Assembly (NCBI GenBank): GCA_963666345.1
Contig: OY762721.1
Location: forward strand, 1,632,001-1,696,000
DNA length: 64,000 nucleotides
Origin: Desulfatiglandales bacterium
Lineage (GTDB): Bacteria > Desulfobacterota > DSM-4660 > Desulfatiglandales > Desulfatiglandaceae
Direction: 5' to 3'
Position 1 is the stretch's first letter. Each line of letters begins with the position of its first letter. Positions 1 to 64,000 of this stretch are shown here, piece after piece. Both the position numbers and the translations under genes were made by a program. The notes under the pieces are model-generated. The model saw nothing but the letters and a program-made list of their open reading frames with translations. It did no database searches and had not been told where the DNA came from.

Positions 1-122
1 CCACATCTCAACAATTGATTCCTGATCACCCGCCCGATGGAATTATCGGGCAATGCCTCTACCAAGTTGATAACCCTCAATGCAAAAGCCTTGGTTCGTT
101 TCCTCAATTCGTCTTCTTTCAT
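1..122 (-). CDS. Four-helix-bundle protein (TIGR02436 / 23S rRNA IVP family), 5' part; runs off window edge
   Basis: Not in ORF track. Manual translation from ATG at 122 (ATGA overlap with the cheR stop): MKEDELRKRTKAFALRVINLVEALPDNSIGRVIRNQLLRC..., paralogous to the ORFs at 1066-1421 and 13741-14100. Confidence 0.85.
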   Translation of the reverse strand, partial: MKEDELRKRTKAFALRVINLVEALPDNSIGRVIRNQLLRC

Positions 123-976
123 CTTTTTTCCGCGCTCCGCGTTCCGCGTTCCGACTTCTTATAGATTCGCGCTTTATCGTCCACTACTTCGTATTGGTCT
201 CGCACATCGGTGAACCGGAGGTCTTCCTTGGTTCCGAGACACAGGAAGCCGCCGTGCACCAGGCTCTCCGTGAAAAGCCCCAGTGCCCGGTTCTGGAGTT
301 CGCGGTTGAAGTAAATGAGCACGTTGCGGCAGAAGACCAGGTGCATCTCGCCGAACACGCGGTCGTTAACGAGGTTGTGATTGGCGAAGGTGATGCGCTC
401 CTTCAAGGAGTCTTCCATGGCCGCAGCGTCGTACCGGGCGTGGTAGTACTGTGAGAAGGAGGCTCTGCCGCCCGCCTGCTGGTAGTTCCTGGTGGCTTTC
501 TGCATCTCCTCGATCTCGTAGATACCCTCCCGGGCCCGCTCCAGGACGGAGTCGTTGAAATCCGTGGCGTAGACGGTCGACCGGTCGTAAATGCCTTCCT
601 CCTTGAGCATAATGGCCAGGGAGTAGACCTCCTCGCCCGTGGCGCAGCCTGTATGCCAGATCTTCAAGTGGGGCCAGGTGCGCAGCATCGGCACGACCTC
701 GGTCCTGATAACCCGGTAGACGAACGGATCCCGAAACATCTCGGTGACAGGGATGGAAAAATACTGGGCCAAGCGCGAGAAGAAATCCTTGTCGTGGAGC
801 ACCCTGTCGATCATTTCGGAGACGGTCCTGCACCCGCTGCCTGACAGGAATTGGCGCACCCTGCGTTCAATGGAGGCCCGGGCATAGGAACGGAAATCGT
901 GGCCGTAAGCCCTCTGCATGGCCTCCAGAAGAAGGTCGATCTCAATCTCTTCGATTGTTGCTTGTTGATTTGTCAC
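119..976 (-). CDS. cheR: Protein-glutamate O-methyltransferase, CheR family
   Basis: Motifs YGHDFRSY, VTEMFRDP, IWHTGCATGEEVYS, FCRNVLIYF, GGFLCLG; GTG start with AAGGA upstream. Confidence 0.93.
   Translation of the reverse strand: MTNQQATIEEIEIDLLLEAMQRAYGHDFRSYARASIERRVRQFLSGSGCRTVSEMIDRVLHDKDFFSRLAQYFSIPVTEMFRDPFVYRVIRTEVVPMLRTWPHLKIWHTGCATGEEVYSLAIMLKEEGIYDRSTVYATDFNDSVLERAREGIYEIEEMQKATRNYQQAGGRASFSQYYHARYDAAAMEDSLKERITFANHNLVNDRVFGEMHLVFCRNVLIYFNRELQNRALGLFTESLVHGGFLCLGTKEDLRFTDVRDQYEVVDDKARIYKKSERGTRSAEKR
127..157. repeat. Heptamer tandem array (TCCGCGY) inside the cheR 3' end
   Basis: TTCCGCGCTCCGCGTTCCGCGTTCCGAC; translated as ...SERGTRSAEKR. Confidence 0.8.
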
Positions 977-1065
977 TGTTTTTTCCTTGCGCTGTTTTTC
1001 TGGTCGTTATGAATATTGATGTTATTTCATGAGCCTTTGGATTGTTTATTGTTTATTGAAAAACA

Positions 1066-1421
1066 TTATTTTCCCTTTTTCTGTGCTGTTCTTCTGGTGG
1101 CGATAAAAATTGATGTGAGTTCATGGGCCTCGCTATACAAGGGTAAAACCTTTTCTTTTTTCATCAGTTTTTCATCGACGATGAACTCCAGCCAGAATTC
1201 CGACTCGTCAGCCTCCTCAATTACAATGCTTATTTTAGATATAAAGGCTGCTTTGGACTGAGAGTGAATTGTGCCCGGTAATTTGCCGCTACAGAAGTCG
1301 AACATCTGGATAATTGTAATCCTATGTGTTTCCCTAATGGCGTTTTAGGTAATGCGACCACAAGCTTGACACAGCGATGCGCAAATTCCTTTGTTCTCTC
1401 TTTTAATTCCTTCGTATCCAT
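1066..1421 (-). pseudogene. Four-helix-bundle protein with a single frameshift at ~1272
   Basis: MDTKELKERTKEFAHRCVKLV...SVAANYRA in one frame continues as TIHSQSKAAFISKISIVIEEADESEFWLE... in another; one added base restores a ~118-aa family member. Could be a sequencing error. Confidence 0.85.
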
Positions 1422-1433
1422 CTCCCTTTTCTC

Positions 1434-1537
1434 CCAATCACAAATCAACAATCGCCAATCAACAATCCAAAATAGCCAATCGCAATCAGTCTTCTTTCAT
1501 CTTCCTTCCGCGTTCCCCGTTCCGCACTCCGAGTTCC
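1434..1537. repeat. Two heptamer arrays (CAATCAA-type 1434-1488; TTCCGCG-type 1505-1537)
   Basis: Visible 7-nt periodicity; the CAATC array is the reverse complement of the GATTGTT arrays at 953-973 and 1036-1058. Confidence 0.8.
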
Positions 1538-4500
1538 TAACGATACAGCCACACCCTCATCATCGAAATCAGACGCTCCTGGTCCACCGGCTTTGGCAGG
1601 TAGTCGTTCGCGCCCGCCTCGATGCACTTCTGGCGGTCCTCCGGCATGGCCTTGGCCGTCAACACAATAATCGGTACTTTCCGCGTTCCGCGCTCCGCGC
1701 TCCGAATTCGTTGAATCGCCTCATACCCGTCCATCACCGGCATCATGATGTCCATCAGGATGAGGTCCACATCCGGTTCCCGCTCGAGCACCTGAAGGGC
1801 CTGCTCCCCATTACCCGCCTTCAAGGCTTTCATGCCACGCTCGGAGAGGAGACGTGACAGGGCAAAGGTGGTTCGCATGTCGTCGTCAACGACCAGCACC
1901 TTCTTGTCCTTGAGCAGGACGTCGGTCTCGTGCAGGTTCTGAATCATCTGCTTTTTCCTTCCAGGCATCCGGCTCACCACGCGGTGGAGGAACAGGGACA
2001 CCTCGTCCAGGAGCCGCTCCTGGGACCGTACGTCTTTGATCACAATCGATTCGGCACGCTCACTCAGCTCCATCTCCTCCTGCTCCGTGAGTTCCCGGGC
2101 GGTGTGAATGATGACCGGAGGCAGTTCTATGCCTTCGGCCTCCACCCTCTTGAGCAGCTCGCCGCCGCTCATGTCCGGCAGGCCAAGGTCGAGAATCAGA
2201 CATCCATACCTTGTTGCCCGCAGAGCTTTGATGGCCTGCTCCCCGGTGGCCGCTTCGTCGACCCGGACGTCCCTGTCCCCGATCAGTTGCTTGACGCTGA
2301 GGCGTATCCGGTCGTCGTCCTCCACGAGCAGGACGCGTTTTTTCTTCTCATGAGCGGTTGCTTCGATTTTTCTGAACGCGTGTTCGAGTTCTTCCCGGCT
2401 GATCGGCTTGGTGGCGTGACCGATCGCCCCTCTCCGCAGGGATTCGGTCGTCACCTCTTCAACAGATACGACGTGCACGGGGATATGCCGGGTCCTGATG
2501 TCGTCTTTGAGCGTTCCCAGCACGGCCCAGCCGTCCATGCCGGGGAGCCGTATATCGAGCATGATGCCGTCAGGAAGATGCTTGCGCGCCAGCTCCAGAC
2601 CGGCCTCGCCCGCAGGCGCGGCCAGGCACTTGAAGCCGCGCTCGTGACACTTGTCGTAGAGGACCTTGGCAAATCTTGAGTCGTCCTCGATGATGAGAAT
2701 GACCTTGTCGCCCTCCTCAAGGTTTTCGCGATCATCCGCTATGGAGCTCAGAGTTCGGAGCTCGGAACGCTCGAACGCGGAATGCGGAGCGCGGAACACG
2801 GAACTGTCTTCCCGTCCCCTCTTCAGAGCTCCGAGCTCCGAGCTTCGCGTCTCTTCAACCTTTATCGGAAGATAAAGGGTGAAGACCGATCCTTTCCCCT
2901 CCTGGCTTTGCACCTGGATTTCTCCGCCCAGGAGGTTGGTCAGGCCCCTGGAGATGGAAAGCCCCAGGCCAGTTCCCCCGTACTTCCGAGCCGTTCCGCC
3001 GTCCGCCTGCTGGAACGCCTCGAAGACGATCTTGTGCTTTTCCGCTGCGATGCCGATTCCCGTGTCGGCGACCGAAATGCACAGCATTTCGATCGAACGC
3101 GGAGATTCATCTCCTCTTCCGCGCTCCGCGCTCCCTCCGGGGCCGCTTCCAGCCCGGAGGGCCTCCAGGCCGGAGGGTAGGCCCCTATGGGCCGGAGGCC
3201 GCGCTCCGAGTTCAAAGGTGACCGTCACGCTTCCCTCTTCCGTGAACTTGAGGGCGTTGGACACAAGGTTCCTTATGACCTGCTCTACGCGCTTCCTGTC
3301 GCTTTTTATCTCGGTCGGGGCGTCACCACTCACCGCAACCTCCAGTTTGAGGCCTTTCTCTTCCGCCACGTGTCCGAAGAAGACCCGGACGCCGTCCGCA
3401 AGATCACTTACCTGAACCGTTCCTAACTGTAGTTCCATCCGGCCGGCCTCTATCTTGGAAAGATCCAGGATCTCGTTGATGAGGTTGAGCAGATCCGTGC
3501 CGCTTCCGTAGATGACCCCAGCGGACTCGATCTGGTCGTCCGTGAGGTTGCCGTCCTTGTTCTGCGCCAGCGATTGGGCTAAAAGGAGGAGGCTGTTCAG
3601 CGGGGACCGCAGTTCGTGGGACATGGTTGCCAAAAATTCAGATTTGTATTTGCTGGCCGTGGCCAGCTCCGCGGCTTTTTCCTCGACCACTCTGTTTGCC
3701 TCTTCGACCTCGCGCTTCTGCCGCTCCAACATCTCGTTCTTCTCTTCCAGCTCCTCGTTGGTGACCTGCAATTCTTCCTGCTGGGTCTTGAGTCTTTCTT
3801 CGGATTCCTTCAATAACCGGGTTTGTTCCTCCATCTCCTCATTGGAGGTCCTGAGCTCCTCCTGCTGGGCCTGGAGCTCCTCAGCCTGCCGCTGGCTTAC
3901 CTCAAGGGTTTTCTGCAACTGCTGCCGTGCGAAGGCCGAATTAAGGGCAATGGAGATTCTTTCGGCATTCTCCTCCAGAAAGTTCCTCTGATCTTCGGAA
4001 AAGGCTTCAAAGGTTCCTAATTCAATAACGCCTAAGGTTAACTCATTGAAAACAAGGGGTATGACGAGGATGTTTTTAGGCGGCTTTTCCCCAAGCCCCG
4101 AGGAGATGGCAATGTAGTCGTCCGGAACATTGGTGAGCAGGATGGATTGCTTCTCCAGGGCTGCCTGGCCGATGAGCCCTTCTCCTGTTTTAAATTCATT
4201 GGAGAGGTTTTTCCGGGTTTTATAGGCATAGCTAGCCTTCAGATTGAAAACTCCGTCGCCGTTATCGAGGTAAAAGGCCCCTACCCGGACCTGGAGGTAT
4301 TTGGCAATGAAGGTGACGATATTCCGGCACAGGACGTCCGGGGCCTGTTCACCCCGCATCCGGTCGTCAAGCTCGGACAGGCCGGTCTTTTGCCAGTTTC
4401 GGCGTTCCTGCTCGGAGCGTGCCGCCCGCATAGATTTGACGGCCTCTCTGAAGCTTTCATTCAGCACGCCGATCTCGTTTTTCGGAGTCTTGATCTCCAC

Positions 4501-5688
4501 AAGCGTCAGGTCTCCGCCGGTGATCTGACGGGACCAGTCCGTAAGACTCCGGATGGGTCTGGCGATTCGGCCGGAGGCAAGCAGGGAAAGTGTCAGAACC
4601 AGAAGGGCTACGACGGCCGCCAACCCGGCGGTGATCTTTGCAAGGGCTACGGCCGGGGCCAGAGCCTCTTCCATGTCCACCTCAGCCAGGATGGCCCACT
4701 GAAGTCCACTGACGGCCAACGGGGCGTAGACGCTAAGGACTTTTTTGCCCCGGTAATCGGTAATGATGCACTTATCCGCTTTTCCGGCCAGGGCTTCAAG
4801 AACGCCTTTTGAGTCCACCCCGTTTTGCTCCACCGTCCCCGAGAGGGAGGCTTGTACCGTTCGGTTGACCGAATCATTGAAAGAATCGGAACGCATGCGC
4901 CGGTCCGGTCCCACCAGGTAGACCTCGCCGGTGCGACCCATTCCTTCGCGGCGGCCCATGCGCTCGGAAAGGTACTTCAAGGGAAGCTGGAAGGCAATGT
5001 ATCCCAGGCAGACATCGCCACGGTAAACCGGCGTGCCCATGAACATTGCTACGTTGTTTTCAAAAAGGGCCGCATCCACCACGAGGACCTCTCCCGGCTT
5101 GGCCGCCTTGAGGCCCTGATACAGACGGGCCAGGTTGGTCTCCTGATAAGGCCCCGAGATCAAACTGGCGCCGAAGTCCGGTCCTTTCCGCTCCGTGTAA
5201 ACCACGTTTCCTGCCGGGTCCATGAGCAGCACATCCTCGTGCTGTTGGATTTTTGTATATCTTTTGAAGAACCTTTGTTCCTCCTGATGCACGGCGCTGT
5301 AAGCGCTTCCATCCCCGGCATCCGTCAGGTCGGGTTTGGCAAAGTAAAGCGACTTCAGCCGGTCAGGCCCCAGGAAATTGAACCCCGCCGCCATGTCCAC
5401 GATGTCGCTTTTGAGGGCTTCCATTTGGGAAACGAACAGGATCTCCGTGTGCCATCTCCCGAAATTGGTCAAAACGATATTTTTATTTATTTCCCTGATT
5501 GCCACGAGCTTTTCTACGGCACTTTCGGTAAGGGCTTTTTGGGCACGGGTATAGGAGATGATGCTCACCAGGGCCATGGGCACCAGGGCCAGAAGGACGA
5601 ACCACGCAAGCAGCGTGCCGCGCATGCCCCGGAAAAAAGGGGCCCGGCCGGTTGGGTCTTTGATTCCGATTGATTGTTCAGTAGCCAT
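1537..5688 (-). CDS. Hybrid sensor histidine kinase (TM-Cache-TM-HAMP-GAF-coiled coil-HisKA-HATPase-3xREC)
   Basis: H-box FLATMSHELRSPLN, N-box NLVSNALKFT, DTGIGI, GGTGLGL, three receiver domains; start set at ATG 5688 (MATEQ) behind GGGAGG. Confidence 0.93.
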   Translation of the reverse strand: MATEQSIGIKDPTGRAPFFRGMRGTLLAWFVLLALVPMALVSIISYTRAQKALTESAVEKLVAIREINKNIVLTNFGRWHTEILFVSQMEALKSDIVDMAAGFNFLGPDRLKSLYFAKPDLTDAGDGSAYSAVHQEEQRFFKRYTKIQQHEDVLLMDPAGNVVYTERKGPDFGASLISGPYQETNLARLYQGLKAAKPGEVLVVDAALFENNVAMFMGTPVYRGDVCLGYIAFQLPLKYLSERMGRREGMGRTGEVYLVGPDRRMRSDSFNDSVNRTVQASLSGTVEQNGVDSKGVLEALAGKADKCIITDYRGKKVLSVYAPLAVSGLQWAILAEVDMEEALAPAVALAKITAGLAAVVALLVLTLSLLASGRIARPIRSLTDWSRQITGGDLTLVEIKTPKNEIGVLNESFREAVKSMRAARSEQERRNWQKTGLSELDDRMRGEQAPDVLCRNIVTFIAKYLQVRVGAFYLDNGDGVFNLKASYAYKTRKNLSNEFKTGEGLIGQAALEKQSILLTNVPDDYIAISSGLGEKPPKNILVIPLVFNELTLGVIELGTFEAFSEDQRNFLEENAERISIALNSAFARQQLQKTLEVSQRQAEELQAQQEELRTSNEEMEEQTRLLKESEERLKTQQEELQVTNEELEEKNEMLERQKREVEEANRVVEEKAAELATASKYKSEFLATMSHELRSPLNSLLLLAQSLAQNKDGNLTDDQIESAGVIYGSGTDLLNLINEILDLSKIEAGRMELQLGTVQVSDLADGVRVFFGHVAEEKGLKLEVAVSGDAPTEIKSDRKRVEQVIRNLVSNALKFTEEGSVTVTFELGARPPAHRGLPSGLEALRAGSGPGGSAERGRGDESPRSIEMLCISVADTGIGIAAEKHKIVFEAFQQADGGTARKYGGTGLGLSISRGLTNLLGGEIQVQSQEGKGSVFTLYLPIKVEETRSSELGALKRGREDSSVFRAPHSAFERSELRTLSSIADDRENLEEGDKVILIIEDDSRFAKVLYDKCHERGFKCLAAPAGEAGLELARKHLPDGIMLDIRLPGMDGWAVLGTLKDDIRTRHIPVHVVSVEEVTTESLRRGAIGHATKPISREELEHAFRKIEATAHEKKKRVLLVEDDDRIRLSVKQLIGDRDVRVDEAATGEQAIKALRATRYGCLILDLGLPDMSGGELLKRVEAEGIELPPVIIHTARELTEQEEMELSERAESIVIKDVRSQERLLDEVSLFLHRVVSRMPGRKKQMIQNLHETDVLLKDKKVLVVDDDMRTTFALSRLLSERGMKALKAGNGEQALQVLEREPDVDLILMDIMMPVMDGYEAIQRIRSAERGTRKVPIIVLTAKAMPEDRQKCIEAGANDYLPKPVDQERLISMMRVWLYR

Positions 5689-5796
5689 ATTAGAGCCTCC
5701 CCGCTCTCTTGTAATTTGAAATTTAAAACTGGACAAATATGAGGTATTGATCTTGGACTCATCGAGTTTCGAATTTCCAATTTCAAGTGTCTATAT

Positions 5797-6987
5797 TTAA
5801 TAAACCGGCTGCCACCTTCCATCCTTTACTTTCAGGATATGGACAGTCCGAATGCCGTCGCCCTTTTTGTCAAAAGCCATCATGCCGGCGGTGCCGCGCC
5901 AGATGCCCATATTGGCTAATCCTTCCCTGATTTTATCACGCTCTTCCTGAAGCCTCAGGGGTTCGCCCGTGATTCCCTTTTTTTTCATGATATCCGCAAC
6001 AAAAAGCAGGATGTCGTGAACCACCACGTCAAACTGTTCGGGGTCGCAGTTCATGGCCGGATGTTTCTTTTTGCATCTTCTTCTGAATTCTTCGACATAG
6101 CTTTGGACTTTGGGATTCGGGTCTTCCGGATAAAAGAGACTCATCGACCAGAGATCTTCGGCCGCATCACCGGCGATTTCAATGACCTTGGGGTTGGCGG
6201 TGGGGCTGGCGCCCAGGATCGGTTGTTTAAGCCCCTGGCGGCGAATCTCTTTAATCAATTCTCCGGCCTCCTGGGGAAAGGCGGAAATACCAATGCCTCC
6301 GGCCTGATAAGTCATGGCCTTCTCGACATGCTTCTTGAAGTCCTTCTGACCCACTGGAAATGATATCGGGTCATTCTCATTCAAGATCCGGACATTCAGG
6401 TCTTTCATGATTTCGGGCCAGATCTTTTTTGCTATGGTCGAAGTCACAGTGGATTCCCGTTCGTAAAGGATCACCACATTTTTAGTCTTGTGAGCCGCAA
6501 CCCAGCTCTTGACCAAGGGGCCTTCTTTCTTGTCCGATGTCACTGTCATTCGAAAGGCATAGGGCCATTTGTTCAAATCGCTAAGCCCAGGTGTGGCGGA
6601 TGCTGTGGCGATGACCGCCGTCTTTTCTTCATTGGTGACCGGAAAGACGCCAAGGTATACACTGGTGAGCAAGGGACCGATGATGATAAAAACTTTATCT
6701 TCGCCGGCCATTTTCCGATACGCAGCTACACCCTGTTGTTGATCGCCGCCGGTGTCCATAATCACCGCCTCGAGAGGGATCCCCCCTATCCCTCCACGCC
6801 GGTTCACCTTCTCAATGGCCATATCCAGTCCTATGACCTGTTTCTTGCCCCAGTCGGGATTCATAGGACCTGTCACGGGGGCCAATAGACCAACCTTCAG
6901 CTTACCCTCTTGCGCCCACAGCGGATTGGAGATCAGAATGATCAGGATTAAACCCGTCACCAAGATAAATATACCCTTTGTTCTCAT
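5797..6987 (-). CDS. Periplasmic binding protein, LivJ/branched-chain amino acid type
   Basis: Signal peptide, KVGLLAPVTG, NRRGGIGG, FRMT, GTAGMMAFDKKGD; no permease adjacent. Confidence 0.88.
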   Translation of the reverse strand: MRTKGIFILVTGLILIILISNPLWAQEGKLKVGLLAPVTGPMNPDWGKKQVIGLDMAIEKVNRRGGIGGIPLEAVIMDTGGDQQQGVAAYRKMAGEDKVFIIIGPLLTSVYLGVFPVTNEEKTAVIATASATPGLSDLNKWPYAFRMTVTSDKKEGPLVKSWVAAHKTKNVVILYERESTVTSTIAKKIWPEIMKDLNVRILNENDPISFPVGQKDFKKHVEKAMTYQAGGIGISAFPQEAGELIKEIRRQGLKQPILGASPTANPKVIEIAGDAAEDLWSMSLFYPEDPNPKVQSYVEEFRRRCKKKHPAMNCDPEQFDVVVHDILLFVADIMKKKGITGEPLRLQEERDKIREGLANMGIWRGTAGMMAFDKKGDGIRTVHILKVKDGRWQPVY

Positions 6988-7106
6988 CTTTTCGCCGCCT
7001 TTCCGTTCCTGAATTGAGTAGTTGAATGAGTTTCTCCTATCCTGCGCCTCTTTAAGCCTCTGTTCCGATTTAGTTGACCACTCAACACCCGTGATTTTCT
7101 CGCAGT

Positions 7107-7487
7107 CTAAACATTTCGCGATTCAAAACTCTTCCTAATCGCCGGCATTAACTCTGTTTTCATGCGCTTCTTTACAACAAAACCGGAAGCGCCCTTTATT
7201 ATTGCCGCTTCTCTGTACTCATCAATATCGTAAATGGTGAGAATGATAACTGCGACATCCGGCATTTTTTGCTTAATTATGCCGGTCGCATCCAATCCGT
7301 TCAATTTCGGCATCCTCATGTCCATCAACACGATATCCGGCTTGAGTTCTTTGGTTTTCAATATGGCTTCTTCCCCATTTTTTGCCTCTCCGATGATCTC
7401 TATATCTTTTTCAACACACAGGATCTCTTTTGCGAAATCCAAAAATTTTACGTTGTCGTCGACAAGGAGCAATTTAATCATCTTCAT
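7107..7487 (-). CDS. Stand-alone response regulator receiver protein
   Basis: LLVDD, PDIVLMDMRMP, LT, GASGFVVK; no output domain. Confidence 0.9.
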   Translation of the reverse strand: MKMIKLLLVDDNVKFLDFAKEILCVEKDIEIIGEAKNGEEAILKTKELKPDIVLMDMRMPKLNGLDATGIIKQKMPDVAVIILTIYDIDEYREAAIIKGASGFVVKKRMKTELMPAIRKSFESRNV

Positions 7488-7569
7488 GATAACTTCCTTT
7501 GTTATGACTGTTGATTGGTGATCACCAATTTTTTAGTATTAAATATAGAGGTGTTGATTGGGGATGTGT

Positions 7570-7609
7570 ATCGGTGAAACCCTGATTTTTCAGAAAAAAA
7601 CCCTGATTT
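7570..7609. promoter_or_regulatory. Candidate regulator-binding direct repeat AAACCCTGATTT x2
   Basis: Identical 12-mers at 7577-7588 and 7598-7609 (21-bp period), upstream of the receiver gene. Confidence 0.4.
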
Positions 7610-7779
7610 CCATTAGCTTTTACATGTAGGAGTCAACGATAATTATGTATCAATAATTACGATTGGTGATTAAAGAATGGGGAAAGTGAAGAATCGGATA
7701 TTGGAAACATGAATTTCAATGCTGGCTATGAGGGGAAAAATCTAAAGAAGAAAGGGGTAAAGGGTGAATGACCTTATGG

Positions 7780-8442
7780 CTAGGTGTCAGAGCTTATGAT
7801 TCCCTTACGGATGGCGTATTGGGTCAGATCTGCCGTACTATGAATATCCAGTTTATCCATGATGTGGGCCCTATGAGTTTCAACCGTTTTTATGCTGATA
7901 TACAAAAGTCCAGCAATTTCCCGGGGTTTGCGCCCCTCGGAAATCAACTGAAGCACTTCCCTCTCACGATTGGTCAGTTTTTCATGGATTCCGTCGATCT
8001 CCGATATTCGCTCGGCTTTCCGGATGTACTCATCGATTACGGTTTTGGATATGGAAGGGCTCAGAAAGGAACCTCCCCTGTAAACGGCCTGTATCGCCGA
8101 GATTAATTCAGCCGGCGCCGCTTTCTTCACCAGGTACCCTGAAGCGCCGGCCTGCAGGGAATGCAGCACGTACTCTTCGTTAGCATGCATCGTCAGAATT
8201 ATAATTTTCATTTCAGGAAAACTTTTCTTCAGCTGCCGGGTCGCCTCCAGGCCATTGAGGCCGGGCATGGTGATATCCATTACCGCAATGTCGGGCTGCA
8301 ACGCTTCAGCCTTTTTTATTGCTTCTCTTCCATCCTCAGCCTCACCGACTACTTCTATTCCGATTTCCTTCTCCAGAAGGGAGCGAAGACCCTCGCGAAC
8401 AATGGTGTGATCTTCGGCCAGCAGTACAGTTATCTTTTCCAT
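7780..8442 (-). CDS. NarL/LuxR-family DNA-binding response regulator
   Basis: REC (LAEDH, DITMP) plus LTNREREVLQL...SIKTVETHRAHIMDKL HTH. Confidence 0.95.
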   Translation of the reverse strand: MEKITVLLAEDHTIVREGLRSLLEKEIGIEVVGEAEDGREAIKKAEALQPDIAVMDITMPGLNGLEATRQLKKSFPEMKIIILTMHANEEYVLHSLQAGASGYLVKKAAPAELISAIQAVYRGGSFLSPSISKTVIDEYIRKAERISEIDGIHEKLTNREREVLQLISEGRKPREIAGLLYISIKTVETHRAHIMDKLDIHSTADLTQYAIRKGIISSDT

Positions 8443-9968
8443 TCCAGCCCCCCATCGTCAATCTCTTCCGGTATTTCTACTAAAATCCGGGTTCCATGCC
8501 CCTTACGTGACGTAATACGCAGGTTTCCCCCTATTATATTAGCCCTTTCCTGCATGCCTATAAGACCGATACTGCCATCCTGCTGATCCGTTAGCGCCTT
8601 ATGTATATCAAAGCCTTTCCCGTCGTCTTTAATAGAAAATGTAATGGACCCCTGCTTTCGTTCAATACGGAGGATCACCTGTTTTGCGTCCGCGTGTTTA
8701 ATGATGTTATTTAAGGCTTCCTGGAAAATCCTGAAAATAACCGTTTCAATTTCCTGACCCAGCCTCTCATCCATATCTATAATTTCAAGTTTGATTTCCA
8801 ATTCTGCCCTTCTGCCTTCTTTGCTGATGTGCCATCGCAATGTCGGTATCAGACCGATGTCGTCCAACATGGAAGGGCGCAAGGCAAGACACAATTCACT
8901 TAGCTGATCCACCGATTTCAAGGCAATAGACTTTATATCCGCCAATCGATTTCCTATTTTGGGATCAAGGTCTGAGGGAAGTGCTTCTTCGATTTGATCT
9001 ATGGTGAGCCCGATCGCTGTTAAAGACTGTCCCATCTCATCATGCAGTTCCAGAGAAATTCGCTTTCTTTCTTCTTCCTGGGCTTTAATAAGTTGGGAAG
9101 AAAGATACTGTAATTTTTTTTTGGATTTCTTTAATTCTTCCTCCGCTTTCTTTCTCTCTGTAATACTTCTTGAAATTATTGTTACGGCGCTGATTTTTCC
9201 ATCCGGTCCTTTTACAGGGTTCAAGGATCGGAGGTAATACTCTCCGTCTCTTTCGCTTTCGTAATCGTATGATAGTAATCTGCCGGTATCGAAAACCGCT
9301 TTTATTTTGTTTGCAAAGTCCCGGGTCTCATTTTCAGAGTGAAACTCTGCGTAATTTCTGCCGATGATTTCTCCCGCTTCCTTACCATACCGCAACAGAT
9401 GACTTTGGTTCATGAACAGATAGGTGAGATCTTCACCTATCAGGTATATGGAATCACCGGTAGACTCCACAAGAGACAGGTATTTTTCTCCATTCTTCTG
9501 CAAAGCCTCTTCGGCCTTCTTGCGTTTGGTGACATCAATCCAGCTTACGAGATGTTGCCGGAATTCATCATTAAGGAATACCGGCTCCGATGATATCTCA
9601 ACCCAGAAAAGCTCCCCTGTCTTCTTTTTGAACACCTCTTCGACCTGCCTTGCTCCTTGATGAATGACTTTTCCAAAATCTTTCCGGGTTTTATGAAACG
9701 TCTCTTCGGTCCACCATGGGTAAGGGGCTTTTAGTCCAAGAAGCCTTTTTTCGGAAAATCCTGTCAGTTCTGTCAATGCCGGGTTCACATATTCTATGGA
9801 AGTGTCGGTATTTATGACCAGGAAAGGATTCGGAATATAATCTAACAGACTCTTGCTGAATTGCTTGCCCTCATTTTGGGCCTCTATAACTCGCTCATGC
9901 TCAAGGGCTTCCTGTTCGAGGCTGTTAACCCTATGTTCCAGTTCTTCATAAGTTGGCCTTCGATCCAT
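8430..9968 (-). CDS. Cytoplasmic two-PAS sensor kinase, HisKA_3 type
   Basis: Two PAS/PAC domains, EEERKRISLELHDEMGQ, QEALNNIIKHA, DDGKGF, GLIGMQER. Confidence 0.93.
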   Translation of the reverse strand: MDRRPTYEELEHRVNSLEQEALEHERVIEAQNEGKQFSKSLLDYIPNPFLVINTDTSIEYVNPALTELTGFSEKRLLGLKAPYPWWTEETFHKTRKDFGKVIHQGARQVEEVFKKKTGELFWVEISSEPVFLNDEFRQHLVSWIDVTKRKKAEEALQKNGEKYLSLVESTGDSIYLIGEDLTYLFMNQSHLLRYGKEAGEIIGRNYAEFHSENETRDFANKIKAVFDTGRLLSYDYESERDGEYYLRSLNPVKGPDGKISAVTIISRSITERKKAEEELKKSKKKLQYLSSQLIKAQEEERKRISLELHDEMGQSLTAIGLTIDQIEEALPSDLDPKIGNRLADIKSIALKSVDQLSELCLALRPSMLDDIGLIPTLRWHISKEGRRAELEIKLEIIDMDERLGQEIETVIFRIFQEALNNIIKHADAKQVILRIERKQGSITFSIKDDGKGFDIHKALTDQQDGSIGLIGMQERANIIGGNLRITSRKGHGTRILVEIPEEIDDGGLEWKR

Positions 9969-10039
9969 CTAAATATCCTCCCCCAATGCCTGAAACCAAA
10001 GATGCCTGCCTTCTAAAAAGAAAAAGCTCTCATACTAAT

Positions 10040-10130
10040 AAGGTCGCTTGGTGCCTTGTTACCTTAAAAGGCTCAAACTGATTTGGGATCTATGCTTTTC
10101 GATCCAACCTTTCGGAGAGTTTGCACTTCA
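10040..10130 (-). promoter_or_regulatory. Possible degenerate c-di-GMP-I (GEMM) riboswitch-like sequence
   Basis: Minus strand GTGCAAAC-TCTCC-GAAA-GGTTGGATCG-AAAAGC resembles the GEMM core; stems are imperfect. Confidence 0.28.
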
Positions 10131-10542
10131 ACAAATGAATTGTCTATTTCTCAACTGTCGGCATCTTGATCAATAAATTGAAGAGCTTTAAGCTTCCCGC
10201 ATTGGGAATTAAGAGGGCTCTTAAATGCACGCTAAACAATATCGTGGGGGTTAGTTTGTTTCCCCAAAAAGCTTTGTTTGTCTAGCCAATGTTTTGATTT
10301 TATAATATTTTTATCAAGATTACTACATTTTTAGAAATTCAATAAGTTGTCTTAAAGCAATAACCATAAACTCATTTGGTCAAGCTTTTGATCTCTGTGC
10401 AGTTGCCACCTTGCATATTTTCTAATCTGGTTTTCATCAAGGCCTACGGTGCTCACACAAAATAGCCTTTTGACCGGAAGTGGCGACCCCAGTAACGTTT
10501 TTTTAGTTCATGATGTAAATCGAATATTAAAGGAGGCTAATC

Positions 10543-10800
10543 ATGTTTAAGGACTTTATGTCTAAGAAGTCGCTACTGTTTGTTGCGGCCGATTTCTTTC
10601 TTAATGCGTGCATTTTTGCTGCAGAATCATATAAGATCGATGTTCTCGCCAGGCTCGGTCCGGTAAAAGCTCGGAAACAGTTGAAGCCGGAAAATCCGGC
10701 TCCAAAGACCGCCAAGGTGGTCGGCTGGACCGATACGCTCGATTACGGCCCGGTGGAAGAACTTCAAAAATCCCTGAAAGCGGGCGCCTACGCATCGTAA
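10543..10800 (+). pseudogene. Short ORF with signal-peptide-like start, probable internally deleted exported-protein remnant
   Basis: Strong AAGGAGG RBS, hydrophobic N-terminus, C-terminal DYGPVEELQKSLKAGAY; only 85 aa, in decayed island DNA. Confidence 0.35.
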
Positions 10801-10914
10801 TAACTTAAATCGTATTCCCCCTGCCCCTTTTTCTCCGGAGCAGGACCGTGGAGGGGGAAAGGAGTTGCAACGATGAAACGATTCTACCGAGCAAGTCTCC
10901 GTCAAAAACTACCA

Positions 10915-11274
10915 TGACCCCAACATCCAAAATCCTTGAAAAGGACGTAGTTAACGAAATCATTTTTAGGACCCCAAATTCGAGAAAACAGGATCAAGCC
11001 TGATGATAGAATTTTCCCGATAACCTGTGCTGCCGCCAGACTGATCGTGAAAAAGGCAGGGGAGATAGTCGGCGTTCATGTCAAACCGCACGATCTGCGC
11101 AGGCACGCTGCCACATATGCATCTCGATCCGGCACACCGCTTGAAATCGTATCAAAAGTGATGTTACGCCATTCGAATTCGACAACCACCCAGCGGTATC
11201 CGGGAAAAATCAGTAACGTTGAGGTGATGCATTGGATCGACAATCTTTATGGGACGCAAAGCTTTTTGTTTTAG
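10915..11274 (+). pseudogene. Tyrosine recombinase/integrase remnant
   Basis: Box II PHDLRRH...LRHSN...TTQRY retained; upstream KILEKDVVNEIIFRT fragment is out of frame and Box I Arg region absent; converges on the tRNA 3' end. Confidence 0.85.
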
Positions 11275-11384
11275 CTGACAAAAACGATATTCTTTTTCTG
11301 AGATTTTCATCAGCTTGCTGGTGTTGTATCCTATTGCATCCCTTGAAGTTGGAAATATGGCTGGAAAAACTGAAGCCCAAATAA

Positions 11385-11414
11385 AAGGGGTTGCGAAGAT
11401 AACCGCAACCCCTT
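11385..11414 (-). terminator. Hairpin downstream of tRNA-Glu
   Basis: AAGGGGTTGCG-aagataac-CGCAACCCCTT 11-bp stem followed by T-rich tract on the minus strand. Confidence 0.7.
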
Positions 11415-11422
11415 GATATCTC

Positions 11423-11498
11423 TGGTAGTCCCAACGGGACTCGAACCCGTGTCACCGGCGTGAGAGGCCGGCATCCTAGACCGCTAGACGATGGGACC
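11423..11498 (-). tRNA. tRNA-Glu(CTC)
   Basis: GGTCCCA...CCGGC-CT CTC AC-GCCGG...GGTTCGAGTCC...ACCA cloverleaf with encoded CCA. Confidence 0.97.
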
Positions 11499-11507
11499 TG
11501 AAAAAAA

Positions 11508-11581
11508 TGGCTGGGGGACAAGGATTCGAACCTTGGTTAACGGGGCCAGAACCCGTCGTCCTGCCGCTGGACTATCCCCCA
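11508..11581 (-). tRNA. tRNA-Gln(CTG)
   Basis: TGGGGGA...ACGGG-TT CTG GC-CCCGT...GGTTCGAATCC...GCCA cloverleaf. Confidence 0.97.
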
Positions 11582-11645
11582 GCAAAACAAGTAATAGATA
11601 TCTATCCATTTTACAAAAAAAGTCAAGGGAAAACTGGCGGTAAGA

Positions 11646-12641
11646 TCATGAATCTCGAGATTCCGCCACCTTCCAGCACCTGACCAGATGCCCCTCACCA
11701 GCCGGATAAAAGGGGATTTCTTCTTTCATGCATCTTTTCTCCACCAGCGGGCATCTTGTCTGGAACTTGCAGCCGGGAGGGGGATCAAGGGGGCTGGGCA
11801 CCTCCCCTTCAAGGGATCCTTCAGCCAGGCCCTTTCCCGGCACCGGTTCAGGCACAGAGGCAAGAAGCGCCAGGGTATAAGGATGCAGAGGGTTTTCAAA
11901 AAGCTCCTCCGACGGCGCATACTCCACTATATGGCCCAGGTACATGACGGCTACCGCATCACTCAGATATCCCACCACATTCAGGTCATGGGATATAAAT
12001 AGATAGCTCAGGCCCAGACTGGACTGGAGATCGGCCAGAAGGTTTATGATCTGGGCCTGTATGGACACATCGAGCGCGGACACAGGTTCATCACAGATAA
12101 GGAGCGCTGGTTCCACGCTCAGGGCCCTTGCGACCCCCGCACGCTGGCGCTGGCCCCCGCTGAACTCGTGTGGATAGCGACCGGCCGTGTCAGGAGAAAG
12201 ACCCACCATTTCCAGAAGCTCCCCGACCCTTGCCTGCCTTTTATTTTTGGCCGTCCCGGTGGTTCTGAGCCCCTCCTCGATTGTTTGCCCGATGGTCATT
12301 CTCGGATTAAGCGACCCGTAGGGGTCCTGGAACACGATCTGGATCTCTTTTCTGTAGGGCCTGAGCTCTTTTTGAGAAAGTACTCCTATGTCGCTTCCCC
12401 TGTAAATTATCCGGCCCTGATCAGATTCAAGCAGCCTGAGGATCAGCTTTGCGACAGTGGTCTTTCCACAGCCGCTTTCACCCACAAGGCTCAGGGTCCG
12501 GCCTTTTTCTATATCAAAATCAACACCGTCGACCGCCTTGACAAGGCCTGAGACCCGTTTGAAAAAACCCCTTTTTACGGGAAAATATTTCTTAAGACCC
12601 CTTACGGTAAGGGCAGTGTCATATGTCTCAACATCTGTCAT
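11646..12641 (-). CDS. Oligopeptide/dipeptide ABC transporter ATP-binding protein (OppF/DppF-like)
   Basis: [38 protein letters not shown]; start uncertain (12641 or upstream). Confidence 0.93.
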   Translation of the reverse strand: MTDVETYDTALTVRGLKKYFPVKRGFFKRVSGLVKAVDGVDFDIEKGRTLSLVGESGCGKTTVAKLILRLLESDQGRIIYRGSDIGVLSQKELRPYRKEIQIVFQDPYGSLNPRMTIGQTIEEGLRTTGTAKNKRQARVGELLEMVGLSPDTAGRYPHEFSGGQRQRAGVARALSVEPALLICDEPVSALDVSIQAQIINLLADLQSSLGLSYLFISHDLNVVGYLSDAVAVMYLGHIVEYAPSEELFENPLHPYTLALLASVPEPVPGKGLAEGSLEGEVPSPLDPPPGCKFQTRCPLVEKRCMKEEIPFYPAGEGHLVRCWKVAESRDS

Positions 12642-12675
12642 TTTGTTATCCTTTTCAATGACGCATCCGCCATAC

Positions 12676-13653
12676 TCAACGGTCTTTCTCATAGAGCACC
12701 GGGCAGCGGCTCAGATGCCCTTCCCCGTAGTCGCACATCAGGGGAAAGTGCTCTTGGCAGGAATTTTGCGCAAAACCGCACCTGGGGTGAAACGGGCAGC
12801 CCGCGGGTTTGTAAGCCGGGTCGGGGACGCTTCCCGGGATGCTGTGAAGTCTTTCTCCCCTTTTTGAGCGAACCGGAAGGGAGGCAAGGAGTCCCCGCGT
12901 GTAGGGATGCGCAGGGCTGTTAAATATATGGGCTGTCAGACCCTGCTCCACTATTACCCCCGCGTACATGACATAGACCCTTTGAGCGATGTTTGCCACA
13001 ACGCCCAGGTCGTGGGTTATGTAGAGCACGGATCTTTCACCCTTTTCCTGAATGGAACCCAGAAGTCTGAGGATCTGGGCCTGTATGGTCACATCGAGTG
13101 CGGTAGTGGGCTCATCTGCTATGATCAGGTCGGGGTTGCACGCAAGGGCCATGGCTATCATCACGCGCTGCCTCTGCCCGCCGCTCATCTGATGGGGATA
13201 ATCATTGAGCCGCTCCCCTGCCGAAGGGACTCCCACATCCGTTAAAAGCTTTATGCACCTGTCTGTAAGCTCATCCGGCCCGACCCTTTCATGTATCAGT
13301 ATCGCTTCTTTTATCTGATCACCTATGGTAAATACCGGGTTGAGCGAGGTAAGAGGCTCCTGAAAGACCATGGCGATATGGTTGCCCCTTACCGCCCGCA
13401 TCTTCTCTTCATTCAGTTCAAGGAGATTTTCACCCTTGAAAAGGATTTTTCCGCCCGCGATTTCACCGGGCGGCTGATCAATGAGCCCCAGCACCGTCAG
13501 GGCGGTCACGGTCTTTCCGCACCCGCTCTCTCCCACCACGCAGACGGTCTCTCCCGGCATCACGTCATAGCTCACCCCGTCGACCGCGCGTGAGACCTTC
13601 CCGTCGCCCCGGAAATAGACCTTGAGGTCCTTTATGGATAAAAGTGGAGGCAT
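12676..13653 (-). CDS. Oligopeptide/dipeptide ABC transporter ATP-binding protein (OppD/DppD-like)
   Basis: [33 protein letters not shown]. Confidence 0.95.
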
Positions 13654-13658
13654 ATGAA

Positions 13659-14196
13659 AAGTGCCTAAAGTTGGAATTTAATAAAGTGACTAAAGTTGTG
13701 GAGTCGCTTCGCTCCACTATTCTGTAATTAAGTCTGGTTCTTATTTTATGTTTTTAGCGATGGTTGAAAAAAGCGCCAGAAGCTCACAGCTTTCATCATA
13801 TTCGCTCAGTACACGATCCTTTGGCAGCCATTCCATCTGCATCAAAATTTCAAGCCAGTATTGGGTTTCGGCTGCCTCACCTTCGCAAATCCGGATCTTG
13901 TTTTTAAAATCCGCCCTGCTTCTTGCCCTGTTGCTTTCGCGGTAATTTGCCCCGATTGAAGTACCTGCCTTTGTAAGCTGGTTCCGCACAACCTTGCCTT
14001 CTGTTGTTTTGGGCAGCTGCGAAGAAAGCCTTATAATACGAACCGAAAAATCAAGGGTCCTCTTCTCAAGCCTCCGGGCAAATTCTCTGTTCTCTTCCAT
14101 CACGAATCACCCTGTTATGGGATAATTTATTTCAGTTCACTTTGAGCACCCTCATAACTTTAGTTCACTTTAGGCACTTATAACTTTAGCTCACTT
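13659..14196. mobile_element. Inverted-repeat-bounded cassette carrying a four-helix-bundle gene, inside the ABC operon
   Basis: AAGTGCCTAAAGT (13659-13671) is the exact reverse complement of ACTTTAGGCACTT (14167-14179); both arms are degenerate 8-9-mer arrays. Mobility is inferred. Confidence 0.6.
13741..14100 (-). CDS. Four-helix-bundle protein (TIGR02436 / 23S rRNA IVP family), intact
   Basis: LEKRTLDFSVRII...QLTKAGTSIGANYRESNRARSRADF...EAAETQYWLE family pattern. Confidence 0.92.
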   Translation of the reverse strand: MEENREFARRLEKRTLDFSVRIIRLSSQLPKTTEGKVVRNQLTKAGTSIGANYRESNRARSRADFKNKIRICEGEAAETQYWLEILMQMEWLPKDRVLSEYDESCELLALFSTIAKNIK

Positions 14197-14203
14197 CCCC
14201 CCC

Positions 14204-15340
14204 CTACCCTCTTTCCCTAAGCTTCGGATTGAGCGCGTCCCTCAGCCCCTCACCGAAAAGGTTGAAGCAGAGCACTACTATGAGGATCGCTATGCCTGGG
14301 ATAAAGGTAATCCATGGGGCGTCAAATATAAAGCGCTTGCCGTCGGACAGGATATTCCCCCATGTGGCATACGGAGGAGGCACCCCGAAGCCGAGAAAGC
14401 TCAGTCCCGCCTCCGTTAGTATGGCCGTGGCAATCCCGATAGTGGCCGATACGAGCACGGGGGCGATCGCGTTAGGCATCATGTGCCTGAAGATTATGCG
14501 GAAATCACCCACGCCCAGGGCCTTTGCGGCGGTGACGAAATCCTGCTCCCTTAAGGAGAGAAACTCGGCCCTAACAAACCTGGTGGTTCCCATCCAGCTT
14601 GTAAGCCCTATGACTATCATTATGTTGTAAATGCTTGCAGGCAGAAGGGCTACGACAGTGAGAATCAGGAAAAAACTGGGAAAGCAGAGCATGATGTCCA
14701 CAAGCCGCATGATAAGGTTGTCCACGGAAATACTGCCCAGCAAAAAAATATCACGACCCCTTGTGCCGTAAAGGAAGATAAGGCACAGAAACGCCCCTGA
14801 CAGAAACCAGAAAAAGCTCAGATAGGCCCCTGAAGCCGCCAGTACCGCGCCTGTCAGAACAAGTATGGCAAATAGTATCCGGATCATGCCGATCCTTTTT
14901 TCCCCGAACCAGCCTGCCACCCCCCCCAGAAAGATTCCAACCAGAACCGATATTCCGACCGCCACAAAACCTACGGTCAAAGAGACCCAGGCTCCCTGAA
15001 GCATCCTTGAAAAAACGTCCCTTCCAAGGTCATCCGTTCCGAAAAGATATATCCCGAGCCGCGGGACCTCATCCGGCCTGAGAGAGTCCAGGTTGGGACT
15101 TGAAAGAGGGGGCCGCAGTTTTTCCTGCAGCCTGACCTGGGCGGGGTCGAAGAACGGGTCCTGGCCCGAGGTAAGGAGAAGCCCGATAAGGGCGGTGAAA
15201 AAAAAGAGTATAAAGATGACAAGCCCGAACATGGCAAGACGGTTTTTCCTGAAGAGACGCCAGAAGATCTCGAGCCTCGTCTTCCGGGGCGCGTCCGGTG
15301 CTTCTACAAACATATCTGAAGATGCAAACTGTCTTTCCAT
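14204..15340 (-). CDS. Peptide ABC transporter permease (OppC/DppC-like)
   Basis: FGTDDLGRD, EAA-like FVTAAKALG, EAGLSFLGFG, GEGLRDALNP. Confidence 0.94.
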   Translation of the reverse strand: MERQFASSDMFVEAPDAPRKTRLEIFWRLFRKNRLAMFGLVIFILFFFTALIGLLLTSGQDPFFDPAQVRLQEKLRPPLSSPNLDSLRPDEVPRLGIYLFGTDDLGRDVFSRMLQGAWVSLTVGFVAVGISVLVGIFLGGVAGWFGEKRIGMIRILFAILVLTGAVLAASGAYLSFFWFLSGAFLCLIFLYGTRGRDIFLLGSISVDNLIMRLVDIMLCFPSFFLILTVVALLPASIYNIMIVIGLTSWMGTTRFVRAEFLSLREQDFVTAAKALGVGDFRIIFRHMMPNAIAPVLVSATIGIATAILTEAGLSFLGFGVPPPYATWGNILSDGKRFIFDAPWITFIPGIAILIVVLCFNLFGEGLRDALNPKLRERG

Positions 15341-15349
15341 ACCGGTCCT

Positions 15350-16309
15350 TTAGAGCCTGATCCTTGGATCGACCACCATATATAGGAGATCCGAGATAAA
15401 GGTGCCTGCAAGAACCAGCACCGCCGAGATAAAATTGACCGTGAGTATCACGGGATAATCCCTTGCCAGTATCGCCTCATATGCCATCCGACCCATACCG
15501 GGCCATGAAAAAATCGACTCTATGATAACGGATCCCCCTATGAGGCCCGGCAGGATGAGCCCGAACATGGTCACAAAGGGAAGCAGCGCGTTTCTCAAGG
15601 CATGCCTGTAATGTACCTGTTCAGGGGTAAGGCCCTTTGCCCTTGCCGTCCTGACATAATCCTGTCCCTCCACCTCCAGCATCTGACTTCTCACGTAGCG
15701 TGAAAGGACCGCTATTCCACCGGTTGCGCCGAGCACAGACGGAAGAAGGAGGTGCCATATCCTGTCCATTACCATCTGGACGGTTGAGACGGCGCCTGTT
15801 CCGAAGGTCTCCATGCCTATGACGGGAACGTGAAAGCGGGTCACCACAAGAATGATGAGTATGTAGGCGAAGAAAAATCCGGGGATCGATATAAGGAGAT
15901 AGGATATGAAGGTGGCGCTTCTGTCATACACTCCCCCCCGGCCTATGGCCGATCTTATGCCGACAGGGAAAGACAGGGTCCATGTCAGTATGGTTCCCAC
16001 TATAAAGAGAGGCAGGCTGTTAAGGAAGCGCTCCCATATCTTCATGAGCACGGACCGGTTGTCCCTCCAGGAGATCGTCTTACCGGTAAACAGGTCCTTG
16101 TAAAACAGCAGGTACTGGACATGAAGCGGTTCATCCAGGTGAAACTCGGCCCTGAAACGCTCCACCATCTCAGGGGTGAATTTGGGATTCATCGGGTCCA
16201 CCTGGCTGGGGGAACCGGGTGCCAGGTGAATGATCAGAAAGGATACGATCGACACGAAAAACAGTGTGATTACCTTTTGAATTATGCTTTTTCCGATAAA
16301 GGAGACCAT
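15350..16309 (-). CDS. Peptide ABC transporter permease (OppB/DppB-like)
   Basis: DYVRTARAKGL, HALRNA, ESIFSWPGMG, DPRI. Confidence 0.95.
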   Translation of the reverse strand: MVSFIGKSIIQKVITLFFVSIVSFLIIHLAPGSPSQVDPMNPKFTPEMVERFRAEFHLDEPLHVQYLLFYKDLFTGKTISWRDNRSVLMKIWERFLNSLPLFIVGTILTWTLSFPVGIRSAIGRGGVYDRSATFISYLLISIPGFFFAYILIILVVTRFHVPVIGMETFGTGAVSTVQMVMDRIWHLLLPSVLGATGGIAVLSRYVRSQMLEVEGQDYVRTARAKGLTPEQVHYRHALRNALLPFVTMFGLILPGLIGGSVIIESIFSWPGMGRMAYEAILARDYPVILTVNFISAVLVLAGTFISDLLYMVVDPRIRL

Positions 16310-16313
16310 GCAC

Positions 16314-18443
16314 TTATCCTTCCGCCTGAAACCGGGGCGCCTCCGGCAGCTTTATCCATTTGTTGAAATAGAAGGTGTAGCTGCCGGTCTTTGTGGGGGT
16401 AATCTTCCTGTAGACCGTATCCCCCTGCCGGTCCGAGTCTTTTATTACTATCCGCTTGTCCAGGACGGCCGTCCATTTGCCCACATAGAGAAATGTATAG
16501 GGCTGCTCACGCGCTATTATTTCATGGAGCCTGTTGCAGTACTGTTTCTGCCTTTTGTGGTCATACTCCTGCCTTATCTTTATTATAAGCTCGTCGGCCT
16601 CCCTGTCGCTGAAGCCCACGAAATTTAGCTGGTGCGGGTTTGTCTGGCTTGAGTGCCATATCTGGTAGAGATCAGGGTCTATTCCCATGACCCAGCCGAG
16701 CACCAGGGCGTCAAAATCGCCCTTATTGACCCGCTCCTGCAGGAACACGGACCACTCCAGAAGATCCGTGCGCACGTCTATTCCTATCTTCTTCCATGCG
16801 TCCTGGGCAATGGCCAGAATCGCCTTTCTCACGTCGTTTCCGCTGTTGGTAATGAGGGTGAACTGAAACCTCCTGCCATCCTTTTCAAGCCACCCCTCAC
16901 TGTTTTTCTTCCAGCCCGCCTCCTCCAGAAGTCTGAGTGCCGCATCCGGGTCATAGGGAAGGGCCTTGATATCCCTGTTGTAGAATTCCGTCTGTTTGGC
17001 AAAAGGGCCTGTGATCTTTTCGCCCTGACCGTACAGCACATAATCGATTATCTTGTTTACGTCTATTGCCATGCCCAGGGCCCTTCTTACCCTCGGATCA
17101 TCGAACGGCTTTCTCCTCATGTTGTAGCCTATGTAGCTGTAACCAAACGAGGTCCCTGAAAAGGACTGGAAACGCGCGTCTTCCCTGAGGCGCCTTACCT
17201 GGTGAGGCTGTACCCCGTAACTGTCGATGGTCCCGGCATAAAATTCCATCTCCTGGGTAAGCAGATCGGGAATGATCCTGTAGGTGTAACGCCTGTAATT
17301 CGCCGGGCCTTCCCAGTAGTCCTCAAAACGCTCAAGCATTATATACTGATCCGATTTCCACTGCCTGAAGACAAAAGGTCCGCAGCCCACAGGGTTTCTG
17401 CTGAATCCGCTCTGCCTCATGGTAAAGCTGCCGGGATCCTTGCCGAGGCTTAAGGCCTCTTTTCCGAGCGCCTCCCCGTTTAAAAGGTGCTCAGGAAGAA
17501 TGCCCATGCCCCACGTACCAAGGGCAGGGGAATAAAGCCTCTTGTAAACGATCCTGACGGTCATCGGATCTATGACCTCAACCGCCTTCACAGGTTCGTA
17601 ATCGGCTATCCTGGGGGAAAGATTTGCGGGGTTCACGATCGCTTCGTAGGTAAACTTCACGTCTGTCGCGTCAAAGGCTTCTCCGTCGTGGAATCTGACA
17701 CCCGGCCGCAGGTGAAAAATTATCACTGGGTTGTGTTCCGTGGCAGGAATAAGTCTCCGCGCATAGCTTGAAAGGGACGCCTCCGATCCAGTCTCACCGC
17801 TTACATAGACAGCCGCATCAAATGAGGAAAAATAATCCGTGCCGAGCACACGGGTGAGGTTTTCAAAAAGATCCTGGTCCACCCGGTCAAGCGTGAGTCT
17901 TATCCTGGAAGGCGCGTTTACCTCTACTGTGATATCCCTTTGTCCGCGCTCACTCCCCTGAGCGCCTTCCTTTATGGTGCGTGAAAACCGCCTGGGGGGA
18001 ATCACCTCGATCTCCTTTATATGTTCAAGGCTTTCCCTCAAGGAGGCATCCACGGCCCTGCCTTTCCCTGCATTCCTTATAAGATCAGCCACCTCATGGA
18101 CCCCGGCCGTACCAAGCCCGGGAATCCGGGCGGAACTGTTTACATAGAAATAGGCCTCCTCAAAAATCTCCCATGACCTGGCAAGACGGCCCCTGAAACG
18201 AAGATTCTCATCACGGTCAAGAAGCCCCTCAAAGACCATCGATTCTATCTCGCTGCTTGATGTGTCAGCCGAAAGGATCGGGTTCAGCATGCTGGCATCG
18301 CCTATGGACGCGGCAATGTACTCCCTGAGTCTTTCAGGATTTCCCCTTGTCTGCTGCTCGTAGGTGGGGACCCAGAAATAGGACTGCAGCAGAAAAAATA
18401 TAACCAGGGCCGGGGCAAAGATGAGGATTTTTTTTATGCTCAT
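16314..18443 (-). CDS. Peptide ABC transporter substrate-binding protein (family 5)
   Basis: LRPGVRFHDG...DVKFT, PVGCGPF, FDDPRVRRA; N-terminal membrane anchor; start at MSIKK (18443) or 18488. Confidence 0.92.
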   Translation of the reverse strand: MSIKKILIFAPALVIFFLLQSYFWVPTYEQQTRGNPERLREYIAASIGDASMLNPILSADTSSSEIESMVFEGLLDRDENLRFRGRLARSWEIFEEAYFYVNSSARIPGLGTAGVHEVADLIRNAGKGRAVDASLRESLEHIKEIEVIPPRRFSRTIKEGAQGSERGQRDITVEVNAPSRIRLTLDRVDQDLFENLTRVLGTDYFSSFDAAVYVSGETGSEASLSSYARRLIPATEHNPVIIFHLRPGVRFHDGEAFDATDVKFTYEAIVNPANLSPRIADYEPVKAVEVIDPMTVRIVYKRLYSPALGTWGMGILPEHLLNGEALGKEALSLGKDPGSFTMRQSGFSRNPVGCGPFVFRQWKSDQYIMLERFEDYWEGPANYRRYTYRIIPDLLTQEMEFYAGTIDSYGVQPHQVRRLREDARFQSFSGTSFGYSYIGYNMRRKPFDDPRVRRALGMAIDVNKIIDYVLYGQGEKITGPFAKQTEFYNRDIKALPYDPDAALRLLEEAGWKKNSEGWLEKDGRRFQFTLITNSGNDVRKAILAIAQDAWKKIGIDVRTDLLEWSVFLQERVNKGDFDALVLGWVMGIDPDLYQIWHSSQTNPHQLNFVGFSDREADELIIKIRQEYDHKRQKQYCNRLHEIIAREQPYTFLYVGKWTAVLDKRIVIKDSDRQGDTVYRKITPTKTGSYTFYFNKWIKLPEAPRFQAEG

Positions 18444-18530
18444 GGACTGAAGGCTCGGATAAATTGCAAGAAACCGGTTCCCAGACAATATAAGTAGATG
18501 TTTTTACAGCGTATTCGCTGTCATGCACCC

Positions 18531-18559
18531 ACGATAGGGAATAACTCACAATGAGTCAA
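18531..18559 (-). promoter_or_regulatory. Sigma70-type promoter for the ABC operon
   Basis: TTGACT-17 nt-TATCGT on the minus strand. Confidence 0.55.
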
Positions 18560-18725
18560 GTGAAAAACCTGCAACAGACGTTGCTGTTCGTTACTGGTTA
18601 CTCGTTACTGGTTATTGCGGGAAGATCTACCTTCTGACCGGTTTGAAGGACAGGCTGAAAAGGGTTAAGAGCAGGTAAATGTAATCGCTAATGGTTTTCA
18701 GCATCACTGTCTGAAGACAGGCGGA

Positions 18726-18908
18726 GGCACAGGGTCCCTTTTCTGAGGCCTTATCTCAAAAAAAAATACCACAGGCAGATACAGTGGCCGCAGACCCGGC
18801 TTTACTCCCGGATGCCCTTTCAATTCATACTTTGCTTCCAAAAGCCGGAGGGATGCGGTCACTTCTCCCAAACAAATAGATAAGGCCGGGGAAAAGGGTG
18901 CCGGCGCC
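18726..18908 (+). ncRNA. Candidate structured RNA (rod with central bubble), diverged copy of the 50.4-51.3 kb repeat core
   Basis: Nested stems CCCTTTTC/GAAAAGGG, GGCCTTATCT/AGATAAGGCC, AGTGGCCGCA/TGCGGTCACT, CCGGCTTT/AAAGCCGG; GTTACTG heptamers on both sides. Confidence 0.6.
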
Positions 18909-19103
18909 GGAGCAACAGGCCTTGTTACTGGTTACCTGCTGTTTGGAAAAACTGCAAAATGTGAAAATCGGGTTGATATTCAATCTATTATCATTAGATT
19001 ATTTGAACGGCCCTTATCCGTGATTCACCAATAAGAATCGGGATGGTCAGGCCGGCAAATATTGTCTTTTCAGCACACTACCGTTAAGTTCAGGAGTAAA
19101 GCC

Positions 19104-19400
19104 ATGGCCGTGAAGATATCTGCTTCGGCAAAAAGATATATGGATGAAAGGGGCATCAGGGATGTGACCTTTAAACTCATGCATTACAGGCCCGCAGGGT
19201 GTTGCGTCGGGATAGTAAAGGAAATCGAGGCGCACCATCAAGCCCCTTCCAATGCCTGCAATTTCAGATATTTCCATATTGACGGCTACCATCTGTTCAT
19301 ATCAAGGGCGATCAAGGTGCTGGGACCCCTTGAACTCAGACTGCAAGGCTTCTGGAATATGAAACGCCTCGCGCTCAAGGGCGCGGGCATACCATTATGA
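19104..19400 (+). CDS. Small HesB/IscA-like-fold protein with GCC motif (CC/Se-motif-like)
   Basis: AGGAG RBS; MAVKISASAKRYM...AGCCVG...FHIDGYHLFI; family assignment by pattern only. Confidence 0.65.
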   Translation: MAVKISASAKRYMDERGIRDVTFKLMHYRPAGCCVGIVKEIEAHHQAPSNACNFRYFHIDGYHLFISRAIKVLGPLELRLQGFWNMKRLALKGAGIPL

Positions 19401-19491
19401 ATTCGATTGAAGGTAAAGACCTCTTTTGCTATTGTCTGAGCACAAAATATTGTCTTAAAGATGTGATGAGTTTTTCAGGAAAGGAGAAGAG

Positions 19492-19713
19492 ATGTTTGAT
19501 GAGATAGAGACGTTGACCATAAGGGCGAACATAGAAATAACACCAAGGGCACTTGAGGCGATAGTTGAAAACAGCAAAAAGATCGCCGGAAAAAATGAAA
19601 ACGGGATATTTACGGTGGATACCGCGGAAAAGGCCAGTGAGATGATTACCCGTTTTCTGATAGAAAAAGACTTCGAAGGGTATGTCGAAGATATAGAAAA
19701 TTTTGAGAAATAG
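19492..19713 (+). CDS. Hypothetical 73-aa protein
   Basis: AAGGAG RBS, protein-like composition, followed by a terminator. Confidence 0.75.
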   Translation: MFDEIETLTIRANIEITPRALEAIVENSKKIAGKNENGIFTVDTAEKASEMITRFLIEKDFEGYVEDIENFEK

Positions 19714-19767
19714 CCGCAACTAAAAAAAGCAGGTTTCAGATTTACCTGTCAGAGCGGCAAAAGATAT

Positions 19768-19798
19768 GGCCCGGGCAAAACTTGCCCGGGCCCTTTTT
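19768..19798. terminator. Intrinsic terminator between convergent genes
   Basis: GGCCCGGGCAA-aac-TTGCCCGGGCC followed by CTTTTT. Confidence 0.8.
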
Positions 19799-19841
19799 AT
19801 CGAAGTTCATACCCGGTTATATGGACCGGTTTTCCTTGATA

Positions 19842-21212
<1,371 letters not shown>

Positions 21213-22379
21213 TTACTTAACCGCCTTTTTCAGGGTATCGGCCATGTCGGTCTTTTCCCATGTGAATTCAGGGAGCTCCCTTCCGAAATGGCCGTAATTG
21301 GTCGTCCTGCCGTAGATGGGTCTCAGCAGGTCGAGCGTCTCTATAATAGCCGCCGGTCTCAGATCGAATTCCTTTTTAACTATCTCCGTCAGCTCCTGGC
21401 TGGAGACGACCCCCGTGCTGTATGCACCGACAAGGACCGAAACGGGTTCCGCACGACCGATCGTGTAGGCGACCTGTATCTCACATTTCTCGGCCAGACC
21501 CGCCGCTACAATGTTCTTTGCAATGTAGCGGCACATATAGGAGGCGCTGCGGTCCACCTTGGAGGGGTCTTTGCCTGAAAACGCGCCGCCGCCGTGGTAG
21601 CCGAAGCCGCCGTAAGTATCCATTATGATCTTTCGGCCGGTCAGCCCGCAGTCTCCCAGGGGCCCGCCCACGACGAAGCGGCCCGTGGTATTGATAAAAT
21701 ACTGGGTGCCCTTATCGAGCATATGCTCAGGTATCACATCCCTTATGACCTCCTCGATTATCGCCTCTTTTAGCGTATCGTAATCGACCTCAGGGCTATG
21801 CTGGGCAGCGATTACCACGGTATGGACCCTAACAGGCCTGCCGTCTGCATATTCCACGGTCACCTGGGATTTTCCGTCCGGCCTCAGCCAGGGAAGCTGC
21901 CCGGATTTACGGACATGGGCAAGTTTTCTGGTCAATCCGTGGGCAAGGTATATCGGCATCGGCATGAGGCTTTCCGTGTCATTACAGGCATATCCGAACA
22001 TAAGACCCTGATCGCCTGCGCCCTGTTCCTTGAAAAGACCGTTTCCTTCGTTGACCCCCTGGGCAATGTCGGGGGATTGCTTGTCGATCGTGGATAAAAC
22101 CGCGCATGTCTCCCAGTCAAAACCCATGGAAGAATTCTTGTAGCCGATACCTTTGATGGTTTCCCTGACCACATCAGGCATGTCCACGTAAGCGTCCGTG
22201 GTGATCTCCCCTGCGATTATAGCCATTCCCGTCGTAACAAGTGTCTCACATGCAACCCTTGCCTTTAAGTCATACTCCAGTATCCTGTCCAGGATATTGT
22301 CGGAAATCTGATCCGCCACCTTATCAGGGTGACCCTCTGTAACCGATTCAGAGGTAAAAAGAAAATTTGATGATTTCAT
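21213..22379 (-). CDS. metK: S-adenosylmethionine synthetase
   Basis: [34 protein letters not shown]. Confidence 0.99.
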
Positions 22380-22514
22380 TGTCCCTCTCCTTTCAAAACA
22401 AAAATTATTCCGCCCTCCCTGCAGGGGAAGGCCTTGGTGTTAAGATTTTAGGTTCTTCTCCAACCTAGTTGTCGAAGAGGGTCCAAGGACCCAAGGATTC
22501 AAGGATTCAAGGGT

Positions 22515-22865
22515 TTTCTTTCCAGGGATCATCGCTTTGGACATTGCCCCGACATCCCTATTTCCCTTCTTAATCTCTGAAGCCGCTCTTCTTTCAAATA
22601 ACCCAGGTCAGCTGATGTCATGTCCCGGGTTTCCAATTCACAGGCTGAACCATATGCAATAAAGAAAAATTGCATATGCTCTATAGCCGTTTTTCTCCCA
22701 TACCCTCAGGCGGTATCCCTTGATACGAAAACAGCGGATCTTCTGATTCGGGAGGTAAAACAGTATTGCTCATCTTTAAAAAAACATTTCGTTTCTTTAA
22801 ACATATGCAAACAAGGTGTATACAATTTTTGCCGAACGTTTAACTGCCTATGATCTTTAAGCTTT
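22515..22865 (-). pseudogene. Degenerate four-helix-bundle gene
   Basis: Manual translation: KLKDHRQLNVRQK...FFKDEQYCFTSRIRRSAVFVSRDTA*GYGRKT...FIAYGSACELETR...DLGYL; in-frame TGA at 22706-22708, lost start, 3' frameshift; inverted octamer arrays at 22478-22513 and 22869-22894. Confidence 0.8.
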
Positions 22866-23145
22866 TCACTCGAACCCGCGGCCCCTTGACCCCTCCAAAC
22901 CGGGAACCCGCTGCGAAGCAGTGGGACTGAGCTGAGCTAAGCGAGGGCGAAGAATCCTTCATTTAGACCAACTCTTTTGGAGATGATCCAGATTTTAAAG
23001 GCATACAAGCACCGTCCGCGCAACATGAAATCGGCCCTCGCCCCTGTTCCCGACCTACAACCGGGCACCGGGGGTTTCAAGGCGCCGAGGAACCGCGAGT
23101 AAAAAGTATGGCCTGTATGATTTCCCGGTGGTGAATCAGGGTAAA

Positions 23146-24066
23146 TCATGCCTTCCGGGACAGGTAAAAGATCGCCTTCAGTCCCTTTTTAAGGTCAAAG
23201 CGGGCAGATTCCTGAATCGTGTAGCCCGCCCCCGTCAGCCAGCCCTCTATCTCCTTTTTTGTGAAACCGAGCCAGCGGTCTCCGTAGCGGCTCCGCATCG
23301 ACTCAAGATTATGTTTTTCAAGATCCACGATGGCCAGATAGCCGCTGTCCCTGATAACCCGGAAGCTCTCGACTATGCCGGAGGCAGGTTCAGGCAGGTG
23401 GTGGAGCACCATGTTTATTACCGCGCAATCTGCTTCCCCGTCCCTCATGGGCAGATGTTCGAGCTGGCCTATCCTCAGGTCTATCCTGTCATCACTTCCG
23501 GTAAATCTAAGCTCCGCCTTTTTCAGCATCTCAGGGGAGTTGTCCACACCTATAACCTTTTCCGCACTGCCCAGAAGCGGCGGGAGAAGATCACCCGTTC
23601 CGCAACCGAGGTCGACCGCCACACGGCATGGATTCAATCTCATGCCGATCTCGCCTGCCAGATCGGTGCCTCCGATTATGTCCCGTTTAATCGAATCCCA
23701 GTCCTCGGCCATGGAATCAAAGAAACGTATCGCCCTTTTGTGGCTCTCATTTATCGCCTTCCTGGCGGCGGAGATGTCACCCTTGAGCGTCCGGCTTTCT
23801 TTGAACATATACCTGATCGAATCGATGAATCTTTTGCCTTGCCCGCTTTCCACGGCGCTGTAAAATGCCCAGAGCCCGTCGCGCCTGCAGGTGATAAGGC
23901 CGCAGTCAACAAGGATCTTCAGGTGCCTTGAGATCCTAGATTGCCCCATGGCAAGCATGTCCACCAGCTCGTTTACATTGAACTCCCTGAAAATAAGGAG
24001 ATTCAGTATCCTGACCCGGGTTTCATCCGCCAGGGCCTTGAAGTATTCAACAGGTATCATTTCCAT
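23146..24066 (-). CDS. sahR: ArsR-family regulator fused to SAM-binding methyltransferase domain (SahR-type)
   Basis: FKALADETR...QSRISRHLKIL HTH plus DLGCGTG; upstream of and co-oriented with metK-ahcY. Confidence 0.85.
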   Translation of the reverse strand: MEMIPVEYFKALADETRVRILNLLIFREFNVNELVDMLAMGQSRISRHLKILVDCGLITCRRDGLWAFYSAVESGQGKRFIDSIRYMFKESRTLKGDISAARKAINESHKRAIRFFDSMAEDWDSIKRDIIGGTDLAGEIGMRLNPCRVAVDLGCGTGDLLPPLLGSAEKVIGVDNSPEMLKKAELRFTGSDDRIDLRIGQLEHLPMRDGEADCAVINMVLHHLPEPASGIVESFRVIRDSGYLAIVDLEKHNLESMRSRYGDRWLGFTKKEIEGWLTGAGYTIQESARFDLKKGLKAIFYLSRKA

Positions 24067-24070
24067 GCCT

Positions 24071-24128
24071 ATATCAAGATATATTGATTTACTGATGCAA
24101 GATAGATAACCCGGTCATCCTTTGTCAA
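24071..24128 (-). promoter_or_regulatory. sahR promoter with candidate operator palindrome
   Basis: TTGACA-18 nt-TATCTT (24128-24099) followed by ATCAA-N6-TTGAT (24073-24088) just before the ATG. Confidence 0.65.
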
Positions 24129-24190
24129 GGGAAAAATATCGGGAAGGCTTTTTTTGAGACGTCGGGAAAAGATCAGGGCCGCGGCGGTAA

Positions 24191-25042
24191 TCAGGCAGAG
24201 CCTGAGATAACGCGGTTGTCTATTAGTCTTGTGGCACCCACTTTCACGGCCAGGGCAAGGAGATTTTTTTCACCAAGCAGGTCCATTTCTTCCAGGGTGT
24301 CGGGATCGCACAGACTCACATAGTCTATCTCTGTAAACGGATGACCCTTGATGAAGGAGGCAACAGCCTCCCTGATTTTTTCAGCGCTCCTTTCTCCCTT
24401 TTTGAACATTGCTTCCGCCATCTCAAGCGACGCGTTGAGACTCAGTGCCGATTCTCTCTCTTCCCGGGTCAGGTACTTGTTCCTTGAACTCATTGCCAGA
24501 CCGTCGGACTCCCGTACGGTAGGGACCCCTATTATCCGGATATCCATATTGAGATCCTTAACCATGCGGCTTATTACGGTAAGCTGTTGAAAGTCCTTCT
24601 GTCCGAAAACCGCCATGTCCGGTTTGACCGCGTTAAAAAGCTTGGTCACCACCGTGGTAACGCCGTCAAAGTGAACGGGCCTGGAAATTCCGCAAAGTTT
24701 TTTCGTCAGATCACTCACTTTGACACCGCTCTGAAAGCCCTGAGGGTACATGTCGTCCGCACCGGGCACAAAAAGGATATCAGTGCCCACGCCCTCAGCC
24801 TTTTCCATGTCACCTTCCATGTCGCGCGGATATTTTTCAAAATCCTCGTCAGGCCCGAACTGGGTGGGATTTACAAAGATACTGACGACAAGAATATCAC
24901 AATGTCTCTTTGCAACACGCATGAGTTCAAGGTGACCTTCGTGCAAAAAACCCATGGTGGGTACGAACCCCATGGTGTAACCTTTCAGCCTGAGCGCCTC
25001 AGCCTTTTCCTGCATAGCGTGAACAGATTCTATGACCTCCAT
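24191..25042 (-). CDS. panC: Pantoate--beta-alanine ligase
   Basis: VPTMGFLHEGH, FVNPTQF, FGQKDFQQ, GLAMSSRN, RLIDN. Confidence 0.98.
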   Translation of the reverse strand: MEVIESVHAMQEKAEALRLKGYTMGFVPTMGFLHEGHLELMRVAKRHCDILVVSIFVNPTQFGPDEDFEKYPRDMEGDMEKAEGVGTDILFVPGADDMYPQGFQSGVKVSDLTKKLCGISRPVHFDGVTTVVTKLFNAVKPDMAVFGQKDFQQLTVISRMVKDLNMDIRIIGVPTVRESDGLAMSSRNKYLTREERESALSLNASLEMAEAMFKKGERSAEKIREAVASFIKGHPFTEIDYVSLCDPDTLEEMDLLGEKNLLALAVKVGATRLIDNRVISGSA

Positions 25043-25125
25043 TAGACCTCCCGTAGGTTTAATCAAATGTTTATTTCATCCAGGCCCGGGTTATCATCAA
25101 TCGCCCAAGGCATGACTGTATTACT

Positions 25126-25986
25126 TTACCGGCCTGACTTTGCGATTTCAGGCAGAATAACCGAGCAGAGACGGAGGAACCTTTCGATATCAATGGTCTC
25201 CGCCCTTGCGCCGGGATCTATGCCGCACCTTTCAACCGCCTCAAGAAGTCCGGCTTTGCCAAGGGAGGGGAAAACAGCTGAAAGTGAATTTACCATGGTC
25301 TTTCTCCTCTGGGAAAACGCCCCCTTTACCAGTCTTCTAAAGATCTCATCATCCAATGCACGAACAGGATAGGGCCTGTTGAAATCAAGGCGCACCACCT
25401 TTGAAGCGACCTTCGGCCTGGGTGAAAATGCGGTTGCAGGCACATTGCACAGGACCTCCACATTTACGTGGTACTGTACCAGGATGGAAAGGGCACCGTA
25501 TATTTTACCCCCCGGAGCGGCGCTCAGCCTCTCCGCCACTTCGGCCTGGAACATTAGGACGGCGCTTTCAATGCTCTTTCTGTTTCGAATCAGTTTCCAG
25601 ATAACCGGAGAGGATATATTGTAGGGCAGATTGCCTATGACCTTGAGCGGTCCCGAAGACATGCCCCGGATCTCATCAAGATCCACCCTGAGGATGTCGC
25701 GGTTTATAAGCTCTACATTGTCTATGCCTTCGGAAAGAAACCTGTCTTCCAGTTCCTTTATCAGCCGGGAGTCCTTTTCCACGGCAACAATAGCCTTCAC
25801 CTGTCTTGAAAGCGGTATGGTAAGCGCTCCCATGCCCGGGCCTATCTCAAGGACCACATCATCTTTCACGTACCCGGAGCGGGAAATGATGTTACCTATG
25901 ATATTGGGGTCCATCAGAAAATTCTGACCCAGTTTCTTCTTGGGCCTGAAAGGCCGATCCGGTTTTACCGGCCCTGAAGGCGCCAT
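25126..25986 (-). CDS. rsmA: 16S rRNA dimethyladenosine transferase
   Basis: KKLGQNFL, EIGPGMG, GNLPYNIS, FSQRRK. Confidence 0.97.
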   Translation of the reverse strand: MAPSGPVKPDRPFRPKKKLGQNFLMDPNIIGNIISRSGYVKDDVVLEIGPGMGALTIPLSRQVKAIVAVEKDSRLIKELEDRFLSEGIDNVELINRDILRVDLDEIRGMSSGPLKVIGNLPYNISSPVIWKLIRNRKSIESAVLMFQAEVAERLSAAPGGKIYGALSILVQYHVNVEVLCNVPATAFSPRPKVASKVVRLDFNRPYPVRALDDEIFRRLVKGAFSQRRKTMVNSLSAVFPSLGKAGLLEAVERCGIDPGARAETIDIERFLRLCSVILPEIAKSGR

Positions 25987-26507
25987 TTTCTGTGCTCCTT
26001 CCTTTTCTTACGCCACGCCTTCGCGTATCGGAAAAGATGTATGCAGATGAAATATGAAGGTATGGACGCCGCTATGCCCATAATAAGGCCGCCAAGTATG
26101 AATGCGGCCAGGATAAAACCTCCCGCGCTCATGAGCTTCTCGGCTATTACGATTATCTCGGACCCTGAATGAACAGCCTCCATGATAGAGGAAAAGGTGG
26201 CGTTTTTCTCAGGCAGCAGCAGTAAAAACGCACCCAGCTTGTAACTGTAAAAATAGAGGAAATACCAGTTAAGGGGATTGCTGACCCATGTCCCCAGCAC
26301 GGATGTAATCTTGCTCGCCTTGAACGCGACCGCCAGGGCAAGCGCAAGGGCCGTCTGGAATGGAATTATAGGCATCATACCGGCCAGCACGCCGAATGCA
26401 ATGCCGAGCGCCAGTTCATGAGGCTCATCCCTCAAGGCAAGCAATCTCAGCAGGTAATACCTGAGCTGTCTCTGAATCTTCAATGAATCCTCACGCAACA
26501 AATCCAA
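25965..26507 (-). CDS. DUF2062-like membrane protein
   Basis: PHELALGIAFG...GTWVSNPL pattern, hydrophobic. Confidence 0.8.
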   Translation of the reverse strand: MDLLREDSLKIQRQLRYYLLRLLALRDEPHELALGIAFGVLAGMMPIIPFQTALALALAVAFKASKITSVLGTWVSNPLNWYFLYFYSYKLGAFLLLLPEKNATFSSIMEAVHSGSEIIVIAEKLMSAGGFILAAFILGGLIMGIAASIPSYFICIHLFRYAKAWRKKRKEHRKWRLQGR

Positions 26508-26548
26508 CCGGCATGTTAAAATTAAATCGACCGCCGGTATCGACTCTT

Positions 26549-27567
26549 TCAGTCGATATCCTCAATCGGGTATTTTGATCTGACATCAACGGACATTTCG
26601 GTTTCATGCCCCTCAAGGAGCCTTCTGTAACCGGCTACCGCTATCATCGCCCCGTTGTCCGTGCAATAGGAAGGCCTGGGATGGTAGATCCTTATCCCTT
26701 TGCCGGAGGCATCCTGTTTGAGGCGTTTACGCAGACGGTTGTTGCATGCCACCCCGCCCGCCACAACCACGGAATCCGTCTTCATCATCCCGGCTGCCTT
26801 AAGCACCTTGGCTACCAGCACATCTATCACAGCCTCCTGAAACGATGCGGCTATGTCGGCAAGACTCACGCCGCTGTCCGCCTCCTTATCCTTCCATTTC
26901 CTGATGAAAAGCGACACGGAAGTCTTTAGGCCGCTGAAACTGAAATCAAGGGAGTCCCTTGAAAGAAAGGCCCTGGGAAAATCTATCTTATCCACCTTTC
27001 CCTGTCTTGCAAGCTTCTCTATTACGGCTCCTCCCGGGTAGCCGAGCCGAGTATCTTGGCGACCTTGTCAAAGGCCTCACCTGCCGCATCATCGAGTGTC
27101 TGGCCCATCTGAAGATAATCACCGTATCCCTTTACATTGTAGATACTTGTATGCCCCCCGGAAACCGTCATGCATATAAAAGGAAACTCCGGCACGTCCT
27201 CTTCAAGGAATATGGACAGGATGTGGCCTTCCAGGTGATTCACGGCTGCCATCGGCAGTCCGTTCACATAGCTCATCGCCTTCGCATAATAAAGTCCCAC
27301 AAGAAGAGAACCTACAAGACCGGGACCGACCGTTACCGCAAGCCCATCAATGTCACCCATGCCTGTACCTGCCTTTGCCAGGGCCTCTTGCACTACAGGC
27401 ATGATGTTTCTGAGATGCTCCCTGGAGGCCAGTTCAGGCACTACACCCCCGTGAGGGTGATGAAGTTTTACCTGGGAGTGAACGATATTTGAAAGAATTT
27501 TTCTCCCCTCTACAACAACGGCCGCCGATGTGTCGTCACAGGAGGTATCTATTCCAAGTATATTCAT
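26549..27567 (-). CDS. tsaD: tRNA N6-threonylcarbamoyltransferase, apparent 1-nt frameshift at ~27047
   Basis: GIDTSCDDT, GGVVPELASREH, HLEGH, DDAAGEAFDK then LGYPGG...FSFSGLKT, GGVACN, TDNGAMIA in another frame. Confidence 0.95.
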
Positions 27568-27845
27568 CTGTTAACCTCTTAAAAAATGGAACCGCCTCTT
27601 AGAGCCCGGCGCGGTTCATACCGAATCATCGCCCCGCCCCCTTTTGCAATAGCGTTATAGGGGAAGCAAAGGATACCGGCCGAAAGGACCGGCGACGGAG
27701 CTAAGCGGACAGGAAATTTCAGGCACCTATCACGATCCATCAAGGAAGAGTCATCTTTCCCCAAACCGGTCCCAGGAAACAGGTTTTCCATAATGAAATC
27801 AAGGGATCTATTCTTCATGACCAGGTCAAGAATCCGGAAGACTGA

Positions 27846-30419
27846 TCAGATTTTCTTTCCGGCCCTGATTTCATCTATTCGTTTGATTACCATCTTTATA
27901 TGGGATGCCATTGCTCCCGCACTCGAGTAACGTCTCTTAATGTCCTTTTCAAGGGACCTGTCGAGGATTTTTTCTATTACTCGAGGTATGCGAGGATTGA
28001 GGGATCTCACAGAGGGGTGCCTCTCCCGTGCAATCCTGAGGGCGGTGGAGGTAATGTCCATACCTTGAAAGGGCCGTACCCCCGTTAAGAGCACAAAAAG
28101 CACTGCCCCCAAAGAAAAAATGTCCGAAGCCGGAGATGTTTTCTTACCTGACACCTGTTCAGGTGACATATAGCCTGCTAAAGAAGAAAAATCAACATCT
28201 CTTGCTCTCATGACGGATAACGTGAACTGCGACATGCCGAAATTCTTCAACTTCACCCTTGTCTCGTTTTTATGCTTCAGTATATTTTCAGGCCTTATGT
28301 CTCCATGGACTACTCCGAATTCATGAGCGTAATCAAGGGCATCCAAGACCTGCTCGGCGATGTCAAGAACCGTCCTTACGCTCATAAGGCTGCCTTTCTC
28401 GGTGTTGTCTGACATGTCCTGCCAGTCGAGGTGTCCGCTTATTATGAAGAGCCGGCTCTCATGCATTCCGAAATCCTGAACAGCTTCTATCCCAGGGTGT
28501 CTCAAAAGGCTTATTTTCTGAAGGCTGTCCAGGAAATCGTATCCGGCATCCCTTTCTTTATCCCCGGCAATTTCAGTCAAATCCAGTGACAATAAAAAGA
28601 GATTCCGGTCATTGGACGGACCCCTGACCCTGTAAACGGTGCCGAGGGTGTTTGTCCCGATTTCTTCCACGATCTTGTAGATGCCTACGGAAGACTGCAG
28701 GGCCAGGACCTGTTTTGAATCAACGGACGGAAGGCCTTCTACGATTTCGGTCTGGCCCAACCGCATCTCGCTTTCTCCCTGTCTCAGTCTTGACATTCGC
28801 TTTTTGATGTCCCTGAACTCCCCGTCACCCTCATTTATGGATTCATAGACGGCAAGTGCCTTTGTGGGAAAGCCCTTTCCTTCATAGTCAAGTCCGAGGT
28901 TATAAAAAAGGCCCTTTACCATGGAATTATCAGGAGGGAGTCTGGAAAATTCCTCAAAGGCCAGGTCAAGCAGCCCTTCCCTCTGGTAGGATATTCCGAG
29001 TGACATTACCCTGTCATCGGACAGATCGGCGTTGGTAAACAGGGCACCACGCCCGGGGATAAAAACCGCTTTGAGCCGGATCAGGATCAAGCCGAAAAGC
29101 AGAAGAATCATGGAAGGGGTTATCTTGAGCCATATCTGGTAAAAATTTAGAACAAGTGCCCCTGATGCGACAAAAAGCGCCAGGAGAACCGCCGTTGCAC
29201 CGGTCGCCGGAAAAATCCTCATTCCGGGAAGCACAAAGGAGAGGTAAAGACCGCAGAGGACCAGCATGCCCAGTTCCATCAGGTTTATCCATTGGGGCCT
29301 TTTGATAAATCTCTGATCCAGGATATTGGCGACCGAATTTGCTATGACCTCTACCCCGGGCGTGTTTTCTGAAAGAGGTGTTCGAAAAGTATCCCTGAAA
29401 CGGCTGGGGGCTGCAGGACCGATAATTACTATCTTATCCCTGAACAGGCTCGTTCTGACCTGGTTTTTCAGGACCTTATCAAAACGGGTCCTGTGAAAGG
29501 CATCCTTTGCGCCGTTCCAGTTCATATAAGTACTCATATGACGGTCATTCACAGGCACTGAGAGGTTTCCCGCCGGGGAGCCCCTCAACTCGACAGCCTC
29601 GTCCAGGTGAAGGACCATTCCCTGGTCCTTCACCCCTTTAAAAAGCTTCACGATCGCAAGCGGAAAGGAAGGGAAGTAGGTTCCTTTTAGATAACCCAGC
29701 GCATGAACCTGGCGCCTTATGATGCCGTCCTGATCCGGGAAAAGGTTGATATGCCCCATTCCTGCCGCCACCTCCGCAATTGACGGCAATACCGGCCTGA
29801 CCCTCGACAGCCAGGGAAAATCGGAATCAACCGCCTTGGTCTCAGAACCCTTGATCTCTTTGAATCCGAACCTGGCAATAAACTGAGGGACCCGCTGTTC
29901 ACGATCCTTCTCAGCACCCTCAAAATAGACCGGAAGCACGACATTCCCCGCCTTTTCAATGGCGGCATAAAGCTTCGCATCATTGTCCAGACACGCACCG
30001 GCCTCGGAAAGGGACTTGTAAAAGGCAAGACCCGCTCCCTGCTGGCCAAGGCCCGATTTTTCAAACATATCCTTGAGACGCCTCAGGGCCTTCAATCCCG
30101 CCGTCTCTTCAGGTCCTGATATGGGTATATCCATAGCGATGACCTTTGCCCCGGCCAGGGCAAGGTTGCCGGTTGCCTTGGCCAGTATGTCTCTTGCCCA
30201 TGGGAAAGGGCCTATTTCACTCAGATCATCCTGGGTTATCTCAACGATTTCAATAACCGGATTCGGCTCCTGCCTCGAGGCATATCTCATTCTCAGATCA
30301 AGGCTCTTCTGCTCAACCTCTTTCAAAAAACCAGGATACTTTATCTCGTATAAAGAGACGAACAAAAGCGTGATTACGATCCCTATCAGCCAGGCTGGAA
30401 AACGTTTAGTCTTTTTCAT
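27846..30419 (-). CDS. CHASE2-domain membrane protein with degenerate Ser/Thr kinase domain
   Basis: GPFPWARD, PDQDGIIR, PGVEVIAN, 3 TMs, then HGDIRPEN, NFG, YMSPEQ, SDIFSLG. Confidence 0.88.
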   Translation of the reverse strand: MKKTKRFPAWLIGIVITLLFVSLYEIKYPGFLKEVEQKSLDLRMRYASRQEPNPVIEIVEITQDDLSEIGPFPWARDILAKATGNLALAGAKVIAMDIPISGPEETAGLKALRRLKDMFEKSGLGQQGAGLAFYKSLSEAGACLDNDAKLYAAIEKAGNVVLPVYFEGAEKDREQRVPQFIARFGFKEIKGSETKAVDSDFPWLSRVRPVLPSIAEVAAGMGHINLFPDQDGIIRRQVHALGYLKGTYFPSFPLAIVKLFKGVKDQGMVLHLDEAVELRGSPAGNLSVPVNDRHMSTYMNWNGAKDAFHRTRFDKVLKNQVRTSLFRDKIVIIGPAAPSRFRDTFRTPLSENTPGVEVIANSVANILDQRFIKRPQWINLMELGMLVLCGLYLSFVLPGMRIFPATGATAVLLALFVASGALVLNFYQIWLKITPSMILLLFGLILIRLKAVFIPGRGALFTNADLSDDRVMSLGISYQREGLLDLAFEEFSRLPPDNSMVKGLFYNLGLDYEGKGFPTKALAVYESINEGDGEFRDIKKRMSRLRQGESEMRLGQTEIVEGLPSVDSKQVLALQSSVGIYKIVEEIGTNTLGTVYRVRGPSNDRNLFLLSLDLTEIAGDKERDAGYDFLDSLQKISLLRHPGIEAVQDFGMHESRLFIISGHLDWQDMSDNTEKGSLMSVRTVLDIAEQVLDALDYAHEFGVVHGDIRPENILKHKNETRVKLKNFGMSQFTLSVMRARDVDFSSLAGYMSPEQVSGKKTSPASDIFSLGAVLFVLLTGVRPFQGMDITSTALRIARERHPSVRSLNPRIPRVIEKILDRSLEKDIKRRYSSAGAMASHIKMVIKRIDEIRAGKKI

Positions 30420-30431
30420 GGCAGGATCTCT

Positions 30432-31019
30432 TTACTCGATCTCCCCGAGGACTGAATAAGCGCATAATCTTTCATAAAGTGAAGGACCTATCCCTTTTAT
30501 ATCCAGGAGCTCCACCAGATCGCTGAAGCCTCCCCTCTGATCTCTGTTTTCTATTATCCGACCGGCCGTCTTGACGCCTATCCCTGGGATGGCGGTAAGC
30601 CCTGAAAGACCTTCCCGGTTTATGCACAGGGGGATTCCGAGGGTCACCCTGAAAAACGCGGACATCTGAGTCTCAGAAATTTTTTCTGTTTCGCCTGACC
30701 TTTCGTAGACCAGTCGTTTGCCCGATTTCCTTACCACCTCATCAACAGGAAGGACGCGACTTTCAACCGGACAGTCCGCACCCCCCCGAGTCAGGACAGC
30801 ACCGATTGTCGGAGGATCTTTAAAGGAATAAACGCCGGGTGAGACGACATCACCGGAGATTTCAACGAAAAACCTTTGACCGGAAACGGTATCATCCGGT
30901 TCTATCGAGCTGAAAATCCGGGGGACCATGCCCATTGACAAAAGGAAAAGCAGCATGAGCAGCCCCCCGGCTTTCTTATCAAAGGTCCTCCTCTTTCTCA
31001 TCGTCAAGCCCGAATACAT
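30432..31019 (-). CDS. ComEA-like helix-hairpin-helix protein
   Basis: [20 protein letters not shown]...KGIG HhH motifs; true start may be slightly downstream. Confidence 0.82.
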
Positions 31020-32211
31020 TGTGAAGGACCCTCACGGCAAGCTCGGTATATTTTTCCTCTATGATGCAGGACACCTTTATTTCCGAGGTGCTTATCATCA
31101 TTATGTTTATATTCTCCTTTGCCAGAGCGTCGAACATCTTCTTAGCCACCCCGGCGTGGCTTCTCATTCCGACACCTATTACGGAGACCTTTGCTATATC
31201 CTCATCGCCCATCACCTTGTGTGCATTGATCCGTTCCGCCACATCACTGACAAGTTTCATGGTCTTGTAAAAATCCGATTTGGGAACGGTAAAGGTGAGG
31301 TCGGTAAAACCATCCTCGCTCGTATTCTGAACTATCATGTCCACTACTATTCCCGATTCAAAGACCGGTTCAAATATCTTTGATGCGGTACCGGGCCTGT
31401 CAGGGACCTTCTTGATCGTAACCCTGGCCTCGTTTTTGTTATAGGCGACGCTGGACACCTGAACCTTTTCCATATCCTTTGTCTCTGTAACTACCATGGT
31501 ACCCCTCTCTTCAGAAAAAGTTGATCTTACGTGTATAGGCACACCGAATTTTTTCGCAAATTCTACTGAACGTATATCGAGTACCTTCGCGCCAAGACTT
31601 GCCATTTCCAGCATCTCTTCATAAGAGATAAACTCCATCTTCCTTGCCTTGGGACAGATACTGGGATCCGTGGTAAAGACCCCGTCCACATCGGTGAATA
31701 TCTCGCAGACCTCCGCATTAAGGATCGAAGCCAGCGCCACGGCCGTTGTATCAGACCCCCCTCTTCCGAGGGTAGTGATATCGCCATGTTCGTCCAGACC
31801 CTGAAAACCGGCTACGGCAATTATTTTACCCCGCTCCAGCTCATCCCTTATGCGCGCGGTCTCTATTCCCTGTATCCTTGCCTTGCCGTAGATGTCATTC
31901 GTACGTATCGGGGCCTGAAAGGCAAGCAGAGAACATGCATCATACCCCATGGACTTCAATGCCATAGCGAAAAGGGCCACGCTTACCTGCTCTCCCGTTG
32001 ACATCAGCACATCCAGTTCACGCGGATCAGGGTCATCGGTCATCCCCCGGGCCAGTTTTATCAGTTCGTCCGTCTGCCCGGCCATGGCGGATAAGACCAC
32101 CACCATCTTGTTACCTTTTTGATGATAACCGATGACCCTTTCCGCAACCGCTCTGATCTTTTCGATACTCCCTACTGAAGTTCCCCCATACTTTTGAACA
32201 ATTATTCCCAT
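30979..32211 (-). CDS. lysC: Aspartate kinase
   Basis: [21 protein letters not shown], two ACT domains. Confidence 0.97.
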
Positions 32212-32247
32212 AGACCTCTCGTCACGTCCTTTCTTTTTTTACAGAGA

Positions 32248-32730
32248 TTAATCTCTTTCTATCCCCTCGATAAGGGTCATGGCCCTGGGATGAGACCCTG
32301 AAAACTTTATCTCTCTTTGCCTGTCTCCCATAAGAATAAGCTCCACCTTTAACCGGTGATCCGGAAGCAGCTCAGGCCATCTTTCAGCCCATTCCATGAC
32401 AACCACACCATCCTGATAAAAAAACTCTTCAAGCCCGGCCGCCTCAAAATCCGCCAGAGACTCGAGCCTGTATGCATCTATGTGAAAAAGAGGGCATCGA
32501 CCCTCATACTCATTCAAAAGAGAAAACGAAGGGCTTGTCACAACGGTGTTTCCAGACACCCCGAGGCCGAGCGCAACCCCTTTGGTAAAACGGGTCTTCC
32601 CGCTTCCAAGCTCACCGGCAAGGGCTATCACATCTCCTCCTGAAAGCCCGGAACCCAGCTTGATTCCCAGACTGATTGTCTCTTCTTCCGAATAGGTATT
32701 TAACTTGAGCAAGCGCCCTTGAGTCTCCAT
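32248..32730 (-). CDS. tsaE: t6A biosynthesis ATPase
   Basis: GELGSGKT, VTSPSF, HIDAYRL, EWA; start uncertain (32730/32772). Confidence 0.94.
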   Translation of the reverse strand: METQGRLLKLNTYSEEETISLGIKLGSGLSGGDVIALAGELGSGKTRFTKGVALGLGVSGNTVVTSPSFSLLNEYEGRCPLFHIDAYRLESLADFEAAGLEEFFYQDGVVVMEWAERWPELLPDHRLKVELILMGDRQREIKFSGSHPRAMTLIEGIERD

Positions 32731-32779
32731 CTTCCCTAAATCATCCCTTGCAAAAACGGTCTTTAACGGCAAACCCCTT

Positions 32780-33229
32780 TCAGATTACCAGAGTCCTTAT
32801 GATGTCGGCCTTTCCGATGACTCCCATGATGCTGTCGCCATCCAGTACCGGAATCGTGTAGACCTTTTTTTCCGTCATTATGGTCGCTATCTCATAGACG
32901 GGGGTCTTTTCATCAACACTCACGACATCCTTTGTGTAAAGCTCCTCTACCAGGGTGGCATTGAATCTTTTCAACTCCTTTTCAAACTTTTTGGAGCTTT
33001 CAAGGTAAAGGACCGCATCCAGTACCATAACCACGGTGGGTATATGGAGTTTCTTGTCCTTTCTTATAAGATCGCTTTCACAGATCACTCCTATGATTTT
33101 GCCGTCATCGTCAACAACGGGGACCCCGTTTATATGATTGGAATAAAGGATCCGGGCCAATTCCTTTATGGTGGTATCCCTTTTTACGGTGATGACATCG
33201 GTTGTCATTATGTCGCTTGCATTAAGCAT
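32780..33229 (-). CDS. CBS-domain pair protein
   Basis: DIMTTDVITV, GVPVVDDDG, IPVLD...GVIGKADI. Confidence 0.92.
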   Translation of the reverse strand: MLNASDIMTTDVITVKRDTTIKELARILYSNHINGVPVVDDDGKIIGVICESDLIRKDKKLHIPTVVMVLDAVLYLESSKKFEKELKRFNATLVEELYTKDVVSVDEKTPVYEIATIMTEKKVYTIPVLDGDSIMGVIGKADIIRTLVI

Positions 33230-33402
33230 TCAGATAGACCTCCGTATTCCATTACAGAAACCCTTGGCCTGGAAGCCGGGTTTAAAAACCGGTTTCGCCT
33301 CAACGGGTCGGGATAATCGTCCAAAATTGCGGAGCCGCCTTGCCCCCGGTCCATTCGGCCGGGATTCTTCACCTGTCAGGACAAGGCAAAGGCCCCCGAA
33401 AG

Positions 33403-33786
33403 CTATGAATCCCTTTCAAGGATCACCATTGCGGCCCCGTATTCCCCCTCATCGGAAAGGCTCAAATGGGTTCCCGTTATTTCGTTCCTGTCACAGATCT
33501 CGGCGCATACCCCATGAACCATGATCCCCGGTTTTCCACTCGGGTGGACAAAAATCTCTATGTCTTTCCACCTGACTCCTTTTCTCATTCCCAGCCCAAG
33601 GGCCTTTGAAAAGGCCTCTTTGGCGGCAAACCTCAGGGCAAAGGCGGAAAAGGGGCTTACCCTGCTGTAGCAATGCCTTGCTTCACCGGGGGTGTAAACC
33701 CTGTTGACGAATCTCTCACCCCACCTCACGACAGTCTTCTCAATCCTTTTTATGCGCACCAGATCTATGCCTGTACCGAAAATCAT
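33403..33786 (-). CDS. acpS: Holo-ACP synthase
   Basis: GTGIDLV, RFAAKEAFSKALG, SGKP, LSLS. Confidence 0.96.
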   Translation of the reverse strand: MIFGTGIDLVRIKRIEKTVVRWGERFVNRVYTPGEARHCYSRVSPFSAFALRFAAKEAFSKALGLGMRKGVRWKDIEIFVHPSGKPGIMVHGVCAEICDRNEITGTHLSLSDEGEYGAAMVILERDS

Positions 33787-33802
33787 ACCTGTCCTGATCT
33801 TT

Positions 33803-34522
33803 CTAAAAATTCTTAATCAATTCAAACATCTCCTTGACGGCCCTCTCAAATCCCACCATAACGGCCCTTGATACAATGCTGTGCCCTATACTGAATTCAT
33901 CGATCTCCTTGAGGGATTCGAATCTCCTTATGTTTGTATAATTCAGCCCATGCCCTGCGTTTATTCCCATGTTAAGCCCGGCCGCGCATTTAACGGCATC
34001 TACAATACGCCTGAATCTCTCTTCGAATTGCGCCTCCGACCTCGCCTCGGAATAACTGCCGGTGTGTATCTCAACGACATCCGCCCCGCACCCGTGGGAG
34101 ATCTCTACCAGGTTCGGATCAGGGTTCACAAAAAAGCTGACACGGATACCCTTTTCCTTCATCCGTTCCACTACCCCTGCATAATGGTCCTTTCCGGCAG
34201 CCACATCAAGTCCGCCTTCAGTAGTGAGTTCCTCCCTTCTTTCAGGAACCAGGGTGACCATGTCCGGCAATGTCCTGAGCGCAATTTCGACCACCTCCGG
34301 TTCGGCGGCCATTTCCATGTTGAGTTTTGTCTTTACCGTCTGCCTCAACAGACTCAGGTCCCTCTCCTTTACGTGACGCCTGTCTTCTCTCAGGTGGCAG
34401 GTAATCCCTTCCGCACCGCCAAGTTCGGCCAGGCCGGCGGCAAGCACCGGATCAGGCTGCACCCCGCCCCTTGCCTCCCTCAAGGTTGCCACATGGTCTA
34501 TATTTACGGCCAGTTTCGCCAT
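33803..34522 (-). CDS. pdxJ: Pyridoxine 5'-phosphate synthase
   Basis: NIDHVATLR, HLREDRRH, ELTTEGGLD, AGHGL, IGHSI. Confidence 0.98.
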   Translation of the reverse strand: MAKLAVNIDHVATLREARGGVQPDPVLAAGLAELGGAEGITCHLREDRRHVKERDLSLLRQTVKTKLNMEMAAEPEVVEIALRTLPDMVTLVPERREELTTEGGLDVAAGKDHYAGVVERMKEKGIRVSFFVNPDPNLVEISHGCGADVVEIHTGSYSEARSEAQFEERFRRIVDAVKCAAGLNMGINAGHGLNYTNIRRFESLKEIDEFSIGHSIVSRAVMVGFERAVKEMFELIKNF

Positions 34523-34525
34523 ATT

Positions 34526-34966
34526 TCATTGCCTCCTTATAATTTCCGCCAGTCTCTTTTCTTCCCTTTCCATTCGATCCGCCTCCGAGTCCGATTTCTC
34601 ATGATCAAAACCCAAGAGGTGAAGTATCCCATGAATGAGAAGACGATCTATTGCCTCGGAAAGGCCCTCGCCTGTCTGCTTTGCCTCCTTTGAGGCGGTC
34701 TCCACCGAGATAACGACATCTCCAAGCATCTCAGGGCAGACAGCAGGCCCACTCCCTTCTGTCATGGGAAACGCGAGGACATTGGTGGGGCCTTTTCTTC
34801 CGAGATACCTCTCGTTTAATTCGGCTATCCCGGCATCACCCGTAAAAAGGATGCTCAACTCCTTGTCGTCACAGGCCAAGTCTTTTAAGACTTTCTCCGC
34901 CTTCTTCCTTGTCTTCGCCTCGTTTTCCCCAGGAATCTCCTGCAGGTAACTTATCAGAACTTCCAT
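34526..34966 (-). CDS. ybeY: rRNA maturation RNase
   Basis: PTNVLAF, LGDVVIS, HGILHLLGFDH. Confidence 0.96.
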   Translation of the reverse strand: MEVLISYLQEIPGENEAKTRKKAEKVLKDLACDDKELSILFTGDAGIAELNERYLGRKGPTNVLAFPMTEGSGPAVCPEMLGDVVISVETASKEAKQTGEGLSEAIDRLLIHGILHLLGFDHEKSDSEADRMEREEKRLAEIIRRQ

Positions 34967-37310
34967 TTAATCCCTTTTTGGCAGGCAATGCCTTTTCCAC
35001 TGATTCGGGATATTCCACACGATGATGGAATATCCCGGTAAGTGTCTTGTTAAAGCTCTTTGCTATCTCATGGAGGTCCTTGAGAGTGAGTTCGCACTCA
35101 TCGAGCTGACCGTCGGAAAAAACCCTGTTTATAATCTTCTGAACCATCCCCTGAACACGTGACGCGGTGGGATAGACAAGGGTCCTGGAGGCGGCCTCCG
35201 TCATATCGGCCAGCATGACCAGACCTGCTTCCTTGGTCTGGGGCTTGGGGCCCGGGTATCTGAAATCCTCCTCCTTTACTGCTGACACCTTTTTGTCCTT
35301 TTTTTCCGCCTGTTCCCTTGCCTTCTCATAAAAATAATATATCAGGCTGGTGCCGTGGTGCTGCCGGATAATATCGATCAGCTCCCTTCCCAGTTTATGT
35401 TTCCTGGCCATTTCAACGCCGTCCTTTACGTGGGAGATAAGGATCAGGCTGCTCATGGAAGGGGCCAGTTTTTCATGCCGGTTCAATCCGTCTATCTGAT
35501 TTTCGATAAAATACCTCGGCTTTCCCACTTTGCCGATATCATGGTAGTAGGCGGCCACCCTTGCAAGAAGAGGATTGGCGTTTATGGCCTTTGCACTGGC
35601 CTCGACCATGTTGCCCACTATGATGCTGTGGTGGTAGGTCCCGGGCGCCTGAACCATTAGAGTTCTGAGGGGCTCCTGGTCCAGGCTTGCAAGTTCCAGA
35701 AGCTTTATGTCGGTTGTATACCCGAAGGCCATTTCAGCCAGCGGAAGCAACCCTGCAGCTGTAACTCCCACAAGCACTCCACCTGCAAAAGCCGATATCC
35801 CCGCGATAAGCGCCTCAACAGTGTAGAGGGAACCGCTCATGGCCTCGATGGACAAAGAAATCACCACGGCTACAAGGCTCACCTTTAGCCCGGTTTTGAT
35901 GAATAATCCTCTCTCCCTGCAGTATCTGATGCCATGTGAGGCCACAATGGAAGTAACGAAGAAATATATAAACAGCTCCACCTGTCCACCTGCGGCCAGG
36001 GCGGACAGAACGCTTATGACCAGGGAGAAACTCGCCGCCACATTAATCCCCTGGAAGATGCAAATCAGCATGGCCCCGCTTGCCACCGGTACTGCGAAAA
36101 GCAACGCCCTGGTAGTAAGGAAGGGAAAGCCCCTGGCGATTTCATCGGAGATGATATCCGCTGCGATAAGCAGCAGAAAGGTCGCCAAAAGGGTAAGGGC
36201 GCTAAACAGCATATCCCTGACCCTTGAACTGGACGACCGGTCATTCATCAGCCCTGCCACATATATGGTAAAGAGAAGAAACCCTATCAGGATTCCCACT
36301 GCGGGCGCCCTGCCCGTCATATGCTTGCTATTAAGGATCTTGTACTGCTCGGTCAGCTTCAGCAGATGTTCAGGCGTAATCCTCTCCCCTTCACGCACAA
36401 TCATTTCGCCTTTTTTGACCTTGAAATAGAAGGGGCTTACGGCTTTCTGGGCAAGATCCTTGCGCAGCTGGGTCTCCCTTTTGTTGAATGTCAGGTTGGG
36501 TCTTATCAGTTCCCCGGATAAATCAAGACAGATTGTCATATATCCGGGAAGGGCCTTGAGACCGGAAAGCCGGGCGGCACTATCACTGATGAATTTCTTT
36601 GCCTCGTTCACATCAAGAAAACCTTTGAGATCTTCAACCACCTTCTCTTTTTCCGTGCTTATGTCATGGAGGACTATGCCCTTTCTGCCCTGATTCAGGA
36701 GCATCTCTTTATTGCCCACTATACCCTTGCCCAGGGCTTGCGTTACCAGTAGTATGGCCGCCTCTTCCACCCTTTCGCTGAAAGATATGGCAAAAAGCCT
36801 TTCAAAAAGATCTGATTGCGGCTTTATGTCCAGGATCTCAAAAAAACGGGCCTCCATGGAATCCTTTTCCCCGGCTTTGAGTTTGCCTTTTTCAGGTTCC
36901 GGGGTTTTGTCCGTTTCCGACGGCACTTCAATATCCGCGGCATATTTCCTGCCCAGTTCAAAGGCCCCCTTTAACCTGACAGCCGCATCGGCTCCCTCAC
37001 GATCAAAATCATAGACCGATATTACCGACTTTATCGCCTCTTCTCTGCCCTTTTCCGTAAGGTCCGAATCTTCAACAAGAAAATCCTGAGAGGCCTTTGT
37101 GTCCCTATCGGCTATGTCGCCCAGATTGTATAGCTTCGGACTTGCCAGTGTGTTGGGGTACATGAGCAGGGAAAAGAAAAGGGTCAATCCCAGAAGGATG
37201 TAGCAGTTCTTAGCCTCCGAACTGAACCAGAACCTGTTTTTTTCCGGAGTCTTTGAGGATCCCATGTCCCTTTCAAGGCGTTTGGAGGTCCTCGGCTTCT
37301 TTATATTCAT
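34869..37310 (-). CDS. 7TM-HD phosphohydrolase (PgpH-like HDIG protein)
   Basis: Extracellular domain, 7 TMs, APGTYHHS, YYHDIGK, QHHGTS, FRYPGPKPQ; start uncertain. Confidence 0.92.
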   Translation of the reverse strand: MNIKKPRTSKRLERDMGSSKTPEKNRFWFSSEAKNCYILLGLTLFFSLLMYPNTLASPKLYNLGDIADRDTKASQDFLVEDSDLTEKGREEAIKSVISVYDFDREGADAAVRLKGAFELGRKYAADIEVPSETDKTPEPEKGKLKAGEKDSMEARFFEILDIKPQSDLFERLFAISFSERVEEAAILLVTQALGKGIVGNKEMLLNQGRKGIVLHDISTEKEKVVEDLKGFLDVNEAKKFISDSAARLSGLKALPGYMTICLDLSGELIRPNLTFNKRETQLRKDLAQKAVSPFYFKVKKGEMIVREGERITPEHLLKLTEQYKILNSKHMTGRAPAVGILIGFLLFTIYVAGLMNDRSSSSRVRDMLFSALTLLATFLLLIAADIISDEIARGFPFLTTRALLFAVPVASGAMLICIFQGINVAASFSLVISVLSALAAGGQVELFIYFFVTSIVASHGIRYCRERGLFIKTGLKVSLVAVVISLSIEAMSGSLYTVEALIAGISAFAGGVLVGVTAAGLLPLAEMAFGYTTDIKLLELASLDQEPLRTLMVQAPGTYHHSIIVGNMVEASAKAINANPLLARVAAYYHDIGKVGKPRYFIENQIDGLNRHEKLAPSMSSLILISHVKDGVEMARKHKLGRELIDIIRQHHGTSLIYYFYEKAREQAEKKDKKVSAVKEEDFRYPGPKPQTKEAGLVMLADMTEAASRTLVYPTASRVQGMVQKIINRVFSDGQLDECELTLKDLHEIAKSFNKTLTGIFHHRVEYPESVEKALPAKKGLNGSSDKLPAGDSWGKRGEDKEEGGESLKRLGL

Positions 37311-37445
37311 GGCTTTTATCATACCGTTCATTCACACAAAACCTTAATCTCAAGGCCGGATCGGATAAAAAGGCATATCCGCACTGGCAAAAAGGGGCGA
37401 GCGATTAAATTGTACTCCAATCCCGGCCCTCTCAGCCGGAACCCC

Positions 37446-38441
37446 TTACTTTGAGTTGTGTATCTCCCTCTTGTTTTCCACCCTTTCAAAGGCATCAATA
37501 ATTTCCTGCACCAAGGGGTGTCTTACTACATCTTCCCTTGAAAAATAGACAAACCTTATACCATCTATCCCTTTCAGAATCACCCCGGCTTCGACCAGTC
37601 CCGAGACCTTGTCTCCGGGCAGATCTGTCTGGGTTATATCCCCCGTGATTACCGCCTTGGAACTGAAACCGAGACGGGTAAGGAACATCTTCATCTGCTC
37701 ATATGTTGCATTCTGAGCCTCATCCAGAATAACAAAGGAATCATTGAGAGTCCGTCCCCGCATAAATGCCAGAGGCGCGACCTCGATCACACCCTGCTGT
37801 ATCAACGCCGAAGCGCTTTCAAAATCCATCATATCGTGAAGCGCGTCATAAAGAGGCCTCAGATAGGGATTTACCTTTTCGTAAAGATCACCGGGCAGGA
37901 AACCCAGTTTTTCACCGGCCTCTACAGCGGGCCTTGCAAGTACGACCCTGGATACCTCCTTTTTTAAAAGAGAGGAAACGGCCATTGCCATTGCAAGGTA
38001 TGTCTTGCCTGTACCGGCCGGCCCGATGCCGAAAACCATATCAGCTGTTCTTATACTGTCTATGTATCTTTTCTGATTTACGGTCTTGGGGGCGATAGTC
38101 TTCTTCTTTGATGTTATGTAGACCTCGTCCCTGAATATTTCCTTCAGATCGGCTGAGATATCAGAACTCAGGATCCTTATGGCATATTCAAAATCATTGG
38201 AATATAGCGGATAACCGGCACCCAGCAGATTAGAAATCTGGCTCAGCACCTTCTCTGCCAGTTCAACCTCCCAGTCACCGCCCCTTATCGTTAGGGTGTT
38301 CCCCCTTAAATTCACCGAGACCTTGATCCTGTTTTCAAGGATTCCAAGGTTTCGGTTATGTTCACCGCAGAGGGTTCTCATCAAATCGTTGTCATCGAGT
38401 GAAAATTTTCTGCTTATAATCATATCTTGGCTGTTCATCAT
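37446..38441 (-). CDS. PhoH-family ATPase
   Basis: GPAGTGKT, RPAVEAGEKLGFLPG, MRGRTL, DEAQN. Confidence 0.95.
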   Translation of the reverse strand: MMNSQDMIISRKFSLDDNDLMRTLCGEHNRNLGILENRIKVSVNLRGNTLTIRGGDWEVELAEKVLSQISNLLGAGYPLYSNDFEYAIRILSSDISADLKEIFRDEVYITSKKKTIAPKTVNQKRYIDSIRTADMVFGIGPAGTGKTYLAMAMAVSSLLKKEVSRVVLARPAVEAGEKLGFLPGDLYEKVNPYLRPLYDALHDMMDFESASALIQQGVIEVAPLAFMRGRTLNDSFVILDEAQNATYEQMKMFLTRLGFSSKAVITGDITQTDLPGDKVSGLVEAGVILKGIDGIRFVYFSREDVVRHPLVQEIIDAFERVENKREIHNSK

Positions 38442-38666
38442 TACCTTCAATTTCAATTCCCCTGAGCCAGGATTCGGATCAAATCTTCCGGTCCGGCAGG
38501 CGCCTCGTTTTTTTCATCATTTTAAACATATTTTAAGAGAAAATGCCACCACACAGCCTTGTTTAAATTGTCAGGGCTCAACCCTTCGAAATTTCACGGC
38601 TCTCTTTAGGTTGGTATGGAACGGATTTGCCTGTTATTATAGGATAGAATATTGAAAGGTCTATTA

Positions 38667-39086
38667 TCAAACCCCGATAATTTGAAAAAGAACCCGTCTC
38701 CGGCGCGGCCTGTTGTCAAAATCCAGCAAGACGATCTGCTGCCAGGTCCCGAGCAGCATCCTGCCTTCACTTACGGGAATATTCAGCGAAGGCCCTATAA
38801 GGGCGGCACGGACGTGTGAATACCCGTTTCCATCCCCCCATCTTTCATCATGCTCGTAATATATGTCAGAGGGCGCCAGTTTTTCTATGGCCTTTTTCAA
38901 ATCATTAATCACGCCGCTTTCGTATTCAATCGTTGTAAGGGCGGCCGTGGAACCTGGGATGAAAAGCGACACGGAACCCTTTTCAACAGATGACCTTTCC
39001 ACTTTATCGGCCACCTGAGAGGTAACATCCATTACATCCGTATGCCCTGTAGTGGAAAAAACAAGCTTATGTTGCTCGAAGACCAT
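38667..39086 (-). CDS. YjbQ/UPF0047 family protein
   Basis: GSTAALTTIE, GNGYSHVRA, LGTWQQI. Confidence 0.92.
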   Translation of the reverse strand: MVFEQHKLVFSTTGHTDVMDVTSQVADKVERSSVEKGSVSLFIPGSTAALTTIEYESGVINDLKKAIEKLAPSDIYYEHDERWGDGNGYSHVRAALIGPSLNIPVSEGRMLLGTWQQIVLLDFDNRPRRRRVLFQIIGV

Positions 39087-39324
39087 CCAATCTCCTCTAT
39101 TCATAATTTTTCACACACAGGAAACAAAAAACACCTGCCGCCTTTGACAGATCTGTAAGCATACCGATAATCAGAAAAAATCGCTGAAGGATATCTATCA
39201 CAGCACTATTTTTCATGCAAGCAAAAGCGATTTACCCGGCTCCGCCATCTCACCTGTGCCGGGAAGTCAAAATCCCAGGCCATGTTTAATTGCGCCTGAA
39301 TCAACACCGTTCAGGAATACACGC

Positions 39325-40428
39325 CTACTGAAATATAAATCGTCTCATGCTTATGTTCATGAGCAACCCCATTGCAGCCATCGTCGAGACAAGAGAGGAA
39401 CCTCCATAACTGAAAAGCACCAGAGGTATTCCCACAACCGGCAGCATTCCCGTAGCCATTGCCACATTTATTATCACCTGCCAGAAGATTATAGCCACAA
39501 TACCCACGGCAAGTATGGATCCAAAGCGGTCCTTTGAGGTCTTCGCAATATTGAGCCCCCAGAGTATCAGAAACAGATATAGCAATAGAAGAACGATCGA
39601 CCCGATAAATCCCCATTCCTCGGAAAATACGGAAAAGGCAAAATCCGTATGCTGCTCCGGCAAAAAATGCAGCCTCGTCTGTGTCCCCTTCATGAAGCCC
39701 TTGCCCAGAAACTGCCCCGAACCTATTGCTATCTTTGACTGATTGATATGATAACCTGAACCGAGAGGATCCATATCAGGCCTGAGAAAGGTAAGGATTC
39801 GCATCTTCTGGTAGTCTTTAAGATGAAGCCATATGAATGGGGCCAGGGATAAGGCCGAGCCCACCATTATGGCAAACGACTTCCAGTCCATCCTTACAAA
39901 GATTATGATGGAAACAGAAACCAGCACAAGCAGCAACGCGGTTCCAAGATCCGGTTCGTTAAGGATAAGCACGCCTGCCAGACCCACATAAATAAAAGGC
40001 TGCCAGAGGTCTCTCAGCCTGTATCCACCGATCTTCTGCTGCTCACTGAAAAACTTCGCAAGCAGGATAACTATGGATATTTTTGCCAGTTCCGAAGGTT
40101 GAAATGAGATAAATCCGAGATTAAGCCATCTTTGAGAGCCTGAGGTAATTTTTCCCACTACCAGGACCAGTATGAGTAACCCCAGACAGGTAAAAAAGAT
40201 CGGAAAGGCAAAGCGTTCAAGGATAAAATAATTGAATGTGGTCATCATGAGAAAGACCGCAAAGCCGATCAGGAACCAGTAGATCTGTCTTATAAAAACC
40301 TGGGATCCTCCCACGCTTCTAATCGTGCTCGTGGCGCTGTAAAGGTTGAAGACGCTTATTCCGGCAAGAATAAGCAGCAAAAGGAGCAATACCCAGTCAA
40401 AATTCTGAATCAGTCTTCTATCAAACAT
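39325..40428 (-). CDS. rodA: Rod shape-determining protein RodA
   Basis: QPSELAK, EPDLGT, SKIAIGSG, LPEQHTDF, SYGGSS; follows mrdA. Confidence 0.97.
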   Translation of the reverse strand: MFDRRLIQNFDWVLLLLLLILAGISVFNLYSATSTIRSVGGSQVFIRQIYWFLIGFAVFLMMTTFNYFILERFAFPIFFTCLGLLILVLVVGKITSGSQRWLNLGFISFQPSELAKISIVILLAKFFSEQQKIGGYRLRDLWQPFIYVGLAGVLILNEPDLGTALLLVLVSVSIIIFVRMDWKSFAIMVGSALSLAPFIWLHLKDYQKMRILTFLRPDMDPLGSGYHINQSKIAIGSGQFLGKGFMKGTQTRLHFLPEQHTDFAFSVFSEEWGFIGSIVLLLLYLFLILWGLNIAKTSKDRFGSILAVGIVAIIFWQVIINVAMATGMLPVVGIPLVLFSYGGSSLVSTMAAMGLLMNISMRRFIFQ

Positions 40429-40437
40429 CTGTTCCTC

Positions 40438-40603
40438 TAATTAGTTTCCATCCAGAAATGGATCATTTCTGGATGCTGCCTTCAGCCGTCAGCTATCAGT
40501 AAGTAGCCAGCAAATTGATATCTCAAGTGTTTTACTGACTGCTGAGAGCTGATTGCTGATAGCATGAGTCCGTAAATCTTGATTTATGGATGAGCACTGA
40601 TTA
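40438..40603. repeat. MITE/REP-doublet-like palindromic element
   Basis: Imperfect terminal IRs, perfect 12-bp hairpin 40449-40475, second hairpin 40569-40590, inverted TCAGCYR / CTGAYWG heptamer arrays inside. Confidence 0.7.
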
Positions 40604-40873
40604 ATTTTTTAGCTTGGCAGCGGGTTCCCGGTTTCTTATACCTCTGTTTGCTTTACGCTCACGCAGATGGGGGCTCTTTGGCCTTACAGTCAGACTGTAA
40701 AATGCTCTCCCGCTTGAGCCCTTGAATCCTCATATATTTAGACAGCAGCCAAACTTATTCACGGATTTTCAACAAACAGCAACTTGCCTCTCATTTCCAT
40801 AACGGCCGGAACAAGGAGTCGCGTTAAAATGGCGTGGTTTCTCCAAATAACCGGCGACAATAAGAAAAAAAAT

Positions 40874-42712
40874 CTAGCCTGATTTATCCGGCTTGCCTAA
40901 ATAGACCTGTATGACCTTTTTTGCAAGAGGGGCTGCGGCACTGCCCCCGTGGCCCCCGTGCTCGACTACAACCGCGACCGCGATCCTGGGTGATTCAAAA
41001 GGAGCGATTGCGACAAACCACCCATGATCTCTGAACCGACTCGGGATTTCTCCCTTCTCGCCAAGTATCTTTTCCTTTTCCAGGGTAACTACCTGTGCCG
41101 TTCCGGTCTTTCCGGCAACCGTTATACCATCTATCCTTGCCTTTCCGCCTGTTCCATGAGGTTCATTTACAACCCCGGCCAGGGCCTTTTTTACAATCTC
41201 CAGGTTCGCTTTCGAAACCCCCACCTTGCCTCTTACCTCAGGAGAAAACTCATAAATCTTGTGCCCTTCATCCTTTCCCGCCCAAAGGGTTACCTGCGGT
41301 CTGTAGAGAACCCCGCCGTTGAAAACGGCGGAAATCATTGAGGCCATCTGGATCGGCGTGACAAGCAGGAAGCTCTGTCCGATTGAAAGAGACACGGTCT
41401 CTCCGCCCTGCCACGGCACACCCATCCTCTTTAATTTCCACTCACTCGTCGGTACAAGCCCGCCCTTTTCATGTGCGGGATCAAACCCCGTAGGTCTTCC
41501 AAGCCCGAAGTCTTTTGCATAACGGGCAAGCCGGTCCACGCCCAATCTCATCCCCAGTCTGTAAAAATACACATCACACGATTCAACGATGGCCTTATGC
41601 AGCTTTACCTTGCCATGTCCATATTTCTTCCAGCAATGGTATTTCCCCCTGCCCAGGCTGAAGTTCCCATTGCAGAACAACTCCTCTTCAGGATCTATAA
41701 CCCCCTCTTCAAGTCCTGCAAGGGCGACGACGATCTTAAAGATAGACCCGGGCGGATACTGACCTGTAAGGCCCCTGTTGTGAAGAGGAAAATCTTTTGA
41801 GGAAACTATTTTTTGCCATTCCTCTCTGTCGATTCCACCTATGAAGATGTTGGGATCAAAGGATGGGCTGCTGGCAAGGGCCAGGATTTGGCCGTTGGCC
41901 GGATCAATCGCCACCAACGCTCCCTTGAGTCCCGAAAGCGCCTCTTCTGCGGTCTGCTGTAACTCCCTGTCTATTGTAAGGCATATATTCATGCCTGCGA
42001 CAGCCGCTTTCCTCGATATTACACCTATTGTGCGGCCGGACGCATCCACTTCCACCTGTTCCCCTCCGCGCGTCCCGCTCAGCTGCTTCTGCCACTTAAG
42101 CTCGGTTCCTGCTTTTCCTACCAGATCTCCGCTCTTGCTTCCGCTATACCTTCTGCTTCTGAGCTGCGTCTCGCTTATTTCACCCAAATACCCAAGCAGA
42201 TGCGCACCCAGCCTCCCGTAGGAATAATGTCTTCTCGGTTTTACCCGTATCACTACCCCGGGCAGATTGAACCGGTGGGTCTCTATAGAGGCCAGTTCGT
42301 TTCTGTCGATATCCATTCCCAGGCAAACGGCCTTGAAAGGATAGCTCCTTGAAGCCTTTTCCATTCTTTTAGCCGCTTTTTCGTAATCGATGGAAACATG
42401 CCTCCTGAGACTGTCAAAAAGGCCGTCAATGTCATCGACATCCTCAGGGATCGCGTATAAATCAAAGGATGGGCGGTTTTTGACAAGCGTATCGCCGTTT
42501 CGGTCAAGGATAAGACCCCTGAAAGGAGGCAGATCCTGCAAACGAATCCTGTTGTCTTCAGATTTATTTCTGTAATGGGACCCGTTCAGTACCTGAAGGA
42601 ACCAGAGTCTCATAATCAGAAAGGCAAAAAGGATTATGACAAAGATGGTAACCCTTTTTAGCTGTTTATTAAATATCTCGACTAATTGCGGATCAAAATT
42701 TGATTTCTTCAA
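40874..42712 (-). CDS. mrdA: Penicillin-binding protein 2
   Basis: RGLILDRNG, PGSIFK (SxxK), SCD, KTGTAQ. Confidence 0.96.
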   Translation of the reverse strand: MKKSNFDPQLVEIFNKQLKRVTIFVIILFAFLIMRLWFLQVLNGSHYRNKSEDNRIRLQDLPPFRGLILDRNGDTLVKNRPSFDLYAIPEDVDDIDGLFDSLRRHVSIDYEKAAKRMEKASRSYPFKAVCLGMDIDRNELASIETHRFNLPGVVIRVKPRRHYSYGRLGAHLLGYLGEISETQLRSRRYSGSKSGDLVGKAGTELKWQKQLSGTRGGEQVEVDASGRTIGVISRKAAVAGMNICLTIDRELQQTAEEALSGLKGALVAIDPANGQILALASSPSFDPNIFIGGIDREEWQKIVSSKDFPLHNRGLTGQYPPGSIFKIVVALAGLEEGVIDPEEELFCNGNFSLGRGKYHCWKKYGHGKVKLHKAIVESCDVYFYRLGMRLGVDRLARYAKDFGLGRPTGFDPAHEKGGLVPTSEWKLKRMGVPWQGGETVSLSIGQSFLLVTPIQMASMISAVFNGGVLYRPQVTLWAGKDEGHKIYEFSPEVRGKVGVSKANLEIVKKALAGVVNEPHGTGGKARIDGITVAGKTGTAQVVTLEKEKILGEKGEIPSRFRDHGWFVAIAPFESPRIAVAVVVEHGGHGGSAAAPLAKKVIQVYLGKPDKSG

Positions 42713-43022
42713 AAAAAATCCTCTTATAAAAAACCGGCCTGATACGGCAGTGGTTTAGACTATCTTGGGCATGATGGTTGATCATCCGGATTTTACAATT
42801 CAGCACAGCATAAGTAAACAATCATGGCTAAGGAGCGAAATGTTCTCAAAAAACAAAAAGGCCGGGCTTCAGGATGCCTGAAGTGGACCAAGGAGGCTGC
42901 AATGCCTGATTCAAGAAGATACTCCTGCTTCTAAAAAAGATGGAGCGATTCCACAATTTCAGGGGATAAAAGCAGCCAAGGGGAATAAAACCGTAAGAAT
43001 CGGGGGATTGGCTTAATTTAAT

Positions 43023-43553
43023 TTATGTACCGTTTCTGTTTCCCAGCGGACCTTCAAATGCCTGTTCAAATATGAAAAATACGGCAGGTGCAATTAGCCC
43101 GCTAAACAGGGCGGATATAACTGAAGCCCAGAGCAATGAAGAAGGGGAAAAAGGGTCGATGGAAAAAAAATAAACAGCCCCAAAAAAGAAAGACCTTTTA
43201 AGCAATACCGCCAGTGTTATTAATATTATCTGGCCCTTGGGGTCACGAAGGTTGAAAAAACGGCACCCCAAAAGAATTCCGGCACAGACAATCATGTAAA
43301 GGAACGCGAAAAGCCCTTTGAAACCTACCGAAAAGACATCGACTATGATTCCCTGACCCAGGGCGAATGCAACGGCGGGGGTCCGGCCGTAGTAAAGGAA
43401 AAGATAGACGATTAGGATGGTCAAAAGGTCCGGGCCGTACGCTCCGCCTCCCAGCAAGTTTTTCAGATCCCCATGGACGAGTGTAAAGACCAGTCCGACA
43501 ATCCATGCCAGCAGATAAAAGGTTACTTTCCGGCTGTTTGCTCGCTCGTCGAT
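43023..43553 (-). CDS. mreD: Rod shape-determining protein MreD (start uncertain)
   Basis: Hydrophobic, PDLL...GIIVDVFS; between mreC and mrdA; frame is open upstream of the first TTG (43457) through another TM helix. Confidence 0.8.
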   Translation of the reverse strand: MDERANSRKVTFYLLAWIVGLVFTLVHGDLKNLLGGGAYGPDLLTILIVYLFLYYGRTPAVAFALGQGIIVDVFSVGFKGLFAFLYMIVCAGILLGCRFFNLRDPKGQIILITLAVLLKRSFFFGAVYFFSIDPFSPSSLLWASVISALFSGLIAPAVFFIFEQAFEGPLGNRNGT

Positions 43554-44371
43554 ATTATCTCCTTCAGAACTATTACAACTTCCTCAAGTTTTGAAAAATC
43601 AACTGCAGGCCTTACTTGTATTTCTTTGAAAAGTTTATCAGGCAGGACATTTAAGCTTGAAACACGGCCCACGGGCAACCCTTTGGGATAGACCCCCCCC
43701 AGGCTTGAAGTTATGATGCTGTCTCCCTTGATTACATCGCTTGATTTCACGACGTATTCCATCTTGCAGATCTCTGAAGAACGCCCTTTTACCATGCCCC
43801 TGTCCCTTGAGCGTTCCACAAGACAGTCGACAGAGCTGTTCTGGTCGATGATAAGCAATACCTTGGAATAATTGAGAGACACGGAAACTATCCTCCCCAC
43901 AACACCAGAGGCATTGACCACCGGCATATCGACCTTTACTCCGTCACTTCTGCCCCTGTCGATTATCACCGATTTGAACCAACCTGTCGGATCTCTCCCC
44001 ACGACTTGTGCCGCCAGAACCGGAAGCTCGATTACCTGTCTTACCTTGAGAAGTGCCTGAAGTCTCTCCTGCGCCGCCACGATTTCCTTATACCTCAGGT
44101 TCTGCATCCTCAAGCTGTCTATCGCTTCTTTGAGTAGCCTGTTTTCCTCCCTGACATTTACAAGATAGAAATAATCGTTCCATATCCCTCCGACAAAATT
44201 AACTGCCCGGGTTATAATTTTCTGAATAGGGGCTGTAATCTCTACAAGGGCCTGCTCGAATGGGTTCCAGCTCGACTTACGACCGGCATTGGATGAAAGG
44301 AGAAAAAGGACTAATCCAATAATCAGTAAAAATATCCAGAATTTTCGGAAACCTAAAATTCCTTTTAACAA
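43523..44371 (-). CDS. mreC: Rod shape-determining protein MreC
   Basis: Coiled coil REENRLL, IDRGRSDG, GVVGRI, GGVYPKGLPVG. Confidence 0.95.
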   Translation of the reverse strand: MLKGILGFRKFWIFLLIIGLVLFLLSSNAGRKSSWNPFEQALVEITAPIQKIITRAVNFVGGIWNDYFYLVNVREENRLLKEAIDSLRMQNLRYKEIVAAQERLQALLKVRQVIELPVLAAQVVGRDPTGWFKSVIIDRGRSDGVKVDMPVVNASGVVGRIVSVSLNYSKVLLIIDQNSSVDCLVERSRDRGMVKGRSSEICKMEYVVKSSDVIKGDSIITSSLGGVYPKGLPVGRVSSLNVLPDKLFKEIQVRPAVDFSKLEEVVIVLKEIISTSEQTAGK

Positions 44372-44491
44372 TATTACCTAGCCCCGTTTCTATCATTGAT
44401 TATCCCTTGGGACCGAGACAGCAGGATAAATTGAACAACAGCAAAATGGAAAACAAAAAAAAGACCGTCAACAAACATATCAGACATCTGC

Positions 44492-45556
<1,065 letters not shown>

Positions 45557-45693
45557 CTAATTCGGCTTGTAGTAATAGAGTTTAATAGAAATATATTGCA
45601 ATAAAAATGCAAAATGAATTTGCCTTGACAACTACCGGTAACAATGATTATATAAAGATTTACACTATCAAAACAGAAGGAAAAATACATCTC

Positions 45694-45828
45694 ATGAAAA
45701 GGACCTATCAACCTAGCAATATCAAGAGAGCACGCACACACGGATTCAGAGTAAGGATGCGAACAAAAGGCGGTATAAATATCATAAAAAGGAGAAGGGC
45801 CAAGGGGCGAAAACGGCTTTCAGTATAA
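45694..45828 (+). CDS. rpmH: 50S ribosomal protein L34
   Basis: MKRTYQPS...HGFRVRM...[16 protein letters not shown] at 45625 upstream. Confidence 0.98.
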
Positions 45829-45862
45829 CGGCTCTTTAAATCAGCCGATCTCCTTGGGCTTT

Positions 45863-46213
45863 ATGAGACCTTTTTCGTTTCCAAAAAAGGAAAGATTATT
45901 GAACCGGTTGGATTTTGTCAATCTAAATCGGTTAGGGAAGCGCTGTTATACAAAACATTTTATTGTCATTTTCAAGAGGAACGGGCTGGGCATTACGAGA
46001 TTGGGGGTCACGGTCAGCAAAAGGACGGGAAACGCCGTAAAAAGAAACAGGACCAAGAGACTACTCAGGGAATTCTACAGACTCAACAAGACACTTTTCC
46101 CCCAAGGATATGATTTCGTCATAACAGCTAAGAAGGATGCCAGCTATTTGGATTTCCGGAAAACCGAAGAGGAACTCTCAAAAGTCATCTCAAAGAAAGA
46201 GTTCTATGACTAG
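45863..46213 (+). CDS. rnpA: RNase P protein component
   Basis: RLGVTVSKRTGNAVKRNRTKR. Confidence 0.96.
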   Translation: MRPFSFPKKERLLNRLDFVNLNRLGKRCYTKHFIVIFKRNGLGITRLGVTVSKRTGNAVKRNRTKRLLREFYRLNKTLFPQGYDFVITAKKDASYLDFRKTEEELSKVISKKEFYD

Positions 46214-46424
46214 GATAAGATATGTCGCTATCGCAATGATAGTCTTATATCAAAAGGCATTATCACCTCTTTGGGCTCCTTCCTGCCGTTTTTATCCAAC
46301 ATGCTCAACCTATGCCCGCCAAGCCATCAGCAAGTATGGGATCTTGAAAGGGGGTTTTCTGACACTGATCAGGATCTCCAAATGCCATCCCTTTCATCCC
46401 GGTGGATTTGATCCTCTTGTTTAG
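46206..46424 (+). CDS. yidD: Membrane protein insertion efficiency factor
   Basis: CRFYPTCSTY...CHPFHPGGFDP. Confidence 0.95.
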   Translation: MTRIRYVAIAMIVLYQKALSPLWAPSCRFYPTCSTYARQAISKYGILKGGFLTLIRISKCHPFHPGGFDPLV

Positions 46425-46531
46425 ACAAATATAAAAACCGAACCCAATCCCCCTTTCATACATGAGGCATTGAAAGCCGTTTCGAAACGACTTGGCCTGA
46501 AGACGGGGATATTCACATTACAGGTAGATAT

Positions 46532-48199
46532 ATGGAAAAAAGAACACTTCTAGCCTTTGTACTATCATTTATCGTCTTAGTAACATGGTCATACTTTTAC
46601 ACCCCCAAAGAGGCCCCGGCGCCTGAAGAACCGGCGCAGAAAGAGTCGGTACAGAAAGGGCCTGTGCAATCCGAGGCAGTAACCGAAAGCGATACGCTCG
46701 CTCAAAGCACCCCGGGGGAAATAGTAAAGGAAACCGCAGGCCCCGCACAGCCGCTCAACGAAGAACTGATTGAAATAGACACGCCGCTTTACAGTGCCGT
46801 CTTTTCCAATATCGGGCCCACCATCAGAAGCTTCAAATTGAAGAATTACCGGCAGACTATCGATCCCAACTCACCATTGATTGAACTGGTAAATCTTGGA
46901 GAAGGGCAGGGAGGATTCCTGGAGCTCTCCTTTAAAGGTGCATCCCTTTCTCAACGCAGAAATACTGCATACGAAGTCGAAGGCGCTTCGATGAAACTGG
47001 AAACGGGCGGCATGCCCAGAGAACTGGTATTCAACCATACCAACTCAGACGGCATAATGACAAAACAGACCTTCAGGTTTTATCCTGACACCTATAAAAT
47101 CGACTTTAATGTCGACGTGGTCAACAGGTCTGCAAACATGGTCGAAGGCAAAATTTCAGCCCTTATAAGGGCACGCAACCCTGAAGGCAAAACAGGGTAT
47201 TATTCCTTTAACGGCCTTGTGATCCTTGCCGATAAAAAGCTTGATGAAATAAAAATCAAAAAGACCACGGATGAAAAGGCGGTAGAGGGAAACCTGGAAT
47301 GGATGGCCTATGAAAACGCTTACTTCCTTTCGGCACTGGCTCCTGAATCCCCGTGGAAAGGGATATTCAGGGGAAGGCTTCTGCAATCAGGCAATCTGGT
47401 AGGGACCTATGAACCGCCCGCCCTGAAACTGAATCCCTCGGCTCAGGTCTCAGAAAGCTTCCATCTTTACATGGGGCCACGGGAATTGGATCTCCTGAAG
47501 GGGTTTGGCCAGAATCTGGATAAGGCCGTAAATTTCGGATGGACTAATATCATTGCGAAACCGCTTCTTTATGTGCTTCGTTTCTTTGAAAAATATATTC
47601 ACAACTATGGGCTTGCAATAATCGTCCTAACCATCCTGGTCAAGATGCTTTTCTGGCCGCTCACTCACAAAAGCTACAAGTCCATGGGTGAGATGAAAAA
47701 AATCCAGCCGAGGATAATGGCGATAAGGGAAAAATACAAGCATGACAAACAACAGATGAACAAGGAGATGATGGGCCTCTACAGGACCTATAAGGTCAAT
47801 CCAATGGGAGGATGTCTTCCTATGGTGATCCAGATACCTGTCTTTTTTGCCCTTTTCAGGGTCCTTGGAAGCGCCATCGAGTTGAGACATGCTCCCTTTA
47901 TGTTATGGATAACGGACCTGTCCGCCCCTGACAGATTGTTTCACCTTCCCTTTAAGCTTCCCCTGATGTCCCCGCCCTATGGAATCCCGGTGCTGACCCT
48001 CCTGATGGGGGCATCCATGTTTCTTCAGCAAAAAATGACTCCTTCTCCGGGGGACCCTGCACAGGCCAAGATGATGATGTTTCTGCCTCTCATATTTACA
48101 TTCTTTTTTATCAACTTCCCATCCGGCCTTGTTCTATACTGGTTGGTCAACAACCTCCTTTCCATCGGGCAGCAGTATCGTATTCTTAAGAGAACATAG
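46532..48199 (+). CDS. yidC: Membrane protein insertase
   Basis: NYGLAII, GGCLPMVIQIP, DLSAPD, GLVLYW. Confidence 0.98.
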   Translation: MEKRTLLAFVLSFIVLVTWSYFYTPKEAPAPEEPAQKESVQKGPVQSEAVTESDTLAQSTPGEIVKETAGPAQPLNEELIEIDTPLYSAVFSNIGPTIRSFKLKNYRQTIDPNSPLIELVNLGEGQGGFLELSFKGASLSQRRNTAYEVEGASMKLETGGMPRELVFNHTNSDGIMTKQTFRFYPDTYKIDFNVDVVNRSANMVEGKISALIRARNPEGKTGYYSFNGLVILADKKLDEIKIKKTTDEKAVEGNLEWMAYENAYFLSALAPESPWKGIFRGRLLQSGNLVGTYEPPALKLNPSAQVSESFHLYMGPRELDLLKGFGQNLDKAVNFGWTNIIAKPLLYVLRFFEKYIHNYGLAIIVLTILVKMLFWPLTHKSYKSMGEMKKIQPRIMAIREKYKHDKQQMNKEMMGLYRTYKVNPMGGCLPMVIQIPVFFALFRVLGSAIELRHAPFMLWITDLSAPDRLFHLPFKLPLMSPPYGIPVLTLLMGASMFLQQKMTPSPGDPAQAKMMMFLPLIFTFFFINFPSGLVLYWLVNNLLSIGQQYRILKRT

Positions 48200-48215
48200 T
48201 ATTTGGAGGACATAT

Positions 48216-48896
48216 ATGGAAACCTATTCATTCGAAGGTAAAACAACCGAAGAGGCTGTAGAAAATGCCTGCCGAGAACTAAATCTGTCAAGAGACGAAA
48301 TCAACATAGAAATCATCGAACCGGGATCAGCAGGTATTTTCGGGCTTGTCGGCAGCAAAAAGGCAAAGATAAGCGTATCCCCCGCAATTGAATATCCAGA
48401 AGCTGTTGAAGATGAAAAAGGCCTTGAAATAGCAAAAGAGACCCTGGAACGGATACTTGCCCTCATCCCCGTGGAGGACTCAAAAGTAAATGCCGAGCAG
48501 AAGGACGAAACCATAAATCTTGAGATTGATGGTGATAAATCCGGTTTACTGATAGGCCGAAAAGGGCGGACCCTGGATGCCCTCCAGTTTATAGTAAACA
48601 AGATCGTAAACAAAGAAATGGATAAAAGGACTCAGGTAGTTATAGACTCGGAAAACTACCGTCAAAGAAGAAAAGACTACCTGATACAGATGGCCGTCAG
48701 TATGGGAGAAAAGGCCAAAAGGATAAGAAAACCGGTTGCCACAAACCTGCTAAATCCCCACGACCGAAGGATTGTACACCTGGCTCTTAGAGAAGATTCT
48801 CAGCTAGGCACAAAAAGCAGGGGAGAAGGGGTGCTGAAAAAGATAGTGATAATCCCCAAAAAGTCCTGGAACAGTAAAAGCGCTCGGGCTAATTAG
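48216..48896 (+). CDS. jag: Jag/KhpB RNA-binding protein
   Basis: EGKTTEEA Jag_N, LIGRKGRTLDALQ KH, RRIVH R3H; GGAGG RBS. Confidence 0.94.
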   Translation: METYSFEGKTTEEAVENACRELNLSRDEINIEIIEPGSAGIFGLVGSKKAKISVSPAIEYPEAVEDEKGLEIAKETLERILALIPVEDSKVNAEQKDETINLEIDGDKSGLLIGRKGRTLDALQFIVNKIVNKEMDKRTQVVIDSENYRQRRKDYLIQMAVSMGEKAKRIRKPVATNLLNPHDRRIVHLALREDSQLGTKSRGEGVLKKIVIIPKKSWNSKSARAN

Positions 48897-48944
48897 GGGC
48901 ATCCAGCAGAATTTCCCTTGATGCCTGATCAAGCACGGTGCCAG

Positions 48945-50330
48945 ATGCCTGTTGAAAATGATACAATAACCGCCATAGCAACTCCGATCGGCCGGGCGGG
49001 GATCGGCATAATCAGGATAAGCGGCCCCAGGGCGGAAGACATCGTCAAGACCCTTTTCCGGCCTAGCAAGGCCGTTTCAAATCTAAAAAGCCACCATTTA
49101 TACCTGGGGCATCTCCATGATCCTGAAACAGGAGATACCATTGACGAAGTACTTCTTTCCCTGATGAGGTCTCCTGATTCCTATACAAGGGAAGACGTTG
49201 TCGAAATCAATTCTCACAGCGGCTATATGCTCCTGTCAAAGATCCTGGAGACCGTAATCAGGCAGGGGGCAAGGCTTGCGGAGCCGGGAGAGTTCACTTT
49301 CAGAGCCTTTATAAACGGGAGGATAGACCTGACCCAGGCAGAGGCAGTGGTGGACCTGATAAATTCTCAATCCCTCAAAGGGCTCAGCCTCGCCTCGCAG
49401 CAGATCAAAGGAAGCTTCAGAGACTGCCTATACGGACTCAGGGAAGAGACCCTCAAGCTGCTTGCCCAGACAGAGGCGGCAATCGATTTTCCTGAAGAGG
49501 AAAATGAGATATTGTCACGGCAGGTCTCGGCAAGAAAAATTGAAAAAGACATAATAAAACCGATTGACTCTCTGATAAAGGAAGGCTCCAGGAATCGCCT
49601 GTGGGTCGACGGAGTAAAGACAATAATAGTCGGACGCGTAAACGCCGGAAAATCGAGTCTCCTGAACCGCCTTCTGGACGAGCAGAGGGCTATTGTTACC
49701 CCTATTCCCGGTACCACCAGGGATATTGTGGAATCTACAGTAACGATCGAGGGGATACCACTTCGCCTCATGGACTCAGCCGGATTCCGTGACGTAACCG
49801 ATGAAGTTGAAGAGTTAGGCATTGAGTTGACACGGCAAAAACTGGCCGAAGCCGATTTAATTCTTATAGTCATTGACCAAAGTCGCGACATCGAAACCGA
49901 TGATATTGACTTAGTGGCAAAATGCGCTGGGAGGGATGCGCTCATAGTCCTGAACAAGATAGATCTTCCGCCCGGAGCTGACAGGCACAAATTAGAGGAA
50001 AAGATTTCAGGCCTCCCCGTTATCGAAGTATCAGCACTTACGGGCAGTGGCCTTGAAGGTCTCAAAAAGGCCATTTCAAGGTCTATACTTAACGGAGAAA
50101 TCGACATGATATCATCTCATGCCACTTCTAATGCAAGGCATCAACAGGCGCTGAAAGGGGCCGCATCTTATTTCAGACAAGCGGCAGCCAATGCACAAAA
50201 CGAGGCCCCTCTGGAGTTAATGGCCTCAGATCTGAAAAGCGGGCTGGATGCCCTTGGAACAATCACGGGAGAAACCACAACCGAAGACATCCTTGACAGC
50301 ATCTTCAGCCAGTTCTGTCTCGGCAAATAA
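48945..50330 (+). CDS. mnmE: tRNA modification GTPase
   Basis: DTITAIATP, GRVNAGKSS, GTTRD, NKID, FCLGK. Confidence 0.98.
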   Translation: MPVENDTITAIATPIGRAGIGIIRISGPRAEDIVKTLFRPSKAVSNLKSHHLYLGHLHDPETGDTIDEVLLSLMRSPDSYTREDVVEINSHSGYMLLSKILETVIRQGARLAEPGEFTFRAFINGRIDLTQAEAVVDLINSQSLKGLSLASQQIKGSFRDCLYGLREETLKLLAQTEAAIDFPEEENEILSRQVSARKIEKDIIKPIDSLIKEGSRNRLWVDGVKTIIVGRVNAGKSSLLNRLLDEQRAIVTPIPGTTRDIVESTVTIEGIPLRLMDSAGFRDVTDEVEELGIELTRQKLAEADLILIVIDQSRDIETDDIDLVAKCAGRDALIVLNKIDLPPGADRHKLEEKISGLPVIEVSALTGSGLEGLKKAISRSILNGEIDMISSHATSNARHQQALKGAASYFRQAAANAQNEAPLELMASDLKSGLDALGTITGETTTEDILDSIFSQFCLGK

Positions 50331-50478
50331 CCGCCGCAACCCTTTGCACTCTCAATTTTAAATCACATTATATCTACCGAGCGGGACGCACATCGTTACT
50401 CGTTACTGGTTGTTCGAAAAACCGGATACACACCCCTGTCCATTTCAAAACAACCCTGTCTGTCTACGCACAAGCGCA

Positions 50479-50660
50479 GGCGCAGGGGCTCTTTTTGGAG
50501 ACCTTATCTCACAAAAAATACCACAGGCGCTTGCAGTTGGCCGCAGACTGGGCTTTCTTCCCCGCTACCCTATCAGATAAGGTTACATCTGCAAAAGCCC
50601 GTGGATGCGGCTACTTCTCCGTAAGAAATAGATAAGGCCGGAGAAAAGAGTCCCTGCGCC
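50479..50660 (+). ncRNA. Candidate structured RNA core, copy 1 (182 nt)
   Basis: GGCGCAGGGGCTCTTTT/AAAAGAGTCCCTGCGCC closing stem, CCTTATCT/AGATAAGG, TGGCCGCA/TGCGGCTA, TGGGCTTT/AAAGCCCG; wobbles are G-U on the + strand. Confidence 0.6.
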
Positions 50661-50771
50661 GGAGCGGCACCCTGCCGGACGCGCATCGTTATTCGTTACT
50701 GGTTATTCGAAAAACCGGATACACACCCCTGTCCATTTCAAAACAACTCTGTCTGTCTACGCACGAGCGCA

Positions 50772-50953
50772 GGCGTAGGGGCTCTTTTGGGAGACCTTAT
50801 CTCACAAAAAATACCACAGGCGCTTGCAGTTGGCCGCAGACTGGGCTTTCTTCCCCGCTACCCTATCAGATAAGGTTACATCTGCAAAAGCCCGTGGATG
50901 CGGCCACTCCTCCGTAAGAAATAGATAAGGCCGGAGAAAAGAGTCCCTGCGCC
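50772..50953 (+). ncRNA. Candidate structured RNA core, copy 2
   Basis: Same fold; substitutions keep pairing (C-G to U-G, G-U to G-C). Confidence 0.6.
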
Positions 50954-51064
50954 GGAGCGGCACCCTGCCGGACGCGCATCGTTATTCGTTACTGGTTATT
51001 CGAAAAACCGGATACACACCCCTGTCCATTTCAAAACAACTCTGTCTGTCTACGCACGAGCGCA

Positions 51065-51246
51065 GGCGTAGGGGCTCTTTTTGGAGACCTTATCTCACAA
51101 AAAATACCACAGGCGCTTGCAGTTGGCCGCAGACTGGGCTTTCTTCCCCGCTACCCTATCAGATAAGGTTACATCTGCAAAAGCCCGTGGATGCGGCCAC
51201 TCCTCCGTAAGAAATAGATAAGGCCGGAGAAAAGAGTCCCTGCGCC
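51065..51246 (+). ncRNA. Candidate structured RNA core, copy 3
   Basis: Near-identical to copy 2. Confidence 0.6.
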
Positions 51247-51489
51247 GGAGCGGCAGCCGAATGAACGTGCAGGGTTATTTGTTACTGGTTATACGGAAAA
51301 ACAGGAAACACATCATCCAGCCGGTTATTTAACATCTGTGCCCGCCGGCGCCTGAGCGATCAAAGGCAAGGCAGCCCTTCGCTTCAACTCAGGGTCATGA
51401 GCATGTCGAACGGCGGATGATGCCTTGATGGTGAATAATGAGTTCATTTGGCCATTTGACAAAAAGTACCAACAGGAGTAATAGATTAA

Positions 51490-51578
51490 ACATTGGGGGA
51501 GCCGGTGGATATCGGCTGAGAGGGGGCTTAAAGCCCCGACCCATGGAACCTGATCCGGGTCATGCCGGCGTAGGGAGG
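51490..51578 (+). promoter_or_regulatory. TPP riboswitch
   Basis: GGGGAGC...CTGAGA...ACCC...GAACCTGATCCGGGTCATGCCGGCGTAGGGA; downstream TTCCCTCCTCC can sequester the GGAGGGGG RBS. Confidence 0.95.
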
Positions 51579-51641
51579 AAATTCCGCTTTTATTGCTTTT
51601 CCATTCCCTCCTCCGGTCTGTTCCCTTCAGGAGGGGGAAAA

Positions 51642-52382
51642 ATGCTTTCCATTTCAAATCTTTCAAAACGCTTCGAAGACCTTGTAGTGCTTGACGATTT
51701 CAGCCTCCAAGTTCCCAGAAACGGATTCACCGTCCTTATCGGCCCTTCAGGCTGCGGTAAAAGCACCCTTTTTGACGTTCTTACAGGGGTTGAAGAAAAG
51801 GACAAGGGAGACATCTCATGGCTGGGGAAACAGATGCCTGACCTGAGCAGAAAGGCTGCCTATATGCAGCAGAATGATCTGCTCCTTCCCTGGCTCTCTC
51901 TCGTTGAAAATTCCCTCCTGCCCGCGAAGATAGCCGGAACAGACAGGCGGGAGGCGAAAAAACAGGCGGATGCCCTGTTTGAAAGACTCGGACTTCAAGG
52001 ATTTGAAGACTATCTCCCGGCAAAGGTATCAGGCGGAATGCGTCAGCGCTGCGCGCTCGTCAGGACCATAATGTTTGAACAGGAGCTGGTCCTGCTGGAT
52101 GAACCCCTTTCAGCCCTTGACGCCATCACCAGGAGAAGCCTGCAATCCCTTCTACTGCTGCTTCAGAGCGAATTCAAAAAGAGTCTCCTCATGATCACCC
52201 ACGATGTGGAAGAAGCACTGCTGGTTGCAGATGAGCTGATCGTTCTGACCTCTTCGCCCATGGGCATCCATGAAAAGATCAGGATACCGGACCGGAAGCC
52301 CAGATCGGCAAGCGACCCTAAGCTCATAAAATTGAAAGAGGAAATTCTTGAAAGGCTGCAGGAGGATCCCGAAATTGATTAG
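51642..52382 (+). CDS. ABC transporter ATP-binding protein (ThiZ-like, thiamine/HMP precursor uptake)
   Basis: GPSGCGKST, VSGGMRQR, LLDEPLSALD; ATG 51642 behind RBS. Confidence 0.92.
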   Translation: MLSISNLSKRFEDLVVLDDFSLQVPRNGFTVLIGPSGCGKSTLFDVLTGVEEKDKGDISWLGKQMPDLSRKAAYMQQNDLLLPWLSLVENSLLPAKIAGTDRREAKKQADALFERLGLQGFEDYLPAKVSGGMRQRCALVRTIMFEQELVLLDEPLSALDAITRRSLQSLLLLLQSEFKKSLLMITHDVEEALLVADELIVLTSSPMGIHEKIRIPDRKPRSASDPKLIKLKEEILERLQEDPEID

Positions 52383-53112
52383 GCCCGGCTATATCTCACT
52401 ATTTGTGGTTATAATCCTGCTTGCCGCCTGGGATATCCTTTGCAGGGTCTTCCATATTCCGGACTTTATCCTGCCGGCACCTTCGGAAATCTTCAAGGTA
52501 GCGCTGTTTCAGGCACCCCTGCTCCTGCCCCACGCATTGGTAACCGGGTTGGAGATCATTCTTGGAATTGCGATATCCCTCGCAATAGCCTTACCCCTTT
52601 CCACATTGATGTTCGCCCATTCATCCATAGAGAAGGCCTTATCGCCTTTCCTGGTTGCATCCCAGGCGGTCCCTGTATTTGCCCTTGCCCCTCTTCTGGT
52701 GGTCTGGCTGGGTTACGGAATCGCAAGCAAGGTCATAATGGCGGCTGTAATCATCTTTTTCCCGATCACTGTAAACCTGCTGGAGGGATTCAAAGACTGC
52801 GGGTCGGAATACAGGTTTCTCTTTAAATTGATGGGGGCAAATTTCTGGAAAAGGCTCAGGCTGCTTCACTGGCCCTGGGCCCTTCCCTATTTCTTTGCAG
52901 GGCTCAGGGTGGGCGTCTCGGTGGCCACTATCGGCGCCGTGATCGGTGAATGGGTAGGTGCCCAGAAAGGCCTTGGCTATCTTATGATTCAGGCAAACGC
53001 CAGGCTCAAGGTGGATCTCGTCTTCGCAGCGATTCTATGGCTGTCTCTGATGGGTCTCGGCATGTGGCGAATGGTAGGTTTTCTTGAAAAAAGGGTAATT
53101 CATTGGAAATAA
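52375..53112 (+). CDS. ABC transporter permease (ThiX-like)
   Basis: ILPAPSE, ALPYFFAGLR, GAVIGEW, GLGY. Confidence 0.92.
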   Translation: MIRPGYISLFVVIILLAAWDILCRVFHIPDFILPAPSEIFKVALFQAPLLLPHALVTGLEIILGIAISLAIALPLSTLMFAHSSIEKALSPFLVASQAVPVFALAPLLVVWLGYGIASKVIMAAVIIFFPITVNLLEGFKDCGSEYRFLFKLMGANFWKRLRLLHWPWALPYFFAGLRVGVSVATIGAVIGEWVGAQKGLGYLMIQANARLKVDLVFAAILWLSLMGLGMWRMVGFLEKRVIHWK

Positions 53113-53127
53113 AATGGGGAAAAATTC

Positions 53128-54072
53128 ATGAAAAGATTTTCGTTGATACTTTTTACACTTATGGTAATTTCTTGGCCGGCCGCCCCGCTTCGGGCGGAAG
53201 TAAAGATAACCCTGCTGCTCGACTGGTTTCCCAATGTGGATCATCTGCCCATTTATATTGCAAAGCAGAGGGGGTTCTTTTCGGAAAAAGGCCTGAAAGT
53301 GGAGATAATAAGCCCGTCCGAAACCTCTGACGCGCTTAAGCTGAGCGCGTCCGGCAACGTTGACATTGCAGTTGCCTATGAACCTCAGACACTCGTCGGC
53401 GCCTCAAGAGGCCTGGGAATAAAGGTGATAGGGAGGCTTGTCGGTCATCCCCTCACGACTCTGCTTTTCCTGGACGGAAAGGGGATTGAAAGGCCTTCCG
53501 ATCTTGAAGGCAAAAGGATAGGATATACCGTCCCCGGCATGATGGATATTCTCACAGAGGCCTTTACCAAGATCAACGGAATCAAGGAATATACCCCGGT
53601 GAATGTCGGCTTCGCCATTGTCCAGTCCCTGACCGCAGGAAAAATCGACGCCATAATGGGAGCCTACAAGAACTATGAAACCGTCGAGCTGGAGCAAAGG
53701 GGTTATAAGGCAAAATTCTTTGCCCTTGAAAAATGGGGCATCCCCGACTATGACGAACTGGTCTTTATAAGCGGCTCAAAGGCCATAAATGGAAAGGCCC
53801 GATCCCTCAGGGCCTTCTCCGAGGCGGTCGGCAAGGCTATTTCAGAAACCAGGGCACACCCTGAAAAGGCCTTGAAGGAATATTTCAAGGCCTTGCCCGA
53901 GGCACCTAAGGAAATGGAATCCGAGGCCTTCAAAAGGACCCTGCCCCTCTACGCCGAAACCCAGGAACATGACAGCGATGCCTGGCAAAAGTTTGCCGAT
54001 TTTGCCTTCACATACGGGCTCATAGAAAAAGAGGTGGATGTGGAAGGCATCCTGCATGACTGGGGCAAGTGA
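53128..54072 (+). CDS. NMT1/THI5-family substrate-binding protein (ThiY-like)
   Basis: Signal peptide, LDWFPNVDH, GIPDYDELV; TPP riboswitch upstream. Confidence 0.92.
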   Translation: MKRFSLILFTLMVISWPAAPLRAEVKITLLLDWFPNVDHLPIYIAKQRGFFSEKGLKVEIISPSETSDALKLSASGNVDIAVAYEPQTLVGASRGLGIKVIGRLVGHPLTTLLFLDGKGIERPSDLEGKRIGYTVPGMMDILTEAFTKINGIKEYTPVNVGFAIVQSLTAGKIDAIMGAYKNYETVELEQRGYKAKFFALEKWGIPDYDELVFISGSKAINGKARSLRAFSEAVGKAISETRAHPEKALKEYFKALPEAPKEMESEAFKRTLPLYAETQEHDSDAWQKFADFAFTYGLIEKEVDVEGILHDWGK

Positions 54073-54193
54073 CATGTTTTTCCCTGACAAGACGGCAGAA
54101 GATATGATATCAACTATAACAACTTTATAAAAAGGCCGACTGTCACGCCCCGGGCGGGGATTATGTCTTATATTTTGTTCCGCCGAACGGCGG

Positions 54194-54352
54194 GGCAAAA
54201 CCCGGGAACCCGCTCTGAGCTTGTCGAAGGGTGGGACCGAGTGCAGTTAAGAAGATCAGGGGATTACGAGTAGGCGTAGTGGACTACGCCGCACAAGTGA
54301 CCCCGCAGATTGACGCAGAGATTGTGAAAAAAACCATTTATGGATGGAAACC
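54194..54352. repeat. Dispersed REP/MITE-like element
   Basis: AAACCCGGGAACCCGC motif shared with 22898, 40620 (rc), 63547; hairpin GGCGTAGT-gg-ACTACGCC; end CCATTTATGGATGGAAAC matches the 40441 terminus (rc). Confidence 0.65.
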
Positions 54353-54367
54353 AACCAAGGGCATCAA

Positions 54368-57300
54368 ATGGTAAGGAAGACAATCGCCTATCTCCTGGTC
54401 GGGCTGTTAACCTTTTGTCTGATGTATTTTGTCTCCACCAGGACAAAGCTTCTCTCCGGCCTGGAACGCAAACTTCTGGACGGACTCTTCTATCTCAGGG
54501 AACCAGCCTTCGATGAAATAAACCCTTTTGTATCCGAAAGAGTACAACTCCTCGGCTTTGACGAGGATTCCATCGCCCTGATCGGCAAGTGGCCCTGGAA
54601 GCGCTATGTTCACGCAAGATTTCTCAGAAAGCTGCAGAGATTCTCTCCTGAGACGGTCCTCTTTGATGTCATCTTTGCCAAACCGGAGTCTTTGCCCCAA
54701 TTTATATCGGACAAACTCGACCTGGACCCGGAATCCAGAGATAGGCTTCAAAAGGCCTTTGAAGAGATGGACAATGAGTTTGCCGAGGCCCTTTCAGAAT
54801 ATGACAATGTCTACCTTGATCTGCAGCTCATTGAAAACCCGCGCGAAACCCTTCCGGAGGATTTCCAGAAACGTATCCAAGTTAATGAAGAAATCCTTTT
54901 AAAAGGGGCACTGCCTGCCGACTCCGTTTTAAGCCCTGTTGCATTCCGCTCCCTTGAGCCCGTATTAGAGAGTTACATAAAAAATTCCAACCCTGCCGTG
55001 ATAAACGTACTGCGTGATACGGACGGAGTTATACGTTTTTTCCCATGTTATTTTACCTACCACGCAAGGGATGGAAGATCCGGGAACCTCCTCAGCGTGG
55101 TCATGTCACTTGCCAGGGAATTCTACCACGTCGACAAAAAGGACATACATCTGGGGCCTCAAGGTATTTTATTCAAATCAGCCAAAGTTCCTATGCTCAA
55201 TAAATACACCCATCAACCGAAAACCTACCTGAAGGACTTTCACAAAATCTCACGCATGATAAAAAACCCGGGTTTTCCGGAAAGTTACAGATACAACCGG
55301 AACCTTTACAACCTCATGGTCAATCAGGGCCTTAAGGGCCTGTCAGGAAGCCAGAGAACCCCTGACTTCCCCCTTCACATACTTGAAAATAGAGACGGGA
55401 CACTGGAAATATTGGATAACTGGGAGGTTTTCGATGCCGCGAAAAGGATAAATTCCGGGAAGATAGCGGCAATAGTATACAAAAAACAGGATCTGGAGAT
55501 AAAAACCCCCCTGGGAAGTTTTTTCTACATAAACTATGCTGGAAAGGAATCAAAATATTTCCGTGATCCGAATATCGGTAAAATGAGATTTCACAGGCCC
55601 ATACCCACCGGAAGTTACAAGGACGTATACCTGCTCGACGATATTCCGGACATCCCGGAACTCGATGAAAAAGGCGATATAAAGGCCTCCTATGACATCA
55701 GCCTTCTTGAAGAGTGGTTTTATGACCTCTGTGAAAAAAAGGCGGAGGAGATTTATCTTCAGGCTCAAAAGGACCTAGGTCGGGGAATCGAAGATGACAT
55801 ACGCCTTCAGGAATATATGAGGAAGTATCCTCACAAGGGAAGATATTTTTTTTACTATTATTTCCTGCTCAATAATAAAACAGGTCCTGGAATGCTGAGG
55901 GATCTGTTTGGAATATATCCACAATTCGGGCGGCAGATAGGACAGTCGCCAGATAATTTTCTCAGTGAAAATCAGGTCCTGAACTCCTTAATGGACCAGT
56001 ATGCAGAACAGTTTGACAAGTATCACAACAAGTTTATCTTTGCCGGCACAATTGCCACAGGCATAGGCGATGTGCAACAGACCCCTTACGCCAACATGTT
56101 CGGTATAAACGTAATCATAAATGCCTTTAATACGATCATAACCGGTAACAGCCTCAAAATGAGCTGGGACATAAAATATCTGGATTTTATGCTGCTGCTG
56201 GCGGTTTCCATCCTCTGTTCTCTTATTTATGGTTCTACAAATATAAGGTTAAGCAGTTTCATCTTCATCCTTCTGTTTTTCGGGATCTTTATCAGCAGTT
56301 TTATCGTCTTTAACACCTACAGCCTCTACCTCAAGACCACACCCCTGGTGATATCCAATGTTGTCATTTTCGTCAGCATGGTGATGTTCAAACTTCTCAC
56401 AGAGGAAAAGGACAAAAAATTCCTCAAGGCCACCTTCAAGAACTACCTCTCCCCGGAACTTATCGAAGACATGCATAGTTCGAAGACCATGCCGAAACTG
56501 GGGGGGGAGGCAAAAACCATAACGGCATTTTTCACCGATATCCAAGGCTTTTCCACCTTTTCGGAAAAACTTACGGCTGAACAGCTGGTCGAGCTCCTCA
56601 ATGAATATCTATCCGCCATGACCGACATATTGATAGACGAGAAAGGCACCCTGGATAAATATGAAGGAGACGCTATTGTGGCCTTTTTCGGTGCCCCCAT
56701 GGATCTTCCGGACCATGCCCTCAGGGCGTGCAGGGTGGCCTTGGGCATGCAGCAAAAGCTCCTTGAATTAAGGGAAAAGTGGGGGGCTGAGAAGCAGGAA
56801 GAGGATCAGGATGAACGGAATGCCTCACACCTGCCTCCTGAACAGTGGCGGCCCGGAGACAAATGGCCCGTCTGCGTCCATGAAATGAGGATGAGGATTG
56901 GAATAAACACCGGCGGGATTGTGGTGGGAAACATGGGAAGCGCCATGAGAATGAATTATACCATGATGGGCGATTCCGTTAACCTTGCTGCACGTCTGGA
57001 GGCCGCAGGCAAACAGTACGGAGTCTATATACTGGTAAGCCAGTACACGCTGGAGCAGGAATTCAGGGATGTTGAAGGCAAAAAAAGGCGCATAATGGAT
57101 GCGGTTGAAACACGGCTGATAGACAACATAACAGTGGTGGGAAGATCAATGCCGGTGAAAGTCTATGAAATCTGCGCCATGAAAGGCGAACTCTCCGATA
57201 AGGAAAGGGAGCTTTTCCGCCTGTTTGATGAAGGCTTGAGCTATTACCTGGCCATGGAGTGGGAAAAGGCCATGGGAAAATTTAAGGAGGCAAATGGGGT

Positions 57301-57430
57301 GGAACGTTTTCCAGACGCCGGAATAAATCCCTCAAGGGTCTATATTGAAAGATGCGAACTGTTTCAGGATACCCCCCCCGTACCACCTGGTGAGATATGG
57401 GACGGGGTGTTCCGCCTGACGATGAAATAG
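54368..57430 (+). CDS. CHASE2-domain class III adenylate/guanylate cyclase
   Basis: GKWPWKR, DTDGVIR, 3 TMs, FTDIQGFS, KYEGDA, GINTG, GDSVNLAARLE, C-terminal WDGVF. Confidence 0.92.
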   Translation: MVRKTIAYLLVGLLTFCLMYFVSTRTKLLSGLERKLLDGLFYLREPAFDEINPFVSERVQLLGFDEDSIALIGKWPWKRYVHARFLRKLQRFSPETVLFDVIFAKPESLPQFISDKLDLDPESRDRLQKAFEEMDNEFAEALSEYDNVYLDLQLIENPRETLPEDFQKRIQVNEEILLKGALPADSVLSPVAFRSLEPVLESYIKNSNPAVINVLRDTDGVIRFFPCYFTYHARDGRSGNLLSVVMSLAREFYHVDKKDIHLGPQGILFKSAKVPMLNKYTHQPKTYLKDFHKISRMIKNPGFPESYRYNRNLYNLMVNQGLKGLSGSQRTPDFPLHILENRDGTLEILDNWEVFDAAKRINSGKIAAIVYKKQDLEIKTPLGSFFYINYAGKESKYFRDPNIGKMRFHRPIPTGSYKDVYLLDDIPDIPELDEKGDIKASYDISLLEEWFYDLCEKKAEEIYLQAQKDLGRGIEDDIRLQEYMRKYPHKGRYFFYYYFLLNNKTGPGMLRDLFGIYPQFGRQIGQSPDNFLSENQVLNSLMDQYAEQFDKYHNKFIFAGTIATGIGDVQQTPYANMFGINVIINAFNTIITGNSLKMSWDIKYLDFMLLLAVSILCSLIYGSTNIRLSSFIFILLFFGIFISSFIVFNTYSLYLKTTPLVISNVVIFVSMVMFKLLTEEKDKKFLKATFKNYLSPELIEDMHSSKTMPKLGGEAKTITAFFTDIQGFSTFSEKLTAEQLVELLNEYLSAMTDILIDEKGTLDKYEGDAIVAFFGAPMDLPDHALRACRVALGMQQKLLELREKWGAEKQEEDQDERNASHLPPEQWRPGDKWPVCVHEMRMRIGINTGGIVVGNMGSAMRMNYTMMGDSVNLAARLEAAGKQYGVYILVSQYTLEQEFRDVEGKKRRIMDAVETRLIDNITVVGRSMPVKVYEICAMKGELSDKERELFRLFDEGLSYYLAMEWEKAMGKFKEANGVERFPDAGINPSRVYIERCELFQDTPPVPPGEIWDGVFRLTMK

Positions 57431-57522
57431 GATATTAATAATCTCGACATGAAGCGCCCTAAGGCCTAAACCGCCAAGCCGTGAAGGGTATTCACCCCGC
57501 CGACCGGTTCTCACAGGAAAGG

Positions 57523-58335
57523 TCACACCTTATAGACAAACAGGTAGTAGAGGAGTTTTTGATATTCATAAAAAACTTCCTTGGCATAAGCCCTGTTTTT
57601 CCACCAGGTCTTGGGGTCAAAACCGGAATATTCAGAGGCCACCATCATTATATCAATACCCGATTTTTCAAATATTTTTTTATAGGTAATCCAGGCACGC
57701 CTGGTATGGGTAGGGGAGGTTACGACAATAAGGCTCCTGTAACCCATCTCAAGGGCGAATGTCCTCACCCTTTTGGCCTCTTCAAAGGTACTGCCGACAG
57801 GACTCCCGGAGCTCATAACGGCCTTTTCAGAAACTCCGAGATCTATCAGCAGATCGGTCAGGACTTCTCCGGTCCCGGGAAAATCCATACCTCTTTCCCT
57901 CAGTTCGTCCGCGCCATCTGCAGGTGTTTCCTTGGCGATAAATATCCTTGAGCAGAATCCGCTATCGTATATATCGACCGCGGCAAGGCCTCGCTCAACC
58001 GGTTTTCCCATCAGGCAGGCCATGAGATCCGCCTGCTTGACCGGGTGAGAGACCACAAGATAGGCACCTATCCGCTCGAGTATCGGCGCGTGGTAATATG
58101 AAAGTGCTACATATATGAATACCAGGGCCAGTATCGCCCACTTAAGGAGTCCGACCTTACTCAAACCGCTTCCTTCAGGTTCAATCGGCCTGTTTGACAC
58201 CTCCCGCCCTGTTTCCACCGTGACCCTGTCGTTTTGAGGAATCCTCCGGCCGGGCACATTGAACGGACCTGAAACCGGCCCCCGGCCATCCTCCTTATCC
58301 CGTGTCCTGCCAGAATCAAACCATGAAAATTTCAT
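57523..58335 (-). CDS. YdcF/ElyC (DUF218) family protein
   Basis: TM, STFEEA, VTSPTHTRRA, EYQK. Confidence 0.85.
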   Translation of the reverse strand: MKFSWFDSGRTRDKEDGRGPVSGPFNVPGRRIPQNDRVTVETGREVSNRPIEPEGSGLSKVGLLKWAILALVFIYVALSYYHAPILERIGAYLVVSHPVKQADLMACLMGKPVERGLAAVDIYDSGFCSRIFIAKETPADGADELRERGMDFPGTGEVLTDLLIDLGVSEKAVMSSGSPVGSTFEEAKRVRTFALEMGYRSLIVVTSPTHTRRAWITYKKIFEKSGIDIMMVASEYSGFDPKTWWKNRAYAKEVFYEYQKLLYYLFVYKV

Positions 58336-58423
58336 CACAGCCCTCTTTGCCCATGGTTACACGCCACCTTAACCGGATACCGCCCGATGTAAGGCTATTA
58401 TTGCGGATGCTTTTGGAAAGGTC

Positions 58424-58873
58424 TTAAAATCTTTTCTCACTGTCAAGCATAAGAGTTACCGGGCCTTCGTTGACAAGGTAGACATTCATGTTCTCCTGAA
58501 AGACGCCTGTGGCTACCCTGATGCCCTTTTGCCTCAGCTTTCCTATAAAAAGCTCATAGAGAAGTTTCGCCCGTTCAGGCTGAGCCGCCCTCGTAAATGA
58601 AGGTCTCCTTCCCTTTCTGCAGTCTCCCCACAGGGTGAACTGGGAAACGACCATTGCCTCTCCCGATATGTCGACCAGGGACATATTCATGAGATCCGCC
58701 GAGTCAGGGAAGATCCTGAGGTGAATTATCTTGTTGGCAAGAAATTCACAGTCCATTTCTTTATCATCCTCTCCAACTCCGAGCAATATGAGCAACCCTT
58801 TGTCTATCGCGCCCACCATACTGCCCTTGACTTCCACTCTACACTCTTTTACCCTCTGAATCAAAGCTCTCAT
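58424..58873 (-). CDS. dtd: D-aminoacyl-tRNA deacylase
   Basis: MRALIQRV, SQFTL, KGRRPSF, NEGPVT. Confidence 0.97.
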   Translation of the reverse strand: MRALIQRVKECRVEVKGSMVGAIDKGLLILLGVGEDDKEMDCEFLANKIIHLRIFPDSADLMNMSLVDISGEAMVVSQFTLWGDCRKGRRPSFTRAAQPERAKLLYELFIGKLRQKGIRVATGVFQENMNVYLVNEGPVTLMLDSEKRF

Positions 58874-58951
58874 GAAACGATTCCTTATTTTTCCGTTATC
58901 CCTGTTAAGACCCCGGTTATCAAGCCCTTTCGCGGCGGACGCTATTCAGTC

Positions 58952-60304
58952 ATGAAACATGATATTATTCTTATAAATCCCTGGATTTACGATTTTGCGG
59001 CCTATGATCTATGGTCAAAACCCCTGGGGCTTCTTTACATAGCCGGTAGACTGAGAAAAAGCGGTTTCGGCGTTCACTTCATTGACTGCATGGAGATTGA
59101 ACACCCCGGCATGAAAAATAAAGAAAGCGGAAAAAGCCCGGTCAGACGCAGGTACGGAACCGGCAAATTCTGGCGGCAAAAGATTGCCACCCCGGAGCCA
59201 TTGAGGCATCTTAGCAGACCCTACAGCCGCTACGGCCTGTCTCCCTCCATCGTCGCCGAGGAGCTCAGGAAGGTCGAAAGACCTTCCGCCATTCTGGTTA
59301 CCTCTCTTATGACCTACTGGTATCCCGGAGCAGCTGATGTCATAAGTCTTGTCAGAGATATCCACCCGAAGGTTCCTGTAATCCTGGGTGGGATCTATGC
59401 CAGACTTTGCCGGGAACATGCGGAAAAATTTTCAGGCGCGGATCATGTTGTCGCAAAAAAAGATTTTTCCGCACTGCTCAAGGTGTTTGAACACCACGGG
59501 ATCAAGGCTCGAACCAAGCCTTCGCCTCATGACACTTTGACCTACCCCGCCTTTGAAATGCTTCGAACCAGGGCCTACGGATGCATTCTCACCTCCAGCG
59601 GTTGTCCCTATAAATGCGCCTACTGCGCCAGTCACTTTCTCGATCCGGAATTCAAAAGAAGAGATCTGGGTGAAGTGCTCAAAGAAATATTGTACTGGCG
59701 CGATCTGTTAGGCGTAAGAGACTTCGCCTTCTATGACGACGCCCTCCTTGTCGATTCAGCAAGGTATCTGGAGGTACTCCTGAAACAGATCAAAGGACTC
59801 CGACTTGACCTTAGATTCCATACCCCTAACGCCCTCCACGCAAGAGAGATTACAGATGGGATAGCAAGGCTCATGTATGAGACCGGATTTCGAACAATAA
59901 GGCTCGGACTTGAAACGGCGGATTTTTCATTCCGCAAAGGCCTGGACAGCAAGATTTCAGAGGGAGAATTCGAAACCGCCGTATCCTGTCTGCTGAGGGC
60001 AGGTTTTAGAAACAACCAGATCGGCGCCTACATCCTGACAGGACTCCCGCATCAATCGGCAGATTCCGTGCTAAATACCATTGAGCTCGTCAAAAGGGCG
60101 GGTGCTGTCCCGTATCTTTCAGAATATTCTCCCATACCGCACACGGCGCTGTGGAACGATGCCGTCGAGTGTTCCAGTTACGATCTGGAATCAGAGCCCC
60201 TTTTTCAGAACAGCACCCTGCTTCCCTGCTGGGATGAAGCAAAGAAAAAAGGACTGCCGTTTATCAAAAAATCGGTTTTAGAGGTTCGGCAAAGATACAG
60301 ATGA
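58952..60304 (+). CDS. Cobalamin-binding-domain radical SAM protein
   Basis: PLGLLYIA, ILGGIYA, GCPYKCAYC (CxxxCxxC), FYDD, LGLET. Confidence 0.9.
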   Translation: MKHDIILINPWIYDFAAYDLWSKPLGLLYIAGRLRKSGFGVHFIDCMEIEHPGMKNKESGKSPVRRRYGTGKFWRQKIATPEPLRHLSRPYSRYGLSPSIVAEELRKVERPSAILVTSLMTYWYPGAADVISLVRDIHPKVPVILGGIYARLCREHAEKFSGADHVVAKKDFSALLKVFEHHGIKARTKPSPHDTLTYPAFEMLRTRAYGCILTSSGCPYKCAYCASHFLDPEFKRRDLGEVLKEILYWRDLLGVRDFAFYDDALLVDSARYLEVLLKQIKGLRLDLRFHTPNALHAREITDGIARLMYETGFRTIRLGLETADFSFRKGLDSKISEGEFETAVSCLLRAGFRNNQIGAYILTGLPHQSADSVLNTIELVKRAGAVPYLSEYSPIPHTALWNDAVECSSYDLESEPLFQNSTLLPCWDEAKKKGLPFIKKSVLEVRQRYR

Positions 60305-60308
60305 CCCC

Positions 60309-61058
60309 TTACAGCCGGTTGATAAGGCTTGCCGCATAGCCCGCGCCGAATCCATTGTCGATATTAACGACAGTAACGCCCGAGGCACACGAATTGAGCA
60401 TCCCCAGTAAGGCCGCCAAACCGTTAAGACTGGCCCCGTAACCCACGCTTGTTGGAACGGCTATTACAGGCCTTTCAACAAGGCCTCCCACCACGCTCGG
60501 CAGTGCCCCTTCCATTCCGGCCACCACAATAATCACAGAGGCATTCATGATCTTTTTTCTATAGGAAAGCAGCCGGTGCAGCCCTGAAACCCCCACATCA
60601 TAAATGCTTTCAGTTTCATTTCCCAAGAACTCAGCCGTTAATCTCGCCTCTTCAGCCACAGGCATATCGGACGTGCCGGCACTGACAACGAGGATCACTC
60701 CCTTGCCCTTTTTTCTTTTCTCTACCGACTCATAGGTGAAGACCTTTGCCCTTTCATGGTAGATCCCTTTAGGGAAGGCGGAAAGCAATTCAGCCGCCTT
60801 ATCCCTGGAAAGCCTTGTTACCAGAATATTTTCCATGTGACTTATCATTCGTTCCATTATGGCGGCTATATCGGCAACAAGCTTGTTCTCTCCAAAGATT
60901 ACCTCTGAGGCGCCATTTCTGAGCGATCGGTGGTGATCAATGCAGGCGAAATCCAGATTTTCAAAAGGAAGCCCCTTGAGTCTTTCAAGACAGTCCTCCA
61001 CACCCAGCCGGCCGTTTCTCAGTTCCTCAAGTAGTGTCCTAAGAATATCCTGATCCAT
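60309..61058 (-). CDS. larB: Nickel pincer cofactor biosynthesis protein LarB (PurE-like)
   Basis: AGTSD, DVGVSG, AGMEGALPS, PTSVGYG, NIDNGFGA. Confidence 0.93.
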   Translation of the reverse strand: MDQDILRTLLEELRNGRLGVEDCLERLKGLPFENLDFACIDHHRSLRNGASEVIFGENKLVADIAAIMERMISHMENILVTRLSRDKAAELLSAFPKGIYHERAKVFTYESVEKRKKGKGVILVVSAGTSDMPVAEEARLTAEFLGNETESIYDVGVSGLHRLLSYRKKIMNASVIIVVAGMEGALPSVVGGLVERPVIAVPTSVGYGASLNGLAALLGMLNSCASGVTVVNIDNGFGAGYAASLINRL

Positions 61059-61113
61059 TAATGTCTTTACCTCGCAAATTTCATCTCATTTCAGCCCTGC
61101 AAAACCGATTTTC

Positions 61114-61470
61114 CTACAGCAGGCCATTGTCCTTTAATGTCGTCATCGACCTTTGACCTATATTGGTTACCATACTCAAGACCCTTGTCAACTCGGTAAC
61201 GGATTCCGGGCCCACCCCTGAATTTATCATGGCCCGGCACTGATCAAGTGCCCTGTCGATTTCATCCCACGGTTCATCAGGCGCCAGGTTTTTTGCCAGA
61301 TGTATTTCCTGGGAGATCATCCCCACAACTCCCCTTATCACCTTTTCAGCTCCCTGCCTTTCCTGAAACGGTAAATCCACCAAACCGCCCAGCAGATGAG
61401 AGATCCAGACAATGCCCGATTTAATCTTCTCGCTCTGTGAAAAGGCCATGATAGCCTGTTTAACGCTCAT
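61114..61470 (-). CDS. Hypothetical helical protein
   Basis: GGAAGGGGG RBS, 118-aa protein-like ORF co-oriented with larB. Confidence 0.75.
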   Translation of the reverse strand: MSVKQAIMAFSQSEKIKSGIVWISHLLGGLVDLPFQERQGAEKVIRGVVGMISQEIHLAKNLAPDEPWDEIDRALDQCRAMINSGVGPESVTELTRVLSMVTNIGQRSMTTLKDNGLL

Positions 61471-61919
61471 GAAAATCCCCCTTCCTGTATTGGACTTCAG
61501 CTGTCCATGTCTCCATAACCATGCTCAACACCTTAACCCTTCACCCTTTGGATCTCAAGCATTTTTGGCGAAATCCATCCTTCCGAATCCACCATCTGAT
61601 TTGGATACAGTGATGCAAATCAATGGATCTGGAAAGGATCCCCTGGACACCGAGGTGTCAGATGCAGGGCTTAAGAGATCACAGGCAATCCCGCTTAAGC
61701 GGGACAGATGATTCATTGATAGCGGGTCGGGGTCATCCTTTTCCCTTGACCCTTTAGTCATTTACATATATCTATTTACTGCGGAAAGTCGAAGAGCCCT
61801 TACCCATGAGATCTCTTTTCACAGAAAAATAATAACAAAATTCAAGGGTATCAAAAAACCGTTAAGTTAGTCTGCCTGATCAGACTGCCACAAAAATCGC
61901 GATAAAAAAGGATGGGAAC

Positions 61920-62483
61920 ATGTATAATGCAAGTGATCTAAGAAAGGGCCTTAAGCTTCAGCTTGACGGTGAACCATACATCATTACCGAGTTTCAATTT
62001 AAAAAACCGGGAAAGGGTCAGTCTCTCTACCGTTGCAAACTGAAGAATATGATTACAGGGCTGACCATGGACAGGACCTACAGATCCGGAGATACCTTTG
62101 AGAGCCCCGACCTCGATGAAAGGACCATGCAGTACCTGTACAGCCAGGAAAATGAGTTCTGTTTCATGGATGTGGAGAATTATGAACAGACCTTCCTTAA
62201 CGAGGAACAGGTGGGAGAAGCAAAAAATTATCTGCTGGATAACCTGGAAGTGGATATCCTGCTGTTCAAGGGAAAGGCAATTGGCATAACCCTTCCCAAT
62301 TTTGTAGATCTTGCGGTCACTGCCGCTGATCCATGGGTAAAAGGAGATTCTGTTGCGGGGGACACAAAACCCGTAACCGTTGAAACCGGATATGAACTCC
62401 GGGTGCCCCCCTTTATTGAAGAGGGCCAGAAAATCACCATTGACACCCGGACGGGAGAATATGTCACACGAGTCAAGGGATAG
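61920..62483 (+). CDS. efp: Elongation factor P
   Basis: KPGKG, YLY, KGD...KP...ETG, VPPFI, DTRTGEY. Confidence 0.98.
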   Translation: MYNASDLRKGLKLQLDGEPYIITEFQFKKPGKGQSLYRCKLKNMITGLTMDRTYRSGDTFESPDLDERTMQYLYSQENEFCFMDVENYEQTFLNEEQVGEAKNYLLDNLEVDILLFKGKAIGITLPNFVDLAVTAADPWVKGDSVAGDTKPVTVETGYELRVPPFIEEGQKITIDTRTGEYVTRVKG

Positions 62484-63414
62484 CCTCTTTATTGAAGAGA
62501 AGAGGAGGCTTGACCACCGTAAGGGGCGCCTTATGAGGCGTTCCCGAATGATTAATTCAATCAGAAATTTCTTCCTGGATCACGATTATCTGGAGGTGGA
62601 AACCCCTCAGCTTATCCCCGCACCTGCCCCTGAGACCCACATCGACGCAATAAAGGCGGAAGGCTTTTTTCTTCATACATCTCCCGAGCTTTGCATGAAG
62701 CGCCTGCTGGCGGCAGGTTTTCCACGCATTTTCCAGATAACAAAATGTTTTCGCAATAACGAAAGGGGAGAATTTCACCTTCCCGAATTCACCATGCTCG
62801 AATGGTACCATTCAGGTATCGAATACCGTCAGCTCATGGAAGAGTGCAGGGAGTTGATATTGAACGTTTCCGAGCAGCTCGGCTCCCCGAATAAAATCAG
62901 ATACAGAGGCAGGGATTGCGGTCTAAAAAGCGACTGGGAAAAAATTTCAGTATCCCGGGCCTTTGAAAAATACTCGCATCTCAGCATGAAGGATTCCCTT
63001 GATAAGGGGCTTTTTGATGTAATGATGGCGACGGAGATTGAAATTCATCTGGGCACATCGACTCCGACTTTTCTTTATGACTATCCGGCTTCACATGCGG
63101 CGCTTTCAAGGCTTAAGCCGGGGAACCGGGCTCTGGCGGAAAGGTTTGAGCTCTATGCCTTCGGCCTGGAATTGGCCAACGGTTTTTCAGAATTGACCGA
63201 TGCCGGGGAGCAGAGGAGGCGGTTTGAGAAAGAGCGTATCAGCAGGCAGATACTTGGAAATGACATCTACCCTATGCCTGAAAAGTTCCTGCAGATCCTT
63301 GATCACATGCCTCAGGCTTCAGGTATCGCCCTCGGCCTGGACCGGCTTGCGATGCTCTATACTGACAGCACCAAGATAGACGACGTAGTCGCCTTTACGC
63401 CGGAGGAACTCTAA
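62461..63414 (+). CDS. epmA: EF-P lysine aminoacylase
   Basis: EVETP, LHTSPELCMKRLL, PEFTMLEWY, ELANGFSEL, GIALGLDRL; no anticodon domain; adjacent to efp. Confidence 0.94.
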   Translation: MSHESRDSLFIEEKRRLDHRKGRLMRRSRMINSIRNFFLDHDYLEVETPQLIPAPAPETHIDAIKAEGFFLHTSPELCMKRLLAAGFPRIFQITKCFRNNERGEFHLPEFTMLEWYHSGIEYRQLMEECRELILNVSEQLGSPNKIRYRGRDCGLKSDWEKISVSRAFEKYSHLSMKDSLDKGLFDVMMATEIEIHLGTSTPTFLYDYPASHAALSRLKPGNRALAERFELYAFGLELANGFSELTDAGEQRRRFEKERISRQILGNDIYPMPEKFLQILDHMPQASGIALGLDRLAMLYTDSTKIDDVVAFTPEEL

Positions 63415-63614
63415 GGCCCTCTCTCCATAAAATACACCCCTGCCGCTTCCCGGCTCCACGGTCTGATTCAGACATCGGTACGAAGATAAAAGTATTCGGA
63501 AAAAGCCGCGGTTACCGGCAAGGTGTCAGATGCAAGTCGAGGCCGCAAAACCGGGAACCCGCCCCGGGCATATCAAACGGCAGATAATGACTTTTTATCC
63601 AGGACACGATTTTC

Positions 63615-63643
63615 TTGCTTGCTACTTGATATCCATATATAGT
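63615..63643 (+). promoter_or_regulatory. Sigma70-type promoter
   Basis: TTGCTT-17 nt-TATAGT upstream of the terminal ORF. Confidence 0.5.
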
Positions 63644-63696
63644 ATTTGATAGCGGGTATTTTTGAGATCTCGATTTGTGAATGATTGGTGGTTTTT

Positions 63697-64000
63697 ATGG
63701 GGGTTTCAACTCAACAAATAACAAACACCCACACGCTCAAGCGTTCATCTTCAGCCGGGGCTGGGAAATGCCTTTCCTGCGGCTCTCAACTGCCGCGAAG
63801 GGGCTGCAGATACTGCTCAAAGGAGTGCCGGCAGCATTTGGTATGGGTACTTTCTTTATCAAAAGGCCTTCTCAGGACCTTTAACACCAGGTATGCGGCA
63901 TTTTCATTCACTGATGATCATGTGATACTGGATGTTCTTTCGGTTTGGTCAAAGGTCATATCCAGATTTGTCTATCAGAGAACCAATGGCAGAAGGCCCG
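63697..64000 (+). CDS. Partial ORF with N-terminal Cys cluster (probable zinc-binding); runs off window
   Basis: Not in ORF track; open frame MGVSTQ...KCLSCGSQLPRRGCRYCSKECRQHL...FNTRYAAFSF... to the window end. Confidence 0.7.
   Translation, partial: MGVSTQQITNTHTLKRSSSAGAGKCLSCGSQLPRRGCRYCSKECRQHLVWVLSLSKGLLRTFNTRYAAFSFTDDHVILDVLSVWSKVISRFVYQRTNGRRP

Follow-up and report, generated by a model that had tools for sequence, protein, structure and literature searches.

ERIC/IRU, BOX and Correia elements are intergenic repeats, mosaic or palindromic in build, that occur in enterobacteria, pneumococci and Neisseria respectively. Members of the 6S RNA family (SsrS, RF00013) are rods of ~180–200 nt with a large central bubble; there are one or two copies per genome, against tens for the element described here, and they lie at a conserved locus, which in E. 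coli is zapA-ssrS-fau. For ERIC/IRU-, BOX- and Correia-type elements, see Delihas (2011; PMC3184786). In other published accounts, bacterial MITEs with long stem-loop transcripts are represented by QMITE2 of Coxiella (PMC10969869), palindrome-associated elements by REP/REPIN sequences with RAYT and by derivatives of IS200/IS605 (PMC3333891, PMC5027513), and a replication-linked orientation bias is described for insertion sequences (PMC3971601).

We analysed a stretch of DNA of 64,000 nucleotides, here called the window, from a sulfate-reducing bacterium of the order Desulfatiglandales. Between mnmE and the riboswitch-led operon of a thiamin transporter it carries a tandem array, which we think is probably made of three copies of a composite non-coding repeat from an order-wide, non-autonomous, MITE-like family. 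The array is probably a recent local triplication of one family member. Tandem Repeats Finder reports this array only, at 50384–51312 (period 293, 3.2 copies, 96% matches, zero indels), and a repeat search gives three 300-nt copies at 100, 96 and 95% identity together with a fourth, partial copy of the first 36–50 nt. Each unit has two parts, a ~98-nt heptamer-bearing 5' part followed by a ~195-nt core, and the cores of the three units are 97.4–99.5% identical in pairwise comparison. There is no ORF across a whole unit; the array holds only ORFs of 46–56 aa, none of which is common to all units. The preliminary description, made from the letters of the DNA and its ORFs, had proposed three tandem 293-bp units, each with a heptamer spacer and a core and with no ORF spanning it, and in these respects it was correct. 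The features are listed below in window coordinates; R1 denotes the covariance model built from 35 cores of this genome (G000).

48918..50330, + strand: upstream neighbour mnmE, encoding the tRNA modification GTPase (Pfam MnmE_helical, TrmE_N, MMR_HSR1); its end lies 54 nt from the start of the array.
50384..51312, + strand: tandem array, comprising three complete 293-bp units and the beginning of a fourth (Tandem Repeats Finder, repeat search).
50384..50471, + strand: 5' module ('A') of unit 1, consisting of a linker, three GTTAYTS heptamers (50395–50415), then GAAAAACCGGATACACA and CCTGTCCATTT.
50472..50666, + strand: hairpin core of unit 1, 195 nt (R1 match of 214.6 bits at 1682472–1682666 of G000).
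50677..50764, + strand: A module of unit 2 (Tandem Repeats Finder, repeat search).
50765..50959, + strand: hairpin core of unit 2 (fold, core alignment, R1 208.9 bits).
50970..51057, + strand: A module of unit 3 (Tandem Repeats Finder, repeat search).
51058..51252, + strand: hairpin core of unit 3 (core alignment, R1 210.3 bits).
50502..50527, and again 50795..50820 and 51088..51113, + strand: block of highest conservation, which lies along the central bubble on its 5' side (CCTTATCTCAC, a run of 6–7 A, TACCACAGG).
51263..51358, + strand: incomplete fourth unit, made up of a degenerate A module and, after it, the stub GCCGGCGCCTGAGCG (51344–51358).
51485..51594, + strand: TPP riboswitch, the downstream neighbour, outside the element (Rfam RF00059, 70.3 bits).
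51642..52382, 52348..53112 and 53128..54072: ATPase, permease and NMT1/THI5-like binding protein of the ABC transporter behind the riboswitch (Pfam).
18596..18913, + strand, core about 18719–18914: diverged family copy in the same window, equivalent to 1650596–1650913 of G000 (nhmmer, R1 182.1 bits).

The three heptamers of unit 1 stand in tandem and read GTTACTC, GTTACTG and GTTGTTC. At the other end of the array, the stub consists of the 5' and 3' feet of the core joined together, the interior of the hairpin being absent, and it could equally be the product of a slippage deletion. By eye, clear endings of an A module plus a stub occur at four other loci, with a less exact one at a fifth. The sequence GGTGCCGG occurs at each of the two feet of the core. 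We considered it as a possible target duplication and rejected this, because it is near self-complementary and a direct repeat is then expected from the stem itself. A version of the array on the metagenome contig L054 has two units and a partial one, compared with three here.

The core of a unit is predicted to form an extended, imperfectly paired hairpin interrupted by a large internal bubble rich in A (MFE −80.1 kcal/mol, z = −3.07, equalled by 0 of 200 shuffles), in keeping with the rod and A-rich central bubble drawn in the preliminary description; the reverse strand of the same single core copy is also stable (−86.0 kcal/mol, z = −2.77). Where the stems of the three array cores differ, they have C or U opposite G, and so read as G-U on the + strand. 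We then aligned 35 cores of the genome, leaving out one degenerate copy. RNAalifold predicted 34 pairs on this alignment, which we extended to 44 pairs in five helices. Paired cells amounted to 93.7%, compared with 91.6 ± 0.3% in shuffled alignments and 43–54% when the partners were slid by one to three columns, and 17 pairs had changed on both sides, compared with 7.2 ± 1.7 in shuffles; neither value was reached in any of 500 shuffles, a control that overstates significance because the core copies are paralogues, while the slid control is unaffected by this. Across genera, compensatory changes were present at 26 of 34 predicted pairs (19 cores from 14 genomes). Covariation, proposed at the outset as a check on the fold, is thus strong both within the genome and across genera.

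The fold belongs to one strand. The helices contain 107 G-U cells and 18 A-C cells when read on the + strand, which is the more stable strand for 26 of the 35 copies under RNA parameters and for all 35 under DNA parameters, and RNAalifold run on the reverse complement gave only 18 pairs, 6 of them common to the + strand set. A mutational bias on the lagging strand would be expected to yield A-C mismatches rather than G-U pairs, and the strand asymmetry of the core therefore looks selected. The earlier suggestion of selection on a + strand fold is supported by these counts, by the pairs changed on both sides and by the cross-genus compensation. The conserved block on the 5' side of the bubble, noted earlier as AAAAAAUACCACAGG, is also real: its columns are invariant or nearly so in the core alignment of this genome, and it is retained across genera.

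The build of the element recalls that of ERIC, BOX and Correia elements, as it is modular (an A module in which the number of heptamers varies, a core and a stub), consists of intergenic imperfect palindromes that fold on a single strand, and occurs in tandem and solitary forms. It differs from them in belonging to another sequence family in another phylum, in having a longer core (195 nt) with a large, conserved, asymmetric bubble, and in the covariation documented for it in 14 genomes.

The resemblance to 6S RNA required closer attention, since the preliminary description had taken the core to be 6S-like and had named an octamer of the E. coli RNA, ATACCACA, seen also in the element. The octamer is indeed present in E. 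coli ssrS, and in the element it lies in the 5' strand of the bubble; it is the only sequence likeness between the two. They are also alike in length (185–195 nt) and in the predicted succession of closing stem, central bubble and apical stem. Nevertheless, the Rfam comparison that had been suggested at the start gave no match of the element to 6S RNA or to any other family: no family of Rfam 15 matches the array at gathering score, and no match was obtained at E ≤ 10, RF00013 included, on either 1.5 kb of sequence or a single core. RF00013 was also absent from a search of the whole genome. Among 20 relatives it was found only in G031 (85.7 bits), which serves as a positive control, and at the places of the element in relatives there was no Rfam match to 6S. 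In the other direction, R1 run unfiltered against the E. coli ssrS region and the 6S RNA of G031 gave noise only, at most 5.7 bits. The genome has no gene for 5-formyl-THF cyclo-ligase (PF01812), so that the usual synteny route to 6S RNA is closed and, with no RF00013 match either, the organism's own 6S RNA is unaccounted for. The element, in contrast to 6S RNA, has 36 copies at 31 loci with unrelated neighbours and rides on a mobile element in relatives. It departs from 6S RNA in every testable feature of membership but general shape; the 6S-like reading is unsupported, as is membership of the family, and the array is not 6S RNA.

A broader form of this idea is that the family consists of genes for a trans-acting small RNA, either a 6S-like polymerase decoy or a protein sponge, which are transcribed from their own promoters and whose dose is raised by the array; the A-rich bubble would then imitate an open promoter or serve as a protein-binding site. 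The predicted ~195-nt rod with its large asymmetric bubble, the strand-specific covariation with the bubble as the best-conserved part, and the octamer shared with E. coli 6S would all suit such genes, as would a genome that, like 19 of the 20 relatives, gives no RF00013 match and that lacks the cyclo-ligase gene. We nevertheless find this reading unlikely, given the failure of the Rfam and R1 searches just described, the number of copies at unrelated loci with no conserved gene context, and a scan of the array that found no sigma-70-like promoter and no intrinsic terminator above chance. Evidence from substitutions, from relatives and from orientation, which also bears on it, is given below.

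We return to the reading that we prefer, that of a MITE-like repeat family, and to its distribution in this genome. The preliminary description had left the copy number to a BLASTN search; the array unit gave 51 matches in its own 4.16-Mb single-contig genome, and about 36 dispersed copies were eventually recognized. Three rounds of nhmmer yielded 105 matches, which reduce to 65 non-overlapping places: 36 near-full copies (those covering at least 150 profile positions) at 31 loci, and 29 fragments, 21 of which, at 19 loci, are away from full copies. The median pairwise identity of cores in the genome is 78%. Two other tandem pairs have core identities of 97.9% and 93.8%, and tandem neighbours are mutual closest relatives, as are, often, copies within about 10–25 kb of each other. 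The closest dispersed pair is 92.8% identical, and there is therefore no sign of very recent jumps. A typical locus has the recurrent layout A-core-A-stub, and in the 24 of 36 copies that were compared, similarity stops sharply at the 3' end of the core.

Every copy sits between ORFs. For every locus, we took the closest ORF of 110 codons or more on either side (59 ORFs, and two in the window) and compared it with Pfam, which matched 52 of the 61. None of the 61 has a transposase, recombinase or reverse-transcriptase domain; the matches are to ordinary metabolic and housekeeping genes without a common function. The surroundings of the copies bear on the possibility that the host has adopted the element as a cis-acting leader, stability or processing site, or promoter module for a co-oriented downstream gene, here the thiamin transporter operon. 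Of the 31 loci, 17 have a co-oriented downstream ORF, whereas that strand carries only about 40% of genes, and by our reading four loci have thiamin-linked neighbours (the array locus, and loci beside ThiD-like, TenA-like and transketolase genes). At the remaining 14 loci, however, the downstream ORF is on the opposite strand, a comparison that relies throughout on crude, longest-ORF gene calls; the neighbours share no function, no promoter or terminator consensus was found, and the transporter operon already has a TPP riboswitch as its own leader. We consider a cis-acting role very improbable.

Outside this genome, the family is patchily distributed over the order and restricted to certain lineages. 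A BLAST-level search found no copy in 40 relatives, and only the covariance model reached them. R1 matches were obtained in 9 of 101 genomes of the family to which the organism belongs, its own genome counted, and, at the level of the order, in 33 of 151 genomes belonging to 17 of 76 genera, with three families represented (f1, 2 of 54; f3, 16 of 34; f6, 14 of 53). Most R1-positive genomes are multicopy, with up to at least 16–25 copies per genome, and 27 in G168. Single matches were found in G016, G090 and G068, between argB and argD, beside suhB and yggU, and between hdrD-like and mvhD-like genes respectively. As these single-copy contexts are unrelated, an orthologous RNA gene can be dismissed. 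When 19 cores from 14 genomes are aligned, the TATCTCA-A(n)-AT(A/T)CCAC block and a few others are retained. A motif scan of 185,579 species genomes produced one match, which the nhmmer profile missed and which we took to be due to chance, and a motif scan of metagenomes produced 27 loci, all of the same organism (96.6–100% identity), with no independent copies.

Relatives also provide evidence for mobility. In the sister genus g53, the core is flanked by terminal inverted repeats, the left one being GGTAACGTTCAAAAGT and the right one its complement. We inspected 24 g53 elements and located both ends in 15. The flanks of these matched in at least 7 of 8 bases in 9 of the 15, compared with 8.6% of mismatched flank pairs, and the target duplications are 8–9 bp in length; at locus L102 the duplication is an exact, non-repetitive one of 9 bp. 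Given the terminal inverted repeats and the 8–9-bp target duplications, the core in the sister genus is a MITE or, put differently, the cargo of MITEs in relatives. Inspection by eye further revealed a 9-bp direct repeat around an inverted repeat matching at 14 of 15 positions in G090 (L094), ends of the g53 type in G190, and different ends in G128. The same g53-type ends bound a second, unrelated MITE family of ~346 bp in G055, a genome in which the end motif occurs 92 times, compared with 3 for a control. A putative sigma-54 promoter in the upstream module of the sister genus (TGGCAT-N5-TTGAT) was rejected, since by eye the GC at −12 is absent.

In this genome, a right-hand inverted repeat, a target duplication and a g53-type terminal repeat were all looked for and not found, and transposition here is something that we infer from the relatives. 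The A module does, by eye, resemble the left terminal inverted repeat of the g53 elements. An autonomous element with matching ends was found neither here nor among the motif pairs of G055, G078, G093 and G103, whose draft assemblies may have lost one. Otherwise the element has the features of a MITE: it is short, lies between genes in many copies and codes for no protein, a transposase included. With QMITE2-type MITEs, the similarity extends to the whole element being a stable hairpin and, in the sister-genus copies, to terminal inverted repeats with direct repeats of 7–9 bp. The differences from those MITEs are that no right terminal repeat or target duplication is visible in this genome, that the inner core rather than the ends is conserved and has different ends in different lineages, and that orientation is strongly tied to replication. 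The preliminary description had offered, besides 6S RNA, a non-autonomous mobile element with a structured RNA, and this fits the dispersed intergenic copies, the patchy multicopy distribution, and the terminal repeats and target duplications of sister genera. The last two are at the same time arguments against small RNA genes.

Across genera, conservation is higher in the core than in the terminal repeats, which vary by lineage. For a plain MITE the reverse would be expected, and the sequence comparison suggests that the core may be a payload with a function of its own. The pattern of substitution has some bearing on what is being conserved. Changes private to one copy, a class that is blurred by parallel changes, are distributed almost uniformly (conserved block, 0.48 per column; paired columns, 0.67; unpaired columns, 0.56), and 42 of 59 private stem changes break a pair (7 G-U, compared with 10 A-C). 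When changes are instead polarized against the nearest neighbour, which reaches further back in time, their rate in the 5' bubble is 3.3-fold below that of unpaired columns elsewhere, and pairing is maintained in 106 of 168 stem changes (40 G-U, compared with 21 A-C). We read this as constraint on the lineages that spread and near-neutral decay of the copies that are resident, on which weak selection may nonetheless act. For the small RNA genes considered above, the two sets of changes pull in opposite directions: the depletion in the bubble and the tendency to keep pairs would be expected of them, whereas youngest substitutions that ignore structure would not.

One candidate function of a payload is that of an RNA or single-stranded DNA cofactor of a mobile-element enzyme, by analogy with TnpB/IscB guides, the bridge RNA of IS110 and attC, the copies being protein-less passengers served in trans. 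Such a role could account for a core kept across genera while the terminal repeats differ, and for a fold under selection in spreading lineages and not in the youngest changes. The genome moreover has 17 PF01797 matches, representing IS200-type Y1 transposases, although none adjoins a family copy. We think this role improbable all the same. Omega and bridge RNAs are encoded beside the gene of their protein (TnpB, IscB or an IS110 recombinase), whereas this genome has no match to the TnpB-type domain (PF07282) and none of the 61 flanking ORFs is a transposase or recombinase. Parentage by IS200/IS605 was rejected, because the six near-identical IS200 copies of the genome end in hairpins that are different from, and unrelated to, the element. 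The target duplications of 8–9 bp point to an ordinary, staggered-cut transposase. The comparison with REPIN/RAYT and IS200/IS605-derived elements is similarly divided: dispersed strand-specific hairpins, a replication-tied orientation and Y1 transposases in the genome are common ground, whereas here the repeat does not flank any Y1 gene and is unlike the ends of IS200. Single-strand transposition is not known to make target duplications, which the elements of the relatives do show.

The copies are not placed at random with respect to replication. The origin lies at ~2.15 Mb, where GC skew and gene strand bias switch sign and two dnaA homologues are found, and for the count of orientations the terminus was set near 0.12 Mb. 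The folding strand is the lagging strand for 33 of the 36 copies and at 28 of the 31 loci (p = 4.6e-6), and the three exceptional loci are all within 170 kb of the origin. At the array, the + strand is the lagging strand, and GC skew is negative there. Loci with solitary fragments follow the same rule in 17 of 19 cases (p = 7e-4); because most of these fragments have no hairpin, hairpin stability alone cannot explain the bias. In the single-contig genome G168, about 17 of 27 copies obey the rule, which is not significant; this was counted by hand, with the terminus placed opposite dnaA by assumption, and the assembly has 8% contamination. A sense strand that is head-on to replication at 28 of 31 loci would be unusual for highly expressed RNA genes. 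For a cofactor of a mobile-element enzyme, on the other hand, an orientation tied to replication even in hairpin-less fragments is a point in favour. In IS608-type single-strand transposition, however, the polarity is opposite to the lagging-strand bias of the family, the folded strand of IS608 lying on the strand opposite to that of the present family.

Taking these observations together, our preferred reading, a MITE-like family amplified in tandem at this locus, would work as follows. In g53, the inverted repeats and target duplications mark insertion carried out by a transposase acting in trans; the copies of this genome may have arrived in the way seen in the sister genus and then multiplied locally. 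Unequal recombination between direct A modules, comparable to that which produces solo LTRs, would convert such copies into tandem arrays and solitary A modules. Direct A repeats within an A-core-A-stub layout would account for arrays and solitary A modules alike, as well as for the version of this array with two units on L054. The hairpin is presumably not a mere by-product of inverted repeats, because compensatory pairing is confined to one strand, be it inside this genome or between genera, and conservation is highest in the 5' bubble. We suggest that the fold is needed as a single strand, either a transcript or single-stranded DNA at the fork, by the lineages that spread, and much less by residents; the need is placed in the spreading lineages because the youngest single-copy changes break pairs freely. 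The near-uniform placement on the lagging strand would point to insertion, or survival, that is coupled to replication. The array itself is probably of no use to the cell and at most a structured spacer between mnmE and the leader of the thiamin transporter.

A more far-reaching proposal is that the core is a functional single-stranded molecule carried on small transposons, being either an RNA or folded DNA strand required in trans by a mobile-element protein, or a selfish 6S-like RNA that would bind RNA polymerase and spread in the manner of a gene. We hold this to be rather doubtful. If it were true, the covariation, the bubble, the swapped ends and the polarity would be signs of a new RNA-dependent or single-strand mechanism of mobility.

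The best reading of the locus remains tandem amplification of a structured mobile repeat, non-autonomous in kind, whose family is new and occurs across the order. Rfam 15 has no entry for this family, and a search of the full-text literature found no description of it. Its recognition removes a tempting but false 6S call from the annotation, and accounts for a whole class of repeats found between genes, both here and in no fewer than 17 of the 76 sampled genera of the order. It brings together three traits that are seldom documented in one bacterial MITE, namely a covarying structured core, different ends and a near-uniform orientation to replication. Since multicopy structured motifs of this kind have earlier proved to partner transposon proteins, it is reasonable to examine the family by RNA-seq and to look for its transposase.

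In at least 80% of copies, a TACC on the conserved 5' side of the central bubble can pair with a GGTA that adjoins the apical hairpin (columns 50-53 and 116-119 of the alignment of 35 cores from the genome under study), a possible long-range or pseudoknot contact within the core. By eye, a further pairing is possible between the bubble's CCAC and a GUGG in the helix that follows, an arrangement also present in E. coli 6S RNA.

In the 5' leader of six near-identical IS200-type elements (genome positions 3695309, 3777867, 4158235, 4119863, 3096119 and 3105166), an A-rich stretch is followed by GAATACC, which together resemble the block found in the bubble of cores from the sister genus. The left end of all six carries a hairpin, CCACCAG...CTGGTGG, immediately 3' of CCTTAA, and the right end a hairpin followed by TTGTTAAAT. 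The likeness of leader and bubble block may be due to chance. The genome also contains 15 identical copies of a 247-aa ORF (413527, 416372, 759326 and 12 more places), each with a weak Bac_DnaA match of 26.6 bits; these look like IstB, the helper ATPase encoded by IS21-type insertion sequences, here from one that has been active recently. Two full-length dnaA homologues, of 444 and 448 aa, lie at 2154127 (+ strand) and 2163464 (- strand), 9 kb apart on opposite strands, where GC skew switches sign.

Comparison of metagenome contig L056 with L060 and L053 shows that it joins the sequence flanking the copy at genome position 1223912 to a stretch which by profile matches resembles the A module downstream of the copy at 1208772. 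This junction could reflect a strain in which ~15 kb between two similar copies has been deleted, or the contig could be a chimera of the assembly.

Thiamin-linked neighbours occur, by our reading, at four of the 31 loci: a TPP-riboswitch transporter at the array locus (window 51485-54072), and a ThiD-like kinase, a TenA-like protein and a transketolase at the others (genome positions 1876054, 3770929 and 3848636). This association is probably fortuitous.

Runs of three to five GTTATTn heptamers were also found without the hairpin core, at 2030596, 2040370, 1962403, 2064690 and 2082842. The short repeated modules adjoining such core-less runs comprise TTGTCAAGCGAAGCGGGCGGCAAA, GCGAGAAAGGCG-type sequences and TYGAAYCC runs, and mosaic intergenic repeats seem to form a broader system in this genome.
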